A DNA stretch of 63,380 nt, counting the filler, from Folioceros fuciformis (lineage: Eukaryota): NCBI GenBank assembly GCA_049999805.1. It is 19 parts of 19 records of this genome, joined end to end, with 100 filler letters (N's around TTAATTAATTAA, not from the genome) between each part and the next. Parts side by side here need not be neighbours in the genome. Positions count along the whole stretch, not along the records: positions 52,915 to 59,589 come from JBNGIO010006866.1; 18 more parts are not named here. One strand, written 5' to 3'. The notes under the pieces are model-generated. The model saw only the letters and a program-made list of their open reading frames with translations. It searched no databases and had not been told where the DNA came from. A program made the translations under genes and the position numbers. How positions within the stretch are numbered: the stretch's first letter is position 1; every line of letters starts with the position of its first letter. Shown in pieces: positions 1 through 63,380 of this stretch.

Positions 1-1
1 G

Positions 2-226
2 AAGGGAACATTGAAGGTTTACCATGTGAAACAGTTTCCTGTCTTGGATTTGAACGGGTTGGAGGGGGAGGTGAAGGATGTGCTAGGGGAATGGAAGGGC
101 AAGCCGGTGTCCGCCAATTTGCCCTTCAAGGTGCAATTCGTGGTGGAGGCGGAGGGTAAGCCGGTTAAATTCTTCGCCCATCTCAGGGATGGGGAGTTTG
201 AGGTTGTGGATGCTGTGGCCAATTGA
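2..226 (+). CDS. FTRA: Ferredoxin-thioredoxin reductase variable (alpha) subunit, 3' end (5'-partial)
   Basis: KVYHV...DLNGLEGEVK...WKGKPVSANLPFKVQF...KFFAHLRDGEFE matches the FTR variable chain; stop TGA at 224-226. Confidence 0.9.
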   Translation, partial: KGTLKVYHVKQFPVLDLNGLEGEVKDVLGEWKGKPVSANLPFKVQFVVEAEGKPVKFFAHLRDGEFEVVDAVAN

Positions 227-1470
227 GGCGGCTACGTGTTGTGACTAAGGGTGTGTGGAGGAGGCACGTATCTCTGGACCTTCTGCGAGCAGTTACCATG
301 GCACATTGGCTAGCATAAGGAGTTACCACTGCGGAGATGGCTCTTCTCTAACCCTCAGTTTGCAGCATTGTTACACTTGGGGCTGTGGTGATGTTGCCTC
401 CAGCCGTGAGGTCCACTTGTTGAACAGCAAACTGGCTTGCCTGTGCGAGGCAACGCAACTCTGCCCTGGGCAGTGATCGTGGGCTCGTCGCTTCATTCCC
501 AGGTTGCAGGGTCTTTCCGTATATGCTTCCTCTAGAACAAGGGAACGAACGGGTCTAGTTAGAGTGAGGGAGGTGTTCTTGGACTGACAATTCAGAGGGA
601 GGGAAATTCTTAAGCCAGGGCAGCGCAGAGGATGTAAGACTGGATGACATGGTGTTTGACAAATTCACCGTTTTAACTCTTGGTCTGGGATGTACATTAT
701 GAGGTTGGGCTGCTGGAATGTAAACGTACTACAATGTAAACTTAGCCTGCCACTCTAGTGGCGTCAGGTGTATGGCAGATCGATACATACGTCCGTGATG
801 CCTTACTATACCTCCTCCAGGGGTACCTACGCCTTGCAAATGTCGTGCCCCCTTCCATCACACACTTGCTACCTTGTTTTTCCCATGCCCTTGATGTACA
901 GGTTCGAGAAACCTCGCGTGCTGTCTCCAGTTCATCACATCCAGCACCCCTATCCGCCAGGCAGCTCACCGTCGTTACGGCATCCAGCAGTCTGGTTTCA
1001 CCACCCAACGAGTACGAGCTGAAAGGATCAAGTACTCGCTGTGGCCTGAAGAAGCAAGCCAAGCAACAAGGAGCATGGGCACCCAAAATAGATGAATGAT
1101 CCCCTTTCTGTTTCCAAACGTCCATTCGAGTGTTCTCAGTCGCCAGGGCAACCATGAATCCAGAACAACAAAACTTGAATACATCTGGATCTGTTTCGTG
1201 TCATCTTGGTGTCTCTCAATTCAACCCAAGTCTTGAGCCTTTGTCAGGCACTATCTTGCGTTGCTTCCCATCCTGGCTTTTCTAAGACAGTTTTTAGTCA
1301 TGAACCTCCATACTATCCAGCTTGTACATGAAGTCTGAGCAGCAAAACTTGCACGTATGTCCTTTATCTTACATATCATCCGACTGACCAGCCGATAGTG
1401 GTATGTTTGAAAAGAATAAACTTTGCCTAGCCTATAATGATAGGAATAAATTTGATGAGGACGGATCTAT

Positions 1471-4108
1471 TCAGCGAATGTTCTCTGGGAAGTTGCTCAG
1501 TCTCGCTTCTTCCAGCACCGTGTAGCGCTGACTGGATGAGATGGTTTCTACTCTGTCCACCTTCTTGTACTCGTACCAGTATGCGACCACGAGAAAGACG
1601 ATGAAGTCGACCGCAACCACGATTGCCAGCAGCCAGTAGAACTTGGACAGACCCCCATGGTTGACGCCTCCTCGCAGCCACTGGCTGAACGGGTTGGAGT
1701 TGTCATTGGTGTATCTGTTCACGGCTGTCACCACAGCTGTGGTGATGAGGGATCCGATTCCGACAGAGCTGTGACGAGCAGAAAGGAGATGTTAGGGTCC
1801 AGCCCATAGAGACCATTGTGGCTAACGGCTCATGGCTCATGGAGGAGAGTTAGACCAGAATCTCGTACCTGAAGGTGAGGGTTGAGGAGAGGGATTTCAT
1901 GGTGTTAGGTGCATCACCGTGGAAGATCTCCAAGGCTGCCACTGATGTGAAGAACTCGATTCCAGCGATGAGGACCAGCTGGGGGACTAGCCAGAACACT
2001 TTCATAGGCAGGACAAAAGCTCCGACTGGGAGGAAGCCGAACTGGAGATGTCGAACCTCCCGCACTCTCCTGTTCTCCACCAAGGCTGCAGTGATGAGAC
2101 CCAGCAATGCCAGCACAAATCCTACAGACATTCTTTGGAGAGGTGTGATGCCTCGCTCGTGTCCTGTGAACTTCCGGGCGAAGGGGACGAACAGGATGTC
2201 GTAGACTGGAGTCAGAATCAATATACCGATGACGCTGAAAGTCCCCAAGGAGGCCGCAGGAATTTGGAAGTGCTTGCCCAAGCTGCGATCCATGGTGGTT
2301 GCCTGGTGTTCACAAGAGTAGAGACAGATTCAATGGGCAATCTGACAGGTGCCGTCAGACACTGGCTGAGGGCTTGCTGGGCAAGTTTTTACCTGGACCA
2401 CGACGTATGTGCTCATCTGAGTGATCGCTGTGAAGAGCGGGAAGATGGTGACCCAGATGGGAAGCATGAGCAGGATGCGTTTCAGCTCTTCAATTTGGCT
2501 CACTGGGCTCAGTCTCCACGGGTCCACGCCTCGCATGATCTCGGCCCCTTTGACTATAGCAGCCTTGTCCAGGAACCTGCATCAGACATGCAAGCAAGCA
2601 TGAAGCCTGTTGTGCTGTCGTGGGGAGGTGGTAGGGCATTGTTGGCGAGAGTGACGTAGGTACCTGAACTTGTTGGTATGAGCAAGGCGCTCGAGAGGCA
2701 CAGGAGAGGCGTCCACGTCCAGGAAAGACAGCTCGTACAGATCCTGATGGTCTTCCGGAAGCTTTCGGTTCCAATGGCGACCTGCAGCAACTATGACTTG
2801 AGCGATACGAGTGAGGGGGCTTCCACTTGGTTTCTTGTGTCTGTAGAAGGGAGTGCCAAAGAGGAAGACGACGGTGGCGATGGTGAAAACTGCAGTTAAG
2901 ATGCCATAGCCCCAGCCGCGCCCAGCCTGATCCTGCACGTACACCATGACCGAATATGCCAGCAGGTTGCCCATGCTGGAGCAGAAGAAGTACCTGCCAC
3001 CAGACATCACAGATTTCGTAAATTTCCAAGCAGGACTAGAACTCAGGGGATGAAGCTGGTCAGCACATGTGGCAAATTTCCATACCAGTTGAAGTAGTGT
3101 ATACCGGCCCGTTTCTCTTCAGGCACTGAGATGTCAAACTGCTCTTGCCCAAACGAGGGGACCATGGCCTTGATTCCAGCGCTCCCAATTGCCATGAGAT
3201 AGAGGGCGGCCAGGAGGAAGTTCAGGTCTCTGTCACTGGCTTCAGGGCAGACAGGAGTGGCTAACGACAGAGTGCAGGATCGAGGTCGGAGAGAGTGCAG
3301 AGATGTGGATATGGTGAGGAGTACCATTCCCTACAGAACAATTCCGAGACATGGCACTCAGAACCTTGAGTGTGACTGGTTGGACAGTTTGGCGTCCGAT
3401 TGGAGAGGAGGAAAGAGCAGACTTACAAAGATCTGTAGAAATGCTGTGATGACCATCGTCCAATAGCGACCCAAGTAGGAATCGGCAAGAAAGCCCCAGA
3501 CGATGGTCACCACGTAGATCACTCCAAGCCAGGTGGTAACGATGTTGCTTGATCTGTCAACTTGCAGATGCATCACGAAAATCAAGTACGTCACCATGTT
3601 CGCTCCAATGGCTATGGTAGCCAGGTAATCCGCGAAGATCACAGCTGTAACCACCCAACCAAGATGCACATGTCAATCTTCCGACAGGTCCGCTGCTTGG
3701 CAGTGGCAGGGAGGGGTCGAAGGACTGAAACGCAGGCTGAAATTGGCCCAGACTTTGCGCCTACAATAAAAATGTGGACACGGAATTGGGATGCAAGCAG
3801 AGAGCAGACGAGCATTTACCGTAGATGAAGATAGCAGCCTTCCACGATCCAGTCGTGGACTTGTCCACGGGCATGCCCATGAGATCGAAGAACTGCTCTG
3901 GGGGGTCCTTGCGTTTGTGGGGATTGTCTCGCAAATCAGGAGAGCCAATAGTGGTACCTTTGTCTCTCAGGTCCGGCGATCCCATGATGGCAAATCGGGT
4001 GGTCTTGTCCCTGAGCCCAGCGAGCTCGATGTCGGCGTTCACGTTGTGCACCTTGCCTGTCGCTGACTTCGGGTTATCCTCATCGAAGGCCGTCTCCTGC
4101 ACCTGCAC
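1471..4108 (-). CDS. NRT1/PTR (NPF) family transporter, NPF6-like, multi-exon; start codon uncertain
   Basis: GT-AG exons ~4108-3820, 3644-3427, 3330-3086, 2993-2664, 2576-2393, 2302-1869, 1768-1471. Motifs TGSWKAAIFI, GFLADSYLGRYWT, SFGQEQFD, PSGSPLTRIAQV, RFLDKAA, QATTMDRSLG, GITPLQRM, FYWLLA. Confidence 0.9.
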
Positions 4109-7100
4109 CTGCACGCACAGTCACTGGCATCAGGAATCTGATAACTACAGCCAACCAGATTCATTGAAGCGTGACTGACTGCCCACACCAGCTCTGATGC
4201 CCGGAAGCAAATTCAGCGGACAACGCAAGCGGCAGCAACATCCACAGCAATGCCAGGGGAAGCGAAGGCATCGCAGCGGGAAGGCGGACAAGGCTCAAGC
4301 GGGAATTGGAGCGCACCATCTTGGAATTGGGTCGCTGCTCCTGATTCTACTTTTGCGTCCGCTTCTGCTTGTGGGAGGGAAGGGCGGCTGCTGCTGCTGC
4401 TACTGCTTCCAGGAGCAGCAGGCGGGAGCGAGATTCAGCAGCAGCGTTGTCTCCTGCTGTTGGCTGGGTGACGAGGCAAGACGACTTCAGATCACGCAGG
4501 CAGTGGACTCGTGGAGTCGGTCAGGTGGCGTTCCAATGTGCGCTCCGCATTGGGTTGCTCCCAGCATCCCCCTCGTGGCGCTCTCATCCCAGCCTCCCAG
4601 GAGGGCCGTCCAGCTGCAACAGCAGCAGCAGGAGAAGCAGCAGCAGGCAGGGGGCAAATGCACAAGGATGAAAGACAGGCGCACTGTAGAAACAAATGTG
4701 CGTCTCGGGTCTACAGGATGGTGGTGAGCGTCAGAATGGTCTGACACGCAGCACTGCAGCAACTGCAGCAACTGGAGCTACAGGAGCAGCAGCAGGAGAA
4801 GAAGCAGGCGGAAGAGCAGCGGGCAGAGAGAGAGGCCAGGCCAGGCCCAGGCCGCGCCGCATTGATTGAAGAATGCAAGAATTGGAGGAGGAGGCAATTA
4901 TAAGCAGCAGCAGCAGAGCGAGCGAGGCAGGCCAAGCTCAGCCCCGACTGGAGTCGCAGGCGAGAGCGCGGGAGCAAGTTGCAAAAGCCGCAGGCGTGAG
5001 CCCAGCCCCCGGAATCTGAGAGCTGGACCCATGAAACAGGAGGTGGTGGAAAACGTCCCGGCCAAGAAAGAGAGGACATCCTTGGACGCCCTTCTCCTCA
5101 CTCCACAGCTGAGCACATCACAGCGCAGCACGCCTGGACTGTGATGTGCTGGGCCCTGGCTCTGCCCGACGAGAGAGCGGACGACGACAAGAGCAGAGAG
5201 GTGAGCAGCTGTGCTCGCTGCTACACCCAGTACTGTCCACTTCACCACCTCCTGCGGCTCCAGCAAAAGAAAAGTTGCCTCACACGAAGGAGCTGACTTG
5301 CGGGACCAGGAGAGAGAAAGCATGCGCAGCCCGGCACCACCGCCACCGGCAGAGAGCCCAGCCCAGCCCAGTCCCATGCGCATGTATCTGCTCCTTCCTT
5401 CCTTCCTATGGACCTCTCCTCTCCTGTCCTCCCTTTGTCTTCCTCCTCCACCTTTGCTTCGTTGCAACATTCCTACCGGTGACCTGAGCTGAGGTCCATC
5501 CTCCTGTCCCACAAGTGCATTTGTTCAGCTTTGCTTGTAAGGCCTTCCATCATCCTTCTCTACACTCAAGAAGAAGGTACATGTGTGTTGTTCGTGGTAC
5601 GTCGGAGGACATGAAGACCCATGCAGCCATTGATGCAGTTTAGCCTTCTCCCACAAGCAAAGCCAATCCGTGCCATGGCCTGCGTAGGCAGTAACTCGTC
5701 TTCTTGATAGATGGAGTTGACGGTCCAAGCCTTTAGCTGGGTTTCTTTCCTTCCGGCACAAGCTACACATGTGGGCAATTGAAGTGAGCGGGAAGGCTGC
5801 CACTGCCACTTCCCTCCCAAAGGTCGTTTGCTTTATGCAGGTCTAGGAGCGGCTGATGGGTAGGTAGATCCAGCCCCAGGGCCTGTCTAATCCATTGCAT
5901 GGCCAGCGCTGAAGTGGGGGTGGATGCATACATTGGATATGTCCAGCCAGTCCAGGGCCAATGGTCCATGCATCCGTCAAAGAGCCGCAGAGAAGGTAAG
6001 CATGGTTTAGCTCGAAGGCGGGGCCAATGGGACAAGGCCAGGCAGGCTCTGGGCTGTGGGTGCAGCTGGAGGAGCATGCGGCATGATCACAAGGGGACAA
6101 AGCGGGATTGAAAAACTTTGGTGCAGCCTGTGGATCGCCCCTCTGCCACGCTTCTCTCCTCTCTCACGCTCCGCCTTGTCCCGCGCGCCTGACAGCCACT
6201 CTGCCATCCCCTACCTCTCCGCCCCCGTCTGTGTAACAGCCAGCCAGCCAGCCAGCGAGCCAGCCAGCTCCGTGGGCCGCGAGCCTGGTGTGAGAGAGAG
6301 AGAGAGCCTGGGCACTGGACTGCAATGGTCTTGGCTCTGGTTTGGTTTGCGTTGCTTTGCTCTGGGTTGCTCCTTCATCCATCCAGTCGGAGCGTCCTTC
6401 CATTCAGACCCCCTGTCTCCTCCCCTGCACGGGCTGTGCTGCTACTCTTCTCGGGAGAAAACGTCCCAGTCCCGGTCCCGGGCCGGGGCCGGGGCCCCAG
6501 CCTAATCCCAAGTCCCTGGCTCCATGGGGCCCGAGGAGAGATCCTACTAGTCTCCATGGGCCCCGTAACGGTTTACCATCTTTTGTCGCACTGTGTCCGT
6601 GGTGCCCCTCCGTCCCTTATTTCACCTCCATCTTCTCCCCTCCATGGAAACACGGACCGTCTACAAAGCACAAGACAAGACACCACACCTTGTTGCAGTT
6701 GCCGCACAATGCAGAAGGCAGATGCAGGCCAGCTAGCCCGGAACTCGGAATTCCGTCTCCCATTGTGGACAGTAGAAAAATGCCCACTTGTTGGGCTGCA
6801 CTCGTCTTGGTTTGTGCACCTCCCTCGCTCGAATTGTCTCGTTGTGGAGAGGCAGCTGGAAATAGCCTTCCGCTGCACTCTTGGGTGGGAATGTCTTTCT
6901 TGTTACTGCCGCCATGACGTGACAACTTCTCGGGTGCGTGCCACCCGCTCTCGCATTGGCCTCCCAAGGATTTCGTCGGATAAATCGTGCCCACCTTTTG
7001 TGATATTTTACACTTTTTTTATGATTTCTGTCTGGTGGACGGGAGGATGTAGGTCTTGCTGCGTGTTGTGATGTTAGCCCACATAATGGTCTCAGCCTCT

Positions 7101-7199
7101 CGTACCTTTCCCTTGCCATACGTCCCTCATACCTCTCTCTCCCTTTCCCTTTCCCTTAAGGCCCTTCCCTTCCCTCAAAGTGGTAGGCCATATGCTTGG

Positions 7200-7530
7200 C
7201 AAGACCGAGATCTCGGCATGCATGTGCTGCCCTACCAAACAAACCAAAGCCTTGATCTACAAGCTTCAGAGTGGTGGCAACCATGATCCTTTGCAAGACA
7301 AAGATCTTACCTTGTGTGTCCCGCTAAGCAAACCCAGCCTGTTCCACAACCATTATCCTTGCCAAAATGATCTGCTTGCAAGACAAAGATCTGGCCATGT
7401 TTGTCCTACTCAGCAAACCAAGCCTTGTTCCACAGCCAAAGTATGTCATTGGTAGCTATATCCTCTCTTCCCAAGACAAAGATCTTATGTGTCCGTCCTA
7501 CCACGCAAGCCCAACCTTGCTCTACAAGCA
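7200..7530. repeat. Degenerate tandem repeat, 4 copies, period 85-94 bp
   Basis: CAAGAC(A/C)(A/G)AGATCT...CAA(A/G)CC.A(G/A)CCT(T)G motif begins at 7200, 7294, 7379 and 7472. Confidence 0.75.
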
Positions 7531-7898
7531 TTATTGCAATGCATTCCAGTCCACAGGGATGCATTCAAAGCTGGCATACCAGCTCCCATGTCTCGTGCTC
7601 TTGCGATATTCCTACATCACCTTACATCACCCCACAACCCAACAAAAATCCCAATCATTTGTAACGCACATCACAAATCCCAATACGCACATACATCACC
7701 CCTAAATATTCATATTTTATTCACTACTGTTTCCTTCTTAATAAACTTTCCATCTCATTTCCTCACGCGCACCTAACTTCTCCTGTCCATCTCACCTGGT
7801 CCACACCCAACTTCTTCTTCCCTATGTTGTTCTTCCGGGTAGATGAATTTTCTCCTTCCCCTCTACAACGCAGGCGCCATTTCCACCTAATTTGCGCA

Positions 7899-7967
7899 CT
7901 AAACCCACAACCCACAAACCCACAACCCACAAACCCACAACCCACGAACCCACAAACCCACAAACCC
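7899..7967. repeat. (A)AACCCAC telomere-like simple repeat
   Basis: CTAAACCC followed by alternating AACCCAC/AAACCCAC units. Confidence 0.85.
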
Positions 7968-8041
7968 GGCAACGAGCCAAAGTCACAGCAAGAACGAAGT
8001 CGTGATGGTCACGGCAGCAGAAGCTGAGACATGTGCAAGAG

Positions 8042-8141
8042 NNNNNNNNNNNNNNNNNNNNNNNNNNNNNNNNNNNNNNNNNNNNTTAATTAATTAANNN
8101 NNNNNNNNNNNNNNNNNNNNNNNNNNNNNNNNNNNNNNNNN
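8042..8141. other. Artificial contig linker N44-TTAATTAATTAA-N44 (first of 18)
   Basis: Identical 100-bp linkers, with stops in all six frames, start at 8042, 10844, 13613, 17534, 20115, 23334, 26363, 27708, 30240, 32630, 38023, 39143, 43152, 46945, 49579, 52815, 59590 and 60777. Confidence 0.98.
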
Positions 8142-9952
8142 CTCCAATGCTCAGCTCAGCTCACTTCACTCCTACCACCCTCTCATTTATTGTACTCACT
8201 TTTCTTTTATACTTGTGCATGTGAGTTGGTGAGGAGTTATGTATTTCACCTTCCCTTCCCCCTCCCCTTTGTACCTGCTCTCTTTGCTTTCCTCTGCCCA
8301 TCACACCCTCAACTTTCATTCACACTAACACCCTACATACTTGTGATCTCAATTCAACTCCAGGACACTGACTATATCTACACTCCATCTTCATGACCAC
8401 CCCACGAATCCTACCATTCGTGCAAGGCAAGTGCAATGCACAGTAGAAGAACAGCCTACTTTGTCATTGATGTTGTCCGATCGTCCTACATGATTTGTTG
8501 CTCAACTCACAGTCTCGCTGGCATGTTCGACACATCCCACGCCTACCTACCACCAATTGTTGCTTGTCAGAACATCCTTTTGTTTTTCTCGTAGGCACCA
8601 CCGCAGTAGTGCCTAGTGGTGGATCCGTGTTGCTCGTCCTATAGCATGTGTACATTTGTTTTTACTAGGCACTGTTGCGCATTATGGTCCTATGGGTCCT
8701 TACCATGTTAGCTGAGCTGGGTTGTGTTGTGTTGTGTCGTGCTGTGCTCTGCTCTGCTCTCTTCTCCTTCGCTCCGTATTCGTATGACCCCACAAAATAC
8801 TTCAACCACTTCTGACAACCCATTATGAGACAGAGGACATCCGCTCACATATCCGCCTACCGTCCTTTTGGACACAACGTTGATGCTCTCTGGTCTTACA
8901 ACCTCCATGTGTTCGTGCACTCTTTGTCTATTGCGTCCGGCAAAGCAAAACAATGTAGTGATGACGCTTTGCCTTCTGACATCCTCCATTCTTCCTTTCC
9001 TCGTGTGCGAGGCCTATGTGCATGCTACTCTGTACCTTCAACAACTCGTCAGCGGGTGACCATTATAGTTGCTCATTATAGTTGCTCACCTCACTATCTC
9101 ATGTCACTGAAACAAAATTGACTTCTCTTGACTCTAAACTCTAAATTTGAACATGAAACTAGAGAATTGAGGTTATATAGGTTTGTGCAAAAACATTGCA
9201 CCTTAAGTGTCATGATGGCACATCAATCCTAGATAACTAGATTTAAACATGTGCTAAGATATCTAATCAATCTAATAATCTAGGCTTTGGTTGAATAGAG
9301 AAAGATCCATATCGCCCACCTTCTCATCAAGAAGAAGCTTTCTACATTCTAACATGAGCAAAGTGTATTTAATTCATGGACAATATATTCTAACAACATT
9401 AAATTATCTAGCTTACTTACCATTACTAGTAGGAAAAAGTATTATACTCTTTCTTCTTCTATGAAGTAATCTTGAAGGTTTTATGGCTTGAATTAATATT
9501 TAATATATATTAGTATCTATAGAATATAAAAAAATAAACTAGTTGGATATATCTTAGAATAAAAAATTATTTCTCTATAATAATTAAACAAAATTTATAT
9601 ACAAAAATCTGATTAATAAACATATTTTCTCCCATACTACCATATAAGTAAGAGATTTGAGTTCAAGAAACAATTCTTAATTCTTTTTTGTAATACTTTA
9701 AAAATAATAATTTTATATAATAAGGCATATTTTATTAATAATTACTTATTTTGTTGTTATGAAACTCAATATTTTATTCAATTCAATGTGATGATGATGA
9801 TGCTCATAGTACTTGTCTACCATATGGATGTTAATTGATAAGCATCTTTTGTTTTATTTTTATTCATTTAAATAGAAAAACTTAAAAAACAAGTTAGTAA
9901 AATTATTTTGTATTTCCTAAAAATGTGACCAATTGCATGTCAGCTTAAAAGC

Positions 9953-10639
9953 TCACAATAAGTCACTTGCTGGTCGTGGTGCAATTTTGAATCTTGGAAT
10001 ACCCTGTTCATGTTTGAACCTTTCTATAACACCTCTTGACATGAAGCCTAACTTAGCAGGAGGTTTAGGTCTATTGCGGTTGTAGACCGACCAACCCTCA
10101 GGTGCTCTCCAACAATCTACTCTTATGGGAATCACTTTGTCAGGCTTTTCACATACTATAGGTTGATCAAGAACTTGGGAGGCTAGGTGTTTGAGGAAGC
10201 GCTTTTGTTTCCCTGTAATAGTTTGTCTCCATCTAGGATTCTCCTCCTCCCAATCCAATTGCTTTCGCATGAATTCTTGATCTTCCACCAACAAGTGATT
10301 ACCATAAGTGATGAGTTGCTCATTTCTGTATCTCACTTGGTTTCCATGTTGTGCTCGTAGCACCTTCAATGTCCCTCGCTCAAGGTCTTGGATATAACAC
10401 CATTCCTTGTAGTTGAGTTCCTTATTCTCTTGATCAAGCATGTAAACCTCATTCTTTAGCTTCCTCAAACAATAAAGAAGCCAGTTGTTGAGATCCACTG
10501 ACCTTTCCCTTGCTGATGTCTCAAAGATATGTTGGAACTGGTGGATTCTTCTTCGCTCCAAGCGGGCTGCCTTGATTTTCCTCCATTTCCTCCTTTGTTG
10601 CTCCAATTTCCATTCCACTCCGTTGCTAACAAGAGGCAT
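9953..10639 (-). CDS. Intronless hypothetical protein (228 aa from first ATG), no recognised family
   Basis: Uninterrupted ORF MPLVSNGVEW...RPASDLL next to very AT-rich DNA, where long ORFs are unlikely by chance. Confidence 0.45.
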   Translation of the reverse strand: MPLVSNGVEWKLEQQRRKWRKIKAARLERRRIHQFQHIFETSARERSVDLNNWLLYCLRKLKNEVYMLDQENKELNYKEWCYIQDLERGTLKVLRAQHGNQVRYRNEQLITYGNHLLVEDQEFMRKQLDWEEENPRWRQTITGKQKRFLKHLASQVLDQPIVCEKPDKVIPIRVDCWRAPEGWSVYNRNRPKPPAKLGFMSRGVIERFKHEQGIPRFKIAPRPASDLL

Positions 10640-12175
10640 TTTCGTGCAAAATCGAAGGGTATAGAGTATTGTACCAAAAGCACTTACTAAGAAGCATGAA
10701 GAAGTTGGATGGAGCACAATCTTCAACTCCCTTGTTGAATAAGGTCTTGAACTCTCCTCTTAAGCGCCAAACTCACAATCACACACCATGCAAGAAAGGA
10801 AGAAACCATACCATAGTGCACTCACTTCGAAGAAGAAAAGGGCNNNNNNNNNNNNNNNNNNNNNNNNNNNNNNNNNNNNNNNNNNNNTTAATTAATTAAN
10901 NNNNNNNNNNNNNNNNNNNNNNNNNNNNNNNNNNNNNNNNNNNGCTTACTATCTGCTCCATGGAAAAAGTATTATTCAATGCGCGTTATCTAATTACCTC
11001 TCCATTCACCATCTTCTTTTAGATTTTCAATTATACTTAAATATGTGGATGAATAATTGGACCGGGAATATAAAGTGTAAGTACAACACAAGTACTCACA
11101 TATTGGCTTGGTTCCCGGCAACTTGGTGTTTTTGGACTTTCTCAAAAGATTTTGGGATTGCTAACAAACTATATTAAGTGCTCTTTGACTTGTCTCTTTA
11201 CAATTCTAGATTGCAAACAACATGTTATGAAATGAAAACAAGTTCACCCGTTTGAATATGGATACTTCGTTAGTTGTAACAACCTTGCTTATGTTATGAA
11301 CATTGTTTTGTAGATGTGAACGTTTGTTTCTCTTTGACTTACTTGCATTGTCTATCTGAGTTGAGTAGCATCGGGTTTGCATCATGATATCAGATTGTGA
11401 CTTGAGGTTTAATCGATGCACCTTAATCAAGACATCAATCTCTGATGCTCTTTCATATTCCACTTCATCTTTGTCTAAACCCAAGATAAGCATCCCATCA
11501 AGACAATCAAATCATGATTAGTGAACTTCTTGAATACATGTTGTGACCAAAGGAAGGCATGCAATAGATTGTTGGAATAAGTTGGAAAGAATAGTTTGTA
11601 TGCCAAAGATGGTTCCCAACTAATTGGGTGACAAGTTTTTAAAATGAGCTTGTACACTTTGTGCGCGACCTCACAGCGCGACCTCACAATGTCATAAAGT
11701 GCTTCTATGATTCCCTTGTAATGCAAACCTCTTGATTCCACTTATGTTTTATGTAGATTAGAAGTGAGACATTCCAAAGATGGGGATATAGATGCATCTA
11801 ATTGAGTGTCTGATCCTCCAACCATGGGACTGGTGTGAAAGATGCCCGTAAGTATCGAAGTATCTTGATGCAACAAGTTAGTACTTAGGTTTGTACTTTC
11901 AAAAGGAAAAAGGAAGAGCTACTAGAGACGTGTGTTGTAAGGAAATGTATGGAATCTTTCATAAGTGGAGGTGGGAGGACCGTGCATGGCGGGATGGTTG
12001 CAGTGCTTGTCGCATGTGCCCTTGAATCTGCATACAATCTAAATGAATGTCGAAGCAAAAGACAGGACGATAACGTGAAAAAGTGCACTCTCAAAAGATA
12101 GAGGCAAAGGACGGACTCTTTCTGGAAGGTGCAGGCCCACTTGCACCATAATATCTGCACATCTGTATTGTGCAT

Positions 12176-12426
12176 TCTGACACACTGCTAAGATGACTAG
12201 TAGATTCGAGAGAGAAGAGAAGAGAACATAAGTCTAGATGATTGTGCATTCTGACACACTGCTAAGAGTAGATTCGAGAGAGAAGAGAAGAGAACAGAAG
12301 TGACACACTGCTAAGATGACTAGTAGATTCGAGAGAGAAGAGAAGAGAATAGAAGTGACACACTGCTAAGATGACTAGTAGATTTGAGAGAGAAGAGAAG
12401 AAAAGAGAACATAAGTCTAGATGATT
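12176..12426. repeat. Minisatellite, ~4 copies of a 50-75 bp unit with GA-rich tail
   Basis: TGACACACTGCTAAGA(TGACTA)GTAGATTCGAGAGAGAAGAGAAG recurs at ~12178, 12252, 12301 and 12356. Confidence 0.9.
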
Positions 12427-14041
12427 CCAAAGAGAGGAGAAGAGAAGAGATGAGTCAAGGGAGCAGAGAAGAGACATAAATGTTAGAGAGCCGGATCGTC
12501 AAGACCCATTTCTTACAAGTTAAATTAGATGATTGTTAATTAAAATTAAAGGTGGATAGGATGGGTGATGAAAGTGAGTTGGATAAGTGTGTGCATGGGT
12601 GACTTCTTGTACGTAACGTGCCACCCGATGGTTGAGCGGGATTGGAATAATTGATGATATGGTGGTGTTGCTTGCGTAAGTAGCTAAGCAATTAGAGTGA
12701 GGTAATATTAATAAGTGTGGAAAAGGAAAGGGAGTTCGTGGTAAGGAGTCGGAGTGTCCCGACGGGGGGCAGGAGCGTGGGACGAGTCAAGCTTGCCGGC
12801 ACGAGAAATGAGAGGCCCGGTCCCCGACGGGGCCCCGTTGATACCGTGGGCCTTAACGGCACGCTTAACTGCCGCGTCCAAACGGACGGACACCGACTGA
12901 CAGGGCAGGCCAGGCCAGGCCGGGCCCGGCCAAGCCAGGCCACCAGCCTCTGCCCGGCTGCCGCACCGTTGTTTAATTCGTCACGGGAGACGCGGCCGCA
13001 GTAAAACCGGGGGGGGCCCGAGTCCCGGGTTCCGGGTTCCGGGTTCCGCGTCCCGGGTTGCCGACTGTGCCGACTGCACTGTGTGACTGCAGACCGCAGT
13101 TAAGGAGCGTTTCAATTCTGGCCTTGGGCCTGGTCCTGGTCCTGGTCCTGCTGCTGGCCCTGCACTGGTCACTGGACTGGCATGGACTGGCCTGGCCTGG
13201 CCTGGCCTGGTCTGGCCTCAGCTATGCCCAGCCCATGCGCATCGAATGTGGTTGCCAGCCAGCACGAGCCGAGCTCAGGAACGCTAGTGCCTGCCTGCTG
13301 CCTGTCTCCGCTCCCCGCTGCTCCCGCTCCCTGGGCTGTGCTCCCTGCCGGGCCCCCTTTGCGCCCTCCCCCCTCGCCCCTCGGGTTTGGTTCTTCTTGT
13401 GTATGCGTTTCACTTCCTCACAGCCCCGCCTCAGACTCTGCCTCAGCCTTGGCCCGTCTGCCTGTGCCTTGCAAGTTTGCACACCACCCCCCCCCCCGGC
13501 AGCAGCTAGCCTGGACTCGACCTCGGCCCCAGCTCTCGCTGCTTGCGTGGGTGGTTGGCGGCAGCGCAGGAGTCGGGCTTGAGGTGCAGCACTCGACCGC
13601 GGACATGGGCATNNNNNNNNNNNNNNNNNNNNNNNNNNNNNNNNNNNNNNNNNNNNTTAATTAATTAANNNNNNNNNNNNNNNNNNNNNNNNNNNNNNNN
13701 NNNNNNNNNNNNATATTATATCTATCTAGCTAAAAATAGTAATTGAAGGTTTATATTTCAAGTAAAGTCATCACATTGGAGTTTGGATTGACATAATAAA
13801 TGTTAAAATGTCAAATTATAAATTTAAAATTCAATCAAGCTTAAATCATTTCACGATATAATTCTTTGGCAATGCTTTTAATGAAACGTATTGAAATCAA
13901 TCGAAAGAAAATCCTACCTGAAATACAAAATCCAATGGTACCCAAACTCAACTAATGAATGCACACTAAAACATGTGCTATTAAAATAATAATTCATTTC
14001 AATGTAAAATAAATGATTTGTTTTCAAGTATTTCAAACTGC

Positions 14042-14512
14042 CTAGAAGTAATACTCAAAAGGCAAAGGTTCATTAATATACCGAAGTAAGCATGATGCTG
14101 TTGTAGCTTTTGCAGCTATGGCATCAATGCATTTGGGATCTCTAGAGCCTAGACCGAATTTGAGTTGGTAGCCAAGAAATATTAAGCAATCTTTGCATTG
14201 ATTCATGTTGAGCTGAAATTGATCTTGCTTACTTTCGAAACAACGAGCTGCTGTCCATAGATAATAGTTCTCATCATGTCCGTATAAAGGCTGGGTCGTT
14301 GGAAACACCTTCAAGTAATTTGTGATAGTTTGATCTATAACCTTCTCGATGAGTTGAGTGTAGTATTGCCCATCAGCACCTTTGGGTTGTTTCCCATAAC
14401 ATTGGTAGCTTGTTATTATAAGAGATTGAGATGACACTACTATGCTATTGAATGCAAGTAGCATGATTGTCAAAGTTATCACCCAATTGCAAGCTGAGGT
14501 GAACATTTTCAT
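14042..14512 (-). CDS. Secreted single-domain DUF26/Gnk2-homologous (ginkbilobin-2-like) cysteine-rich protein
   Basis: Hydrophobic N-terminal signal peptide; six mature Cys including C-x14-CKDC and C-terminal CLLRY..PF; intronless and AT-rich. Confidence 0.7.
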   Translation of the reverse strand: MKMFTSACNWVITLTIMLLAFNSIVVSSQSLIITSYQCYGKQPKGADGQYYTQLIEKVIDQTITNYLKVFPTTQPLYGHDENYYLWTAARCFESKQDQFQLNMNQCKDCLIFLGYQLKFGLGSRDPKCIDAIAAKATTASCLLRYINEPLPFEYYF

Positions 14513-15091
14513 CTATAGATCCTTCATATGAAACCAAAAGAATCTTCCTTGTTGCTCATCCAAGAATGTATACAAGACATGTTGTTGATTAGATCTTTTG
14601 TAAACCATCAAAGTCGGTTTATCTAATGAAAGCTTGACACTATGATTAGATGCTTGAAGAGTGTAAGAATATGCTCCTTTTGAAAACATATAGTTTCAAG
14701 CTTTTCTAAGATGGCTGGTGCTACATGAAGTCGGTTTTTTAACATAAAGTTAACTAGCTGGTTTCACACAAAGATAAGAGTTAAGAGATCAAATATCTTT
14801 ATTTATTTCATGGAGTGAAAAGTATATAGTTTAAACTCACATCCATATATAAAATTATTTTAAAATACATTCTGTGAAAAGAAGATGCTAATAGTTGCTA
14901 ACCTAACTCCGGAAATAGTGCACGGATACAGAAAGGTAAACCGGAATCTTAGGAAGCTTAATCTGATTTCCAAGGGCATACTTCGTGACAATGATCCGTC
15001 CACGCGAATGGAAGGTATCGATGTTCACCCATTTGCGGGGATTCCATCAACCAGATTGATAAAAAAAATTGGCATAGTACAGCTACTTCCA

Positions 15092-17533
15092 TCAAAATCT
15101 TTCTCCGAATCGGACAAACAGCGATCCAGAGCCCGCATTACAGTCTCTAGCATACTCGGCTCTCACAGAACCAAGCTTTATTCCTACGCCGTAGGAAGCA
15201 CCGTGGCCTGGCCGTTTGAAAAACTCTGTAGGGTTTCCTCGCACGTCCTTCGAAGAACCCAGATCTGTCCCGTATTCGACAAATCCATAAACGTGACGCT
15301 CCTTAATCGGTACTCGTACCTCAGTTGCAAGCTGCAACCAAGCAGCCAACCGACGTTAGTGGCAGCACATGGTATGGACCGACGTAAACATCAATTGATC
15401 TGAACGACAATAGGAGCACAGGGTTTACGGACCTCCAAGAAGTTTCTACAGGCACCGAGTTCACCCATATTGTAACCCCGGACAGAATACGGTCCACCAA
15501 GAGTAAACGCATCATAGCTTGCGAGGTCGCCGACACAGCCCCCATACCGTGCGTGAATCACTGCAACAGGAGGGGGGGCCTCGCTGTTCTTATCCTCTGG
15601 TTGAAGCTGGATGAAGCGTGTCAAGGTGATCATGTGCCGGTTGAAGAACGGGAACTTGCTGCCAATCCCCAGGCCTTGATCGCACTGCATCACGTGCACT
15701 ACTTTTGGTGAAGCTCAACGCAAGGAGAGAAACAGCGAGCACTAGGAATGTCTAAAGAACCTGGAAAGGTCGAAGACTTGGGGTAGAATGCAGCAAACCT
15801 GGAATATGTTCCGAGAACCAACAGGTGTGCCATTCACAAATCTGGTGTTATCGTGGGTGATGTTTCCCTGTAGGAAACCCACTCGGTCGATCCCCGTGTC
15901 ACTGTGGGTGGTTGGGGGTCCATCCACGCTGAGGGCGCCACTCGGAAGTGTGCGAGCACCGATGGTACAAATGGCACTAGTCTCATCCCTTGTCGTTACT
16001 TCCTCGAACACTAAACCATATGTGAACTTGCTTTGGCGAGTGAAATTCTGCACGAACACCACCAATGTAAAGCGCCAAGCAGATGGTTATTTTCCACCGA
16101 CCAATGTCACAGGGTTCACAATTGCTCACAAACCTCAGTGACGTTTGCTTTGAGACCAGCCCTGTCAACCCAGACAGCGGGCACTTCCTCGACCCCAAGC
16201 CCTCCAGTGAATACTGCACTAAGCTTGCGACTGTTGAAACAACTAGCTCGGAAGGTTCGATTCCGGGGGTCATGTATTCCATCCAAGTAAGGATGCACGT
16301 ACTCCATTTTGAATCCCAAATCATCCTGCTTGACAGGACCACACACATCAGATGTCTTGATCCTACTCCACTCACAAACGACTTTGCACCACTGCGAGAC
16401 AACGGCCGCGAAACTCTCACCTGCGGGTTCAAAAGATTATTGGATGTCACACAGCCCAGAATTGAACGGTTGAGACCTTGGATGTTTCTGTGCTCAAACG
16501 TTACACTGCCTCCTGGTTGGATTGATGCCTGCACAGCATATACAATGTAGCACACAGTAAGCAGGGGCCGGATTGGAGAGCCAGCGCACAGAAGGGCAGG
16601 GGCTGACCAGGGTAGGCTTTCCAGTGCTGCTCGGCACAATGCTCCACTCTGTGCTTACTTCGGCAGTCCTCTGATCAAGCTCCTTTAGCTTTACCTCAAC
16701 CACAATGCCTCCATCGATGTCCTCATCTGGCCTTGGGTTGACTTCAATATTTGAGAACAACGCAAGGCCATTGACATTCCTTAGGGCCTTCTTCCCTGCC
16801 TCGATATTGAAGACCTGACCAGCACAGAGCTGCCACCAAGAAAGCATGTGCGTCAGAACATTTCGGACCCACACAAAACAATGACGAATGAGACTCGCAC
16901 CGTCCCAGGTGACCCAACCTGTTCCGGCAACTCTCTGGCAATCACTTTCTGAGCCGTATTCCCTTCACAAGGGTTCCCCATCTTGTCCTGAAACATAATC
17001 TGGACTCTTGTAATATCACCTTCCACCACCTCGCACACCACTTCATTGGTATTCAGATTACCAAAATTCACCACCTGCGCGCACGCATAGCCCTCATCAT
17101 GATACCACCTTTGCACCCTGTCCCTGATCCTCTGCAGCATCCTGGCTGACACCTTCGTCTCCTGCCTCAGCCAAGAAGCAATCTCCCGTTCCACACTAGC
17201 CGGCAACATGCACGGCCGGGCCTGCCGCAACCTGTTCTTATACTCCTCCTCCTGCAGCTTCATATACTCCTCCCGCTGCTGGTCCGTCATGGTGGCCTCC
17301 GACTCCGGCGGCCTGCTTTGCGCTAGCAGTCCTACATTAGCACACTTGAAAGAATTTGCAGCATGCCACTGACTCTCCACGAACGATATCTGCATCGTAA
17401 TAGTCCCATCCGGCTGCGTCACCCCCTCCATCTCAACAGTTTGAAACATCCCGCAGTTCAACAAATTCTCCACTTCCGACTCCAGCTGCTGCTTCGTGTA
17501 AACCCCGCCAGGCCGCAGTGTCACCAGCTCAAA
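15092..17533 (-). CDS. TOC75-III: Chloroplast outer-envelope import channel Toc75-III (Omp85 family), 5'-partial
   Basis: Seven visible GT-AG exons. Motifs RPGGVYTK, RDRVQRWYHDEGYACAQVVNFGNLNT, LFSNIEVNPRPDE, NFTRQSKFTYG, LGGPYSVRGYNMGELG, C-terminal RFGERF. Confidence 0.95.
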
Positions 17534-18526
17534 NNNNNNNNNNNNNNNNNNNNNNNNNNNNNNNNNNNNNNNNNNNNTTAATTAATTAANNNNNNNNNNN
17601 NNNNNNNNNNNNNNNNNNNNNNNNNNNNNNNNNGTCCCACCTTAAGGGAATATGTGCCAGGCATTCCATTGTCCAAGACTATGTTTTTTTTCCATGGCTG
17701 TTTTGATTACAGGGAATACATTTCTAAAAGGGGAGAGCAAATCTTCGTTCAATCTGGCTAAGGAAGATAAGGCTGGGCGACCGAGGTCTGGGCTGGAATC
17801 ATGCCTTCATCCCTCTTGCTACCTTTGGCCAGAAATTTCTTGCGAAGGTGCAGAATTCTTCTACCATAGCCAGATTCTTCTGCCAGACCTCCATGGGACT
17901 CCCAGGCTCCACAAGAAACACTGAGAATCAAAGAAACCCCAACAATGCTTCCGTTCTCCAGAACAAAACTCGCAGAACTCTGTCTCTCTACATGGAAATG
18001 CTTCCTTGAATCTAGTTTAGTTGAGGAGAAGGGAAGGGCCGGTGATCTTGGCGAGTGCCAAAAATGCTAGGTCATCGTGTGAGATGGCTTGCTTCTTTGA
18101 GGCAGGAATCAGTTGGCTAAAACTTGTTGAATCCTGCAGGCAGCATCACGTCGGCTGCTGGTGGGAGAAATGAGAACAATGCTGTGCACCTGTCTCCTAT
18201 GAAGACAAGAGTCATGAGCATTCTATTCTCATCGCATAACCGAGCATCACGATCATAACAGCGATCACTGTCAATATAGGTGAATTTCCTGTGGGCACTA
18301 GTTTATTCCGATCACATCCATCTTGGATACTCCATTCTAGATGCTTGATTCACGATGGAGAAGATCGGCTGGACTACAGGGCTGGGAAAATGAGCTATTA
18401 CAACATAATACAAATGTGCCAAGAAAATCACGGCTGCCAGACCTGTCACACATGGAGGAGCTGTCACGGATGATAAGGGAGCTGCCAAGGGTAATGAAGA
18501 ACCTGTCACCGATCATGGAGGGTGTG

Positions 18527-19912
18527 TCACAGATCCAGAACCTGACAAGTGACCAGCTCCACAGAACCGAAGTTCTTGCTTGCAATGCTTTTCCAGCCTT
18601 CGACGTCAGATTCAGAGTTCCCACCTGAAGGTTGGTTGCCAAGTTCTGCTCGAAGGACTGCAATGTTGTCATGGATGTCTTTGGTTATCACATGAAGCTT
18701 CTCCCTGAAACCAGCCAGTAAGTACGGGGACTCCGCATCGGCTAATTCCAAGAGGATGGGAACTTTCTTCAGCACCACCTTCCACACATCCTGCTCTGAG
18801 TCGTACATCTTGATCTTGCTACCATCCATGGAACTTGTGGGATTGAGGGCATAGAGCTGCCCATTCACCACCACACTCAACTTGGTTCCTGCTTGCCGAG
18901 CAGGCCAGCCCTCCCCCATCCCTTGGGGCATCTCTAACCACAATTCTGACACTGGATCATAGACTTCACCCCCTACATCCACAAAGAACGGCCATGAGTA
19001 AAAGCTCTGAGGCACACATAACTTCCCCTTGAAAGCTGCCATTCCTGTTGCAATCGGCTTCAACATGTCTGCAAGGAAAGCTGTGGGCAAGACCTGAGCC
19101 CGCGCAAATGGCATGTTAGGGATTGGGGTCCAGGTGTTAGTTTCGGGCTCAAAGACCTCGGCAGACAGAAGGGGAGTCAAACCACCTCGGCCCCCACGGT
19201 TGACACCACCCACAGCATACAGCTTGTTGCCCAGCAGGCCGGTTTTGCAGTAAGCCCTTGGGGTAAGCATCGGGGCTGCTTCACTCCACTGGTTAACGAG
19301 AGGGTCATAACGCCAGACACAACGCATCGCACATGCCCTGGAAAACCCTCCCAAAACATACAGGCAGCCATTAGCAGCACCCGCGGAGCAACCACAAAAA
19401 GGAGTCCTATCTAGCGAGTCCCTCCGCCCGAACCATCCTCGGAACAAGCCCGATATCCTCAGACCCGAGGAGCCGATGGAGTTGAGCCACCCCCAGCCCG
19501 AAACTTGGTGCATGTCATGCTCATGGCTGATCTCCGGCATGAGCGGCAGCCGGCACCACTTCCCCTCCACAGGATCCAGCACGTGCCACACAAGCCGCTC
19601 TTCCTTATCTTTCAACAAAATATACAACCACTCTTCCGTCAGCCCGAGCTCCTTCCTCAGCTGAAAGATCTCGCTGGCGGCCAGCACTTCATGCCAGCCT
19701 CTGCAAACGGACCTCAACACGCTATGACACCCACGAGGCACCCGAGCCAAAACGTGCAGCGACAGCTCATCCGGCAGCCCGGGGATCAGTTGAGCTTGCT
19801 CACAACTGAGATACCCTGCCGACAAACGCTGCCGCTTGCTCGATTCCGGCTGTGGCATGTCACTGTGACCCTCATCAGGAACCCTCCTGGCGAGACTTAG
19901 CAATGACCCCAT
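18527..19912 (-). CDS. F-box/kelch-repeat protein (intronless, 461 aa)
   Basis: F-box LIPGLPDELSLHVLARVPR; kelch repeats LYVLGG...WRYDP and LYAVGG...AEVFEP; ATG at 19912. Confidence 0.93.
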   Translation of the reverse strand: MGSLLSLARRVPDEGHSDMPQPESSKRQRLSAGYLSCEQAQLIPGLPDELSLHVLARVPRGCHSVLRSVCRGWHEVLAASEIFQLRKELGLTEEWLYILLKDKEERLVWHVLDPVEGKWCRLPLMPEISHEHDMHQVSGWGWLNSIGSSGLRISGLFRGWFGRRDSLDRTPFCGCSAGAANGCLYVLGGFSRACAMRCVWRYDPLVNQWSEAAPMLTPRAYCKTGLLGNKLYAVGGVNRGGRGGLTPLLSAEVFEPETNTWTPIPNMPFARAQVLPTAFLADMLKPIATGMAAFKGKLCVPQSFYSWPFFVDVGGEVYDPVSELWLEMPQGMGEGWPARQAGTKLSVVVNGQLYALNPTSSMDGSKIKMYDSEQDVWKVVLKKVPILLELADAESPYLLAGFREKLHVITKDIHDNIAVLRAELGNQPSGGNSESDVEGWKSIASKNFGSVELVTCQVLDL

Positions 19913-20214
19913 CTGTCTTCCAATCACCAAACAGACCAGACCTGTCTAGTCAGGGACCCCAAAATCTTCTCCTCCCCTCAACCAGGGCGGGGCGGACAAA
20001 CCCCTCCGTCCACACCACTCCAGCCCCACAAGTTAGCTCACCTCCTCAATCTGCACATTCAAACACCCTTCACCATCCCCTCCCCATCCTCAAAAAATGC
20101 AAGTCCACATCCTCNNNNNNNNNNNNNNNNNNNNNNNNNNNNNNNNNNNNNNNNNNNNTTAATTAATTAANNNNNNNNNNNNNNNNNNNNNNNNNNNNNN
20201 NNNNNNNNNNNNNN

Positions 20215-21711
20215 CTCCAGAACCCCTGCGACCGACTGACCAGTGAGTTTCCTGCAGTTCGAACGTTTTCTGACTCGTTTGCGGGCTTTGCTTGGCTTGG
20301 TGGGGCTTGTGAGTGTTCTCTGATGACGCGGAGTCGTTGCACCGCAGTTTTGAGGTTGGAGCAGGAGGTGGAGAGGTTTATACGCAACCCGAAGTTGCAG
20401 CAACTGGACTTCCAGCCTATGCCGTCTTCGTACTTGCGCCTGGCTGCTCACCGAGTGGCCCAGCACTATTTTCTTCAGTCTATGGTGGTTGACAGTGGAT
20501 CTGTTGAGGGGAGCAGGATTATCGCTAGGAAGATGGGAGAGACGAGGTACCCTGCTATCCGGTTGGCGGACATTCCGGTGGACCTGCCGGCCGAGGAGAA
20601 GTTTGTATCGCAGCCCGTCACGAAGCTTGCTATAAAGCAGAGGCCGCATAGAGGGGCGAGAGCGATTGGGGATAGCGGCGGAGGGGGCGGCTACGGTGGC
20701 ATGTTGAATCCTTCCAAGTCCGTGGAGGAGAGGAAAGAGGAGTACAACAAGGCCCGTGCGCGGATTTTCTGTGGCGAGAACGGAGGGAAGAGTTCGGACG
20801 ATGAGGGACTAGGGCCTGAGCCTTGTCAGTCGGTGGAGCCTCCTGCACCGGCGGAAGCCTCTAAACCGGAAGAGAGGGTGTACGTGGAGGATGCACGAGA
20901 TACGGGTGCAAGAGGCTTGCTGGTGGAGAACGGGGTCGTGGGAGCTAGGAGTAATGGTAATGGGAAGGTCGAGAAGGAAAACAGCGGCAGGGTGAAGTAT
21001 AATAGCACGCGGGTTGCTATTTTCCGGGACCGTGAGAAGGATAGGAGAGATCCGGATTACGACCGTAATTTTGACAGGTGGCTTTCGACCTCTTTCTCTT
21101 GTGTTGTCGAGAAACGCTGTTCTGTCTGAGGTAAGGATGCTTCAGAGAGCATTTGTAGCTATGCTTGACCTGTGGTTTTGTCTCTTCAGGTACTCCCAGC
21201 GGTTTGACCCAGGTTTCGGGGTAAATGTTCAGCCCTTCGGTGTGCAGCCCATCTATGCCCCCCTGGCAAACTATAACACAGAGTTTCCTCAGCTTGGAGG
21301 CATCCAAAGGCCTCCGATGGTCATGGACGCCCCTATTCCTCCTCCTCTCCCGCAACACATGCGGGCACCTTGGGGTAATCCTGCGGCTTCTTTGAGTTTC
21401 AGACCTGGAGATGCCCACATGGGACCATATAATCCGGGCCATATTGCTCCACATTCCTCTGTTATGTACATGCCTGGCCCTCAGTATGGTTATCCGGGCC
21501 CTAATATGGGCTATATGCATCCACCACATGATCACTTTCAGCAACCTCTTGCTCAGGTAGAGTTGGTGACACGATTTTTCACTGTCCTGCAATGAATGAT
21601 TAACACGTTCCAGTTGCACAGATTGTGTCGAGTTCTGATCTGGCATTCTTTTCTTCCCAGCCACATCAACAGCAACCTGATTCAGGTTTCAGCCAGGCCC
21701 CCTGTCGTTAA
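20215..21711 (+). CDS. R3H and SUZ domain RNA-binding protein, 5'-partial
   Basis: Exons 20215-20242, 20348-21077, 21190-21556, 21661-21711. R3H motif YLRLAAHRVAQHY; SUZ motif KSVEERKEEYNKARARIF; AIFRDREKDRRDPDYDR. Confidence 0.9.
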
Positions 21712-23433
21712 AGACAGGGCCCGGCCTGCTCCTGCCAGCATTCTTGCACCAGATTACACGGCTGAAGCCTCGTAATATTTCAAACGTCGAATCTGGTGCA
21801 CTTTTTTTTATGAGCGGTTGATTTTCAGATCTGCTAACAGAATGCTGGCGGGAAATAGCAGGCGAGCACTGAGGGGCTTGCAGGAGCTTGGAGTTGTGAG
21901 CTTGGCAAATATCTCTTGAGGATTGTTGCATACATCAGTACTGGCTTACCTTGTGCAGCCTGGGCCTAGATCCACATTATACATGGGTGTGGCTGCCATC
22001 TGATATCGACCAATGCTCATCATTATTTAACCCCCAGTGTTAGGTTTTTGGTAGGGAGTCTGCGCTTGTAAAGCAGACATGCTGTTTGGATTGTTGCCTC
22101 CAAGATATCGTGGAAACACCCTCCTCGTCAAGATCTTGGTGATGGATGTGAAGAAATTCTGGGAGCTCTGGGCTCTAGCAGGATATGTGGCCTCTCGATC
22201 TTGGTCGCTGCCATCTGAACGTGCCGGTGAACTCCACTGTAAGTGTGTCTGTGATGCCTTGCCTTTTGCATGGTTCAACTGTCCTTCGCGGTTGTGGTCG
22301 TGGTGAACATGCTTGTCGTTTGCAGATTTGTCAGATTTTATGCGACGGATGTGGAGGACGCCATGTTTTCGCATCTGTTGTAACATACGGCCGAGCTTCT
22401 TAGAGACGAAATGGTGCGTAGCGCTTCCAATATGTCTGGAGCAAACTCTTTTAAGCGTTGGTGCGTGAACTCACAGATCTGCTCTCGTGCCAGTTGTCTT
22501 GACAGGAATATGTCCGTATGGTGGTTCAGGAAGGTGGCACCCAGGAAAACAACTCTGTGGTACGATGTCCGTTCTCGCTTTTTGCTGTGATATACCTCTC
22601 AAATCCATAAGAAAGCATGTTTTTGATTGCCCTCGTTGCGTTTTCGCTCACCCAGTGGGTTGGCCTTCAGGTGCGGCCCACTTGGCGAGAGGTACAGGGC
22701 GTTTGACAATTTGACGCCTGCGAGAAAACCGACCTGGGTGACTGAGTCAAGACAAACTACTTCCGACGCGTCCCGATTGCGCCTAGCTTGTGACCTAACT
22801 TGGACCGTGACGCATACACGGGAATGGTGCTGCGCCAGGGGTTTCTTTTCTCGGTTGTGATACTTAATACTACATCTCTGTGTGTATGGACCTTTTCGGT
22901 TCGTTTCTTCCAACTTTGTCAAGAGTCCGATTTGCGTGTTATCTCTCCCGGTGGGTTCGCACAACTCACCGACGTTAGTTGCAAGGAGGTGTAATCTTCG
23001 GAACAAGTGCAGACGCGCTCGAGTTGCCTACGATTATGGTTGCAAGGAATTGCGTGCATCGGGCGCCCCTCGTTAGAAGCTAGCTAGCTGCGTGTGAGCT
23101 ACCTTGGTTGGTAAAGCCTCCTTGAGAGGCATGCATGCCGGAAACATGAGCCTACAACTGGAGTGAACGGCGAAAGCACCGGAGGGCTGAGCCACCTTCC
23201 CAGGAAGGCATCTTTGCAGAAGAAGCTCCGCGTCTCCTCGTTGATTGAGCTTCGTTCCAATCGCTCCACTCTGAGCTTCCCTAGCGGCGCTCTGCCTTCT
23301 AAAAGTTGGCTGTTGCACTAGTTCTGCAAAGAANNNNNNNNNNNNNNNNNNNNNNNNNNNNNNNNNNNNNNNNNNNNTTAATTAATTAANNNNNNNNNNN
23401 NNNNNNNNNNNNNNNNNNNNNNNNNNNNNNNNN

Positions 23434-26362
23434 CTTTAAGGAATATGTATCTTTTGCCCAGAGGCAAACTGGAGAGCAGTTAAAAACCCTGCGCAGTGAC
23501 AATGGTGGGGAATATACGTCACTAGCATTCCAAGATTATTGCAAGGAATTAGGCATTCACAGGCAGTTGACTATACCTTATACGTCTGCTCAAAACCCAT
23601 TGGCTGAACTTAATAACAAGCACCTCCAATCAGCTGCCAAGGTTATGCTCAAGGTGTCCGGCCTCACACGAGGTTACTGGGGTGAAGCTGTAGTTACAGC
23701 GGCATATATTAGAAACCGACTGCCTACTAAAGCATTTACCGGCTCAACACCTTTCGAGAGATGGACTAACAACAAACCTCGCATCAACCACTTACGCATA
23801 TTCGGATCTCCCGCATATGCTCACCTTGCAGAAACCCAACGGGTAAAGTTAGATTACAAAGCAAAGAAATACTTGTTTGTTGGATACACTGAAGGGATAA
23901 AGGGTTATAAACTGCTAGATCCACAAACCAGATCAACTGTACATGCACGTAGTGTAGTGTTCAACGAAAAACCCCTACTTACCCCTTCAGTAAATCAGCC
24001 CGAGACAGAACCACATTCTGAAGCACATTCTGATGACCTTGACAACAACAACACAAGTGATGACGAAGAGTTTACAACTCTGTTAGACAGTACCTCCTTC
24101 TCACAGCCAGTGCACCCTGCAGGATCACCTGTCCCACAGCAGGACAGTGATAGTTATGGCATTCGGTCAGACTTCCCTGATGAAGACATGGAAATAGGGC
24201 AAGATGGCATTGATAGCACACTCGATGATGCATTACCCTCAGATGACGTGGTGCAGCAAGAGGAACCAGCACTTGATGCAGAACCCGATATGCATGAGCC
24301 TGACCAACCTGAAGAAGAAACTGCTCCTCGTCGCAGTACAAGGCATCACACTGCGTCTCCGTATGAGTGGAGTACTATCCCTTACTCTTACCAAAGTTTT
24401 CTAGTCCAAGAAGATATGCCCATTGATATGGGCGAGCCCCAAACATACCATGAAGCAATTAACTCTCCTGAGAAGGACAAGTGGCACGAGGCCATAGAAT
24501 CAGAATACAGGTCCATTATGGACAACAAAACTTGGGTACTAGAGGACTTACCACCTGGCAGGAAAGCAGTGACCTGCAAGTGGGTCTTCAAATTGAAAAA
24601 GGCAGCAGATGGGAGTATAGCTAGATACAAAGCCAGGCTGGTGGCCCGTGGCTACAGCCAGGTTGAAGGACTCGACTACTCTGAAACTTTTTCTCCAGTA
24701 GTTCGAGCTACATCAATACGCACTCTGCTAGCAATTGCAGCACAATATGATTACTTGCTGCAACATATGGATGTAAAAACCGCCTTCTTGAATGGAGATC
24801 TGGAGGAAACAATTTACATGCGTCAGCCTGAGGGGTACGTTGACCCAAAACATCCAGACAAGGTATGTAGACTCATTAAGACACTCTATGGGCTAAAACA
24901 ATCACCACGTGCGTGGTACAAACGCATAGATACCTATTTAAAAAGATGCGATTTTGTCCAAAGCACTGCAGATTCTAATGTCTACAAGTTGCATAACAAA
25001 AATGGAATTGCTTACCTTGCACTGTATGTAGATGACGCTGTCATAATTTCCAGTAACTCCTCACAAATGGACAAAGTCAAAAATATACTCACATCAGAGT
25101 TCCAGATGACAGATCTAGGTCAGCTCACATGGTTCCTTGGCATCCAAATACGTCAAAACTTGGGTAAGCACACTATCTTCATCCACCAAGCACAGTTTGT
25201 TGTTCAGGTCCTTGCACGGTTTAGAATGCAGAATGCAACGCCTGCTGCAACGCCAATGGCCATGGGTGAGAAGCTTACACTGGAACAATGCCCGAAAAAT
25301 GAGAAGGAACGTACACAGATGGAGAAAACTCCGTACAGGCAAGCAGTGGGAGCGCTTATCTATTTCCGCAACTGGACGCGCCCTGAGCTCTCCCATGCTG
25401 TGGGTGTGATCTCTCAATTTCTGTCAAACTTTGGACCAGCACACTGGCTAGCAGTTCAAAGGTGCATGAGGTACCTTGGCGGCTCTCCGAGGCATGGACT
25501 GCTGTATAAACGAAGACCAAGCAAATTACAGCTCACCTGCTTCTGTGATGCCGACTGGGCGGCAGACTCAGACAGCCGCCGCTCCATCTCTGCACACTGT
25601 ATGATGCTAGGACAAGACAAGATCCAGGCTACCATTATATCTTGGCACAGTAAAAAACAATCAGTGGTAGCACTGTCCTCCACTGAGGCAGAATACATCT
25701 CTGCAACGACTGCGGCACAGGACATCATTCACTGCAGAGAGCTACTGGCAAGTCTTGGTGAAGGGCAAACAGCACCAACGCTCCTCCTGAGCGATAATCA
25801 GTCTGCCATAGCACTCACCCAAAACCCTGTCCTGCATGCCAGAACGAAACACATAGATATCAAACACCACTTCATACGACAAGTGGTGAGTGAAGGGCAT
25901 GCTAACCTACAACACGTGTCTACCCACAACAACATTGCAGACCTGCTCACAAAACCACTCCCCAGAGAGAAGCATGAAAAATTTGCAGCTGCAATGGGGT
26001 TAGTGGAGGATCCTGAGCCCTAAACACTAGTACTGTCCACCTAGCTAGCATTCCTTTTTTCTACCCATGCAGCACCTCACGAAGGGTGGAATCTTCTGGT
26101 AGGTATCTATGTAGAGTAGCGCTACCAAGGCTCTGCACAATTCAGACACCTACAGTCAGAAATCCAATCAAACACAGCTGCAGTGGGAGGAATTGCACCA
26201 GGGTACGTACCATAGCGGATAATTTGCCGCCTGTCATCAGTTAAGTCGCAGCCAGCATACATGAACCTGTCAAAACAGTTTGGGAGGCAGCGGAATGGAG
26301 CATCAGGCGCCAGTTGTGGAAAACCCTGCACAAATCTCCACCTCGAGTGTGCCAGCTCCAGC
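23434..26362 (+). mobile_element. Ty1/copia LTR retrotransposon fragment (integrase-RT-RNase H plus part of the 3' region)
   Basis: Frame open from 23435 to TAA at 26021-26023. Motifs LRSDNGGEY, YKARLVARG, MDVKTAFLNG, LYGLKQSPRAW, YVDD, CDADWA, STEAEY, ADLLTK in copia domain order. Confidence 0.95.
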
Positions 26363-27288
26363 NNNNNNNNNNNNNNNNNNNNNNNNNNNNNNNNNNNNNN
26401 NNNNNNTTAATTAATTAANNNNNNNNNNNNNNNNNNNNNNNNNNNNNNNNNNNNNNNNNNNNCAGGCCGCTGAGGAGTGCAATCGTACAAAAGCTCTGGG
26501 CCAGCAACAATGCCATGGCCGGTACGGCCAGTTAATATCTGTCCACTGGCACGACCCCCGTGTGGCACCCGCATCTGGGCCACACAAGCTTGCCGTGATC
26601 TGGGCTCGCCACTATAATGTCCTCCCTGGTGGAGCAGTGTCCAGCATTGCAGCAGTGAGCCCGTGATCGACGATGGGAGTAGTCGAGCTCGTCGGAACCC
26701 AGAGTAGAATCGGCCCGCCTAGCCGGCGTTGCTGCAACCGGATGTTCAGCCAGCTTGTGAGGTGCATGCAATGTTATCGTGATGCGGTTTCATTTTCTTT
26801 GCCTGCAAGCTCGCAATGTCGGTCGTTACGTACAGTCGTGATGGAATTTCCTCCCAGTCCCAGCCGTGAGCCCTCGCTCTAACAAACGGATGCCTAGCTG
26901 GCTGGCCTCGGAACCCTAAACAGACGGATGCGAGGAACTCACTGCATGCTGGATTTTGTGGACGATGGTTGCAGCCTGCAGGAGTTTCCGATTGCGAGAT
27001 GATCGTCACGCTGTTCGGACCAATCGCGTGCCAAGCGAAGGTTGCAAAAGTGGTCTTCCCGGCTTCCAAGTAGCTCACCTCGAGGCCGATTCGACAGTTG
27101 CTTCATCATTCGCTCCGCTCCTAAGCATACGAGTTGGTGTGGGTGGTCACTGAGACGGGGGATTTGTTGTGGTGCTTGTTGCGTCTTTGTGTCGGCAGGT
27201 AGCTGCATTGGTTGCAATTGGAGGCTGCAGGTTGAGGGCTTAGGGTCAAGACATTACTGAACATCGCGGGGCTCCGCAAGCAGGAGCC

Positions 27289-27707
27289 ATGGGGGTTCCA
27301 TACACACAGGTTGCAGTGAGACTGGCGTGGGTGATGTGTCTCCTGCTTCTGTCCGGGCTGTCTGCGGAGGCTGAGCCGCGGCCCAGCCTCGACTCGGCCC
27401 TATGCAACACTGGGAGTCGGAAGGAGCTGATGGAGGAGAGCTACATAACATCCTCCACCAGCAAACCTCAACGCCGAACGCGCCATCGGAAACCATGGCA
27501 ATCTCTGTACCAGGAGCCTCCTCCTTCTCCCAAGACCTCATGCTCGCAGTCACCTCCTGACTACCATGAGACCCTCCTTCAGAACCGGAAGCCCGGCGTA
27601 CCGGTCGCGACCCTGGCCCCTACTCCAAAGTCCGGAGTACCGCCGAGCCCGGCTCCCGGCGGATCGACACCGGTGCCCCCGGGACCGACACCGAAGCCCT
27701 ACGGACC
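27289..27707 (+). CDS. Secreted proline-rich cell-wall-type protein, 3'-partial
   Basis: ATG and hydrophobic signal peptide (VMCLLLLSGLSAEA), then Pro/Ser/Thr-rich tract (APTPKSGVPPSPAPGGSTPVPPGPTPKPYG) running into the linker. Confidence 0.6.
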
Positions 27708-28731
27708 NNNNNNNNNNNNNNNNNNNNNNNNNNNNNNNNNNNNNNNNNNNNTTAATTAATTAANNNNNNNNNNNNNNNNNNNNNNNNNNNNNNNNNNNNN
27801 NNNNNNNTTTTTCTTCGGTAGTGAAAGCTCGAGTTGGTACTCGCGATTGTAACAGTTTCGCCATGGCAGCGACATCCGCGTCGCTCTTGTCCGCTATTTT
27901 CTTTGTTCCTTTCTTTTCCAAGAGTCCAAACTCAGATCAGCGACCGGATGGGGAGGCAGCACATGTAGAGGTGCTCAGTCGTGAATTGTGATCGCAGGCA
28001 GTTCAGGCACCGTGTGTAAGCTGATCTGGATGCTTATCATCCTGCCAGAATGACGCCTCACTTTCTTTTCTTCTGGGAGTTGTCCTTAGATGTGCTACTG
28101 TGTCTGGCCGCATGCGCGGTCAGGTTCTGTCCCCTTGACTGCATTCCGCTTGAGGCTCTCGTTGTCGCTCCTACGAATGGGAATGACGCTGTCGGCCGCG
28201 TTCATGTCAGACTATGAAGCCCCCTGTCTGGTGTTTATTAGTGCATTGTCTAGCAGCTTCTGGAAAGATCGGCAGACGGTCTGGTGCAGGCATGTGTTTG
28301 GTTGGGAGTTATATTTGGACCATGAGAAGCTGCAGTAGGAGATTATAGACAGCACACTTGGTATCAAACTCTGGCAACTTTGCAGCATGTTTTGTAAACA
28401 TCATCCCTTTTCATCACAACTATGGTTCATAAGCTGCAAATGATGCCAGGGGAAGACAGGTTTCTTGGAGTGGGCAGGCAGTTATCTGTAAGGCTTATCC
28501 GAACCTTCTGACTCTGCACAGCCTGTGCTCTTGGGCAGTTCCGATTCATGGCAGGATTTTCTGAGGGCTCTTTGTTGTTCCTGAGGTGAAGTATCCAGTT
28601 GGTTCTCTCTTCTCCAAGGGGAGGTTCTGAGCGAGAGGTCGTAGATTCCACCTGAGGAAATGAAATATCTGTGGAACTCTGGTCATCTTCATTGCTGAAG
28701 GATGTTTCAGGTAACGGGTGTGATAGAATTC

Positions 28732-30239
28732 ATGAGTAGGCTTGGAAACATGGTGGACTGGCACGGGGCAGCACCACCTTCAGCTGATTTTCTTTCTGGA
28801 AGGCCAACTTTGGCGTCAAAACCCTGCATCAGCTTTTGGGTCTTTGAGGCAGAGGCTACCTGGAGATACCCCATTCGAGGGGTGTTCTACGGTCTGACAC
28901 TTCTATATTTCTTCATTGGCATAGCAAGGAGTACAGCCACATTCATGGTGGCCATGGAAGTGATGGTGAAGCAGACACGATCGCGGAGGAGTATACATCC
29001 GATAACAGGGGTGGAAATCGTGGAAATCAAGAGAATATGGAATCCTGCAGTGGCGGACATTACTCTGCTGGCAGTTGGCACAAGTGTCCCTCCCATTGCC
29101 ATCTCAATCATCGAGACCTTTCAGACTCTGGGTGATACTGACGACTCTGGTGAGTCATTCATTTGGTATTGTCAGTGAACAGTGGAGAGGATCTTCTCCA
29201 CTTGAGTGCCGGTGCTTTCTGTTATCTCGACAAGATTATAGAAGAGCTTGCTCCACTCTTTTGAAAGTCTTAGGGCCTGCATAACCCTTCGGAACATTTT
29301 GCCTTGGTTAAACTTCTCTATTCAGGTTTAGGGCTGGGAGTGATTGTTGGATCAGCAGCATTCAATATCCTTGTTACTTCAGCTGTGTGTGTACTGGTGC
29401 CAAAGAGGGGAACAGTGAAGCGATTTGAAAACGTGGGCGTCTACATTGTGGAGCTGATCTGGTCTATATGGGCTTACATATGGCTTCTGATTGTCTTGAA
29501 GGTGATTTTCCTGTGTCCCTCTCAGTCTGTACTGGACTAGCCAGACCAAGGGATCTTCCCGGAAGATAGTCTGACACGTCTGCTTGAATGGCAGGTTTCT
29601 TCCCCGGATGTCGTCACGTTGTGGGAAGCAACCGCAACAGTATTACAATTTCCTATTCTTACTTTGCATGCTTATGCGCAAGACAAGGAATGGGCATTCA
29701 TTAAACTTCCCCTGGGACTGAGTTTGTGTGTGAGTCCGCCAGCGCATCTCCTGCAGGATTCGTTGCATTCTTACAGGAGTTTTAGGCCTCAGTCTCGGCG
29801 AGTTTGCAAGTCATTCTCATGTTGCAGGGTAACGAGTGGAGTGTTTGCTGAAGTGGAAGGCCGGGAATTTGTTTGTCTCTGTAGGCCACATTGGAGCCAG
29901 AGACTTCAGACAACGTCACTGGTGACTACTTGCGCCACTGCAGCCAGACGAGTATGTCCGGAGAGTCCTCAGCATCAGAAGCGGACTCGCCCTTCGAGAC
30001 TCAGGATTCAGGTTTTGTCCACCTGTTAAACATGGACTAATGATCTTGAACTACAATTGGTAGGTGGTTTGCTTCACAACCGCAGGTACCTCAGATTTCA
30101 TGGTAATTGCAGAGCAGGGAAGAAGGATTTCATCCGACGGCATGTGTGTTGGAACATCCGCTACTCATACCACAGTGCAATGTGGGGAAACCCTTTCCTT
30201 GTGGATGCGACAGTTCTCGAATGCTATAGATGTAAGCTT
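28732..30239 (+). CDS. MHX: Mg2+/H+ exchanger (MHX/NCX, CaCA family), 3'-partial
   Basis: Exons 28732-29149, 29326-29501, 29595-~29727, further exons less certain. Motifs IWNPAVADITLLAVGTS, GLGLGVIVGSAAFN, VELIWSIWAYIWL, SSPDVVTLWEA..TVLQFP...HAYAQDK. Confidence 0.85.
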
Positions 30240-30510
30240 NNNNNNNNNNNNNNNNNNNNNNNNNNNNNNNNNNNNNNNNNNNNTTAATTAATTAANNNNN
30301 NNNNNNNNNNNNNNNNNNNNNNNNNNNNNNNNNNNNNNNCTCCGAATTGGACAGGAGAGGTGGGTTTAGGGATGTGGGATTAGGGGTGTGCGTAGAGGCG
30401 GTGAACGCTAAGGTCCGAAGGAAGGCTTTGAACCATGGATGCGGCCCTAACCCTAACTATCTAAAAAAAGAAATGAGTGTGAGTGGAGGAGACAGACCGG
30501 GACATGAGGG

Positions 30511-30556
30511 ATAAAACAAAGTAGGTGTCTCGATCGGGACACCTACTTTGTTTTAT
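30511..30556. repeat. Near-perfect 46-bp palindrome
   Basis: ATAAAACAAAGTAGGTGTC-T-CGATCG-G-GACACCTACTTTGTTTTAT: perfect 19-bp arms, one T/G mismatch. Confidence 0.95.
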
Positions 30557-32729
30557 GGTTTGTAGCTCAAATTAGTTTCTATGGCTTGTAGCTCAACTGA
30601 GGACCCCCATCGGCACGGATGAGTGACTCCAGCTTATTCTCCAACATCTACTTATGAATATCATTTGAAGCAGTCTGTAATCGTGGAAGAGACTCTCGTC
30701 TTGATTAAAAACATTTTGCTCGTGTCTTGCTATTGGCGCTTGCAGGTCTTCAAGCATCTTGGAAGGCCTAATGACTCGTGCTTTCCCTGGATGCATCCTC
30801 TTGTTAGCAATGTACTTGGTAACACTTCCTATGCATGAGATGCAAGTGTGGTGGTTGCAGGTTTGCTGCTAGCATAATATGCTTTGTAGTTGTAGCTCGC
30901 TAGCTATGGTGACAAAGGTGTCCTAAAATGCTAAACCCTAGATTCGAGTGCGGGCAAGATGGATTTTCTATTTGCATTTCGGATATGTATTTTACAATTC
31001 GTTAGAGATAGTGCTCATTTCGTCGGTGACTATTGCTGAAAGGCGATTGTATGCGCTCAACACCTTTTTAGAGTTGGCTTACTCTCTTGTCGGCCATCTC
31101 CTTGTCCTATCGTCGATTTTGCTACACTGTACAAGGGCTTAGCTAGAACATTATTTGATTGCATAGTATCTTGGGTGGAGTTGCACAGGTTGCGTATTAT
31201 TGTATGGTTCACTCTCAGCACCGCACCGCAAGTGCCCGCCTTGTCTACATCATTGTGGGGTGCTATTTTATTCACCTCGAGTGATCACATGTGTCTAGCT
31301 GGTGGAGATGGTGGCACAATGCATGAACCTAAGTATTGTTGCTGTTGCGCAGGTATTGAGTTGGCTTTGCCATTGTTCATTTCTTTGACACCATGTATCT
31401 TGAACTTGTCTCCACCCCACTTTGGACTTAACTTTGATGAAGCCAACAAGATCAAATTCAATCAAAGCCAAGTTTAATCCGCAAATTGAATATGTACTTT
31501 TGTACATCCAACTGACCTAATAGACCTACATAATTGAGGTTAGTGATATTATAATAATAGACAATTAGTGATATCAGAATAGTAATAAAAACATGTTTTG
31601 AAGCCTTTTGTGCCTTGTTGTGCACACTCTTGGATGTGGATCAACCTTGTCGAAGCACTTGAATCCACCATCCTGCTTAATCAAAGGAAGGAAGTAGAGG
31701 TAGGGACTAATGCACGCCCAGTCCCCCGACGAGGTTGTTAACGACTGGCTGGAACGATTCCAGTCACTCCCCACTCGATGACAACTAGAGAGCATTAAAG
31801 ATTCGTCTGTTTTGCCATTAACATGCAGCCACAACATTCCGGTACAAACATCCTTTCAGCACAGAAATCTGAGGATTCCTCAGCCTCCTCGTATACATCC
31901 CGGCACCAATCGGATGCTGCATTCCAAGCCTGTCGAGAGCCACTGCTCCTGCCCCCGACCCGGAGCTTGTCGCCGCGGCCATCCTCTCCTTCTCGGAAAC
32001 AACTCCGCAACCTTTGGACTGTCGTTCTTGACCGTTCCTGGCCCAGACTCCGCTAGAATACACGAGATGTGGATTATCCCATATTGTGCGGCTATTCTAA
32101 GGACAAAGATATGGTTCGAACTGTAAAATAATAAGTTCATCCAAAGACGCCGGGCAAAACGGAGATATCTTCGAAGACTGTTTCCTAGTCGCATCGTCGG
32201 CGGTACCAGGACCATGTCGATCCAGTGGTACAGGAGTGAGTTGCAAGTGAGCGAACGAGGGAGACTTGCAACTACTTGTACAAGAAGGAACCTTGTCAGA
32301 GGAAGGAGGATGGAGGACACCTTTATAATATACAAAAACGTATGTAGCAAGTATCTCCACCACGTGGTGATAGGCTCGTGTGCTAGACTACGGAATTGCT
32401 GCCTCAAGGCAAATGAAAGAGCGCATACGTACCCCCCTAGCTACCAGAGCCTTCGTCTAACACCTTACCAAGAAGATTCGACCCAGAACGCTTTTCTTCC
32501 ATGTATCCGCTTCCCTCCGAATCGTAGGGTGGAAACATGGACCTGGCGCCAGAAGCACGCAGAGAAACGAACATGGAAGCCTTGCCTCGAGAACTTGATC
32601 GTAGCCGAACTGACAAGTCAGAATGGAAGNNNNNNNNNNNNNNNNNNNNNNNNNNNNNNNNNNNNNNNNNNNNTTAATTAATTAANNNNNNNNNNNNNNN
32701 NNNNNNNNNNNNNNNNNNNNNNNNNNNNN

Positions 32730-32830
32730 CTTCCCCTTGGTTCCCCTCGTTGAGCCTCGGCCTCCTTGGCCTCCTTGGCCTCCTTCCCCTAGGTTCCCCT
32801 CGTTGAGCCTCGGCCTCCTCCTCCTTCCCC
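32730..32830. repeat. Short C/T-rich direct repeat
   Basis: GGTTCCCCTCGTTGAGCCTCGGCCTCCT twice, with internal GGCCTCCTT units. Confidence 0.8.
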
Positions 32831-33196
32831 TTAGCTTTCGCTATAACTTGGAGGCAAAACTAACCCCACACAAGGCATTGAACAAAACATAGGTCGCAAA
32901 AGATGCTCTTTACCCATGAAAGAAAACCCACATACTTCCTACGGCTTTGCTTAGGAAAAACGACTATTACCCAAAGGTTAGCAATGGATCCATAACCCCC
33001 ATGCCATGCAAAGATGAAGGTGTTACGATGCCTTTTGGTAGTCGCTTGGAAAGTTTCACCAATTTTGTTACTGACGAGTCCGTCGTGAGCAACGCCATTC
33101 TAAACAGTTACGACTAACAGATTTCTTTCTATTAACTTTACAAAAAATTATGTACAAGGATTCCCATCGATACAGAAAAAACATAAGGAGTCGCTT

Positions 33197-35131
33197 TCAG
33201 TCACCAGTCAAAGCCCTGGGCCTGTGCTCAATAGCAGCCAAGGCCATCCCCGTGTTTCGGGCAGCCCGAACAAAGGACATGTTAGCTGTCAGTGTGGGAG
33301 CATGCCAAAAGTCTCCGGTACCAAATATGATTTTGTGCCTCTCCTTTATCTTCCCTGTTTCTTCCAACGCCATCACCCGTACAGAGGGCCTGTTTGGAAA
33401 CACCCTGCAGCCATTCCCAAACATGATTTCGAGTTCAGCGCATTGAACATACCTGACCATAATTTAGTAAACTGTTTTTCCGACAAGGTCAGATGAGGAG
33501 GAAGAAGTACTGGAGACGCTTCAGCAAGTCTTGCGAGCGTTGCTTCTCCTGAGGTCCTCCTACAGTAGACACGATGGACTGAAACTCATCGACTGCAAAC
33601 TGGGATACAACTGGTACTCCTGCCGCCAACACTGCTTCTATCTCAGGCATCAGGGGGCTTCCAAGCTCAGATTGCGCCTGAGAGTGGAAGCAAGGTTAAA
33701 GATTTCTGTCACAGTAACAAATGAACGCTAAGGAGACGAACAAATGGTGTTTGTCGACATACCTGGTCTCTGATGAAAGTCCACATGTTGCCAAACCGGT
33801 CCTGCAAATCACAGCTAGACATACGAGAGAAAGCAAAGGCCCCTCCATTGCTGAGCTGTGAAACCCATGCAATCAGAGCTGTGGTATCCAGATTCACCAG
33901 GCCCTTCGCATCGATGTCTTTCAAGGAATGCTGCCCTCCCAACTGCCTCATTGAGAGTTGCAGATCAGATAGGGTCTGTGCTAAGGATGACGACTTCGAG
34001 TCGCGTTGAATCCCCCGGCTAGTGTTGTCTTCTTCTGACCACACAACAGACACTGGAGCGGCTGTGACGTCCATGTGGTCGGTTTCAGTGCTTTCGCCAT
34101 GTCCTGCGTAGTCATTGCTACACACATGCTTGTCCAGCTGCACAGCTCGTTGAGGCACAATGTCTACGCCCAGCAGCAGGGCAGACAGCCTAACCCTGCT
34201 GACTCGGACAAGATAAGTCGTCCAAGCATAAGAAAAACCAGCAGTCCAAGACTGAGACCTATCTGACTTTGCCGTGACAACGTCCTCCATAGGCTCCCCA
34301 GTCTCTTTATGTTTGATAATTTCCACCCAGTCGTCATCCTCATCTTCATCTTCATCGTCGTCCAGACTGCAGTCAATGTACAGACGCGAGTCCTCCTGAG
34401 AAAAGCCTACTGGTGCTTTTCTTTGCGACCGAGACCCAACTTTCACTGCTTGAAAGTCTGACTCCAAGTTCTCCGCAACGGGTGCTTTCAAGGTACCAGC
34501 AAAGCACAACAATATGAAAGCAGGCTGCACCACAACATCCTCACAAGCCACGATCAACAACGACAACACTTTAGACCGTAGACCTTTCTTGCTCCCATCG
34601 TCTCCCCATGATATATACTTCGGATTCCTCATCGAGGTCACCATCCAGACTGGTTTTCCGTCAAACGAGCACACCAAATCCACATGAGCAGTGATGTAGT
34701 TTTCCCTGTTCACTAGGTTCGCGGCCTGCCTTGGTGCATATGCGCAGAAATTGAGCATCACTCCTGATGCTCCAGTCACGGAAGGATGCTTCAGGATCTC
34801 CACCACAGCTTCAAGGTGCGTGAAATTCGTGCTGGGTTTACAAAATACGAAGAACAACGTCCAGATGGTTCAGAACGTTGCAGCCCCCATACGCAGCTTC
34901 AGCAGGAGCAGGAGAAAGAAAAACCGCTTCATACCTGGACAACCTCGCGCAGGATACCGCGAGATCTTGCAATGCAAGACGTTCTACAAATCTCCCTTCC
35001 GCTCGGACAAGCTTCAGCAGACGTGCTCGGCAATCCGGCGTGACAGAGCAAGGCGGCAAACAGGAAATTGCCTCCTCCAACGCCTGCTGCCGGCCCTTGA
35101 GCCTGGCCACACTACCGGCATGGCCAGCCAT
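33197..35131 (-). CDS. UPF0415/DUF1308 (C7orf25-like) protein
   Basis: Exons ~35131-34935, 34831-33763, 33677-~33512, ~33452-33197. Motifs VNLDTTALIAWVSQLSNGG, VGGPQEKQR, IIFGTGDFWHAPTLTANMSFVRA, HRPRALTGD. Confidence 0.88.
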
Positions 35132-36077
35132 GCTCCTGAATATCGTTTTGGCTCCCGGGCTTTCTTGGAGCGTTTTCACCCCATGGTTGAGAGGTCAGCA
35201 CCTCTGACAGCCTGTGGATCGTCCTCGTCAGACCATGTCCATTATGTAGAGCCCAGCAAAGTCACAACGCCCACGTCACGACCAGCTCCATTTCTACCGG
35301 TGGTATCGACAACAGGGACATGCTACTTACACGAACTTATCGGTACTCACATACAGTACTGTAATCAGAACTGCGACACGAAACACACTGAGCAAACCCA
35401 ATTTAGTAAATTCCCAAGTGATCGACGGAAATGCTTTGAAGGCCTGCCCAGCTCAACACATGGAGCCTTGGTGGTAATCTGGCGCACAGGTCAGACGTCA
35501 CAAGAAAGCTTACCAACCAAGAACAGCTGGACACCACTGCCCACAGGAGGTGTGGGTTCGGCTTCGTGTCTTGTGTGCACGTTTTAGACAAGGACATTCT
35601 AGGCAGAGATTGGGTCATGCTCTAGAATCTCGACAGAAAACCAGGTTCGAGAGAATTGACAAATCTACGCGTTTCAATATACGTTTGCTCGCCAGAGGGA
35701 CCTCAAAGACGTCTTAGTGTACACTAAATTTCTCCTGCACTGTACAAAGTTTCCCGTGGCCTCGGATAACCAGCAAAACAACTCCCACATGTATCTCCTA
35801 CCACCTCATGACAGCTTGACAGCTATACAGCACTGCATCTTTCTGCGAGACAACGGTGGAAGCAGCGACGCAACCTCTGAGCACCAATCCCGACACAAAG
35901 TCGAGGAGGTCACAGGTCCAACGCCATCAGCTAGTCATCCACCAAAATGTTCTCGCCTCGACAACTTTCTGGAAGCTCTTCGAGCTTTCTTGACAGGTCC
36001 AACACCACCTGCCACCTAGCTCCTGACCGTGAAGTCATGAACATTTTCGACTTTCAAACAGAAACCTGGAAACTGAG

Positions 36078-37868
36078 TCACTCTAGTGCAAAGTCATCTC
36101 CTAGATCATCAGGCTCCCTTCCAAAACCACCGAGATCGCTCCATACCCTTGGCCCAAGGCGATTCCCCAGTGGCCCCCGATACACTGGAGCAGCTGCTGG
36201 CAATGCATCATGGCGTCGCCTGAAACCTGGAGAAGGTCCCGGCAGGCACCCAGGAGCTGGAAAAGGAAATCCTGGATGCCGATCATAATCACCTCCAAAA
36301 AAGGGAACAACGAGGGGCCGCTGCGGGAAACCGAACGGTTGGAAAGTTTCGTGGCTAAGCCGTATCTCTGCACCCCGCCTCCTCTCCTCTATCCTCTTCC
36401 TGCGTAACCACTCCCTAATGAACGGAGCCTTCCATCCTCGCCCACCAGGAGGAGTATCTCCTACAACCGACTTTGCGAACTCTAACTGAAACTGGACCTT
36501 CCACAACTCATCGCCCGATGAGAGAAACTTGAGCTCAGAGCATACACACGCTAGTGCAGCCAAACTTTGAGCTGGAAGAAACTCAAGAATTTTGATTTTC
36601 AACTCTGTTGGCAGCATTAGAAGCGAAGGGGGTGGTGGGAGGCCAGCCTTACCACACAAGTCTGTGAAAAGGGGAAGGGACAGCCCGTCCTTGACCTCCT
36701 TCCACAAATCAAAGACGTTTACAAGGATCCCCGACGTTGGGTCAGTCAGCGAATCCTTTGATGGTTCACGCTTGACCTCTAGAAGACAGGAGCCGTCGTG
36801 CTTATCGAATCCACACAGAAACTTTGAAATTGGTAAGCATAACCTGTACACTTCCGATCCTCCAGCTCCTGCTATAGTGCCATAGGCAATGAAGGCATTG
36901 CCCATTATTTGACATCGCAGAAGAACATTCCCCACAGCCCTTGCGGCAGGGTCTGCCAGACGGGCCTCAAGAAGTTCAGGGAGACTATACTGCAGATTAA
37001 CAATTCCACCGTTCCGATTCCACGCACCCAAAAACCCCCGAGACGAAGAACAAGGTCCGCGCGAGGACTCTACCCTCACAAACCCTGTTTCCAGCATCAC
37101 GGCGTGGACGGCAAGAAAGAGAAACGCAGGCCTCTCCACAACTTGGTCTCCCTCTTCCGCCAGGACCCGAGACAAAAGGTCAGGAATTGACGATGTGCAC
37201 TTCACATCACCCACCTGTATCAGCATTATATCCTCCTCCGACGAACTTATTTCTCCACCGACCTTCTCACCAGAATCCACATCCATGTCTTCGGCAGCAG
37301 GGGCATCCATGGGACGCTTACCCTTGTCACGAGAAACCTCTCCAACTCCCTGAGACTCTTCAAAACTTGCACGCGTCGGGGGCCCCACAGCAGACTCTAC
37401 ACCCTGGCTCCCGCCGCCTTCTGCTACAGGCAAACGTGACACAGAAGCCCTTCGATCTGCTGCTGCCGCGCACAGATCTCTCATAGACAACGAATTCACG
37501 CTGCTTCTCTCAACTTGGGCAATCCTAAAACTTTCCGCGCCATGCGTCCCACTCTCTGGAACATTTCCTGTGGAACTCCCAGCCAAGCTCGCACGAGCTC
37601 CTGGTTCATGGCCAGAAGATTGAATCAAACCATGCCCCGTTCCTCCCGAAAAGAAAACAAGATCACCACCACGCACACCTAAATCGCTAAGCGGAGTGTT
37701 CCCTGAATCCTCAATCCGATCCTTCTTGTTCAGGGACACTTGCAAGGACGAGGCTGGAACTGTAACCGCCGCTGCGATGGCGTCCTTGAGATCCTGCAGA
37801 GTGTACGGGAAGGACACCTGTATCTTATGCGTTGGGCCCCCTGCAGCTGATCTCACACGCAGCTTCAT
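36078..37868 (-). CDS. SKIP22/FBXO7-like F-box protein (ubiquitin-like + PI31/FP + F-box domains)
   Basis: N-terminal MKLRVRS...SLNKKD...LSDLGVRGGDLVFF; AVHAVMLETGF; LWKEVKDGLSLPL; F-box LLMLPTELKIKILEFL; GGDYDR.P near the C-terminus. Confidence 0.88.
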   Translation of the reverse strand: MKLRVRSAAGGPTHKIQVSFPYTLQDLKDAIAAAVTVPASSLQVSLNKKDRIEDSGNTPLSDLGVRGGDLVFFSGGTGHGLIQSSGHEPGARASLAGSSTGNVPESGTHGAESFRIAQVERSSVNSLSMRDLCAAAADRRASVSRLPVAEGGGSQGVESAVGPPTRASFEESQGVGEVSRDKGKRPMDAPAAEDMDVDSGEKVGGEISSSEEDIMLIQVGDVKCTSSIPDLLSRVLAEEGDQVVERPAFLFLAVHAVMLETGFVRVESSRGPCSSSRGFLGAWNRNGGIVNLQYSLPELLEARLADPAARAVGNVLLRCQIMGNAFIAYGTIAGAGGSEVYRLCLPISKFLCGFDKHDGSCLLEVKREPSKDSLTDPTSGILVNVFDLWKEVKDGLSLPLFTDLCGKAGLPPPPSLLMLPTELKIKILEFLPAQSLAALACVCSELKFLSSGDELWKVQFQLEFAKSVVGDTPPGGRGWKAPFIREWLRRKRIEERRRGAEIRLSHETFQPFGFPQRPLVVPFFGGDYDRHPGFPFPAPGCLPGPSPGFRRRHDALPAAAPVYRGPLGNRLGPRVWSDLGGFGREPDDLGDDFALE

Positions 37869-39242
37869 CTTCCACCCACTCCTGCAACGCTCCAGGCGAC
37901 ACCGATTCAGGAGCGACACGTTCTCGAATCCCCCGACCGCTGCTCCTGCCCGCGAGCCACTATCAAAACACGGCTGGGTGGTAAAAAGAGCAGGCGTGCG
38001 AACGAAGACACCTTTCGGACAANNNNNNNNNNNNNNNNNNNNNNNNNNNNNNNNNNNNNNNNNNNNTTAATTAATTAANNNNNNNNNNNNNNNNNNNNNN
38101 NNNNNNNNNNNNNNNNNNNNNNCCATAATCTTGTAAACTCTTGCATTTTGTTTTTGTGAGGGAACTACTTTTGATTGAGAATCTTCTAGCACTAAAAAAG
38201 TTCTTTGTTCTTAGATCATGTCAATACTTCATACAATCAATGCATGGGATGGAAAAAATATGCCATGGGAGGAAGTGCAAATCTAACCATCCTTAACTGG
38301 ATCCTTAGATCTCTTGGGATCTAATGTAGATGGTTTGAATGTGTATTAGATGCTGTGGCAAAGGCTAATAGAAAACATTCTGACAAGGACAGAATATTGT
38401 AATCCTAGCCACACGCTTCACTAGATGGATTTTTCTATAATGCCGTGATAATGGGTTGCAAAACCTGCCGTAAAAGGGCTGAAAAAGACCCCTTGTTCCT
38501 AACAGCCTTTCTACTAGACTAAGTAACGGTGGCGAGCAACGGTTACGAATGCCGAGCAGATCACTTGGTCTGACGACGGCAAGCGTCGACGACGATGCTG
38601 CCCGCAAGCACGCGTATGTTGGATTTCTAATCTCAGCAGGGTTGATGCAAGGTACGTATCCACATGTAGTGTTGCCGGCAGGTTACAGGACTGTATATCT
38701 AAGTCTCTCTACCAAGCTGGATAATCCCCATGGAATCCGGGTGCTGTTGCCATTTGCTAGCGTTCACCTTCGATTTCAGACTCCTGAATCTCGAGAGCAT
38801 GCATGAATGATTCGTGTGGTTGTAAGACTCTAACTCGAGTATGTGTGTAGGCCGTGTCCTTCTCCGATCCCCCGGAGTTTTCCTGACGGTGTCCTTCTCG
38901 GATCCCTGGCGTTTTCTTGACAGTGTCCCTCTTCGATGTCCCGGAATTTTCGTGAGGAGGCAGTCACTATGACGATCCATCGGGAGCTTACTCAGCCTAT
39001 GGAATATGAGCTGGTGCAGGGCCAAAGGAAAAGGAAGCGGGCAAGAGGGATCGAAACGATGACTCAGCCCGGGGAGCTTCAGGAAGGAAGGCCGGGAGCT
39101 CGCGCAGTAGAAGCGAGGGTGCATTTTGCACAGAGCAGGGAGNNNNNNNNNNNNNNNNNNNNNNNNNNNNNNNNNNNNNNNNNNNNTTAATTAATTAANN
39201 NNNNNNNNNNNNNNNNNNNNNNNNNNNNNNNNNNNNNNNNNN

Positions 39243-39767
39243 CCCCCAAGAAGGCAGCAGCTAAACCGTTCGCCACCAGTATCGTCGAGGACGTCATCCC
39301 GGCCCTGAAGAAAACGTTTGAGGCTGAGCAGGACTTGACCGACATTAAACTCGTTTTACAAGACAACCAGGTATGCGCTTATATCGAATCCGGTGTGTAT
39401 GTCCTCTCTCTGTGACAAGTTGGGAGGCGGCTGACGCAAGTCGTTCTACAGTTGCAGGGAAGCTTCATCAAGAATGGTGTGCCATATGCCTTTTGGGCTC
39501 TATTTCCAGACGGGAAATTCGAAGGTATGGAATTGTGCGTGTGCGTCGTCTGTGGAGGCGTGTGCTTCGTGTCTGCGTAGCTAACTAACCCTTGATGACT
39601 CGGGGATTGATCACTCAGGTTCGCGAGGATTCGCATTCGCCTCCTACGGCAACGTACCAAGCACTGTAGAACCGTTTCTGATCGACGAGAAGAAGATCAC
39701 ACCCGACCTACTGGTTTTCTGGATCAAAAAACGCCTGTTTGCCCAGAAGATTCTGTCTGTAAATTAA
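39243..39767 (+). CDS. NdhV: DUF2996 protein, chloroplast NDH subunit NdhV-like, 5'-partial
   Basis: Exons 39243-39370, 39452-39524, 39619-39767 give ...EDVIPALK...YAFWALFPDG...STVEPFLIDEKKIT.DLLVFWIKKRLFAQK. Confidence 0.8.
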
Positions 39768-40016
39768 GACGTGACGACGGCTCAGCCGTATGGATAGAAG
39801 TACAAACGTCACTGTTACGTTTCAAAGGGACGAACGGTACTGTCTCCAATTACACTCACTTGCCGCTCCTCTGAAACCACTAGAGGAACGAACCAGTTGG
39901 AATAGGTGAAACTTGACTACATCAAGCAAACCGCATCCCACGCCGTCAACAGCTTTCCATTATCAAGGCATCCTAAAATTCACAACTCGACGCTACAAAA
40001 AAGGAGTGCGGACGTG

Positions 40017-40846
40017 CTAAGTGTTGGTTGCCCGCGTGTAGATCTGCTGATTCGCATGAGCGGCGACGACCCTAATAGTGCCCCTGCCAATCAACTCCTT
40101 GATCGCCTTCCGAGCCAGCGAGCCAGTTATCTGTGTTGACACATCCAACAAAGGCAGGGAGGATTACATCACTACTCCAAGACTACAAGCCTCATACAGC
40201 ACTGCCTGTAAATCAGTGATGGAAACTGCAAGCCCATTTCAAAGGCCTCAGATAAGCTGCATTATAGCCTCAGTCGAAAGATGGTGATAATTCTTGATAA
40301 TCACGGAATTCAGATGCTTTCGGATTTCGACATCATCATTGGCTACGGTGCACTGAGTAATAAGAGCCGAAGAAGCAAGAGCGGACGCCAAGCAAAAAGG
40401 AAAAAAAGACGATGGTGCAATACTTCAGACCTGATCCTACAGGCGAGAGAACCCACTTACCCTGAGACGATCTGACAACACCGACGGCGTGATCAGCTTG
40501 TACTTGGGAACCTCCGAGAGAAGCTTATCGAAAGTACCCTGGTCGAAAAGGACCATATTGTTCACTTTCTCCTTTTGCTTTCCTTTGCTCCATTTCTGCC
40601 AAAAAAATCCGCTTTCCATCAGCCGGGCAAGCAACCGAGAGCAGACCATGAGAAACGCCGCAATACCTTCTTCTTTTGCTTCCCGCCGCCACCACTCTTG
40701 GCTGGCTTGGCCGCAGCAGGGGCGGCTTTCTCCTTCTTCGGAGCCTGCACGACACCAACAGAGCAAGCATCTCTTCAATTACGACAAGCCCCCCAGAATC
40801 TCCATAGCAGCAACAACACGCAGCAAGCTGAAGAACGTCGCACCAT
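40017..40846 (-). CDS. RPS25: 40S ribosomal protein S25 (eS25)
   Basis: Exons 40846-40844 (ATG only), 40744-40667, 40595-40461, 40130-40017: MAPKKEK...[25 protein letters not shown]...[20 protein letters not shown]...[13 protein letters not shown]. Confidence 0.96.
40265..40345 (-). ncRNA. Intronic box C/D snoRNA, U51/snR39-snR59-like
   Basis: Sense to RPS25: UAGCC/GGCUA terminal stem, box C AUGAUGA, D' CUGA, C' UGAUUA, box D CUGA. The 13-nt guide UCACCAUCUUUCG is complementary to LSU rRNA CGAAAGAUGGUGA. Confidence 0.88.
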
Positions 40847-40940
40847 GCGGCTCGCCCTCCGACGTACAATTTCACGGTGCTACACCGAGAGCAGACGAGA
40901 AACAATCAACTTACAGCACCGAAACCTATAGCCCTCGCCG

Positions 40941-40950
40941 AAACCCTAAA
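40941..40950. promoter_or_regulatory. Telobox (AAACCCTAA) upstream of RPS25
   Basis: AAACCCTAAA ~95 bp upstream of the RPS25 ATG; teloboxes are typical of plant ribosomal-protein genes. Confidence 0.6.
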
Positions 40951-41146
40951 CTGATAGACTTCAATGTCGTAATCAGGCAGCAAATATATATAAAAGACCA
41001 AACGCAACGCCATCTATAACGAGAACGACTGACTCACCTATTCAAAACATGCTACGTAGGTCACTCGAAACCGACTTGCCTAAAACGAGGGTTTAGAGGG
41101 CAATCACTCGAGGGTGAGCACCGCGTGGGGAGCAGCCGCACCGGCC

Positions 41147-43129
41147 ATGGCAAAGGCGGCTGGGCCACGAGCTCCTAAGAGCACGTCGCCCTCTGGCTCG
41201 GCGTCGCGTTCTTCTTCATATTCGGGTTCTTCCTCTGCTACAGGCTCGCGTTCGGCGTCGCTGTCGTCCAGCGCCTCCTCGGACAGCGGCAGCTCCCGGT
41301 CCCGCTCCCCTTCTTCCAAGAAGGGGTACTCCGCTTTACTCTCTGGTTCCTGTCAAAGCAGCCTGTGGTTTCATTGCCTTCTTGCTTATGGTATTCCTGT
41401 GTAATGGTTTGAATTCTGTACGGTTGCTAGCGGGTCGAGTGTTGGCAGTTGTGTTGTTTCCTGGGAAGGTTCGATGCTCTGCTGTCTGTCTGTTCTGGCC
41501 AGCAATTGTCTGTACTGCGTTGTTGTGACACGTTGCTCGGCAATGTAGGGCGGGAGCCGTTTCGACGGCAGCGAAGAAGCCTCATTCTGACTCGCCCCCT
41601 CCGAGAAAGCCTTCACCCGCGAAGTAGAGACCGGATATGATGCGTGTTGATGCTGGCTTGCATGTCCCCTCTTTGTCCTGGCTGCGAACGATGTGCTCTG
41701 GGTTTTTTCAAATTCCGGTTGTTTGTTTCAATTGACAGTTCTGATTCTTCGCAGGAAGCAAAGAAGTCCTACTCCCGAGTCTACGGTTCTGTACATTGGC
41801 TGTTTGACGCGCAATGTGAATGAGGCTCATCTGAGGGAAATCTTCGGTAGGTCCTGAATCCCAGGCGAAGCAAAAAGCTGGTGCATGTCTTCTGTGCAAT
41901 TGGCAGCTGAGGTTTAAACGGCATCTATCATAATAATGCATGTTTGAATCCTGGCAGGCAATTATGGGGACATCGTGAATGTTGAGCTTGCTATGGATCG
42001 AGCGGTAAGGCATTTTTCTTCTATGCTCCTGTAGGTTGGTTGGCCTTGGCTCGTGTGGTTTGATGTATGGCAATAGACTGCCCAACCATAACAGAACGTG
42101 ATGGGCATTTCGATCTTGATGTGGGTTTATTCATTTCGAGGCAGCGGCCAGACTACCGTAGGACTTTTTCCACTGGAAAATTGTGTGCCACTTGGTTACT
42201 CGGCTACATTTTTAAGGCCTCGTTTTTTACTGGCTTGTCAATCTCGGTTATAGCTTGCTAAGGCCTGCGTGGTTTGATCCCTTTCTCCCAGTAGAGGGCT
42301 CGTCCATGTCCTGCCTAAACAAAACGCTTCATGGGTTTCAATCCAGTGTGAAGCAGCGGCCAGACAACCGTAGGACTTTTTCCACGGGGGAAACGCTTGC
42401 CATCCGTTTTCCCTACTATACAGAAGTCTACACGTGTGACAGTCCTGATATCCATTTCAATCCCTCTCCTTAAGTTTAGCTCCTTTTCGTCAACCCTCAC
42501 CTGTTTCGTTGTGTACTTGCTGCAGGTGAACCTTCCTAAAGGATTTGGATATGTAGAGTTCAAGACAAGGGTGGACGCTGAGAAAGCCCTACAGCACATG
42601 GATGGGGTGAGTGAATCAAAGGATGTCCACTGTTAACGCAAGTCTTGGTACAACTAACCGGGTCGATGGAATAAATGCTAGAAACGTGCTAAAGTCTTCT
42701 GAGCTTTTAATTGCAGGGCCAAATAGACGGAAATTTGGTAACTGCGCAGTTCATACTTCTTCCACGGAAGAAGCAGTCACCTCAGCGGGCTCTTTCTCCA
42801 CCCCCAAAGAAAGAAGGCCTTCGTGAAAACATTCCCAGAGATGTGGTGAAAGATGTCATTCCACACCGAAGAGACTGTAAGTGCTGGATCAACTTTTTTT
42901 AAGGCCTTTGTTTCCTTACAGTGGTCCAGTCCATTAAGGCCTCTTGATGTATTCCCACAGCCCCACCTCAAGGCCGCCGGCGATCACGGTCACCACCACT
43001 ACCACGAAAGAGGTCACTATCCCCAAGGAGGAGACCTGGAGAGTCTCCTCGTCGTCGCCCACCAGTTTCATCACCTCCTAGGAGACGGTCACCTTCTCCT
43101 TTCCGAAGAAGACGTCGGTCACCTCTAAG
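41147..43129 (+). CDS. SR45: Ser/Arg-rich splicing factor SR45 (RNPS1 orthologue), 3'-partial
   Basis: Exons 41147-41325, 41549-41623, 41755-41846, 41958-42004, 42526-42606, 42717-42876, 42961-43129. Ser-rich N-terminus, RRM LTRNVNEAHLREIFGNYG...VNLPKGFGYVEF...MDGGQIDGN, RS/RP-rich C-terminus. Confidence 0.93.
42041..42211 (+). ncRNA. Putative intronic H/ACA-like RNA, copy 1 (SR45 intron 4)
   Basis: 5' domain closed by UGGCC/GGCCA, H box AGACUA at 42150-42155, ACA at 42206-42208; shares a 32/33-nt identical block with copy 2. Confidence 0.5.
42262..42425 (+). ncRNA. Putative intronic H/ACA-like RNA, copy 2 (SR45 intron 4)
   Basis: GGCC/GGCC closing stem, H box AGACAA at 42362-42367, 3' hairpin closed by GUAGG/CCUAC, ACA at 42420-42422. 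Confidence 0.5.
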
Positions 43130-43251
43130 GTTCATGTCACATCTTCTTTAGNNNNNNNNNNNNNNNNNNNNNNNNNNNNNNNNNNNNNNNNNNNNTTAAT
43201 TAATTAANNNNNNNNNNNNNNNNNNNNNNNNNNNNNNNNNNNNNNNNNNNN

Positions 43252-45309
43252 CTTTGTCGCAGAACCAGAGCTTGTACGGGGGTGGAGCCGGGAGGGCTAC
43301 CCCGCCCTCCTCGGACGGCCACGGGTTGCAGGCCGAGGACGAGCCTAGGAGGTCGCCGTACAAGAGAGGCAATGCCGGGGACCATCATGCCGGGAATGGA
43401 GACGGGCGGGTGCATAGGCAGACTAAGCTCATCGGAAGGGAGGACGATGGCGGGAGGCAGGACCCCAGGAATGGAAGGTTCCATAAGGGGAACGGATTTT
43501 CCGAGGTTGACGACCATCATCTATATATGCGGAAGGGGGACAGGGAGAAGGCTGCTGCTGTGCATAAGGATATGGGGCCTGCTCGTAGGATTCCCTCCAT
43601 CAAGCTCACAGTGAAGCCGCACGCCGCGCCTGCGGAGGAGGCGCCTAGGAAGAAGCGGCGGCTGCTGATCGATGTGAGTGGGGGCTTGGCTTGCACATTG
43701 GAGTGGTGTGGGACTGGGGTTTGGAGGAGGAGGATTGTATGGTATGGTGGTGGTGTGGGAGTCGTGTCTCTGATAGATTGAGTGTTGCGTGGTGCAGAAT
43801 TTTTATGAGGAAGATGCTCCAGAGGCTTCACCTCCTCCGGCTGTAGTGCGGCCTGTGGCTGCGGTGGATCCGGTGCCTGAGGTGAAGAAGGTGGAGAAGG
43901 AGGTGGTGCAGCATGGGGAGAGCAGGGCGGAGGCTGCGAGTTTGGAGTCTCCTTTGCCCTCGGTGCGGAAGAGTGCTAGGGTGCCGAAGAGGAGGGTTCT
44001 GGACGGGGATGACGATGGGGAGCAGCATGTCGAGTTTGTGGGCAACTCTGGTAGGAAGGGGGAGAATGGGAAGCATGTTGAAGAGGAGGATGGTGCCAAG
44101 GATGAGAGCACATCTGATCGTGGGACGGACACTCCCGATGAGGACGAGGAGGATATTGTGAAGACGAAGAAGGGAAGGATACAGGATCTCTATGATACTG
44201 GTGCTAAGGAAAGGCCTGCCCCGACGGCTCATTTGACTGCACGCCAAAGGGCCATGCTGGAGAAGGATAACGATAATCACGTCTCCGGTCTGATCGAGTT
44301 TCCGGATGGGTTGACGGATACACAGCGTCGTGAGTCACTACTGCCTGTTGCTCTATGCATGTCCTTGTTTGGCTCTCTTGTTTCTTAGGGTGCCAAGGCT
44401 GGGTTGTTATATTTTATGTCGTTGCTGACCTCGTACAACGGGTGCAGGTGGTCGCAAGTCCAGGCTGTCAGAGGCCGATCGGCAAGTGAAGAGAGCAGAG
44501 GCTGCTCGCAAGAGGAAGCAGCAAGTTGAGAAAAATGCCAAGGAAATACAGGTGTGATAGCTTTTACCTTAATATGATGGGCAAGGAGATTGCTTGGGTC
44601 AGACCATATGACTTAGCTAACCTGCTGCATGTTTTTCACTCCAGGCTTCTGCCATTCAGAAGATTCTGGGTCAAGATTCTACGAGGAAACGGAAGGAGGA
44701 GAAGCTCTCAAGGCGAAGGGCTGAGCTGGAGGAGGTAGAAATCGGCACTATGTCTTCAGTTTTCGTCTATGCCTATGTATCCCTGCATATGCCATTTTGG
44801 AATTAACGTTTGCCAAATTTTTGTTGTGGTGTCACAGGAGAAGAAGGCTGCTGCCTTGGAACCTGCATCGAATAAGATCAAGTGGATCTTCGGACGTGAG
44901 GGGACCAGAGTGGCTTTTGCTGTGGATGTCCCTCTACCTGCATGCTTCAGTTCCCAGCCCATCAGGTAGATAGGTCTTCCTCCTTTTCTGTGTAAATGAC
45001 AGAATTTAGTTCGTTTGCTGGCTTTCTACATAGGATGAGCGAGACCTGTGTGTTTGTTCTAGCATTAGTCAGGCTATAGACTTAGCCGCATGATGTGCTC
45101 ACACTCTTTTGGAATGATTTGTGTTCAGTCACCCGCCGCCGCGAGAGAAGTGCGCCGGACCGGCCTGTGGGAATGCCTACGTGTATCGAGACTCAAGGAC
45201 CAAGTTGCCTTTGTGCAGCCTGCGTTGTTACAAATTGATTCAAAATCTCTCAGCTGTCCCAGCAGCAGTTTCACCTTCAAACAATTTTGATATGGTAAAA
45301 GCACATTGA
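43252..45309 (+). CDS. INO80B: INO80 complex subunit B/IES2 (PAPA-1 + HIT zinc finger); start uncertain
   Basis: Multi-exon. Motifs IKLTVK, RKSARVPKRRVLD, LTARQRAM, LIEFPDGL, KRAEAARKRKQQVEK, AIQKILGQDS and C-terminal REKCAGPACGNAYVYRDSRTKLPLCSLRCYK. Confidence 0.9.
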
Positions 45310-45515
45310 GGTGTGCGTGATCATCCTGCTCAATTCTCCAGGAGGGCCCGCAACCTCGGGAATGAGAGGTTCAATTGCCTGTTCTGTTGCAGTGATGTTG
45401 CGCATTCTAGAGTGCAATGCCTATACTAGAGCAGTAGAATGGCGGATGCTGTAAAAAATTGTGCTGAATTCACAGACGCATTGAGTACAAACGATGGATG
45501 CCTGGCCCAAGGGTC

Positions 45516-46336
45516 TCAGAAATTGGCACTCCAGGTCTTCTCTGCAACAATTTTCGGTGCTGTCTTCCCAGTCGCGCTAACAGTCGCGGTAATCTGCAAG
45601 CATCAGGACTGGCAGGTCAGAATGTCCGGTCTGAATTACAAAGAAAGGACGTTAAGACAGTTGTCATCTCCCACCTTGAAAGGCCCCATTTCATTCGAGT
45701 CTTTGGCCCATTCCACACCAATGTTTTGTTTCCCGACATCATACGTAGCCTTCAATGTATCATCCTTCGAGAACTTCTGTGAAACCCCAAAATACCAGGA
45801 CTCGGATGCAAAATCATATCCGGTATCCAATGTTGTGTTGGCCTCACGGATGTACGAGTACTTAAGCTTGCTACCACGTGATAAAAAATTGTACTCCCCT
45901 GTGAGCTTGTTCTTTGAATCGAACACCAACTGTGTTTCTAAAGTCGTGGCATTCCCTCTCTGAGGATGCATATACGTGAGTTTCACTGTCCTCCCGCCAA
46001 CCTTAGCCGAATTCATGAACTGAAACCTGGCAGTCTGCGCTCCGACTCAGCACGGTCAGCTTACTCCGACCTCCCCTCCTCCAACACAAAAATAAGCACC
46101 AAGAACCACCTGCTAGCAAGGCTTCCTTTCCTTACGTTAGAAGGTATGTCGTAATCAATGATGAAGGAGCCGGGCTTCTCTACGCCCAGGCCAACGCCAG
46201 TTAAACTCGGGCCATTCACAAACGTGGTGTCAGTGACCGAAGCCTTGACCTTCAACTCCCCGACTCCCACACTGAGAGTTGCCACAGCAGACTGCGACCC
46301 GGAATCATACTTTGTCTTGATGGAAGTCTTCGTCAT
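45516..46336 (-). CDS. OEP24: Plastid outer envelope pore protein 24
   Basis: Exons 46336-46136, 46034-45675, 45593-45516. Motifs KASVTDTTFVNGPSLTG...VEKPGSFIIDY, RFQFMNS, KLKYSY, GVEW...GPFKITA, PKIVAEKTW. Confidence 0.88.
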
Positions 46337-47044
46337 TTGCAAACACCTGCAGCATCACATACAGGAAACCCTACATTGCTCAGCGGCACGCCAGATGCTC
46401 CAATGCCCGCCTTAGATGAGCTGAAGGGGCGGCAAGAGCAAGAAACCTGAAGCTCATCCTTCTCCCTGGACCTCAAAAGAGCTTCCATCCCAAGAGCGTG
46501 CGACAATGTCCTCGGATCTGCTTACCTGCAGGTCTGAAGCCCGCAGATGTGGACTTCCGGCACGCACCGGCCTTACCGATCCGCGAGCTACTCCGAGACG
46601 ATCGCCAAAGGGCCGCGGCGGGTCGGGGTCGATTGCTCCGCCTGAAAGCCCGGCAATCTGCAAGGTATGATGCATAATCATACTTAGTTAAACTAAACAC
46701 AATTTGAGCACAACTTAACGTGGGCTGATGTCGACGATAGACATGAATAATAAATATCCCTGGTTTCCCTTTGTAAGTGGGGTCACGTGAAAGCGAAACA
46801 GTCATGCCTGCCAGCCACCAACCCAACAGTTGAATTCAAATAAGAGTATCGCCAGCCGGCTGCGTCCAGTGTCTGTTGCGCCATTTTCGCCGGCTTCAAT
46901 GTCCGATGTGTCTGCTCCAGTCTTCCCGGCTGGCCAAGGGCCAGNNNNNNNNNNNNNNNNNNNNNNNNNNNNNNNNNNNNNNNNNNNNTTAATTAATTAA
47001 NNNNNNNNNNNNNNNNNNNNNNNNNNNNNNNNNNNNNNNNNNNN

Positions 47045-49578
47045 GCCCATGAAGACCATCATCGTCCAGCAAATACCGCTCCCTTGGATCCCCACCAGCA
47101 AGATAGACACCATCTCCCATTCGCATCCTTTCGTCTGGCATGTGGCTATCCCAATCGTTCTCCCCTAGAGCCATTGCCTCTCCCGGAAACAAACCTCGAG
47201 GCGGAAAGGGACCACCGTGAGGCATGGGAAAACCCCTTCCAGTATCCATATGCAATACAGGGCCATTCCCTGCACCACGTCCATCATTGGCTGTAACCTT
47301 CATATCCTCCATCCTTTCTCGTTGTGTCCTGTCTCTGTAGTGGTCCTTCCTACAGTCGACTGACTCTTCCCACTCCCGGCCTTGCTCCCTGCTGTCCCGG
47401 TCCCATCCCCATTCAAACTCTTTTTCCCTGGCTGGCCTGTCTCGTTCTCTATGTCTGTCTCGGACTCGGTCCCGACCCCTTCTGTATATCTTATTATCCC
47501 TATCAAAGTCCTCTCTCTCCTCTGACCAATCCTTCTCATGATCATCACCTTCTGCAGCATGCCAGCCTACTCTCCCATCAGGGCTGGGTGATCCCCGTGC
47601 AACTTTTCCACTGCGGCTCCTTGGTGCATATCTCATGTCCTCGGATTCTTCCCATACTGGCTCATTAGTGTCTCTGGCCCTCACCCTATCTCTTTCCTCG
47701 CCTCCTCGTCCTCCTCTTCTTGATGACCTCCCACCATCCTCGGCACCCTCCACGTCTTGATGAACAATGCGATTCCTATTGTCCCTGCCACATCGATGCT
47801 TCTCAAGTTTATCTTCCTCCCCCCGTTTGCTTCTTCCAGCTCTACCGGTCCCTTCCAGCTCATCCCAACCAACGTCGGGTCTGTCTCTTGCTCCTCTCAA
47901 CCGATCCCTATGATCCTCCACCCTTTCATTCTTCCTTGCAGTCTGTTTAGCCGGATCTTCAAGGTCCTCTCCTTCCAATTCAGGATGACCTGGATCCACT
48001 CGTTCTTGGCTGGCAACTTTATCATACCTTGAATCAGGTTCATCTTTAGGATGTCTCATGCCACGATCTTTTTCTCGCCCAGTTCTCTTCTTCTCAGAAG
48101 AAAGAAGGTTCTCTTGATCCTCCCAACCAACTCGTTTGTTATCAACCTCCTTCCCCCTCCGGTTTCTCTTCATATTAACATCCAAAGCAGGTGCCTGAAG
48201 CTGACCATCTAAATTTCCCCGCTCCAGTCTAGCCTCCCTGAATCCAAAGTCCTGATCATAATCATCCATGTCTCCCGTCCTCCCGGCTGGACTAACCGAC
48301 CCCCGGGCAGCCTTTCCACTTCGGTTCTTGCCAGCATGCCTAGAGTCTTCGGGCTCATCCCAACCTAACTGTACAGCATCTCGACCCCTCAACCTATCCT
48401 TCTCATCATCCCCCCGGCCTCCTTTGAAGGTGGACCTCGCCCCATCCTCCACGTCATAATGGTTACCACCAGTTTTTTCCCTACTCGACCGGTGTTTCTC
48501 TAGCCTCTCTTCTTCTCCCCTTTTGCTTCTATTTGCTCTACCACTTCCTTCTAAATCATCCGGACCACCATCTGCTCGCTCTCTCCCACTTCTTAGTCGA
48601 TCCCTATGGTCTTCAACCCTGTCAGGTTTTCTTCCAGCGAGTTTGCATGAATCATCCCCGTCCTCCAACTCAGAATCCCTGTTAGGATGCCCCAGATCTA
48701 CGAGCCTACCTGAACCATCATCATCCTTTGCCTGTCTCATACCCCGATCTCTGTCCCGCCCATTTTTCTTTTTCTCAGCAGCAAGAGAGCTTTCGTGATC
48801 GTCCCGCCCAGCCCTTCTACTTTCCAGGTCTCTACCCCTCCTACTTTTCTTGGAGTTGACATCCAAACCTAGCACCGTGAATTGGACATCAAGTTTCCCC
48901 CTCTCAATTACGTCATCAGCTCGTAGTTCCTTACCATCTGCAGACTCATAAACTAAATCATGGCGTTCCGGCCCAGTGGCATTATCAACCTCTTCCTCAA
49001 TGCGATGTTTGTCAGATTTACGACTTGTCTTCCCTTCAGAAGCTCTCTTGCCTGAACGTGAATCTAAAAAGTCACCTGTAATGCTGACAACCAGGTCCTT
49101 TTCCCCCTTCGCCCCAGGCACAGTGATCTTTCTGCGGGTGAAACCTGAAGCCTCTTCCTTCTGTCCCCTCTCAAGCCTGCCTGATTTCTCACCCTTCTCC
49201 CTCCTACTCTCAGACTTTCCTCTGTCATCCCCATCCTTGAGCTGCTTGCCACTCCCTTTGAACTGCTTCTCAGGGTGCTCCTCCCAGTCCTTCACTTCTT
49301 TGAACTCACCGACATCATTTGACCCAACATCCTTGAAAGACCTGTATGATTTCCCTCCTTTCTCGTTGTAATCGTCCTGCACGTCCCTGAAAGACCTCTC
49401 ACCTCTGTCATAGTCAGCTGTGTGCTCCTTTCCCCCTCTCGCCCCCTTCAGAACAACGTCTTCAGCGGGCTCGTCCCCAGATCTCCAGCCTCTGTCGCCA
49501 TACTCCTCACACTCCTCCTTCAACGTACGGATCGATCTGTCAGCCCCTCTTCCCTCAAATTCGTCTCTGACATCCTTA
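47045..49578 (-). CDS. Internal part of a large R/D/E/G-rich, probably disordered nuclear protein, possibly the N-terminal region of MTB/METTL14; partial at both ends
   Basis: Frame open across the contig (>820 codons), charged low-complexity composition with RD/RE repeats; no folded domain visible, so the MTB suggestion is weak. Confidence 0.6.
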
Positions 49579-51464
49579 NNNNNNNNNNNNNNNNNNNNNN
49601 NNNNNNNNNNNNNNNNNNNNNNTTAATTAATTAANNNNNNNNNNNNNNNNNNNNNNNNNNNNNNNNNNNNNNNNNNNNGGGCAAGGGAAGGGCTGGGTAG
49701 TGAGAGGGTTGTGTCTGGATGTGTGGGAGCTGGGTTTTTTTGCGCATTTTCATGGCGTTTACGGCGTTGGGTTAGAAAAGCGTTTTGGGACTTTGGACAC
49801 GGTACGATGATACCATGGCATTTTAGCTTGCGATGTCGGCTCAGATGGGCTTATGACAAAACATTTGATTCTGTTTGTTCCATCGACTGTCATTGAATAT
49901 GTTGTGAACTACATCTTTTAACTTCGCTCTAGCACAATATCAAAGTTGAATGGCAATCGGCAACAACCCTTGAACAAGGAGGGCATGTTCAAATCATCTA
50001 CTCCGGCCAAAAATCTATATACGATTTCAGTGTGGCGTGTCTATTTGCGGCCAGTGTTCTACTTCGCGAATTCAAGCGAATTCTAATGGGAGCCCATGGT
50101 TTGTCGGCTACAGGGCATCAAGAAATGAAGAATTGAAATTGCAAAGTTATACAGCTCACTACCTGACACCCGTCCCTGTGCTACGCAAATCCCGCCGTGT
50201 CGCAAACTCTGGCGAATATTTCGACCTTGATGTATAGTTCAATGCGTGCGTTTTTATTTGCTACATTATCATACATCTATATACGCGCTCATCTGAAAAG
50301 AGCCTCTTTACGAGTGCAGACACTTCTATCTCCGTTAGCGTGTCTAACCTAAAGTCTTACCAACTCCTATGCTGCTATATCAACTTATAAACTCTTTCAA
50401 CTACTTTGTGTGAGGCCAGCAAGTCAATGCCGGATCTGAGGCAAGTGTATCTGATTGCCACCCCGGTCAGTACTTCCTCGGGACACATCGTCCGCATGGC
50501 TACACTAAGCCTGTCCGCGGCGTTGTGCGTTACCAATTCGCGTGGTTCCATAACCCATGCTAAGCTTGCGGCCTCAATGGACGTGGCTGATCATACAGCC
50601 AAAGACCTCGAACATGTGCTTATTTAGCATCGGCTTCATGGGTTACGACAAAGAGTCCTCGTGGTACCGAGTTGTTGTCAGGTTAAGATCGACACGCAGA
50701 ATTGAAATAGAATTGACAGCCAGATTCGCAGAGAGTAACACGAGCGATAAGACTCGGCACCATCCATGGCTGTTCCGTAAGCGCTGGGATCGGTGACTGC
50801 GACGTAGAGCGATAGCTCATTGCAACATACCCGTACCTATGAGAAATGCCAGAACTGAGTAAGAAAGCATCGTCATCACCTTGGATCGGTACACACATGA
50901 CTCGCCTCTTCAGAAAAACTATGTTTGGAGTTCTGTAGGTCGAGTTGAATCTTAAACTTAGTTGGAAGAGCGGTCTCGAATGTTCAATTTTGGGCTCTAG
51001 GCCTCACCGCTTTGCTATTGAGTTGAGGCTCGTCGCCAGACAATATGAGGCCTTCCAGGTAAGTTTTTGTCAAGATTGGCTGATGCGGACAGCACTCCAG
51101 CCATTTATAGGCAAAGAAGCTTATCACTCATTTCTTTTGTGTCTGTGAATAGTTCCGAATGGCATGTACGAATGCCTATAATAGCCTCGATTAGTGGTAG
51201 CCAACTCTATGAAGAGCATGGTGTTATTGCGGGTGAAGGCCAGTCGCTGGGTAAACCTGCCGAAGTTTTGTGGTTCCGGCAACCTTCCCCTTCCAATGAA
51301 CATGCATCATACTTTTCATGCAAACTTCTACTACATAGCTATTGCATAATTGTTACACAAATATGACAAGATGGACGGTTCATTTTTGAATATTTAATAG
51401 GTCCTTCGCGTTTTTATTAATCCCATTTGCTGGTAACACCCGGCAGCTGACCAACTTTCTCTAT

Positions 51465-51945
51465 ATGTTCAAAACAACTACAATGCATCAATCCAATAGA
51501 GTTCAGGGAAATTGTCGTCCGTTGCTTCCAGCACTATCACGTCGCCCGGCAGCGGTAAGTCCAAAGAAGCATATTAGAAGGTCAACTGCCGCCTGCCAAA
51601 AATGCCGAGAACATAAATCAAAGGTACAGTCGCAGATGAATTTGCATATGACAGATAGTACTAACTTACACTTAAGTGTGATGGCCAACAAGCTAAATGT
51701 ACGGCATGCATCTCGCGAAACTCAATTTGTGAATACAACGAGACTAGCAAGAAAAAGGTAGCTACGCATTTCTACCGTATATACCATAAGGACTGATGAT
51801 ATATTAGGCAGTGCGGCAAGCACGATTGAGCGAAACGCTGGTAGCTTTGCTCAAGTCCTTACCTAGGGAAGAAGCTATTACCCTTCTTAATCAGCTTCGA
51901 GACGGTCACGACCTTGACACCATCACAAATTCTGCAACTCAATAA
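51465..51945 (+). CDS. Fungal-type Zn(II)2Cys6 transcription factor (short, ~125 aa; possibly truncated)
   Basis: Exons 51465-51623, 51677-51757, 51808-51945 give CQKC-REHKSK-C-DGQQAK-CTAC-ISRNSI-C-EY (CX2CX6CX6CX2CX6C). Introns of 53 and 50 bp; TACTAAC branch site at 51659-51665. Confidence 0.85.
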
Positions 51946-53081
51946 AGTAGTAACCTTTTCAGCAAACAGAAGCAGACATGTCTGTCTGTGGGAATAGCTC
52001 ACAGAACGGAACATCTCAGAGGTTTTCCAGTTTGCGGACGCACCGCACATCTTAAGAAATTCTATAAGCTAGCACCTATAGTGTGATACAGATGATCTTA
52101 TACATATAGTAGACTCTATAACACACATGCTTCTATGCTAGCACACTCCCCGCGTAGGCTATGCGGAACTTTATTATAATATATGACCGACCGCTAAACT
52201 GATTTCAAGCCGTGTATACCATTAGAGCGCTTCTTAAAATTGCCTACCAGAGTAGGAATGGTAGCAAAATCAGATTTCTGATAACTAGCTGTCGAACATC
52301 TTCGCTTTCTCTGAAGGATGCGATTCATCTGGGCCAACTACCGTATCTATTACGAGGCCATCGCCATCTATGTAACAGCTAGAGCAAGGTTTTCGTTTGC
52401 TTGCCGTTTGACAAGATATTCCAACTCGGAGCCCAGCAGAGATCAAATTCCTCATTTGTGGCTTTCTGGCTTGTAACTGCACTCATTCGCGATATGGAAT
52501 CAACGAAAGCTTTCTCCTCGGGTAAGGTGAGATATTGTGATGCAAAATCAGTAGAACCATTGCGGCAAGTGAGGGGAAATTTCGCGTAATGGAGCAATAG
52601 ATGCTACCTTCTGGTACTGTGAAGTGCTACAGGTCAAGCTCAATCACAGCTAACCTATCCTCAATCTCCGCTGCAATCCATCAATGTACATCTCCCCCCA
52701 AATCAGCTCTCAAATCCTCGCCTAACCTCCTGCCCAATCCAACTCACAAACTCAATTCCCCAAAGCCCAAAAGCAAAACTTTCCGCGCAAACGCCCCTCC
52801 TACTCCCTCACCACNNNNNNNNNNNNNNNNNNNNNNNNNNNNNNNNNNNNNNNNNNNNTTAATTAATTAANNNNNNNNNNNNNNNNNNNNNNNNNNNNNN
52901 NNNNNNNNNNNNNNAGGTTAAACCACTTAGGGTTGCCATATGAACAGACACGCAAACAGTACTTAAACAGTTTTTGTACACATATAATATTATTCCTATT
53001 TTTTGCTGCTTGCTTGCCTCCGCCCGTTTTCCTCACATGGTATCAGAGCCATGCTCTGTTTCTTAATGCAATTCCTGGAAG

Positions 53082-53786
53082 ATGCCGAAACGGGGTGGTC
53101 CACCTAGATGTCCTAATCGTGGTGGGATCTTGAGACACTCTCAGCAATCAAGATACCCACCAAAACGAACAGCACTGCCACAATTGGATATTGACACAGT
53201 GCTTGACATCTATGGACTGAACTACCCCATTCAATTGTTGCAGAGGTTTGCCAAATTACGTGATATAAGGGAAACATCTGATTTTTATTTAAACAAAAAT
53301 CGAGAACTTGATCGTCTCTACAGAGAGCGTTCTCATAGGAGAAGGCAAAATCCTGATTTGTATTGCTTTCCTAAAACAGAAATATCTAGTCTACTAGATT
53401 TTCTGCTGGCGTCCGCTGCTGATACATCACACCCTTTGCCACATGCTTCTGGTAAACCTGCCACTGTCAAGCAACCTGCAGCAACACAGGCCAGTGACAG
53501 CGTTAGCTCTTTTATTGGTTTTGGGAGAGGATCCGACACAGGGATAGAATCTCTCCTGACCAGAATTCAACAATTGCTGTCACATATAATTACGAACCAG
53601 GAATTTTTGAAAAACAGAGTTCCGATACGAAACCCTAAAATTGAGCAAGCAGCTGTTAAGAGCACACAAGAAATCTCAAGAGACATCAAAAACGTTTCTG
53701 ATTTTCTGCAATTGATGGACTTGAGGCTTCGTGAGCGAGAACAGGGTTGCCCTCACTCGGGACCCAGCTCGCCTGCTCGAGCATAG
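53082..53786 (+). CDS. Retrotransposon-internal extra ORF upstream of gag (234 aa, unknown function)
   Basis: ATG-initiated intact ORF between PBS and gag; basic N-terminus and amphipathic, coiled-coil-like C-terminus. Confidence 0.6.
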   Translation: MPKRGGPPRCPNRGGILRHSQQSRYPPKRTALPQLDIDTVLDIYGLNYPIQLLQRFAKLRDIRETSDFYLNKNRELDRLYRERSHRRRQNPDLYCFPKTEISSLLDFLLASAADTSHPLPHASGKPATVKQPAATQASDSVSSFIGFGRGSDTGIESLLTRIQQLLSHIITNQEFLKNRVPIRNPKIEQAAVKSTQEISRDIKNVSDFLQLMDLRLREREQGCPHSGPSSPARA

Positions 53787-54222
53787 TGAATCTTCCGCTG
53801 CCATAGAGCGGGGGCAACATAGGCGCAGGAGCGCTCCCCCTGTATTCAGATATGAATCAGTGCATTCTCCCCTTGCACCTCTTGATCAGACTACATATTT
53901 TAGTGTACATTGGTCCACTTGTACCTATCACTTCAGCAGACGGTCACGACGGTTATTTTCCTAGTTTTAACCTAATTTTTTGACGAACTGTTATTCAAGT
54001 TAGGGTTTGCAGGCACATACATGACTTTTCGCACCAGGCATGCGCGCCCAACATGTTGTTTAGCCTAATAGGCATTGATCCAATGCTCTCTCCAGCTGAA
54101 TAACATAGTTCTCTGTCCCTGCATGTACTGGTTAGCGCCTTCAGCAATACTGGGTGTGCAAGGATGACAACTTAGCTATTTTTCAGAAGAAACCATAGTT
54201 CTTCTTAATTGTCTAGCTTTTC

Positions 54223-57200
54223 ATGTCCTTCGCAGCCCAGCTGAACGCTAATTTTAGCAGTCTCACGTTGCAACCTGTAAACCCAACGCCCCAACCACTC
54301 ATCATGGCTGCCCCGTCTGCCTCCTCCACATCTTACACATCAGATGTCAAAGGCAAGGATCGTTTCAATGGAACTGGTTACCAGGTTTGGAGGGTCCGTA
54401 TGAAGGCTGTTCTTGTTGCCAGAGGTGTGTGGACAAGTGTTGATGGGAGCTTTCAGAAGCCTGATCCCAAATCTCAGCCGGACGAGTACGCCAGGTGGGA
54501 GCACAATAACAGTGTGGCCATGGCTCTGCTCATCAACGCACTAACTGCAGACCTTGTCCTTGATGTTGAATTCTTGACCCTGGCCAAGGAAATTTGGGAT
54601 CAGTTGGAGACTACCTACCACTCCATAAACATGATGTCCTTGTCAGCCGTGAGGATGCAATTCTACTCTTTGAAAATGAAGGAGGGAGAGAAGATAGCAA
54701 CTCACACCAGCAAGTTTCGGCAATTGAGAGCCTAGATCACGTCGTTGACTGGCCACAAAATGCCTGAAGTGGAGGCTGTGTCTCAGCTCCTCATCAGTCT
54801 CCCCCCTTCATATCATAATTTCATCACCAGCCAAAACGCCTCCATCAAGCCTGGCATAGCTGCTGCCAACGCCCCCACTGTTGAGGAAGTGATTGGAGCA
54901 CTATACCAGGAAGAGCAAGCCAGGTTGCTTCATGGCTCTGTTGCTTCTAAAGCAGCACGCCCCGAGAAGGCTCTAGCTGTGAATTTCAGACCTAAAGGCA
55001 AGTCTAAATTCAGAGGAGGAAATCAAGGCGGAAGCTCTTCTGGTCGATCTGAATCTACCAGACCTGACTCTGCCAGTCCTTCCACCAAACATCCTGGCAC
55101 CTGCAATTGGTGTGGAACTCCTTGTCATTGGGCACGAGAGTGCCGCAAACGCAAGGCGGGTGAGCCACAGAAACAACCACTTGCCAACGTTGCTGTGAAG
55201 GAAAAGCAGAATGTTGACAAGGCAACAGTGAAGATACTTACTGTATGCTTATCAAGTTCTCTTCATAACAATGGCTGCTGGTATCTTGACTCTGGAGCCA
55301 CAACTCACATGTGTAAAGACAGGGAGTTGTTCTCCACCCTAGACCTTGTTCATGTCCATGACAAGGTGCTGTTAGGTGACGAGCAAAGTAAATCTAGCCT
55401 GCGTATAGAAGGCAAAGGCACCTGTGTTTTCAGACTGCATGATGACACAGACCTCACGTTAGAAGACGTGTTGTACGTACCTAGCATGGCCAAAAACCTC
55501 ATGTCTATGAGTAGGCTGATGCAATTACGAACCTTTTGCATTCGTGCTGATTTCAACCACTACTCGTTTTACAAGAAGGCATATCCTGAAAAATGTGTCT
55601 TCAAAGGCATACTAGATCATGACCTTTACAGGTTGAACATAGTATGTAGCCAACCACCTGTCGTTAGACATGCTGCACACTCCACTGCCGCCCATCCACT
55701 TAGTTCTAAGCAGGAAGCAATTTTGTGGCATGCTAGGCTGGGCCACGTTAATAGGTCCAAACTGATTGACATGTCTGTTACAGAATGTCATAGAGAACCT
55801 CTGCCGAAATGTTTCAAAGACTTACCTGTTTGTGAGTCTTGCATTTTAGCAAAACACAAGGAGTCCGCCTTCCTAGGTACACCTGCCCATAGAGCCACAC
55901 AAGTGCTGGAATTAATTCACGCTGATATATCTGGAAAGATACATGAACCCTCCCTAGGAGGATCACGATATTTCTTCACTTTAACAGATGATTTCAGCAG
56001 ATATACATGGACCTTCCCAATGCAGCTCAAAAGTGATACCTTCAGCATTTTCAAAGACTGGCTCTCTACAACTCAAAGGCAATCAAGCATGCATCTGAAA
56101 ATATTAAGGTCAGACAACGGATCTGAGTTTGTGAACTCATCCTTTGATGAGCTGCTCCAGGAACATGGCATCCTTCGCCAGCTAACAGTCCCCTACACAC
56201 CACAACAAAACGGTGTGTCTGAGAGGAAAAATCAGACGTTGCTTGGCATGACCAGAAGTATGCTTATTTGGGCAGGCTTACCGCAAGGATACTGGGCTGA
56301 GGCCATCGTAACAGCTACATACATACTGAACAGGGTCCTTACTAGCTCCGTTCCACAAAAGACACCATATGAGGTGTTCTGGAACAGGAGACCTAGCTTA
56401 CTACACCTAAGAACTTTTGGTTCACGTGCTTTTGCATATATCCCTACTAAAAAACGAAAGAAGCTAGAACCTCGTGCTCAAGGACTGGTTTTTGTAGGCT
56501 ACAGTGAGCATGCGAAAGCCTACAAACTGTACAACCCACTACAAGACTCTATGCTCCTTGCTCGAAGTGTTACCTTTTTGGAGCCCAACTCACCGGCCCC
56601 TGGCACACTACAAGACGTTCTATCTTTGTCAACAGATAACGAAGATGTTGTCTCGACTAATCCAGTAGAGTACCCCCTGGATGACATGGAACTGGTTGAC
56701 ATCCCACCTGCCAAACCTGCAGCTGCTGCTGTTGAAGCATTGGAGCTTGATCCAGAGCCTCCAATCCATCAACAGTCCGGCCAACAGTCAGACAATGATG
56801 CACAAGTTTCCGACAATGGTGAAGTAGCCACAGAACGGACTCACAATGAAAATGCAAACGGAGTTGCAGAGATCAATGACTTACCCATGCAGGACCAAGA
56901 GGGGGCTGATGCTCCAGACCCTGCGGATAATGTAAACCCTCATGCCAATGAGCCAGCACCTGAACCACCTGCCCCTGAGCTTAGACGCTCAACTCGTCAT
57001 CGCCCACCTCCCTCAGAATGGGCAGAACCAAGATATCAATCTGTAGACTTCAGGACTAACCTTGCAGCTAAGACTTCCTTGCCAGATGAACCAACTAGCC
57101 TGCAGCAGGCCTTCAATGGGCCTGAGTCCATACAATGGAAGGCTGCTGTTGAGGACGAATACCAATCTCTTGTGAAAAATAAGACTTGGATTCTAACAGA

Positions 57201-58674
57201 CCTTCCAACAGGGCGCAAGGCTATCTCCTGCAAATGGGTTTTTAAACTCAAGTTAAATGCTAAGGGTGAGGTAGCTAGATTCAAAGCCAGGTTAGTTGCC
57301 CGAGGGTTCACACAAGTAGAGGGTTTGGATTACCAAGAAACGTTTTCACCAGTTGTGAGAACACAATCCATTCGTATCCTCCTTGCTTATGCTGCAGAAC
57401 ATGATCTTGACTTGCACCAGATGGACGTTTGTACAACATATTTATATGGGACCCTAGACGAGGAGCTTTATATGCACCAGCCTGAAGCTTACGTAGACCC
57501 TGCACACCCAGACAAAGTGCTCAAGCTCTTGAAGTGTATTTATGGTTTGAAACAGAGTGGGAGAGTGTGGTATTTAACCATGCATCTCTATTTGACCAGC
57601 ATAGACTTTGTTCAGAGTGTAGCGGACACGAATGTCTACAGACTTACCCGTGGCTCGTCTCTTGTCCTCCTTGCCCTTTACGTGGATGATGTGATCTTTG
57701 CTACGAATGACCAGCAGCTATTATCAAACGTCAAGGTTAAGCTCTCCAGCAAGTTTGACATGAAGGATATTGGCGAACTTAAATTTTGCCTTGGCATCCA
57801 GCTATTGCGGGTCCGCTCCGAGGGCCTCCTGTTCATCCACCAATTCAAATATGTTAACGAGATTCTGTGCAAGTTCCACCTGGACCAAGCTCATCCAGCA
57901 GCCACACCATATGCAACAGGAGTCAAGCTCATGAGAGAACAATGCCCTGAAACTTCAGCTAACAAGAAAGACATGGCTGACGTACCTTATCGACATGCCG
58001 TCGGAAGTTTGATTTTTGTGGCCAACTGGACTCGTCCAGATATCCAATATTCTGTGAGCACTGTCTCGCAGTTCCTTGAGAATCCTGGCAGGCCCCACTG
58101 GGTAGCTGTTAAACGCATCTTCCGTTACCTCAAAGGCACCCATCGTTATAGACTTATGTACAGACGTAGCGGACACTCTAAGCTCACTCTTACCGGATTT
58201 ACAGATGCAGATTGGGCCACAGATTCCGACTCCCGCCGCAGTCTTTCAACCTACTGTTTTCTGCTGGCCAATGCTGCTGTCACCTGGAGCTGCAAAAAGC
58301 AAGCTTCCATATCCCTCAGCAGCACTGAATCTGAGTATAAATCGCTGATTGAGGCCTCTAAGGAAGCTGAGTGGGAGAGGACTTTCCTCGCTGACCTCAA
58401 CGAGAAGCAGCTCCAGCCTACCCTTCTTCTCTGTGACAACACATGTGCACTGGAATTAGTGGCCAAGCCCAAATATCACGCTCGAACAAAGCATATTGAA
58501 ATTCAACACCACTACATACGTGATGTTGTGGAACGCGGGATTGTCAAGGTGGATTACATCCCGACTGATGGAAATATAGCTGATATCTTGACCAAAGGAC
58601 TGCCTAAGCCTAAGCACTACTTACACATGGAAGGCCTAGGACTACATGATTTCTCTGCCTATTTTGACCAGTGA
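54223..58674 (+). CDS. Copia gag-pol polyprotein interrupted by one in-frame TAG (54733-54735)
   Basis: Gag FNGTGYQVW...AKEIWDQL; Zn knuckle CNWCGTPCHWAREC; protease WYLDSGATTHM; GAG-pre-integrase LWHARLGH; integrase LRSDNGSEF, QQNGVSERKN; RT YVDD; RNase H TDADWA, ADILTK. Confidence 0.95.
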
Positions 58675-59232
58675 TGTGCTATCATCTGGATTGAGTGGGA
58701 ACCGTTCTTTCAGCCCCTTATGCTGAACACTTTCCACTCCTTCACATCCAGACACTGCACAAGCACATGTAAATGGACAAACAGTCAGATCCTACAGGCA
58801 GAATACACAAGGCTTATGAGGACCAGCAAGCGGATGAAGCACAACTTCCTACCCAATCGCTTGGCCGCATCCCCTACAGCAACCCTATTCTTCATATTGC
58901 TTCTTCCTCAGAAACTCCAGCAAGGTGGCAGCTTTCTCCAGCTGCTTGACGAGGCTCTTTTCACCCTCTGTCCCCAAGGACTCTTTGGGCAGCTTTATCT
59001 CCTCCCCTTCCTTCACACGTCCCCAGATCACTGAGATGTTGAGTTCCACATGATAGCCACCTGCGCAGATGCGCTGGCCCGTGCAGTGGCGCCCTTCCCA
59101 TGACCAACCGATGCTTGGCTCCCCCTGCGTGGAAGATGCCGAGCCTGAGGTAGACTGTGTAGGCTTTGCCTTGCGTCGCCGACCAGATCTGCGATCACCA
59201 GCACCATAATTAGTCCCTCTCCGTGTCACCAT
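58642..59232 (-). pseudogene. Antisense accessory ORF of the copia element, RING-like Cys/His domain, with three internal TAG stops
   Basis: MVTRRG... open for 115 aa; in the same frame, past TAGs at 58887-58885, 58851-58849 and 58794-58792, it reads GCCRGCGQAIG*EVVLHPLAGPHKPCVFCL*DLTVCPFTCAC. Confidence 0.5.
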
Positions 59233-59689
59233 GGTCAGGAAGCTTAACAGCTGGGTGCAGGCAAACGCGAAGAGCTGTATTTACGCGATGAGGGCAGCAA
59301 CGTTGGTGACCATCCTTAAGAGCTGCTGAGATTCCTGTCCAGGACTGAAGATGGATGATTGATCCCCAACAACCGTGTACCGAGCATGCATGCGAGCCTC
59401 GTGGTGGCCTTTTCGCTTCGCGCAGCGCTTCCCCGTGGTTTTTTTTCGCGTTAATGATCTGCATGAAGGTTCACTAGGCTTACTGTGTTTAGTTTAAGAG
59501 GGGGTGTTAAAAGGTGAATGGCTTTAATTAAACCTAACACATAGGTTAAACCACTTAGGGTTGCCATATGAACAGACACGCAAACAGTANNNNNNNNNNN
59601 NNNNNNNNNNNNNNNNNNNNNNNNNNNNNNNNNTTAATTAATTAANNNNNNNNNNNNNNNNNNNNNNNNNNNNNNNNNNNNNNNNNNNN

Positions 59690-60776
59690 ATCGTACTCCA
59701 TCACAGGAGCAAAAGACTGCTCACAAGCATTGGACTAAGAGAGCATGTAAAGTGTTACACTGGCTCTCCTTAAGCATTTTAGATGCTATGGTCATATAGA
59801 TCACGGGATGTGAGTCTCCGAAGGATGCATGGGACATACTCATGAGGAACTATGGAAATGTCACACATGCTAGGAAAATCCAGTTGAAGCAGCAGTTCAA
59901 CAACTTGTCACGTGGTAGCAAATTCATACTCGTGTATACAACAGAGGTGAAGACCATAGCTGATCAGCTTGCTACAATCGGTGTAAGTGTGACGGAAGAT
60001 GACATGGTTGCAGTTACTCTGAACGGACTTGGCAAGGGGTACAAGTCCTTTGACACATCAATCTCTGTGAGAGTTGAGTTCCCAAGTTGGGATGAATTGG
60101 TTGCTTTGTTGCTACATGAGGAAGTTAAGCTTGGTCTGAACACAGGTTCAGGTATATCTCAAGGGAGAGACAATATTTTGTTTTCTAACCAGCGTGGGAG
60201 AGGCCACAGAGGTCGTGGTTCATTCCGAGGACGGGGTGATGCTCGGAACACGCAGAATTAGCAAGACAATTGGCGTGGAGGAAATGCGCAAGGCCAGAGA
60301 GAATCTGGAAGTTTTAGAGGCGTAGGCAGAGCCACAAGAGGAAGAGATGGTTCTTTTCAATCTCATGACCATTCCAATAGAGACAAGGACTGTTACTACT
60401 GTGGTAAGGTTGGTCATATTGCTAAGGACTGCTATAAGCAGCAAGCAGACATGAGAGGAAAAGGAAGGCAGCATGGGAACTATGCCTCCTCTAGTAATGC
60501 TGGACATGACTATGATAGGTTGTTCGCCATGCAACATCTCTCTGAACAGGATGGGTAGAATGATGAGAGATGGTACATTGATTTAGGAGCATCAAACCAC
60601 ATGACTCCGCATGGCGAGTGGTTTAACAAGATGGATGCAAGTCCCCATCGTCATGTGTGTACAGGAGATGACACACAACATGACATAAAGCACAGAGGAA
60701 TTGTTCCTCTTAGGATTCCGAATGGTCAACAGAAGAGTCTGCAAGATGTGTTGCATGTTCCAACCATTACGAAGAA
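59690..60776 (+). mobile_element. Degenerate Ty1/copia gag-protease fragment
   Basis: Gag DAWDIL...TLNGLGKGY; Zn knuckle CYYCGKVGHIAKDC; protease WYIDLGASNHMT; VLHVPTITK. In-frame TAG at 59797, 60259 and 60556. Confidence 0.9.
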
Positions 60777-60876
60777 NNNNNNNNNNNNNNNNNNNNNNNN
60801 NNNNNNNNNNNNNNNNNNNNTTAATTAATTAANNNNNNNNNNNNNNNNNNNNNNNNNNNNNNNNNNNNNNNNNNNN

Positions 60877-61420
60877 TCGTCCTTCTTCCCATCCTCCTTC
60901 TTGTAGCCGTCGTCCTTCTTCCCTTCAAACTTGGAGGATCCATCTTCTTTCTCTAGCTTGATGGACTGGGAGCGCGTATACATTCCGTTGCGGTAGCGGT
61001 GGAGGTCTCTCTCATCATCTTCCCCCACCCACTTATCCCATACATCTTCGGCGGCGTTCCACAGTCTCGGCTTCCCATCGTCATAGCGTCCCACCTGGCC
61101 GCGTTCATTGCTGGAGAGCAACTTCCTTGGACCACCATTTGACAAAACCTGCAAGAAAATCCACCCACCGATACCGCTCTCAGCAGGCGCGGCACCGATA
61201 CCCAGAACGCACTTGAGCGTGCTCCGATCGATAATCACACCAAAACGTGGATCCAAACTATTTGCAACTCACCCGGTCCGGAACTCCTCCAGAGCTCCAC
61301 GCGCTAATCGCCAGCAGCTACAATAAACACAGGACGACGTCGACAAAGCAAAGAGTCAATGCAACCAGCCATTGATTGACGAATGCTCACCATTACCACC
61401 CCCTGCATTGAATTTTCCAT
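60877..61420 (-). CDS. Possible small secreted protein with RKLL motif and K/E/D/G-rich tail, 3'-partial
   Basis: Tentative GT-AG model MENSMQGVVM|LLAISAWSSGGVPDR|VLSNGGPRKLLSS...GKKDDGYKKEDGKKD; last exon open to the contig end. Confidence 0.35.
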
Positions 61421-62274
61421 GTACACCAGCATCAAGCATCAAAGAGACTAACTTCATGAAGTAAGTCACTCACAGCGAGCAATAAGGCCAAGCCTGCTAC
61501 AGTTCTGCCCGAGAAAGCCATCGTCGATGCACCAATCGATTCCAGGTGGCTGACTCCAATGTGACTGATCTTTTCTTAGCTGTAGAAGACAAGCACGATG
61601 CACTCTCTGACAGGATTTGTCTGAAGACCTGAGCCCAGCAGTGACCCTTATATACACTGGTATCAGTGGACTTGATCCAGGATAACGTTCACATTTGCCA
61701 TCATGTCAACGGATGATAGCACAGCACGCAACACTTGTCCCCAATCTCCAGTTCTGATCCAGCAAGACACTGCCACATTCGCAGCCTTCGAAATCAGCGA
61801 ACAGATCACTCTCCGCAATGTCAGAGACCGCTTGCTTGGAAATGCCCAGCCCCATGGACTTTCAGTTACTAGGCTCCTCGTCTTCGAGAGCACTGAAGCA
61901 CGTGCCGAAATCAACTGCAGATGCATGTACAACTCACTTCCAACGGTATACAATGCGGCACCCTGAGCAAATGAATGCTGGCTCGCTCCATGCCTTCGAG
62001 AACCCTCCATCATGAGGCTCCATGGCCAAGGGCCCAAGGGTAACTAACGGACGGAACACTGAAGCGGACTCGCATATGTGGGAGCTGACGAATGAACAGC
62101 AGCCACGGGAGCTCTACACGTTTCGCGTTTTACGAGCTTCAACTCGCGTTTCATGAGACAAAAAAGAACGAGAGTGAGGAAGAGAAGGAGAGGCGTAGGG
62201 AAGTGTCAGCCCCACTCCTATTTCCTATTGGAGTGTTGGGATGAACCAATTTGCGAGGAGCGCAAGCTGAGGAG

Positions 62275-63380
62275 ATGGCACACGGGCAACCGTTTCCCTT
62301 GGCGGGGCAGACAGTTGCTCCAGATCCCAGCAGCTTGTGGGCCGGCTGCGTGCGCAAGCCTCCGTACCCGACCAATGCCGCCTGGCTGAACTACGTGCTC
62401 AATTCTGGAGATCAGCCTGAGTACATCCATCCCTTTCTGGTGCAATCGAGCTCGGGGGGCATCTCCATCTGCTACCCTTCCAGAGTAGTGCAGACTGCCT
62501 ACATCATTCAGGCCTTCCAGAAGGACTTCACGGTGTCCAGCAGGGAACGTGGGAGCGCAGCGCATGCGGTGTCGGAGTACGATGACCTGAGTGTGACGCT
62601 GGAGCTGGGGGATGGAGTCACGGTGCCTCTGGTCAGGGGCAGCCCGTACATCACCTGCCTGTTCCGCCGCAGCATGCCCTGCTTCTCCACGATTCATGGG
62701 GTGTTGGATGTTTGGACAGGCCAGGGCGGAACCAAGCACAAGGTGACGTGTAATAATGGGCAGGTCTGGGTGATATACTCCTCCAAGCCTCTCTATCTGT
62801 CCAGGGATTTGACCTGCAGCGAGCCCTTCAGCGGGGTGATCAGGATCTCGGTGCTGACGAGCCCGGATGCTGAGAGCATTTTGGATCGGTATCACAGGTG
62901 CTATCCCGTGAGGGGGAGAGCGGATTTCCCTGCCTGCTTTACGTTGCACTACCACTGGGAGACTGCGGGGTGGGGAGAGCTTCTCATGCTCAGCTTGCCT
63001 GTGCACCGCCAGATCCTCGCGAAGCCTGCCGGGGGAAGCAGAATTAGAGTCCAGCTTTTCAACAGCATCGATGGTCCCCTGCAGGGTGTGGTGGGTGACA
63101 TGTGGTTGCTGAAGGAGAAGGAAGTGCAGGCTAGCTGGTATGCCTCCAAGTGGGTCAGCACAGACGATCGGGCAGTGATAGCTGCTGCTCTTGAAAGCGA
63201 TGCGGATGCCCTGTCCGCGATCCAAGTCCCCTCCACTTACTTCCACGGAAAAGCCCTTGCCAGAGCTGCCAGGCTGGCTCTCATTGCTTCCGAGGTTTCG
63301 TGCCAGCATGTGCTGACGAAGGTCCAGGGATTTCTGAAAGAAGCCATTACCCCATGGCTAGTAGGAGAGTTTCAGGGGAA
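62275..63380 (+). CDS. Glycoside hydrolase family 81 endo-1,3(4)-beta-glucanase, 3'-partial
   Basis: Not in the ORF track because it runs off the window. Motifs PYPTNAAWLN, GDQPEYIHPF, YDDLSVT, LVRGSPYIT, NNGQVWVIYSS, LLMLSLPVH, SIDGPLQGVVGD, TYFHGKALARAARLALIA. Confidence 0.93.
   Translation, partial: MAHGQPFPLAGQTVAPDPSSLWAGCVRKPPYPTNAAWLNYVLNSGDQPEYIHPFLVQSSSGGISICYPSRVVQTAYIIQAFQKDFTVSSRERGSAAHAVSEYDDLSVTLELGDGVTVPLVRGSPYITCLFRRSMPCFSTIHGVLDVWTGQGGTKHKVTCNNGQVWVIYSSKPLYLSRDLTCSEPFSGVIRISVLTSPDAESILDRYHRCYPVRGRADFPACFTLHYHWETAGWGELLMLSLPVHRQILAKPAGGSRIRVQLFNSIDGPLQGVVGDMWLLKEKEVQASWYASKWVSTDDRAVIAAALESDADALSAIQVPSTYFHGKALARAARLALIASEVSCQHVLTKVQGFLKEAITPWLVGEFQG

Follow-up and report, generated by a model that had tools for sequence, protein, structure and literature searches.

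The window, a stretch of 63,380 nt from Folioceros fuciformis, consists of 19 short contigs with N spacers between them, so that neighbouring contigs carry no information on genomic context. The element studied here fills its own contig of 6675 nt (52915–59589), with its LTRs collapsed. It is a Ty1/copia element, as the sequence-only reading had it: Pfam gag, protease, integrase and RVT_2 domains follow one another in copia order, and an LTR and a primer binding site (PBS) are present, as is a polypurine tract (PPT). On the plus strand, LTR sequence at the 5′ end of the contig closes in CA (52915–53037; the LTR is about 161 nt long, and the two collapsed LTRs have a terminal overlap of 47 nt). 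It is followed by the PBS (53038–53049), which we take to be of the full tRNA-Met type, by an extra sense ORF of 234 amino acids (53082–53786), and by gag-pol (54304–58674, with gag, PR, IN, RT and RH), which is broken by a stop at 54733–54735. Between pol and the 3′ LTR lie a conserved hairpin on the plus strand (58827–58863) and, on the minus strand, the 115-residue body of an antisense ORF (58885–59232) with a hydrophobic leader of 27 codons ahead of it and in frame (59233–59313), itself interrupted by a stop at 59281–59283. The PPT (59496–59504) and the start of the 3′ LTR (TG..., 59505–59589), both on the plus strand, complete the element, the end of the contig cutting off the rest of the LTR.

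The codon at the gag stop is a sense codon in eight of the nine relative loci checked, which speaks against programmed read-through and leads us to regard the studied copy as decayed. Its RT–RH region is at most 59% identical to any of the 120 database hits listed, none of which is a member of a named lineage, and the copia lineage appears on this evidence to be unsampled. In contigs from three DNA runs of one sample (depth 6.6–20), the 3′ end of the element is joined to its 5′ end across a single LTR; a tandem array, a one-LTR circle or an assembly collapse could each give such a junction. Against 52915–59540, run X3 shows 424 differences, of which 388 are G>A and C>T, as in a converted library or heavy deamination. 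The window holds two other copia fragments (23434–26362 and 59690–60776). The first falls outside the clade with the hairpin and antisense ORF in an RNase H tree, and both features are absent from the 360 nt that remain of it after pol. Host genes for a Toc75-type POTRA protein, a Kelch F-box protein and a GH81 glucanase are found on neighbouring, unlinked contigs (16853–19945 and 60877–63380) and indicate a land-plant source.

We used the antisense ORF as a protein query against the 87-Mb genome assembly, which returned 55 places at E up to 0.01, and fetched the best 30. These are 31–100% identical to the query, and in 29 of them the ORF faces copia pol, the thirtieth lying on a contig without pol. 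The ORF sits between pol and the 3′ LTR in many copies, a position that places it in the class aORF-3R. Removal of two partial copies and one near-duplicate left 27 loci for a comparison of reading frames over a 72-codon core. The antisense frame is stop-free in 20 of the 27 (9 stops), against 0–2 of 27 in each of the other five frames (56–144 stops); here as elsewhere the loci were picked for having antisense ORF or hairpin features, and the counts are not clade prevalence. The core also has an excess of third-position changes, and its amino-acid pattern is kept at 30% identity. Nei–Gojobori dN/dS values for the studied copy relative to loci L007 and L008 are 0.17 and 0.22 for the core, 0.29 and 0.37 for the basic arm that precedes it, and 0.17 and 0.17 for RNase H, in pairs that are non-independent and partly dead copies. 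The agreement between the core (0.17–0.22) and RNase H (0.17) points to purifying selection comparable to that on pol.

One RNA run gave a single 38-nt piece, which speaks neither for nor against expression. By eye, the distance from the PPT to the AUG of the leader is nearly constant, at about 190–230 nt (59314–59495 on the minus strand, and in relatives). Of 19 loci, 11 have the word CACGAGG upstream of the antisense ORF and 7 have AAACCCT, in counts that take no account of kinship, and the LTR contains a telomere-like box. These two words and the LTR box are candidate components of an antisense promoter.

The sequence-only reading had carried this ORF much further, into a 197-codon accessory gene whose distal part would encode a RING-like zinc finger once three TAG codons were restored to CAG. 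As a description of the studied copy this is accurate. The minus-strand frame 58642–59232 translates as quoted into 197 codons with three internal TAGs (58885–58887, 58849–58851 and 58792–58794), overlaps the final 33 nt of pol, sits within the approximately 830 nt from the pol stop (58674) to the end of the PPT (59504), and contains the Cys/His spacing described. A RING finger is built on eight Cys and His ligands, spaced as C3HC4 or C3H2C3; this canonical pattern is not matched in the tail of the studied copy, in keeping with the imperfect fit already conceded.

As one gene, the frame does not hold. Its first 115 codons behave as coding and the remainder does not: the stretch read as a RING (58642–58884, minus strand) lies beyond the true stop and is not a conserved coding region. 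We compared this tail with four close relatives of 74–81% DNA identity. The first and second TAGs are TAG in all four, and the third is a sense codon other than CAG in all four, so that 0 of 12 codons is CAG. None of the four retains the second Cys of the CxxC, the second His or the final Cys of the CVFC. Each also contains an extra stop within the tail, three carry a 1-nt indel (the fourth has an N gap there), and tail dN/dS against the four is 0.71, 0.59, 0.79 and 1.22, clearly unlike the core. For the tail, the sequence-only reading fails by the refutation criterion that it had set itself. In 27 family loci the read-through frame closes shortly past the predicted helix of the body, with TAG in 9, TGA in 12 and TAA in 6 (L011 and L016 being broken near the helix). 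Protein similarity ends at the helix, and the tail has no similarity in distant families. Pfam identified 0 families in the tail or in the whole read-through with X at the stops, and a search of PDB sequences with the X-containing read-through gave one unrelated match at E 1.2. The clustering of Cys in the studied copy is uncommon by chance: the same Cys count is reached in 380 of 5000 dinucleotide shuffles and a three-pair Cys pattern, which is loose and post hoc, in 12 of 5000. The start of the gene also shifts, as the family begins 27–30 codons upstream of the start assigned earlier. What stands of the proposed accessory gene is a selected antisense ORF that has a basic arm at its N terminus and is located between pol and the PPT; the RING, the E3 ligase and the CAG>TAG decay fall away.

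The mirror frame of the tail on the sense strand (58720–59034, plus) opens with ATG. Its first 55 codons are stop-free in the studied copy and in four of four close relatives, one of them readable over 35 codons, with dN/dS of 0.26–0.52 among close relatives, and the frame is closed in distant families. A subfamily-specific ORF may overlap the region on this strand.

One thing within the stretch read as a RING is conserved across families, namely a nucleotide motif, GGATGAAG followed by AATC, that is exact in 26 of 27 family loci; the 'His' of LHP in the zinc-finger translation is the complement of this motif. A covarying stem of 7 bp encloses it. Positions 1–7 of the stem are paired in 21, 21, 21, 20, 17, 21 and 14 of 21 distinct arm sets, with T-A, A-T and C-G interchanged at position 3 and G-C replaced by A-T at position 4. 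The variable stem positions are paired in 93 of 105 cases versus 76.4 ± 2.7 when partners are shuffled (reached in 0 of 5000), a shuffle that ignores kinship between loci, and versus 31–47 in slid-arm controls. With 7 G-U against 5 A-C outside the invariant pair, the data only weakly favour one strand for the hairpin. A pattern search of the genome found 43 places, compared with 0 for a reversed control, and the hairpin lies 43–230 nt after the end of copia RNase H in all 30 of these 43 that were fetched. Rfam returned no match to the hairpin and one chance match in pol (E 0.33). Among 38 distinct RNase H loci, seven have the hairpin without a detectable antisense ORF, some of them on short contigs and four with 950 nt to search; the hairpin and the protein may therefore be independent. 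Copia elements L085, L089, L105, L111 and L088 have the hairpin and no detected antisense ORF, and in L088 the PPT follows just 220 nt past the hairpin. Two other roles for the motif were rejected. Long-range pairing with a fixed site in the element gave no shared position in four elements, and for a short ORF starting at the hairpin ATG the distance to the next stop is not frame-constrained.

The leader of the antisense ORF is 27–30 codons long. Of the 24 loci with a readable junction, 16 have it in frame and continuous with the body, the junctions of L008 and L034 having been read from translation. It is broken in the studied copy, L007, L008, L024 and L027, which includes all three copies of the studied subfamily, while L018, L023 and L034, members of another subfamily, have it in the +1 frame. 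Thus, the anchored form is not universal. In these last three loci the +1-frame leader runs on into a short acidic tail, making up a separate ORF of about 49 amino acids that overlaps the first part of the body. In 28 of 28 pairs, the leader's pN is lower than its pS. Its 19-residue hydropathy is 1.44–2.56 in all 15 leader-bearing rows, the transmembrane call being made from the hydropathy window only, and 12 of the 15 have three or more K/R within the 15 residues after it. That two subfamilies retain selection on the core without an anchored leader suggests that the anchored form is not essential.

A second Met opens the basic arm, which typically reads M-R/K-T-R-S-G (MVTRRG in the studied copy), with Arg at position 4 in 22 of the 23 arms found, a count partly built into the search pattern. 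After a linker, AlphaFold2 run on 24 sequences predicts strands at residues 43–57 and 60–73, forming a β-hairpin (43–73), and a helix at 88–114, with block pLDDT values of 67–81 over residues 41–110 and a pTM of 0.33 for the monomer. The helix is amphipathic, with a moment of 0.41–0.61 in 24 of 25 rows scored. Some hairpin-bearing loci carry antisense ORFs that have diverged far more and still show the leader, the arm, the β-hairpin and the helix.

Searches for homologues, Pfam families and folds yielded nothing that assigns an activity to the antisense protein. Among 2788 candidates of lengths 37–287 there were 0 homologues. A profile search of 1.84 billion representatives gave five matches, two of which are relatives on single contigs (P0002 and P0003) without a name; the other three were discarded as unrelated repeat proteins, judged by sequence. 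There was no match among PDB sequences or in a metagenome scan with one member of the family, and the best Atlas match, at 0.79, is not usable. PF04195 (Transposase_28) or an SMC-like domain was found in 0 of 24 members at Pfam E up to 1. Fold searches with the antisense model (pTM 0.33) found nothing above background: the best hit has Z 3.6 and rmsd 5.3 over 65 residues, and viral folds gave no match at E below 0.33.

The extra ORF between the PBS and gag has an Arg/Gly-rich start and a predicted helical C terminus. It has 57 genomic matches and begins 44 nt after the PBS start in the five loci that have the PBS word beside a full-length match. Its dN/dS is 0.14–0.47 in 11 distant pairs and 0.64–0.67 in two close pairs, with one pair saturated, and 0.5–1.2 in several young pairs. 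It has no named homologue among 2388 candidates and no Atlas match, and its model (pTM 0.22) matched nothing in a viral fold search. Four of the five stretches examined have the 5′ ORF first, then gag-pol, the hairpin, the antisense ORF and, last, the PPT; the fifth lacks the 5′ end of the element.

Taken jointly, these comparisons make it highly likely that this copia clade carries a small antisense protein gene under purifying selection between RNase H and the PPT, that the gene stops at the first TAG and the hidden zinc finger is not real, and that elements with the antisense ORF have two further conserved features, another ORF between PBS and gag and a hairpin shortly downstream of pol.

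Antisense extra ORFs are already known in gypsy elements; here the host is a copia clade that has a further 5′ ORF and a hairpin. Antisense 3′ additional ORFs are described in plant Ty3/gypsy elements, among them maize Grande gene23, rice RIRE2 and the TRP28 ORFs of Retand (PMC7264820, PMC11963269), and the antisense protein of Grande is nuclear and has its own promoter (PMC7264820). The ORF studied here resembles these in its position between pol and the 3′ LTR, its antisense orientation, its retention across copies, its basic or nuclear character and its unassigned function. It differs in belonging to a Ty1/copia host, in having 115–160 amino acids in a spacer of 0.8 kb (2.9–6.6 kb for Retand), and in encoding a protein with a hydrophobic leader and a second start and without a Transposase_28 or SMC match.

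Within copia, the REXdb survey (PMC6317226) gives SIRE 3′ ORFs as 74% sense and 1% antisense, lists small percentages for Bianca and Ikeros that we do not assign to an orientation, and lists none for the other 13 copia lineages. The survey counted ORFs of at least 250 codons, so that both extra ORFs of the studied clade would have been missed. The elements studied here resemble surveyed copia elements in having an extra ORF after pol, a tRNA-Met PBS and, as in most copia lineages, a single gag-pol. However, the SIRE env-like ORF is sense after pol, whereas the ORF here is antisense wherever pol is present. In sunflower, Athila 14 has sense and antisense 3′ ORFs, and Tekay has a 5′ aORF (PMC11728184). 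The Athila 14 antisense ORF is like ours in having one transmembrane helix, with a predicted ER location, and the Tekay ORF is like our 5′ ORF in being helical, partly disordered and basic; one element may hold both ORF types. These are gypsy elements, however, and the transmembrane helix is mid-protein there and N-terminal here, in a comparison made by description. A literature search on extra and antisense copia ORFs, which covered subscription journals thinly, found no copia lineage that combines a 5′ sense ORF with a 3′ antisense one, and the copia layout with two extra ORFs and a hairpin is apparently undescribed.

The best explanation overall, to which we give a probability of roughly 50%, is that the antisense ORF is a selected gene with a regulatory accessory role. 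A more detailed version, which we put forward tentatively and at somewhat less than even odds, is that it encodes an accessory protein that binds nucleic acid, has a regulatory role and exists in a membrane-anchored and a soluble form. The gene would be transcribed from the side of the 3′ LTR and PPT, and its two in-frame AUGs would yield a long form with the N-terminal membrane anchor and a short soluble form that starts at the basic arm. In the long form, the N terminus would be short and the basic residues would lie on the cytosolic side. The arm could serve nuclear import and contact nucleic acid or nucleosomes, and the predicted hairpin-plus-helix domain probably oligomerises. The protein would then work on the RNA or chromatin of its own element, in the manner of a regulatory accessory factor of retroviruses, with the conserved RNA hairpin as the obvious candidate target. 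In the decayed studied copy, the short form alone might be made.

The same features could also reflect a role in movement or trafficking, in which the anchored form would hold the element's RNA or particles at the ER, the nuclear envelope or plasmodesmata and aid their passage between cells or into the germ line, with the 5′ ORF as a partner. The hydrophobic N-terminal segment, basic patch and amphipathic helix are kept in the most distant loci (L094, L096, L106 and L110), and the combination of such a segment with three or more K/R in 15 residues and a helix, as in FAST-like proteins, is found in 12 of 15 rows. The sORF2 proteins of the MDG1 group, which are FAST-like, likewise have one hydrophobic segment that is followed by a polybasic patch, together with an amphipathic helix, and a small transmembrane protein of Drosophila MDG1 serves cell-to-cell transfer (10.1101/2025.03.14.642691); a role at plasmodesmata has been suggested for the env-like ORFs of plants (PMC7264820). 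However, the MDG1 proteins are encoded in sense by animal gypsy elements, have an ectodomain of about 30 residues and are often myristoylated (MGxxxS/T), whereas here only 0–11 residues precede the hydrophobic window and the myristoylation motif occurs in 0 of 15 rows. The loss or frameshift of the leader in two subfamilies in which the core is still selected also argues against this role, as does the antisense orientation, which uncouples the protein from expression of the genomic RNA. We consider a movement function rather unlikely.

Tethering to chromatin, or protection from silencing, is likewise a doubtful explanation. Here the M-x-x-R-S-G arm would anchor the protein to the H2A–H2B acidic patch, or the domain would bind element DNA and counter silencing. 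The near-constant Arg at position 4 of the arm (22 of 23, partly by search pattern) and the CACGAGG word, which 11 of 19 loci have upstream of the ORF, are compatible with it. The acidic-patch motif of LANA is labelled MXLRSG, and one member of the family reads MRLRSG. LANA contacts the patch through M6, R7, L8 and R9 (PMC9040877). The likeness nevertheless covers four residues: most members have Thr, Lys or Arg in place of the Leu of LANA, the studied copy reads MVTRRG, and a membrane anchor ahead of the arm is left unexplained.

It is very improbable that what is conserved in the region is RNA or DNA signals or a frame on the sense strand, with the antisense frame as a by-product. A cis-acting hairpin does adjoin the ORF, and no stop interrupts the mirror frame of the tail in the studied copy or any of the four relatives, at dN/dS of 0.26–0.52, but over the core the other five frames have 56–144 stops against 9, the third-position excess and the amino-acid pattern conserved at 30% identity are those of a coding frame on the antisense strand, and in distant families the sense frame does not stay open. 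A decayed RING-type E3 ligase of 196 amino acids is hardly credible, because its nine Cys in 70 codons and the rarity of the loose pattern among shuffles (12 of 5000) are set against stops common to relatives, lost ligands, an indel and an extra stop, dN/dS of 0.59–1.22, the lack of similarity in distant families, and Pfam and PDB searches without a RING match.

The regulatory accessory role could be taken one step further. On this more ambitious and unlikely proposal, the copia lineage would have independently reached a design like that of complex retroviruses, with a 5′ sense and a 3′ antisense accessory gene, structured RNA and no env-like gene. The antisense protein would recognise the hairpin, and its anchored form would serve to export RNA or particles from the nucleus or to carry them from cell to cell.

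Copia elements are usually minimal gag-pol units, the sense 3′ ORF of SIRE being the main exception. A backward small gene, an extra gene at the front and an RNA hairpin are extras seldom reported in copia-type elements, and a 250-codon cut-off in surveys would conceal genes this small. We know of no established function for antisense extra ORFs, those of gypsy elements included. The clade described here is a compact test case, with a protein of about 145 amino acids, a deep natural alignment, two starts and a candidate RNA target adjoining the gene. It also offers natural subfamilies in which the anchor is lost or uncoupled, together with a second accessory gene, and the localisation and binding of the antisense protein are directly testable.
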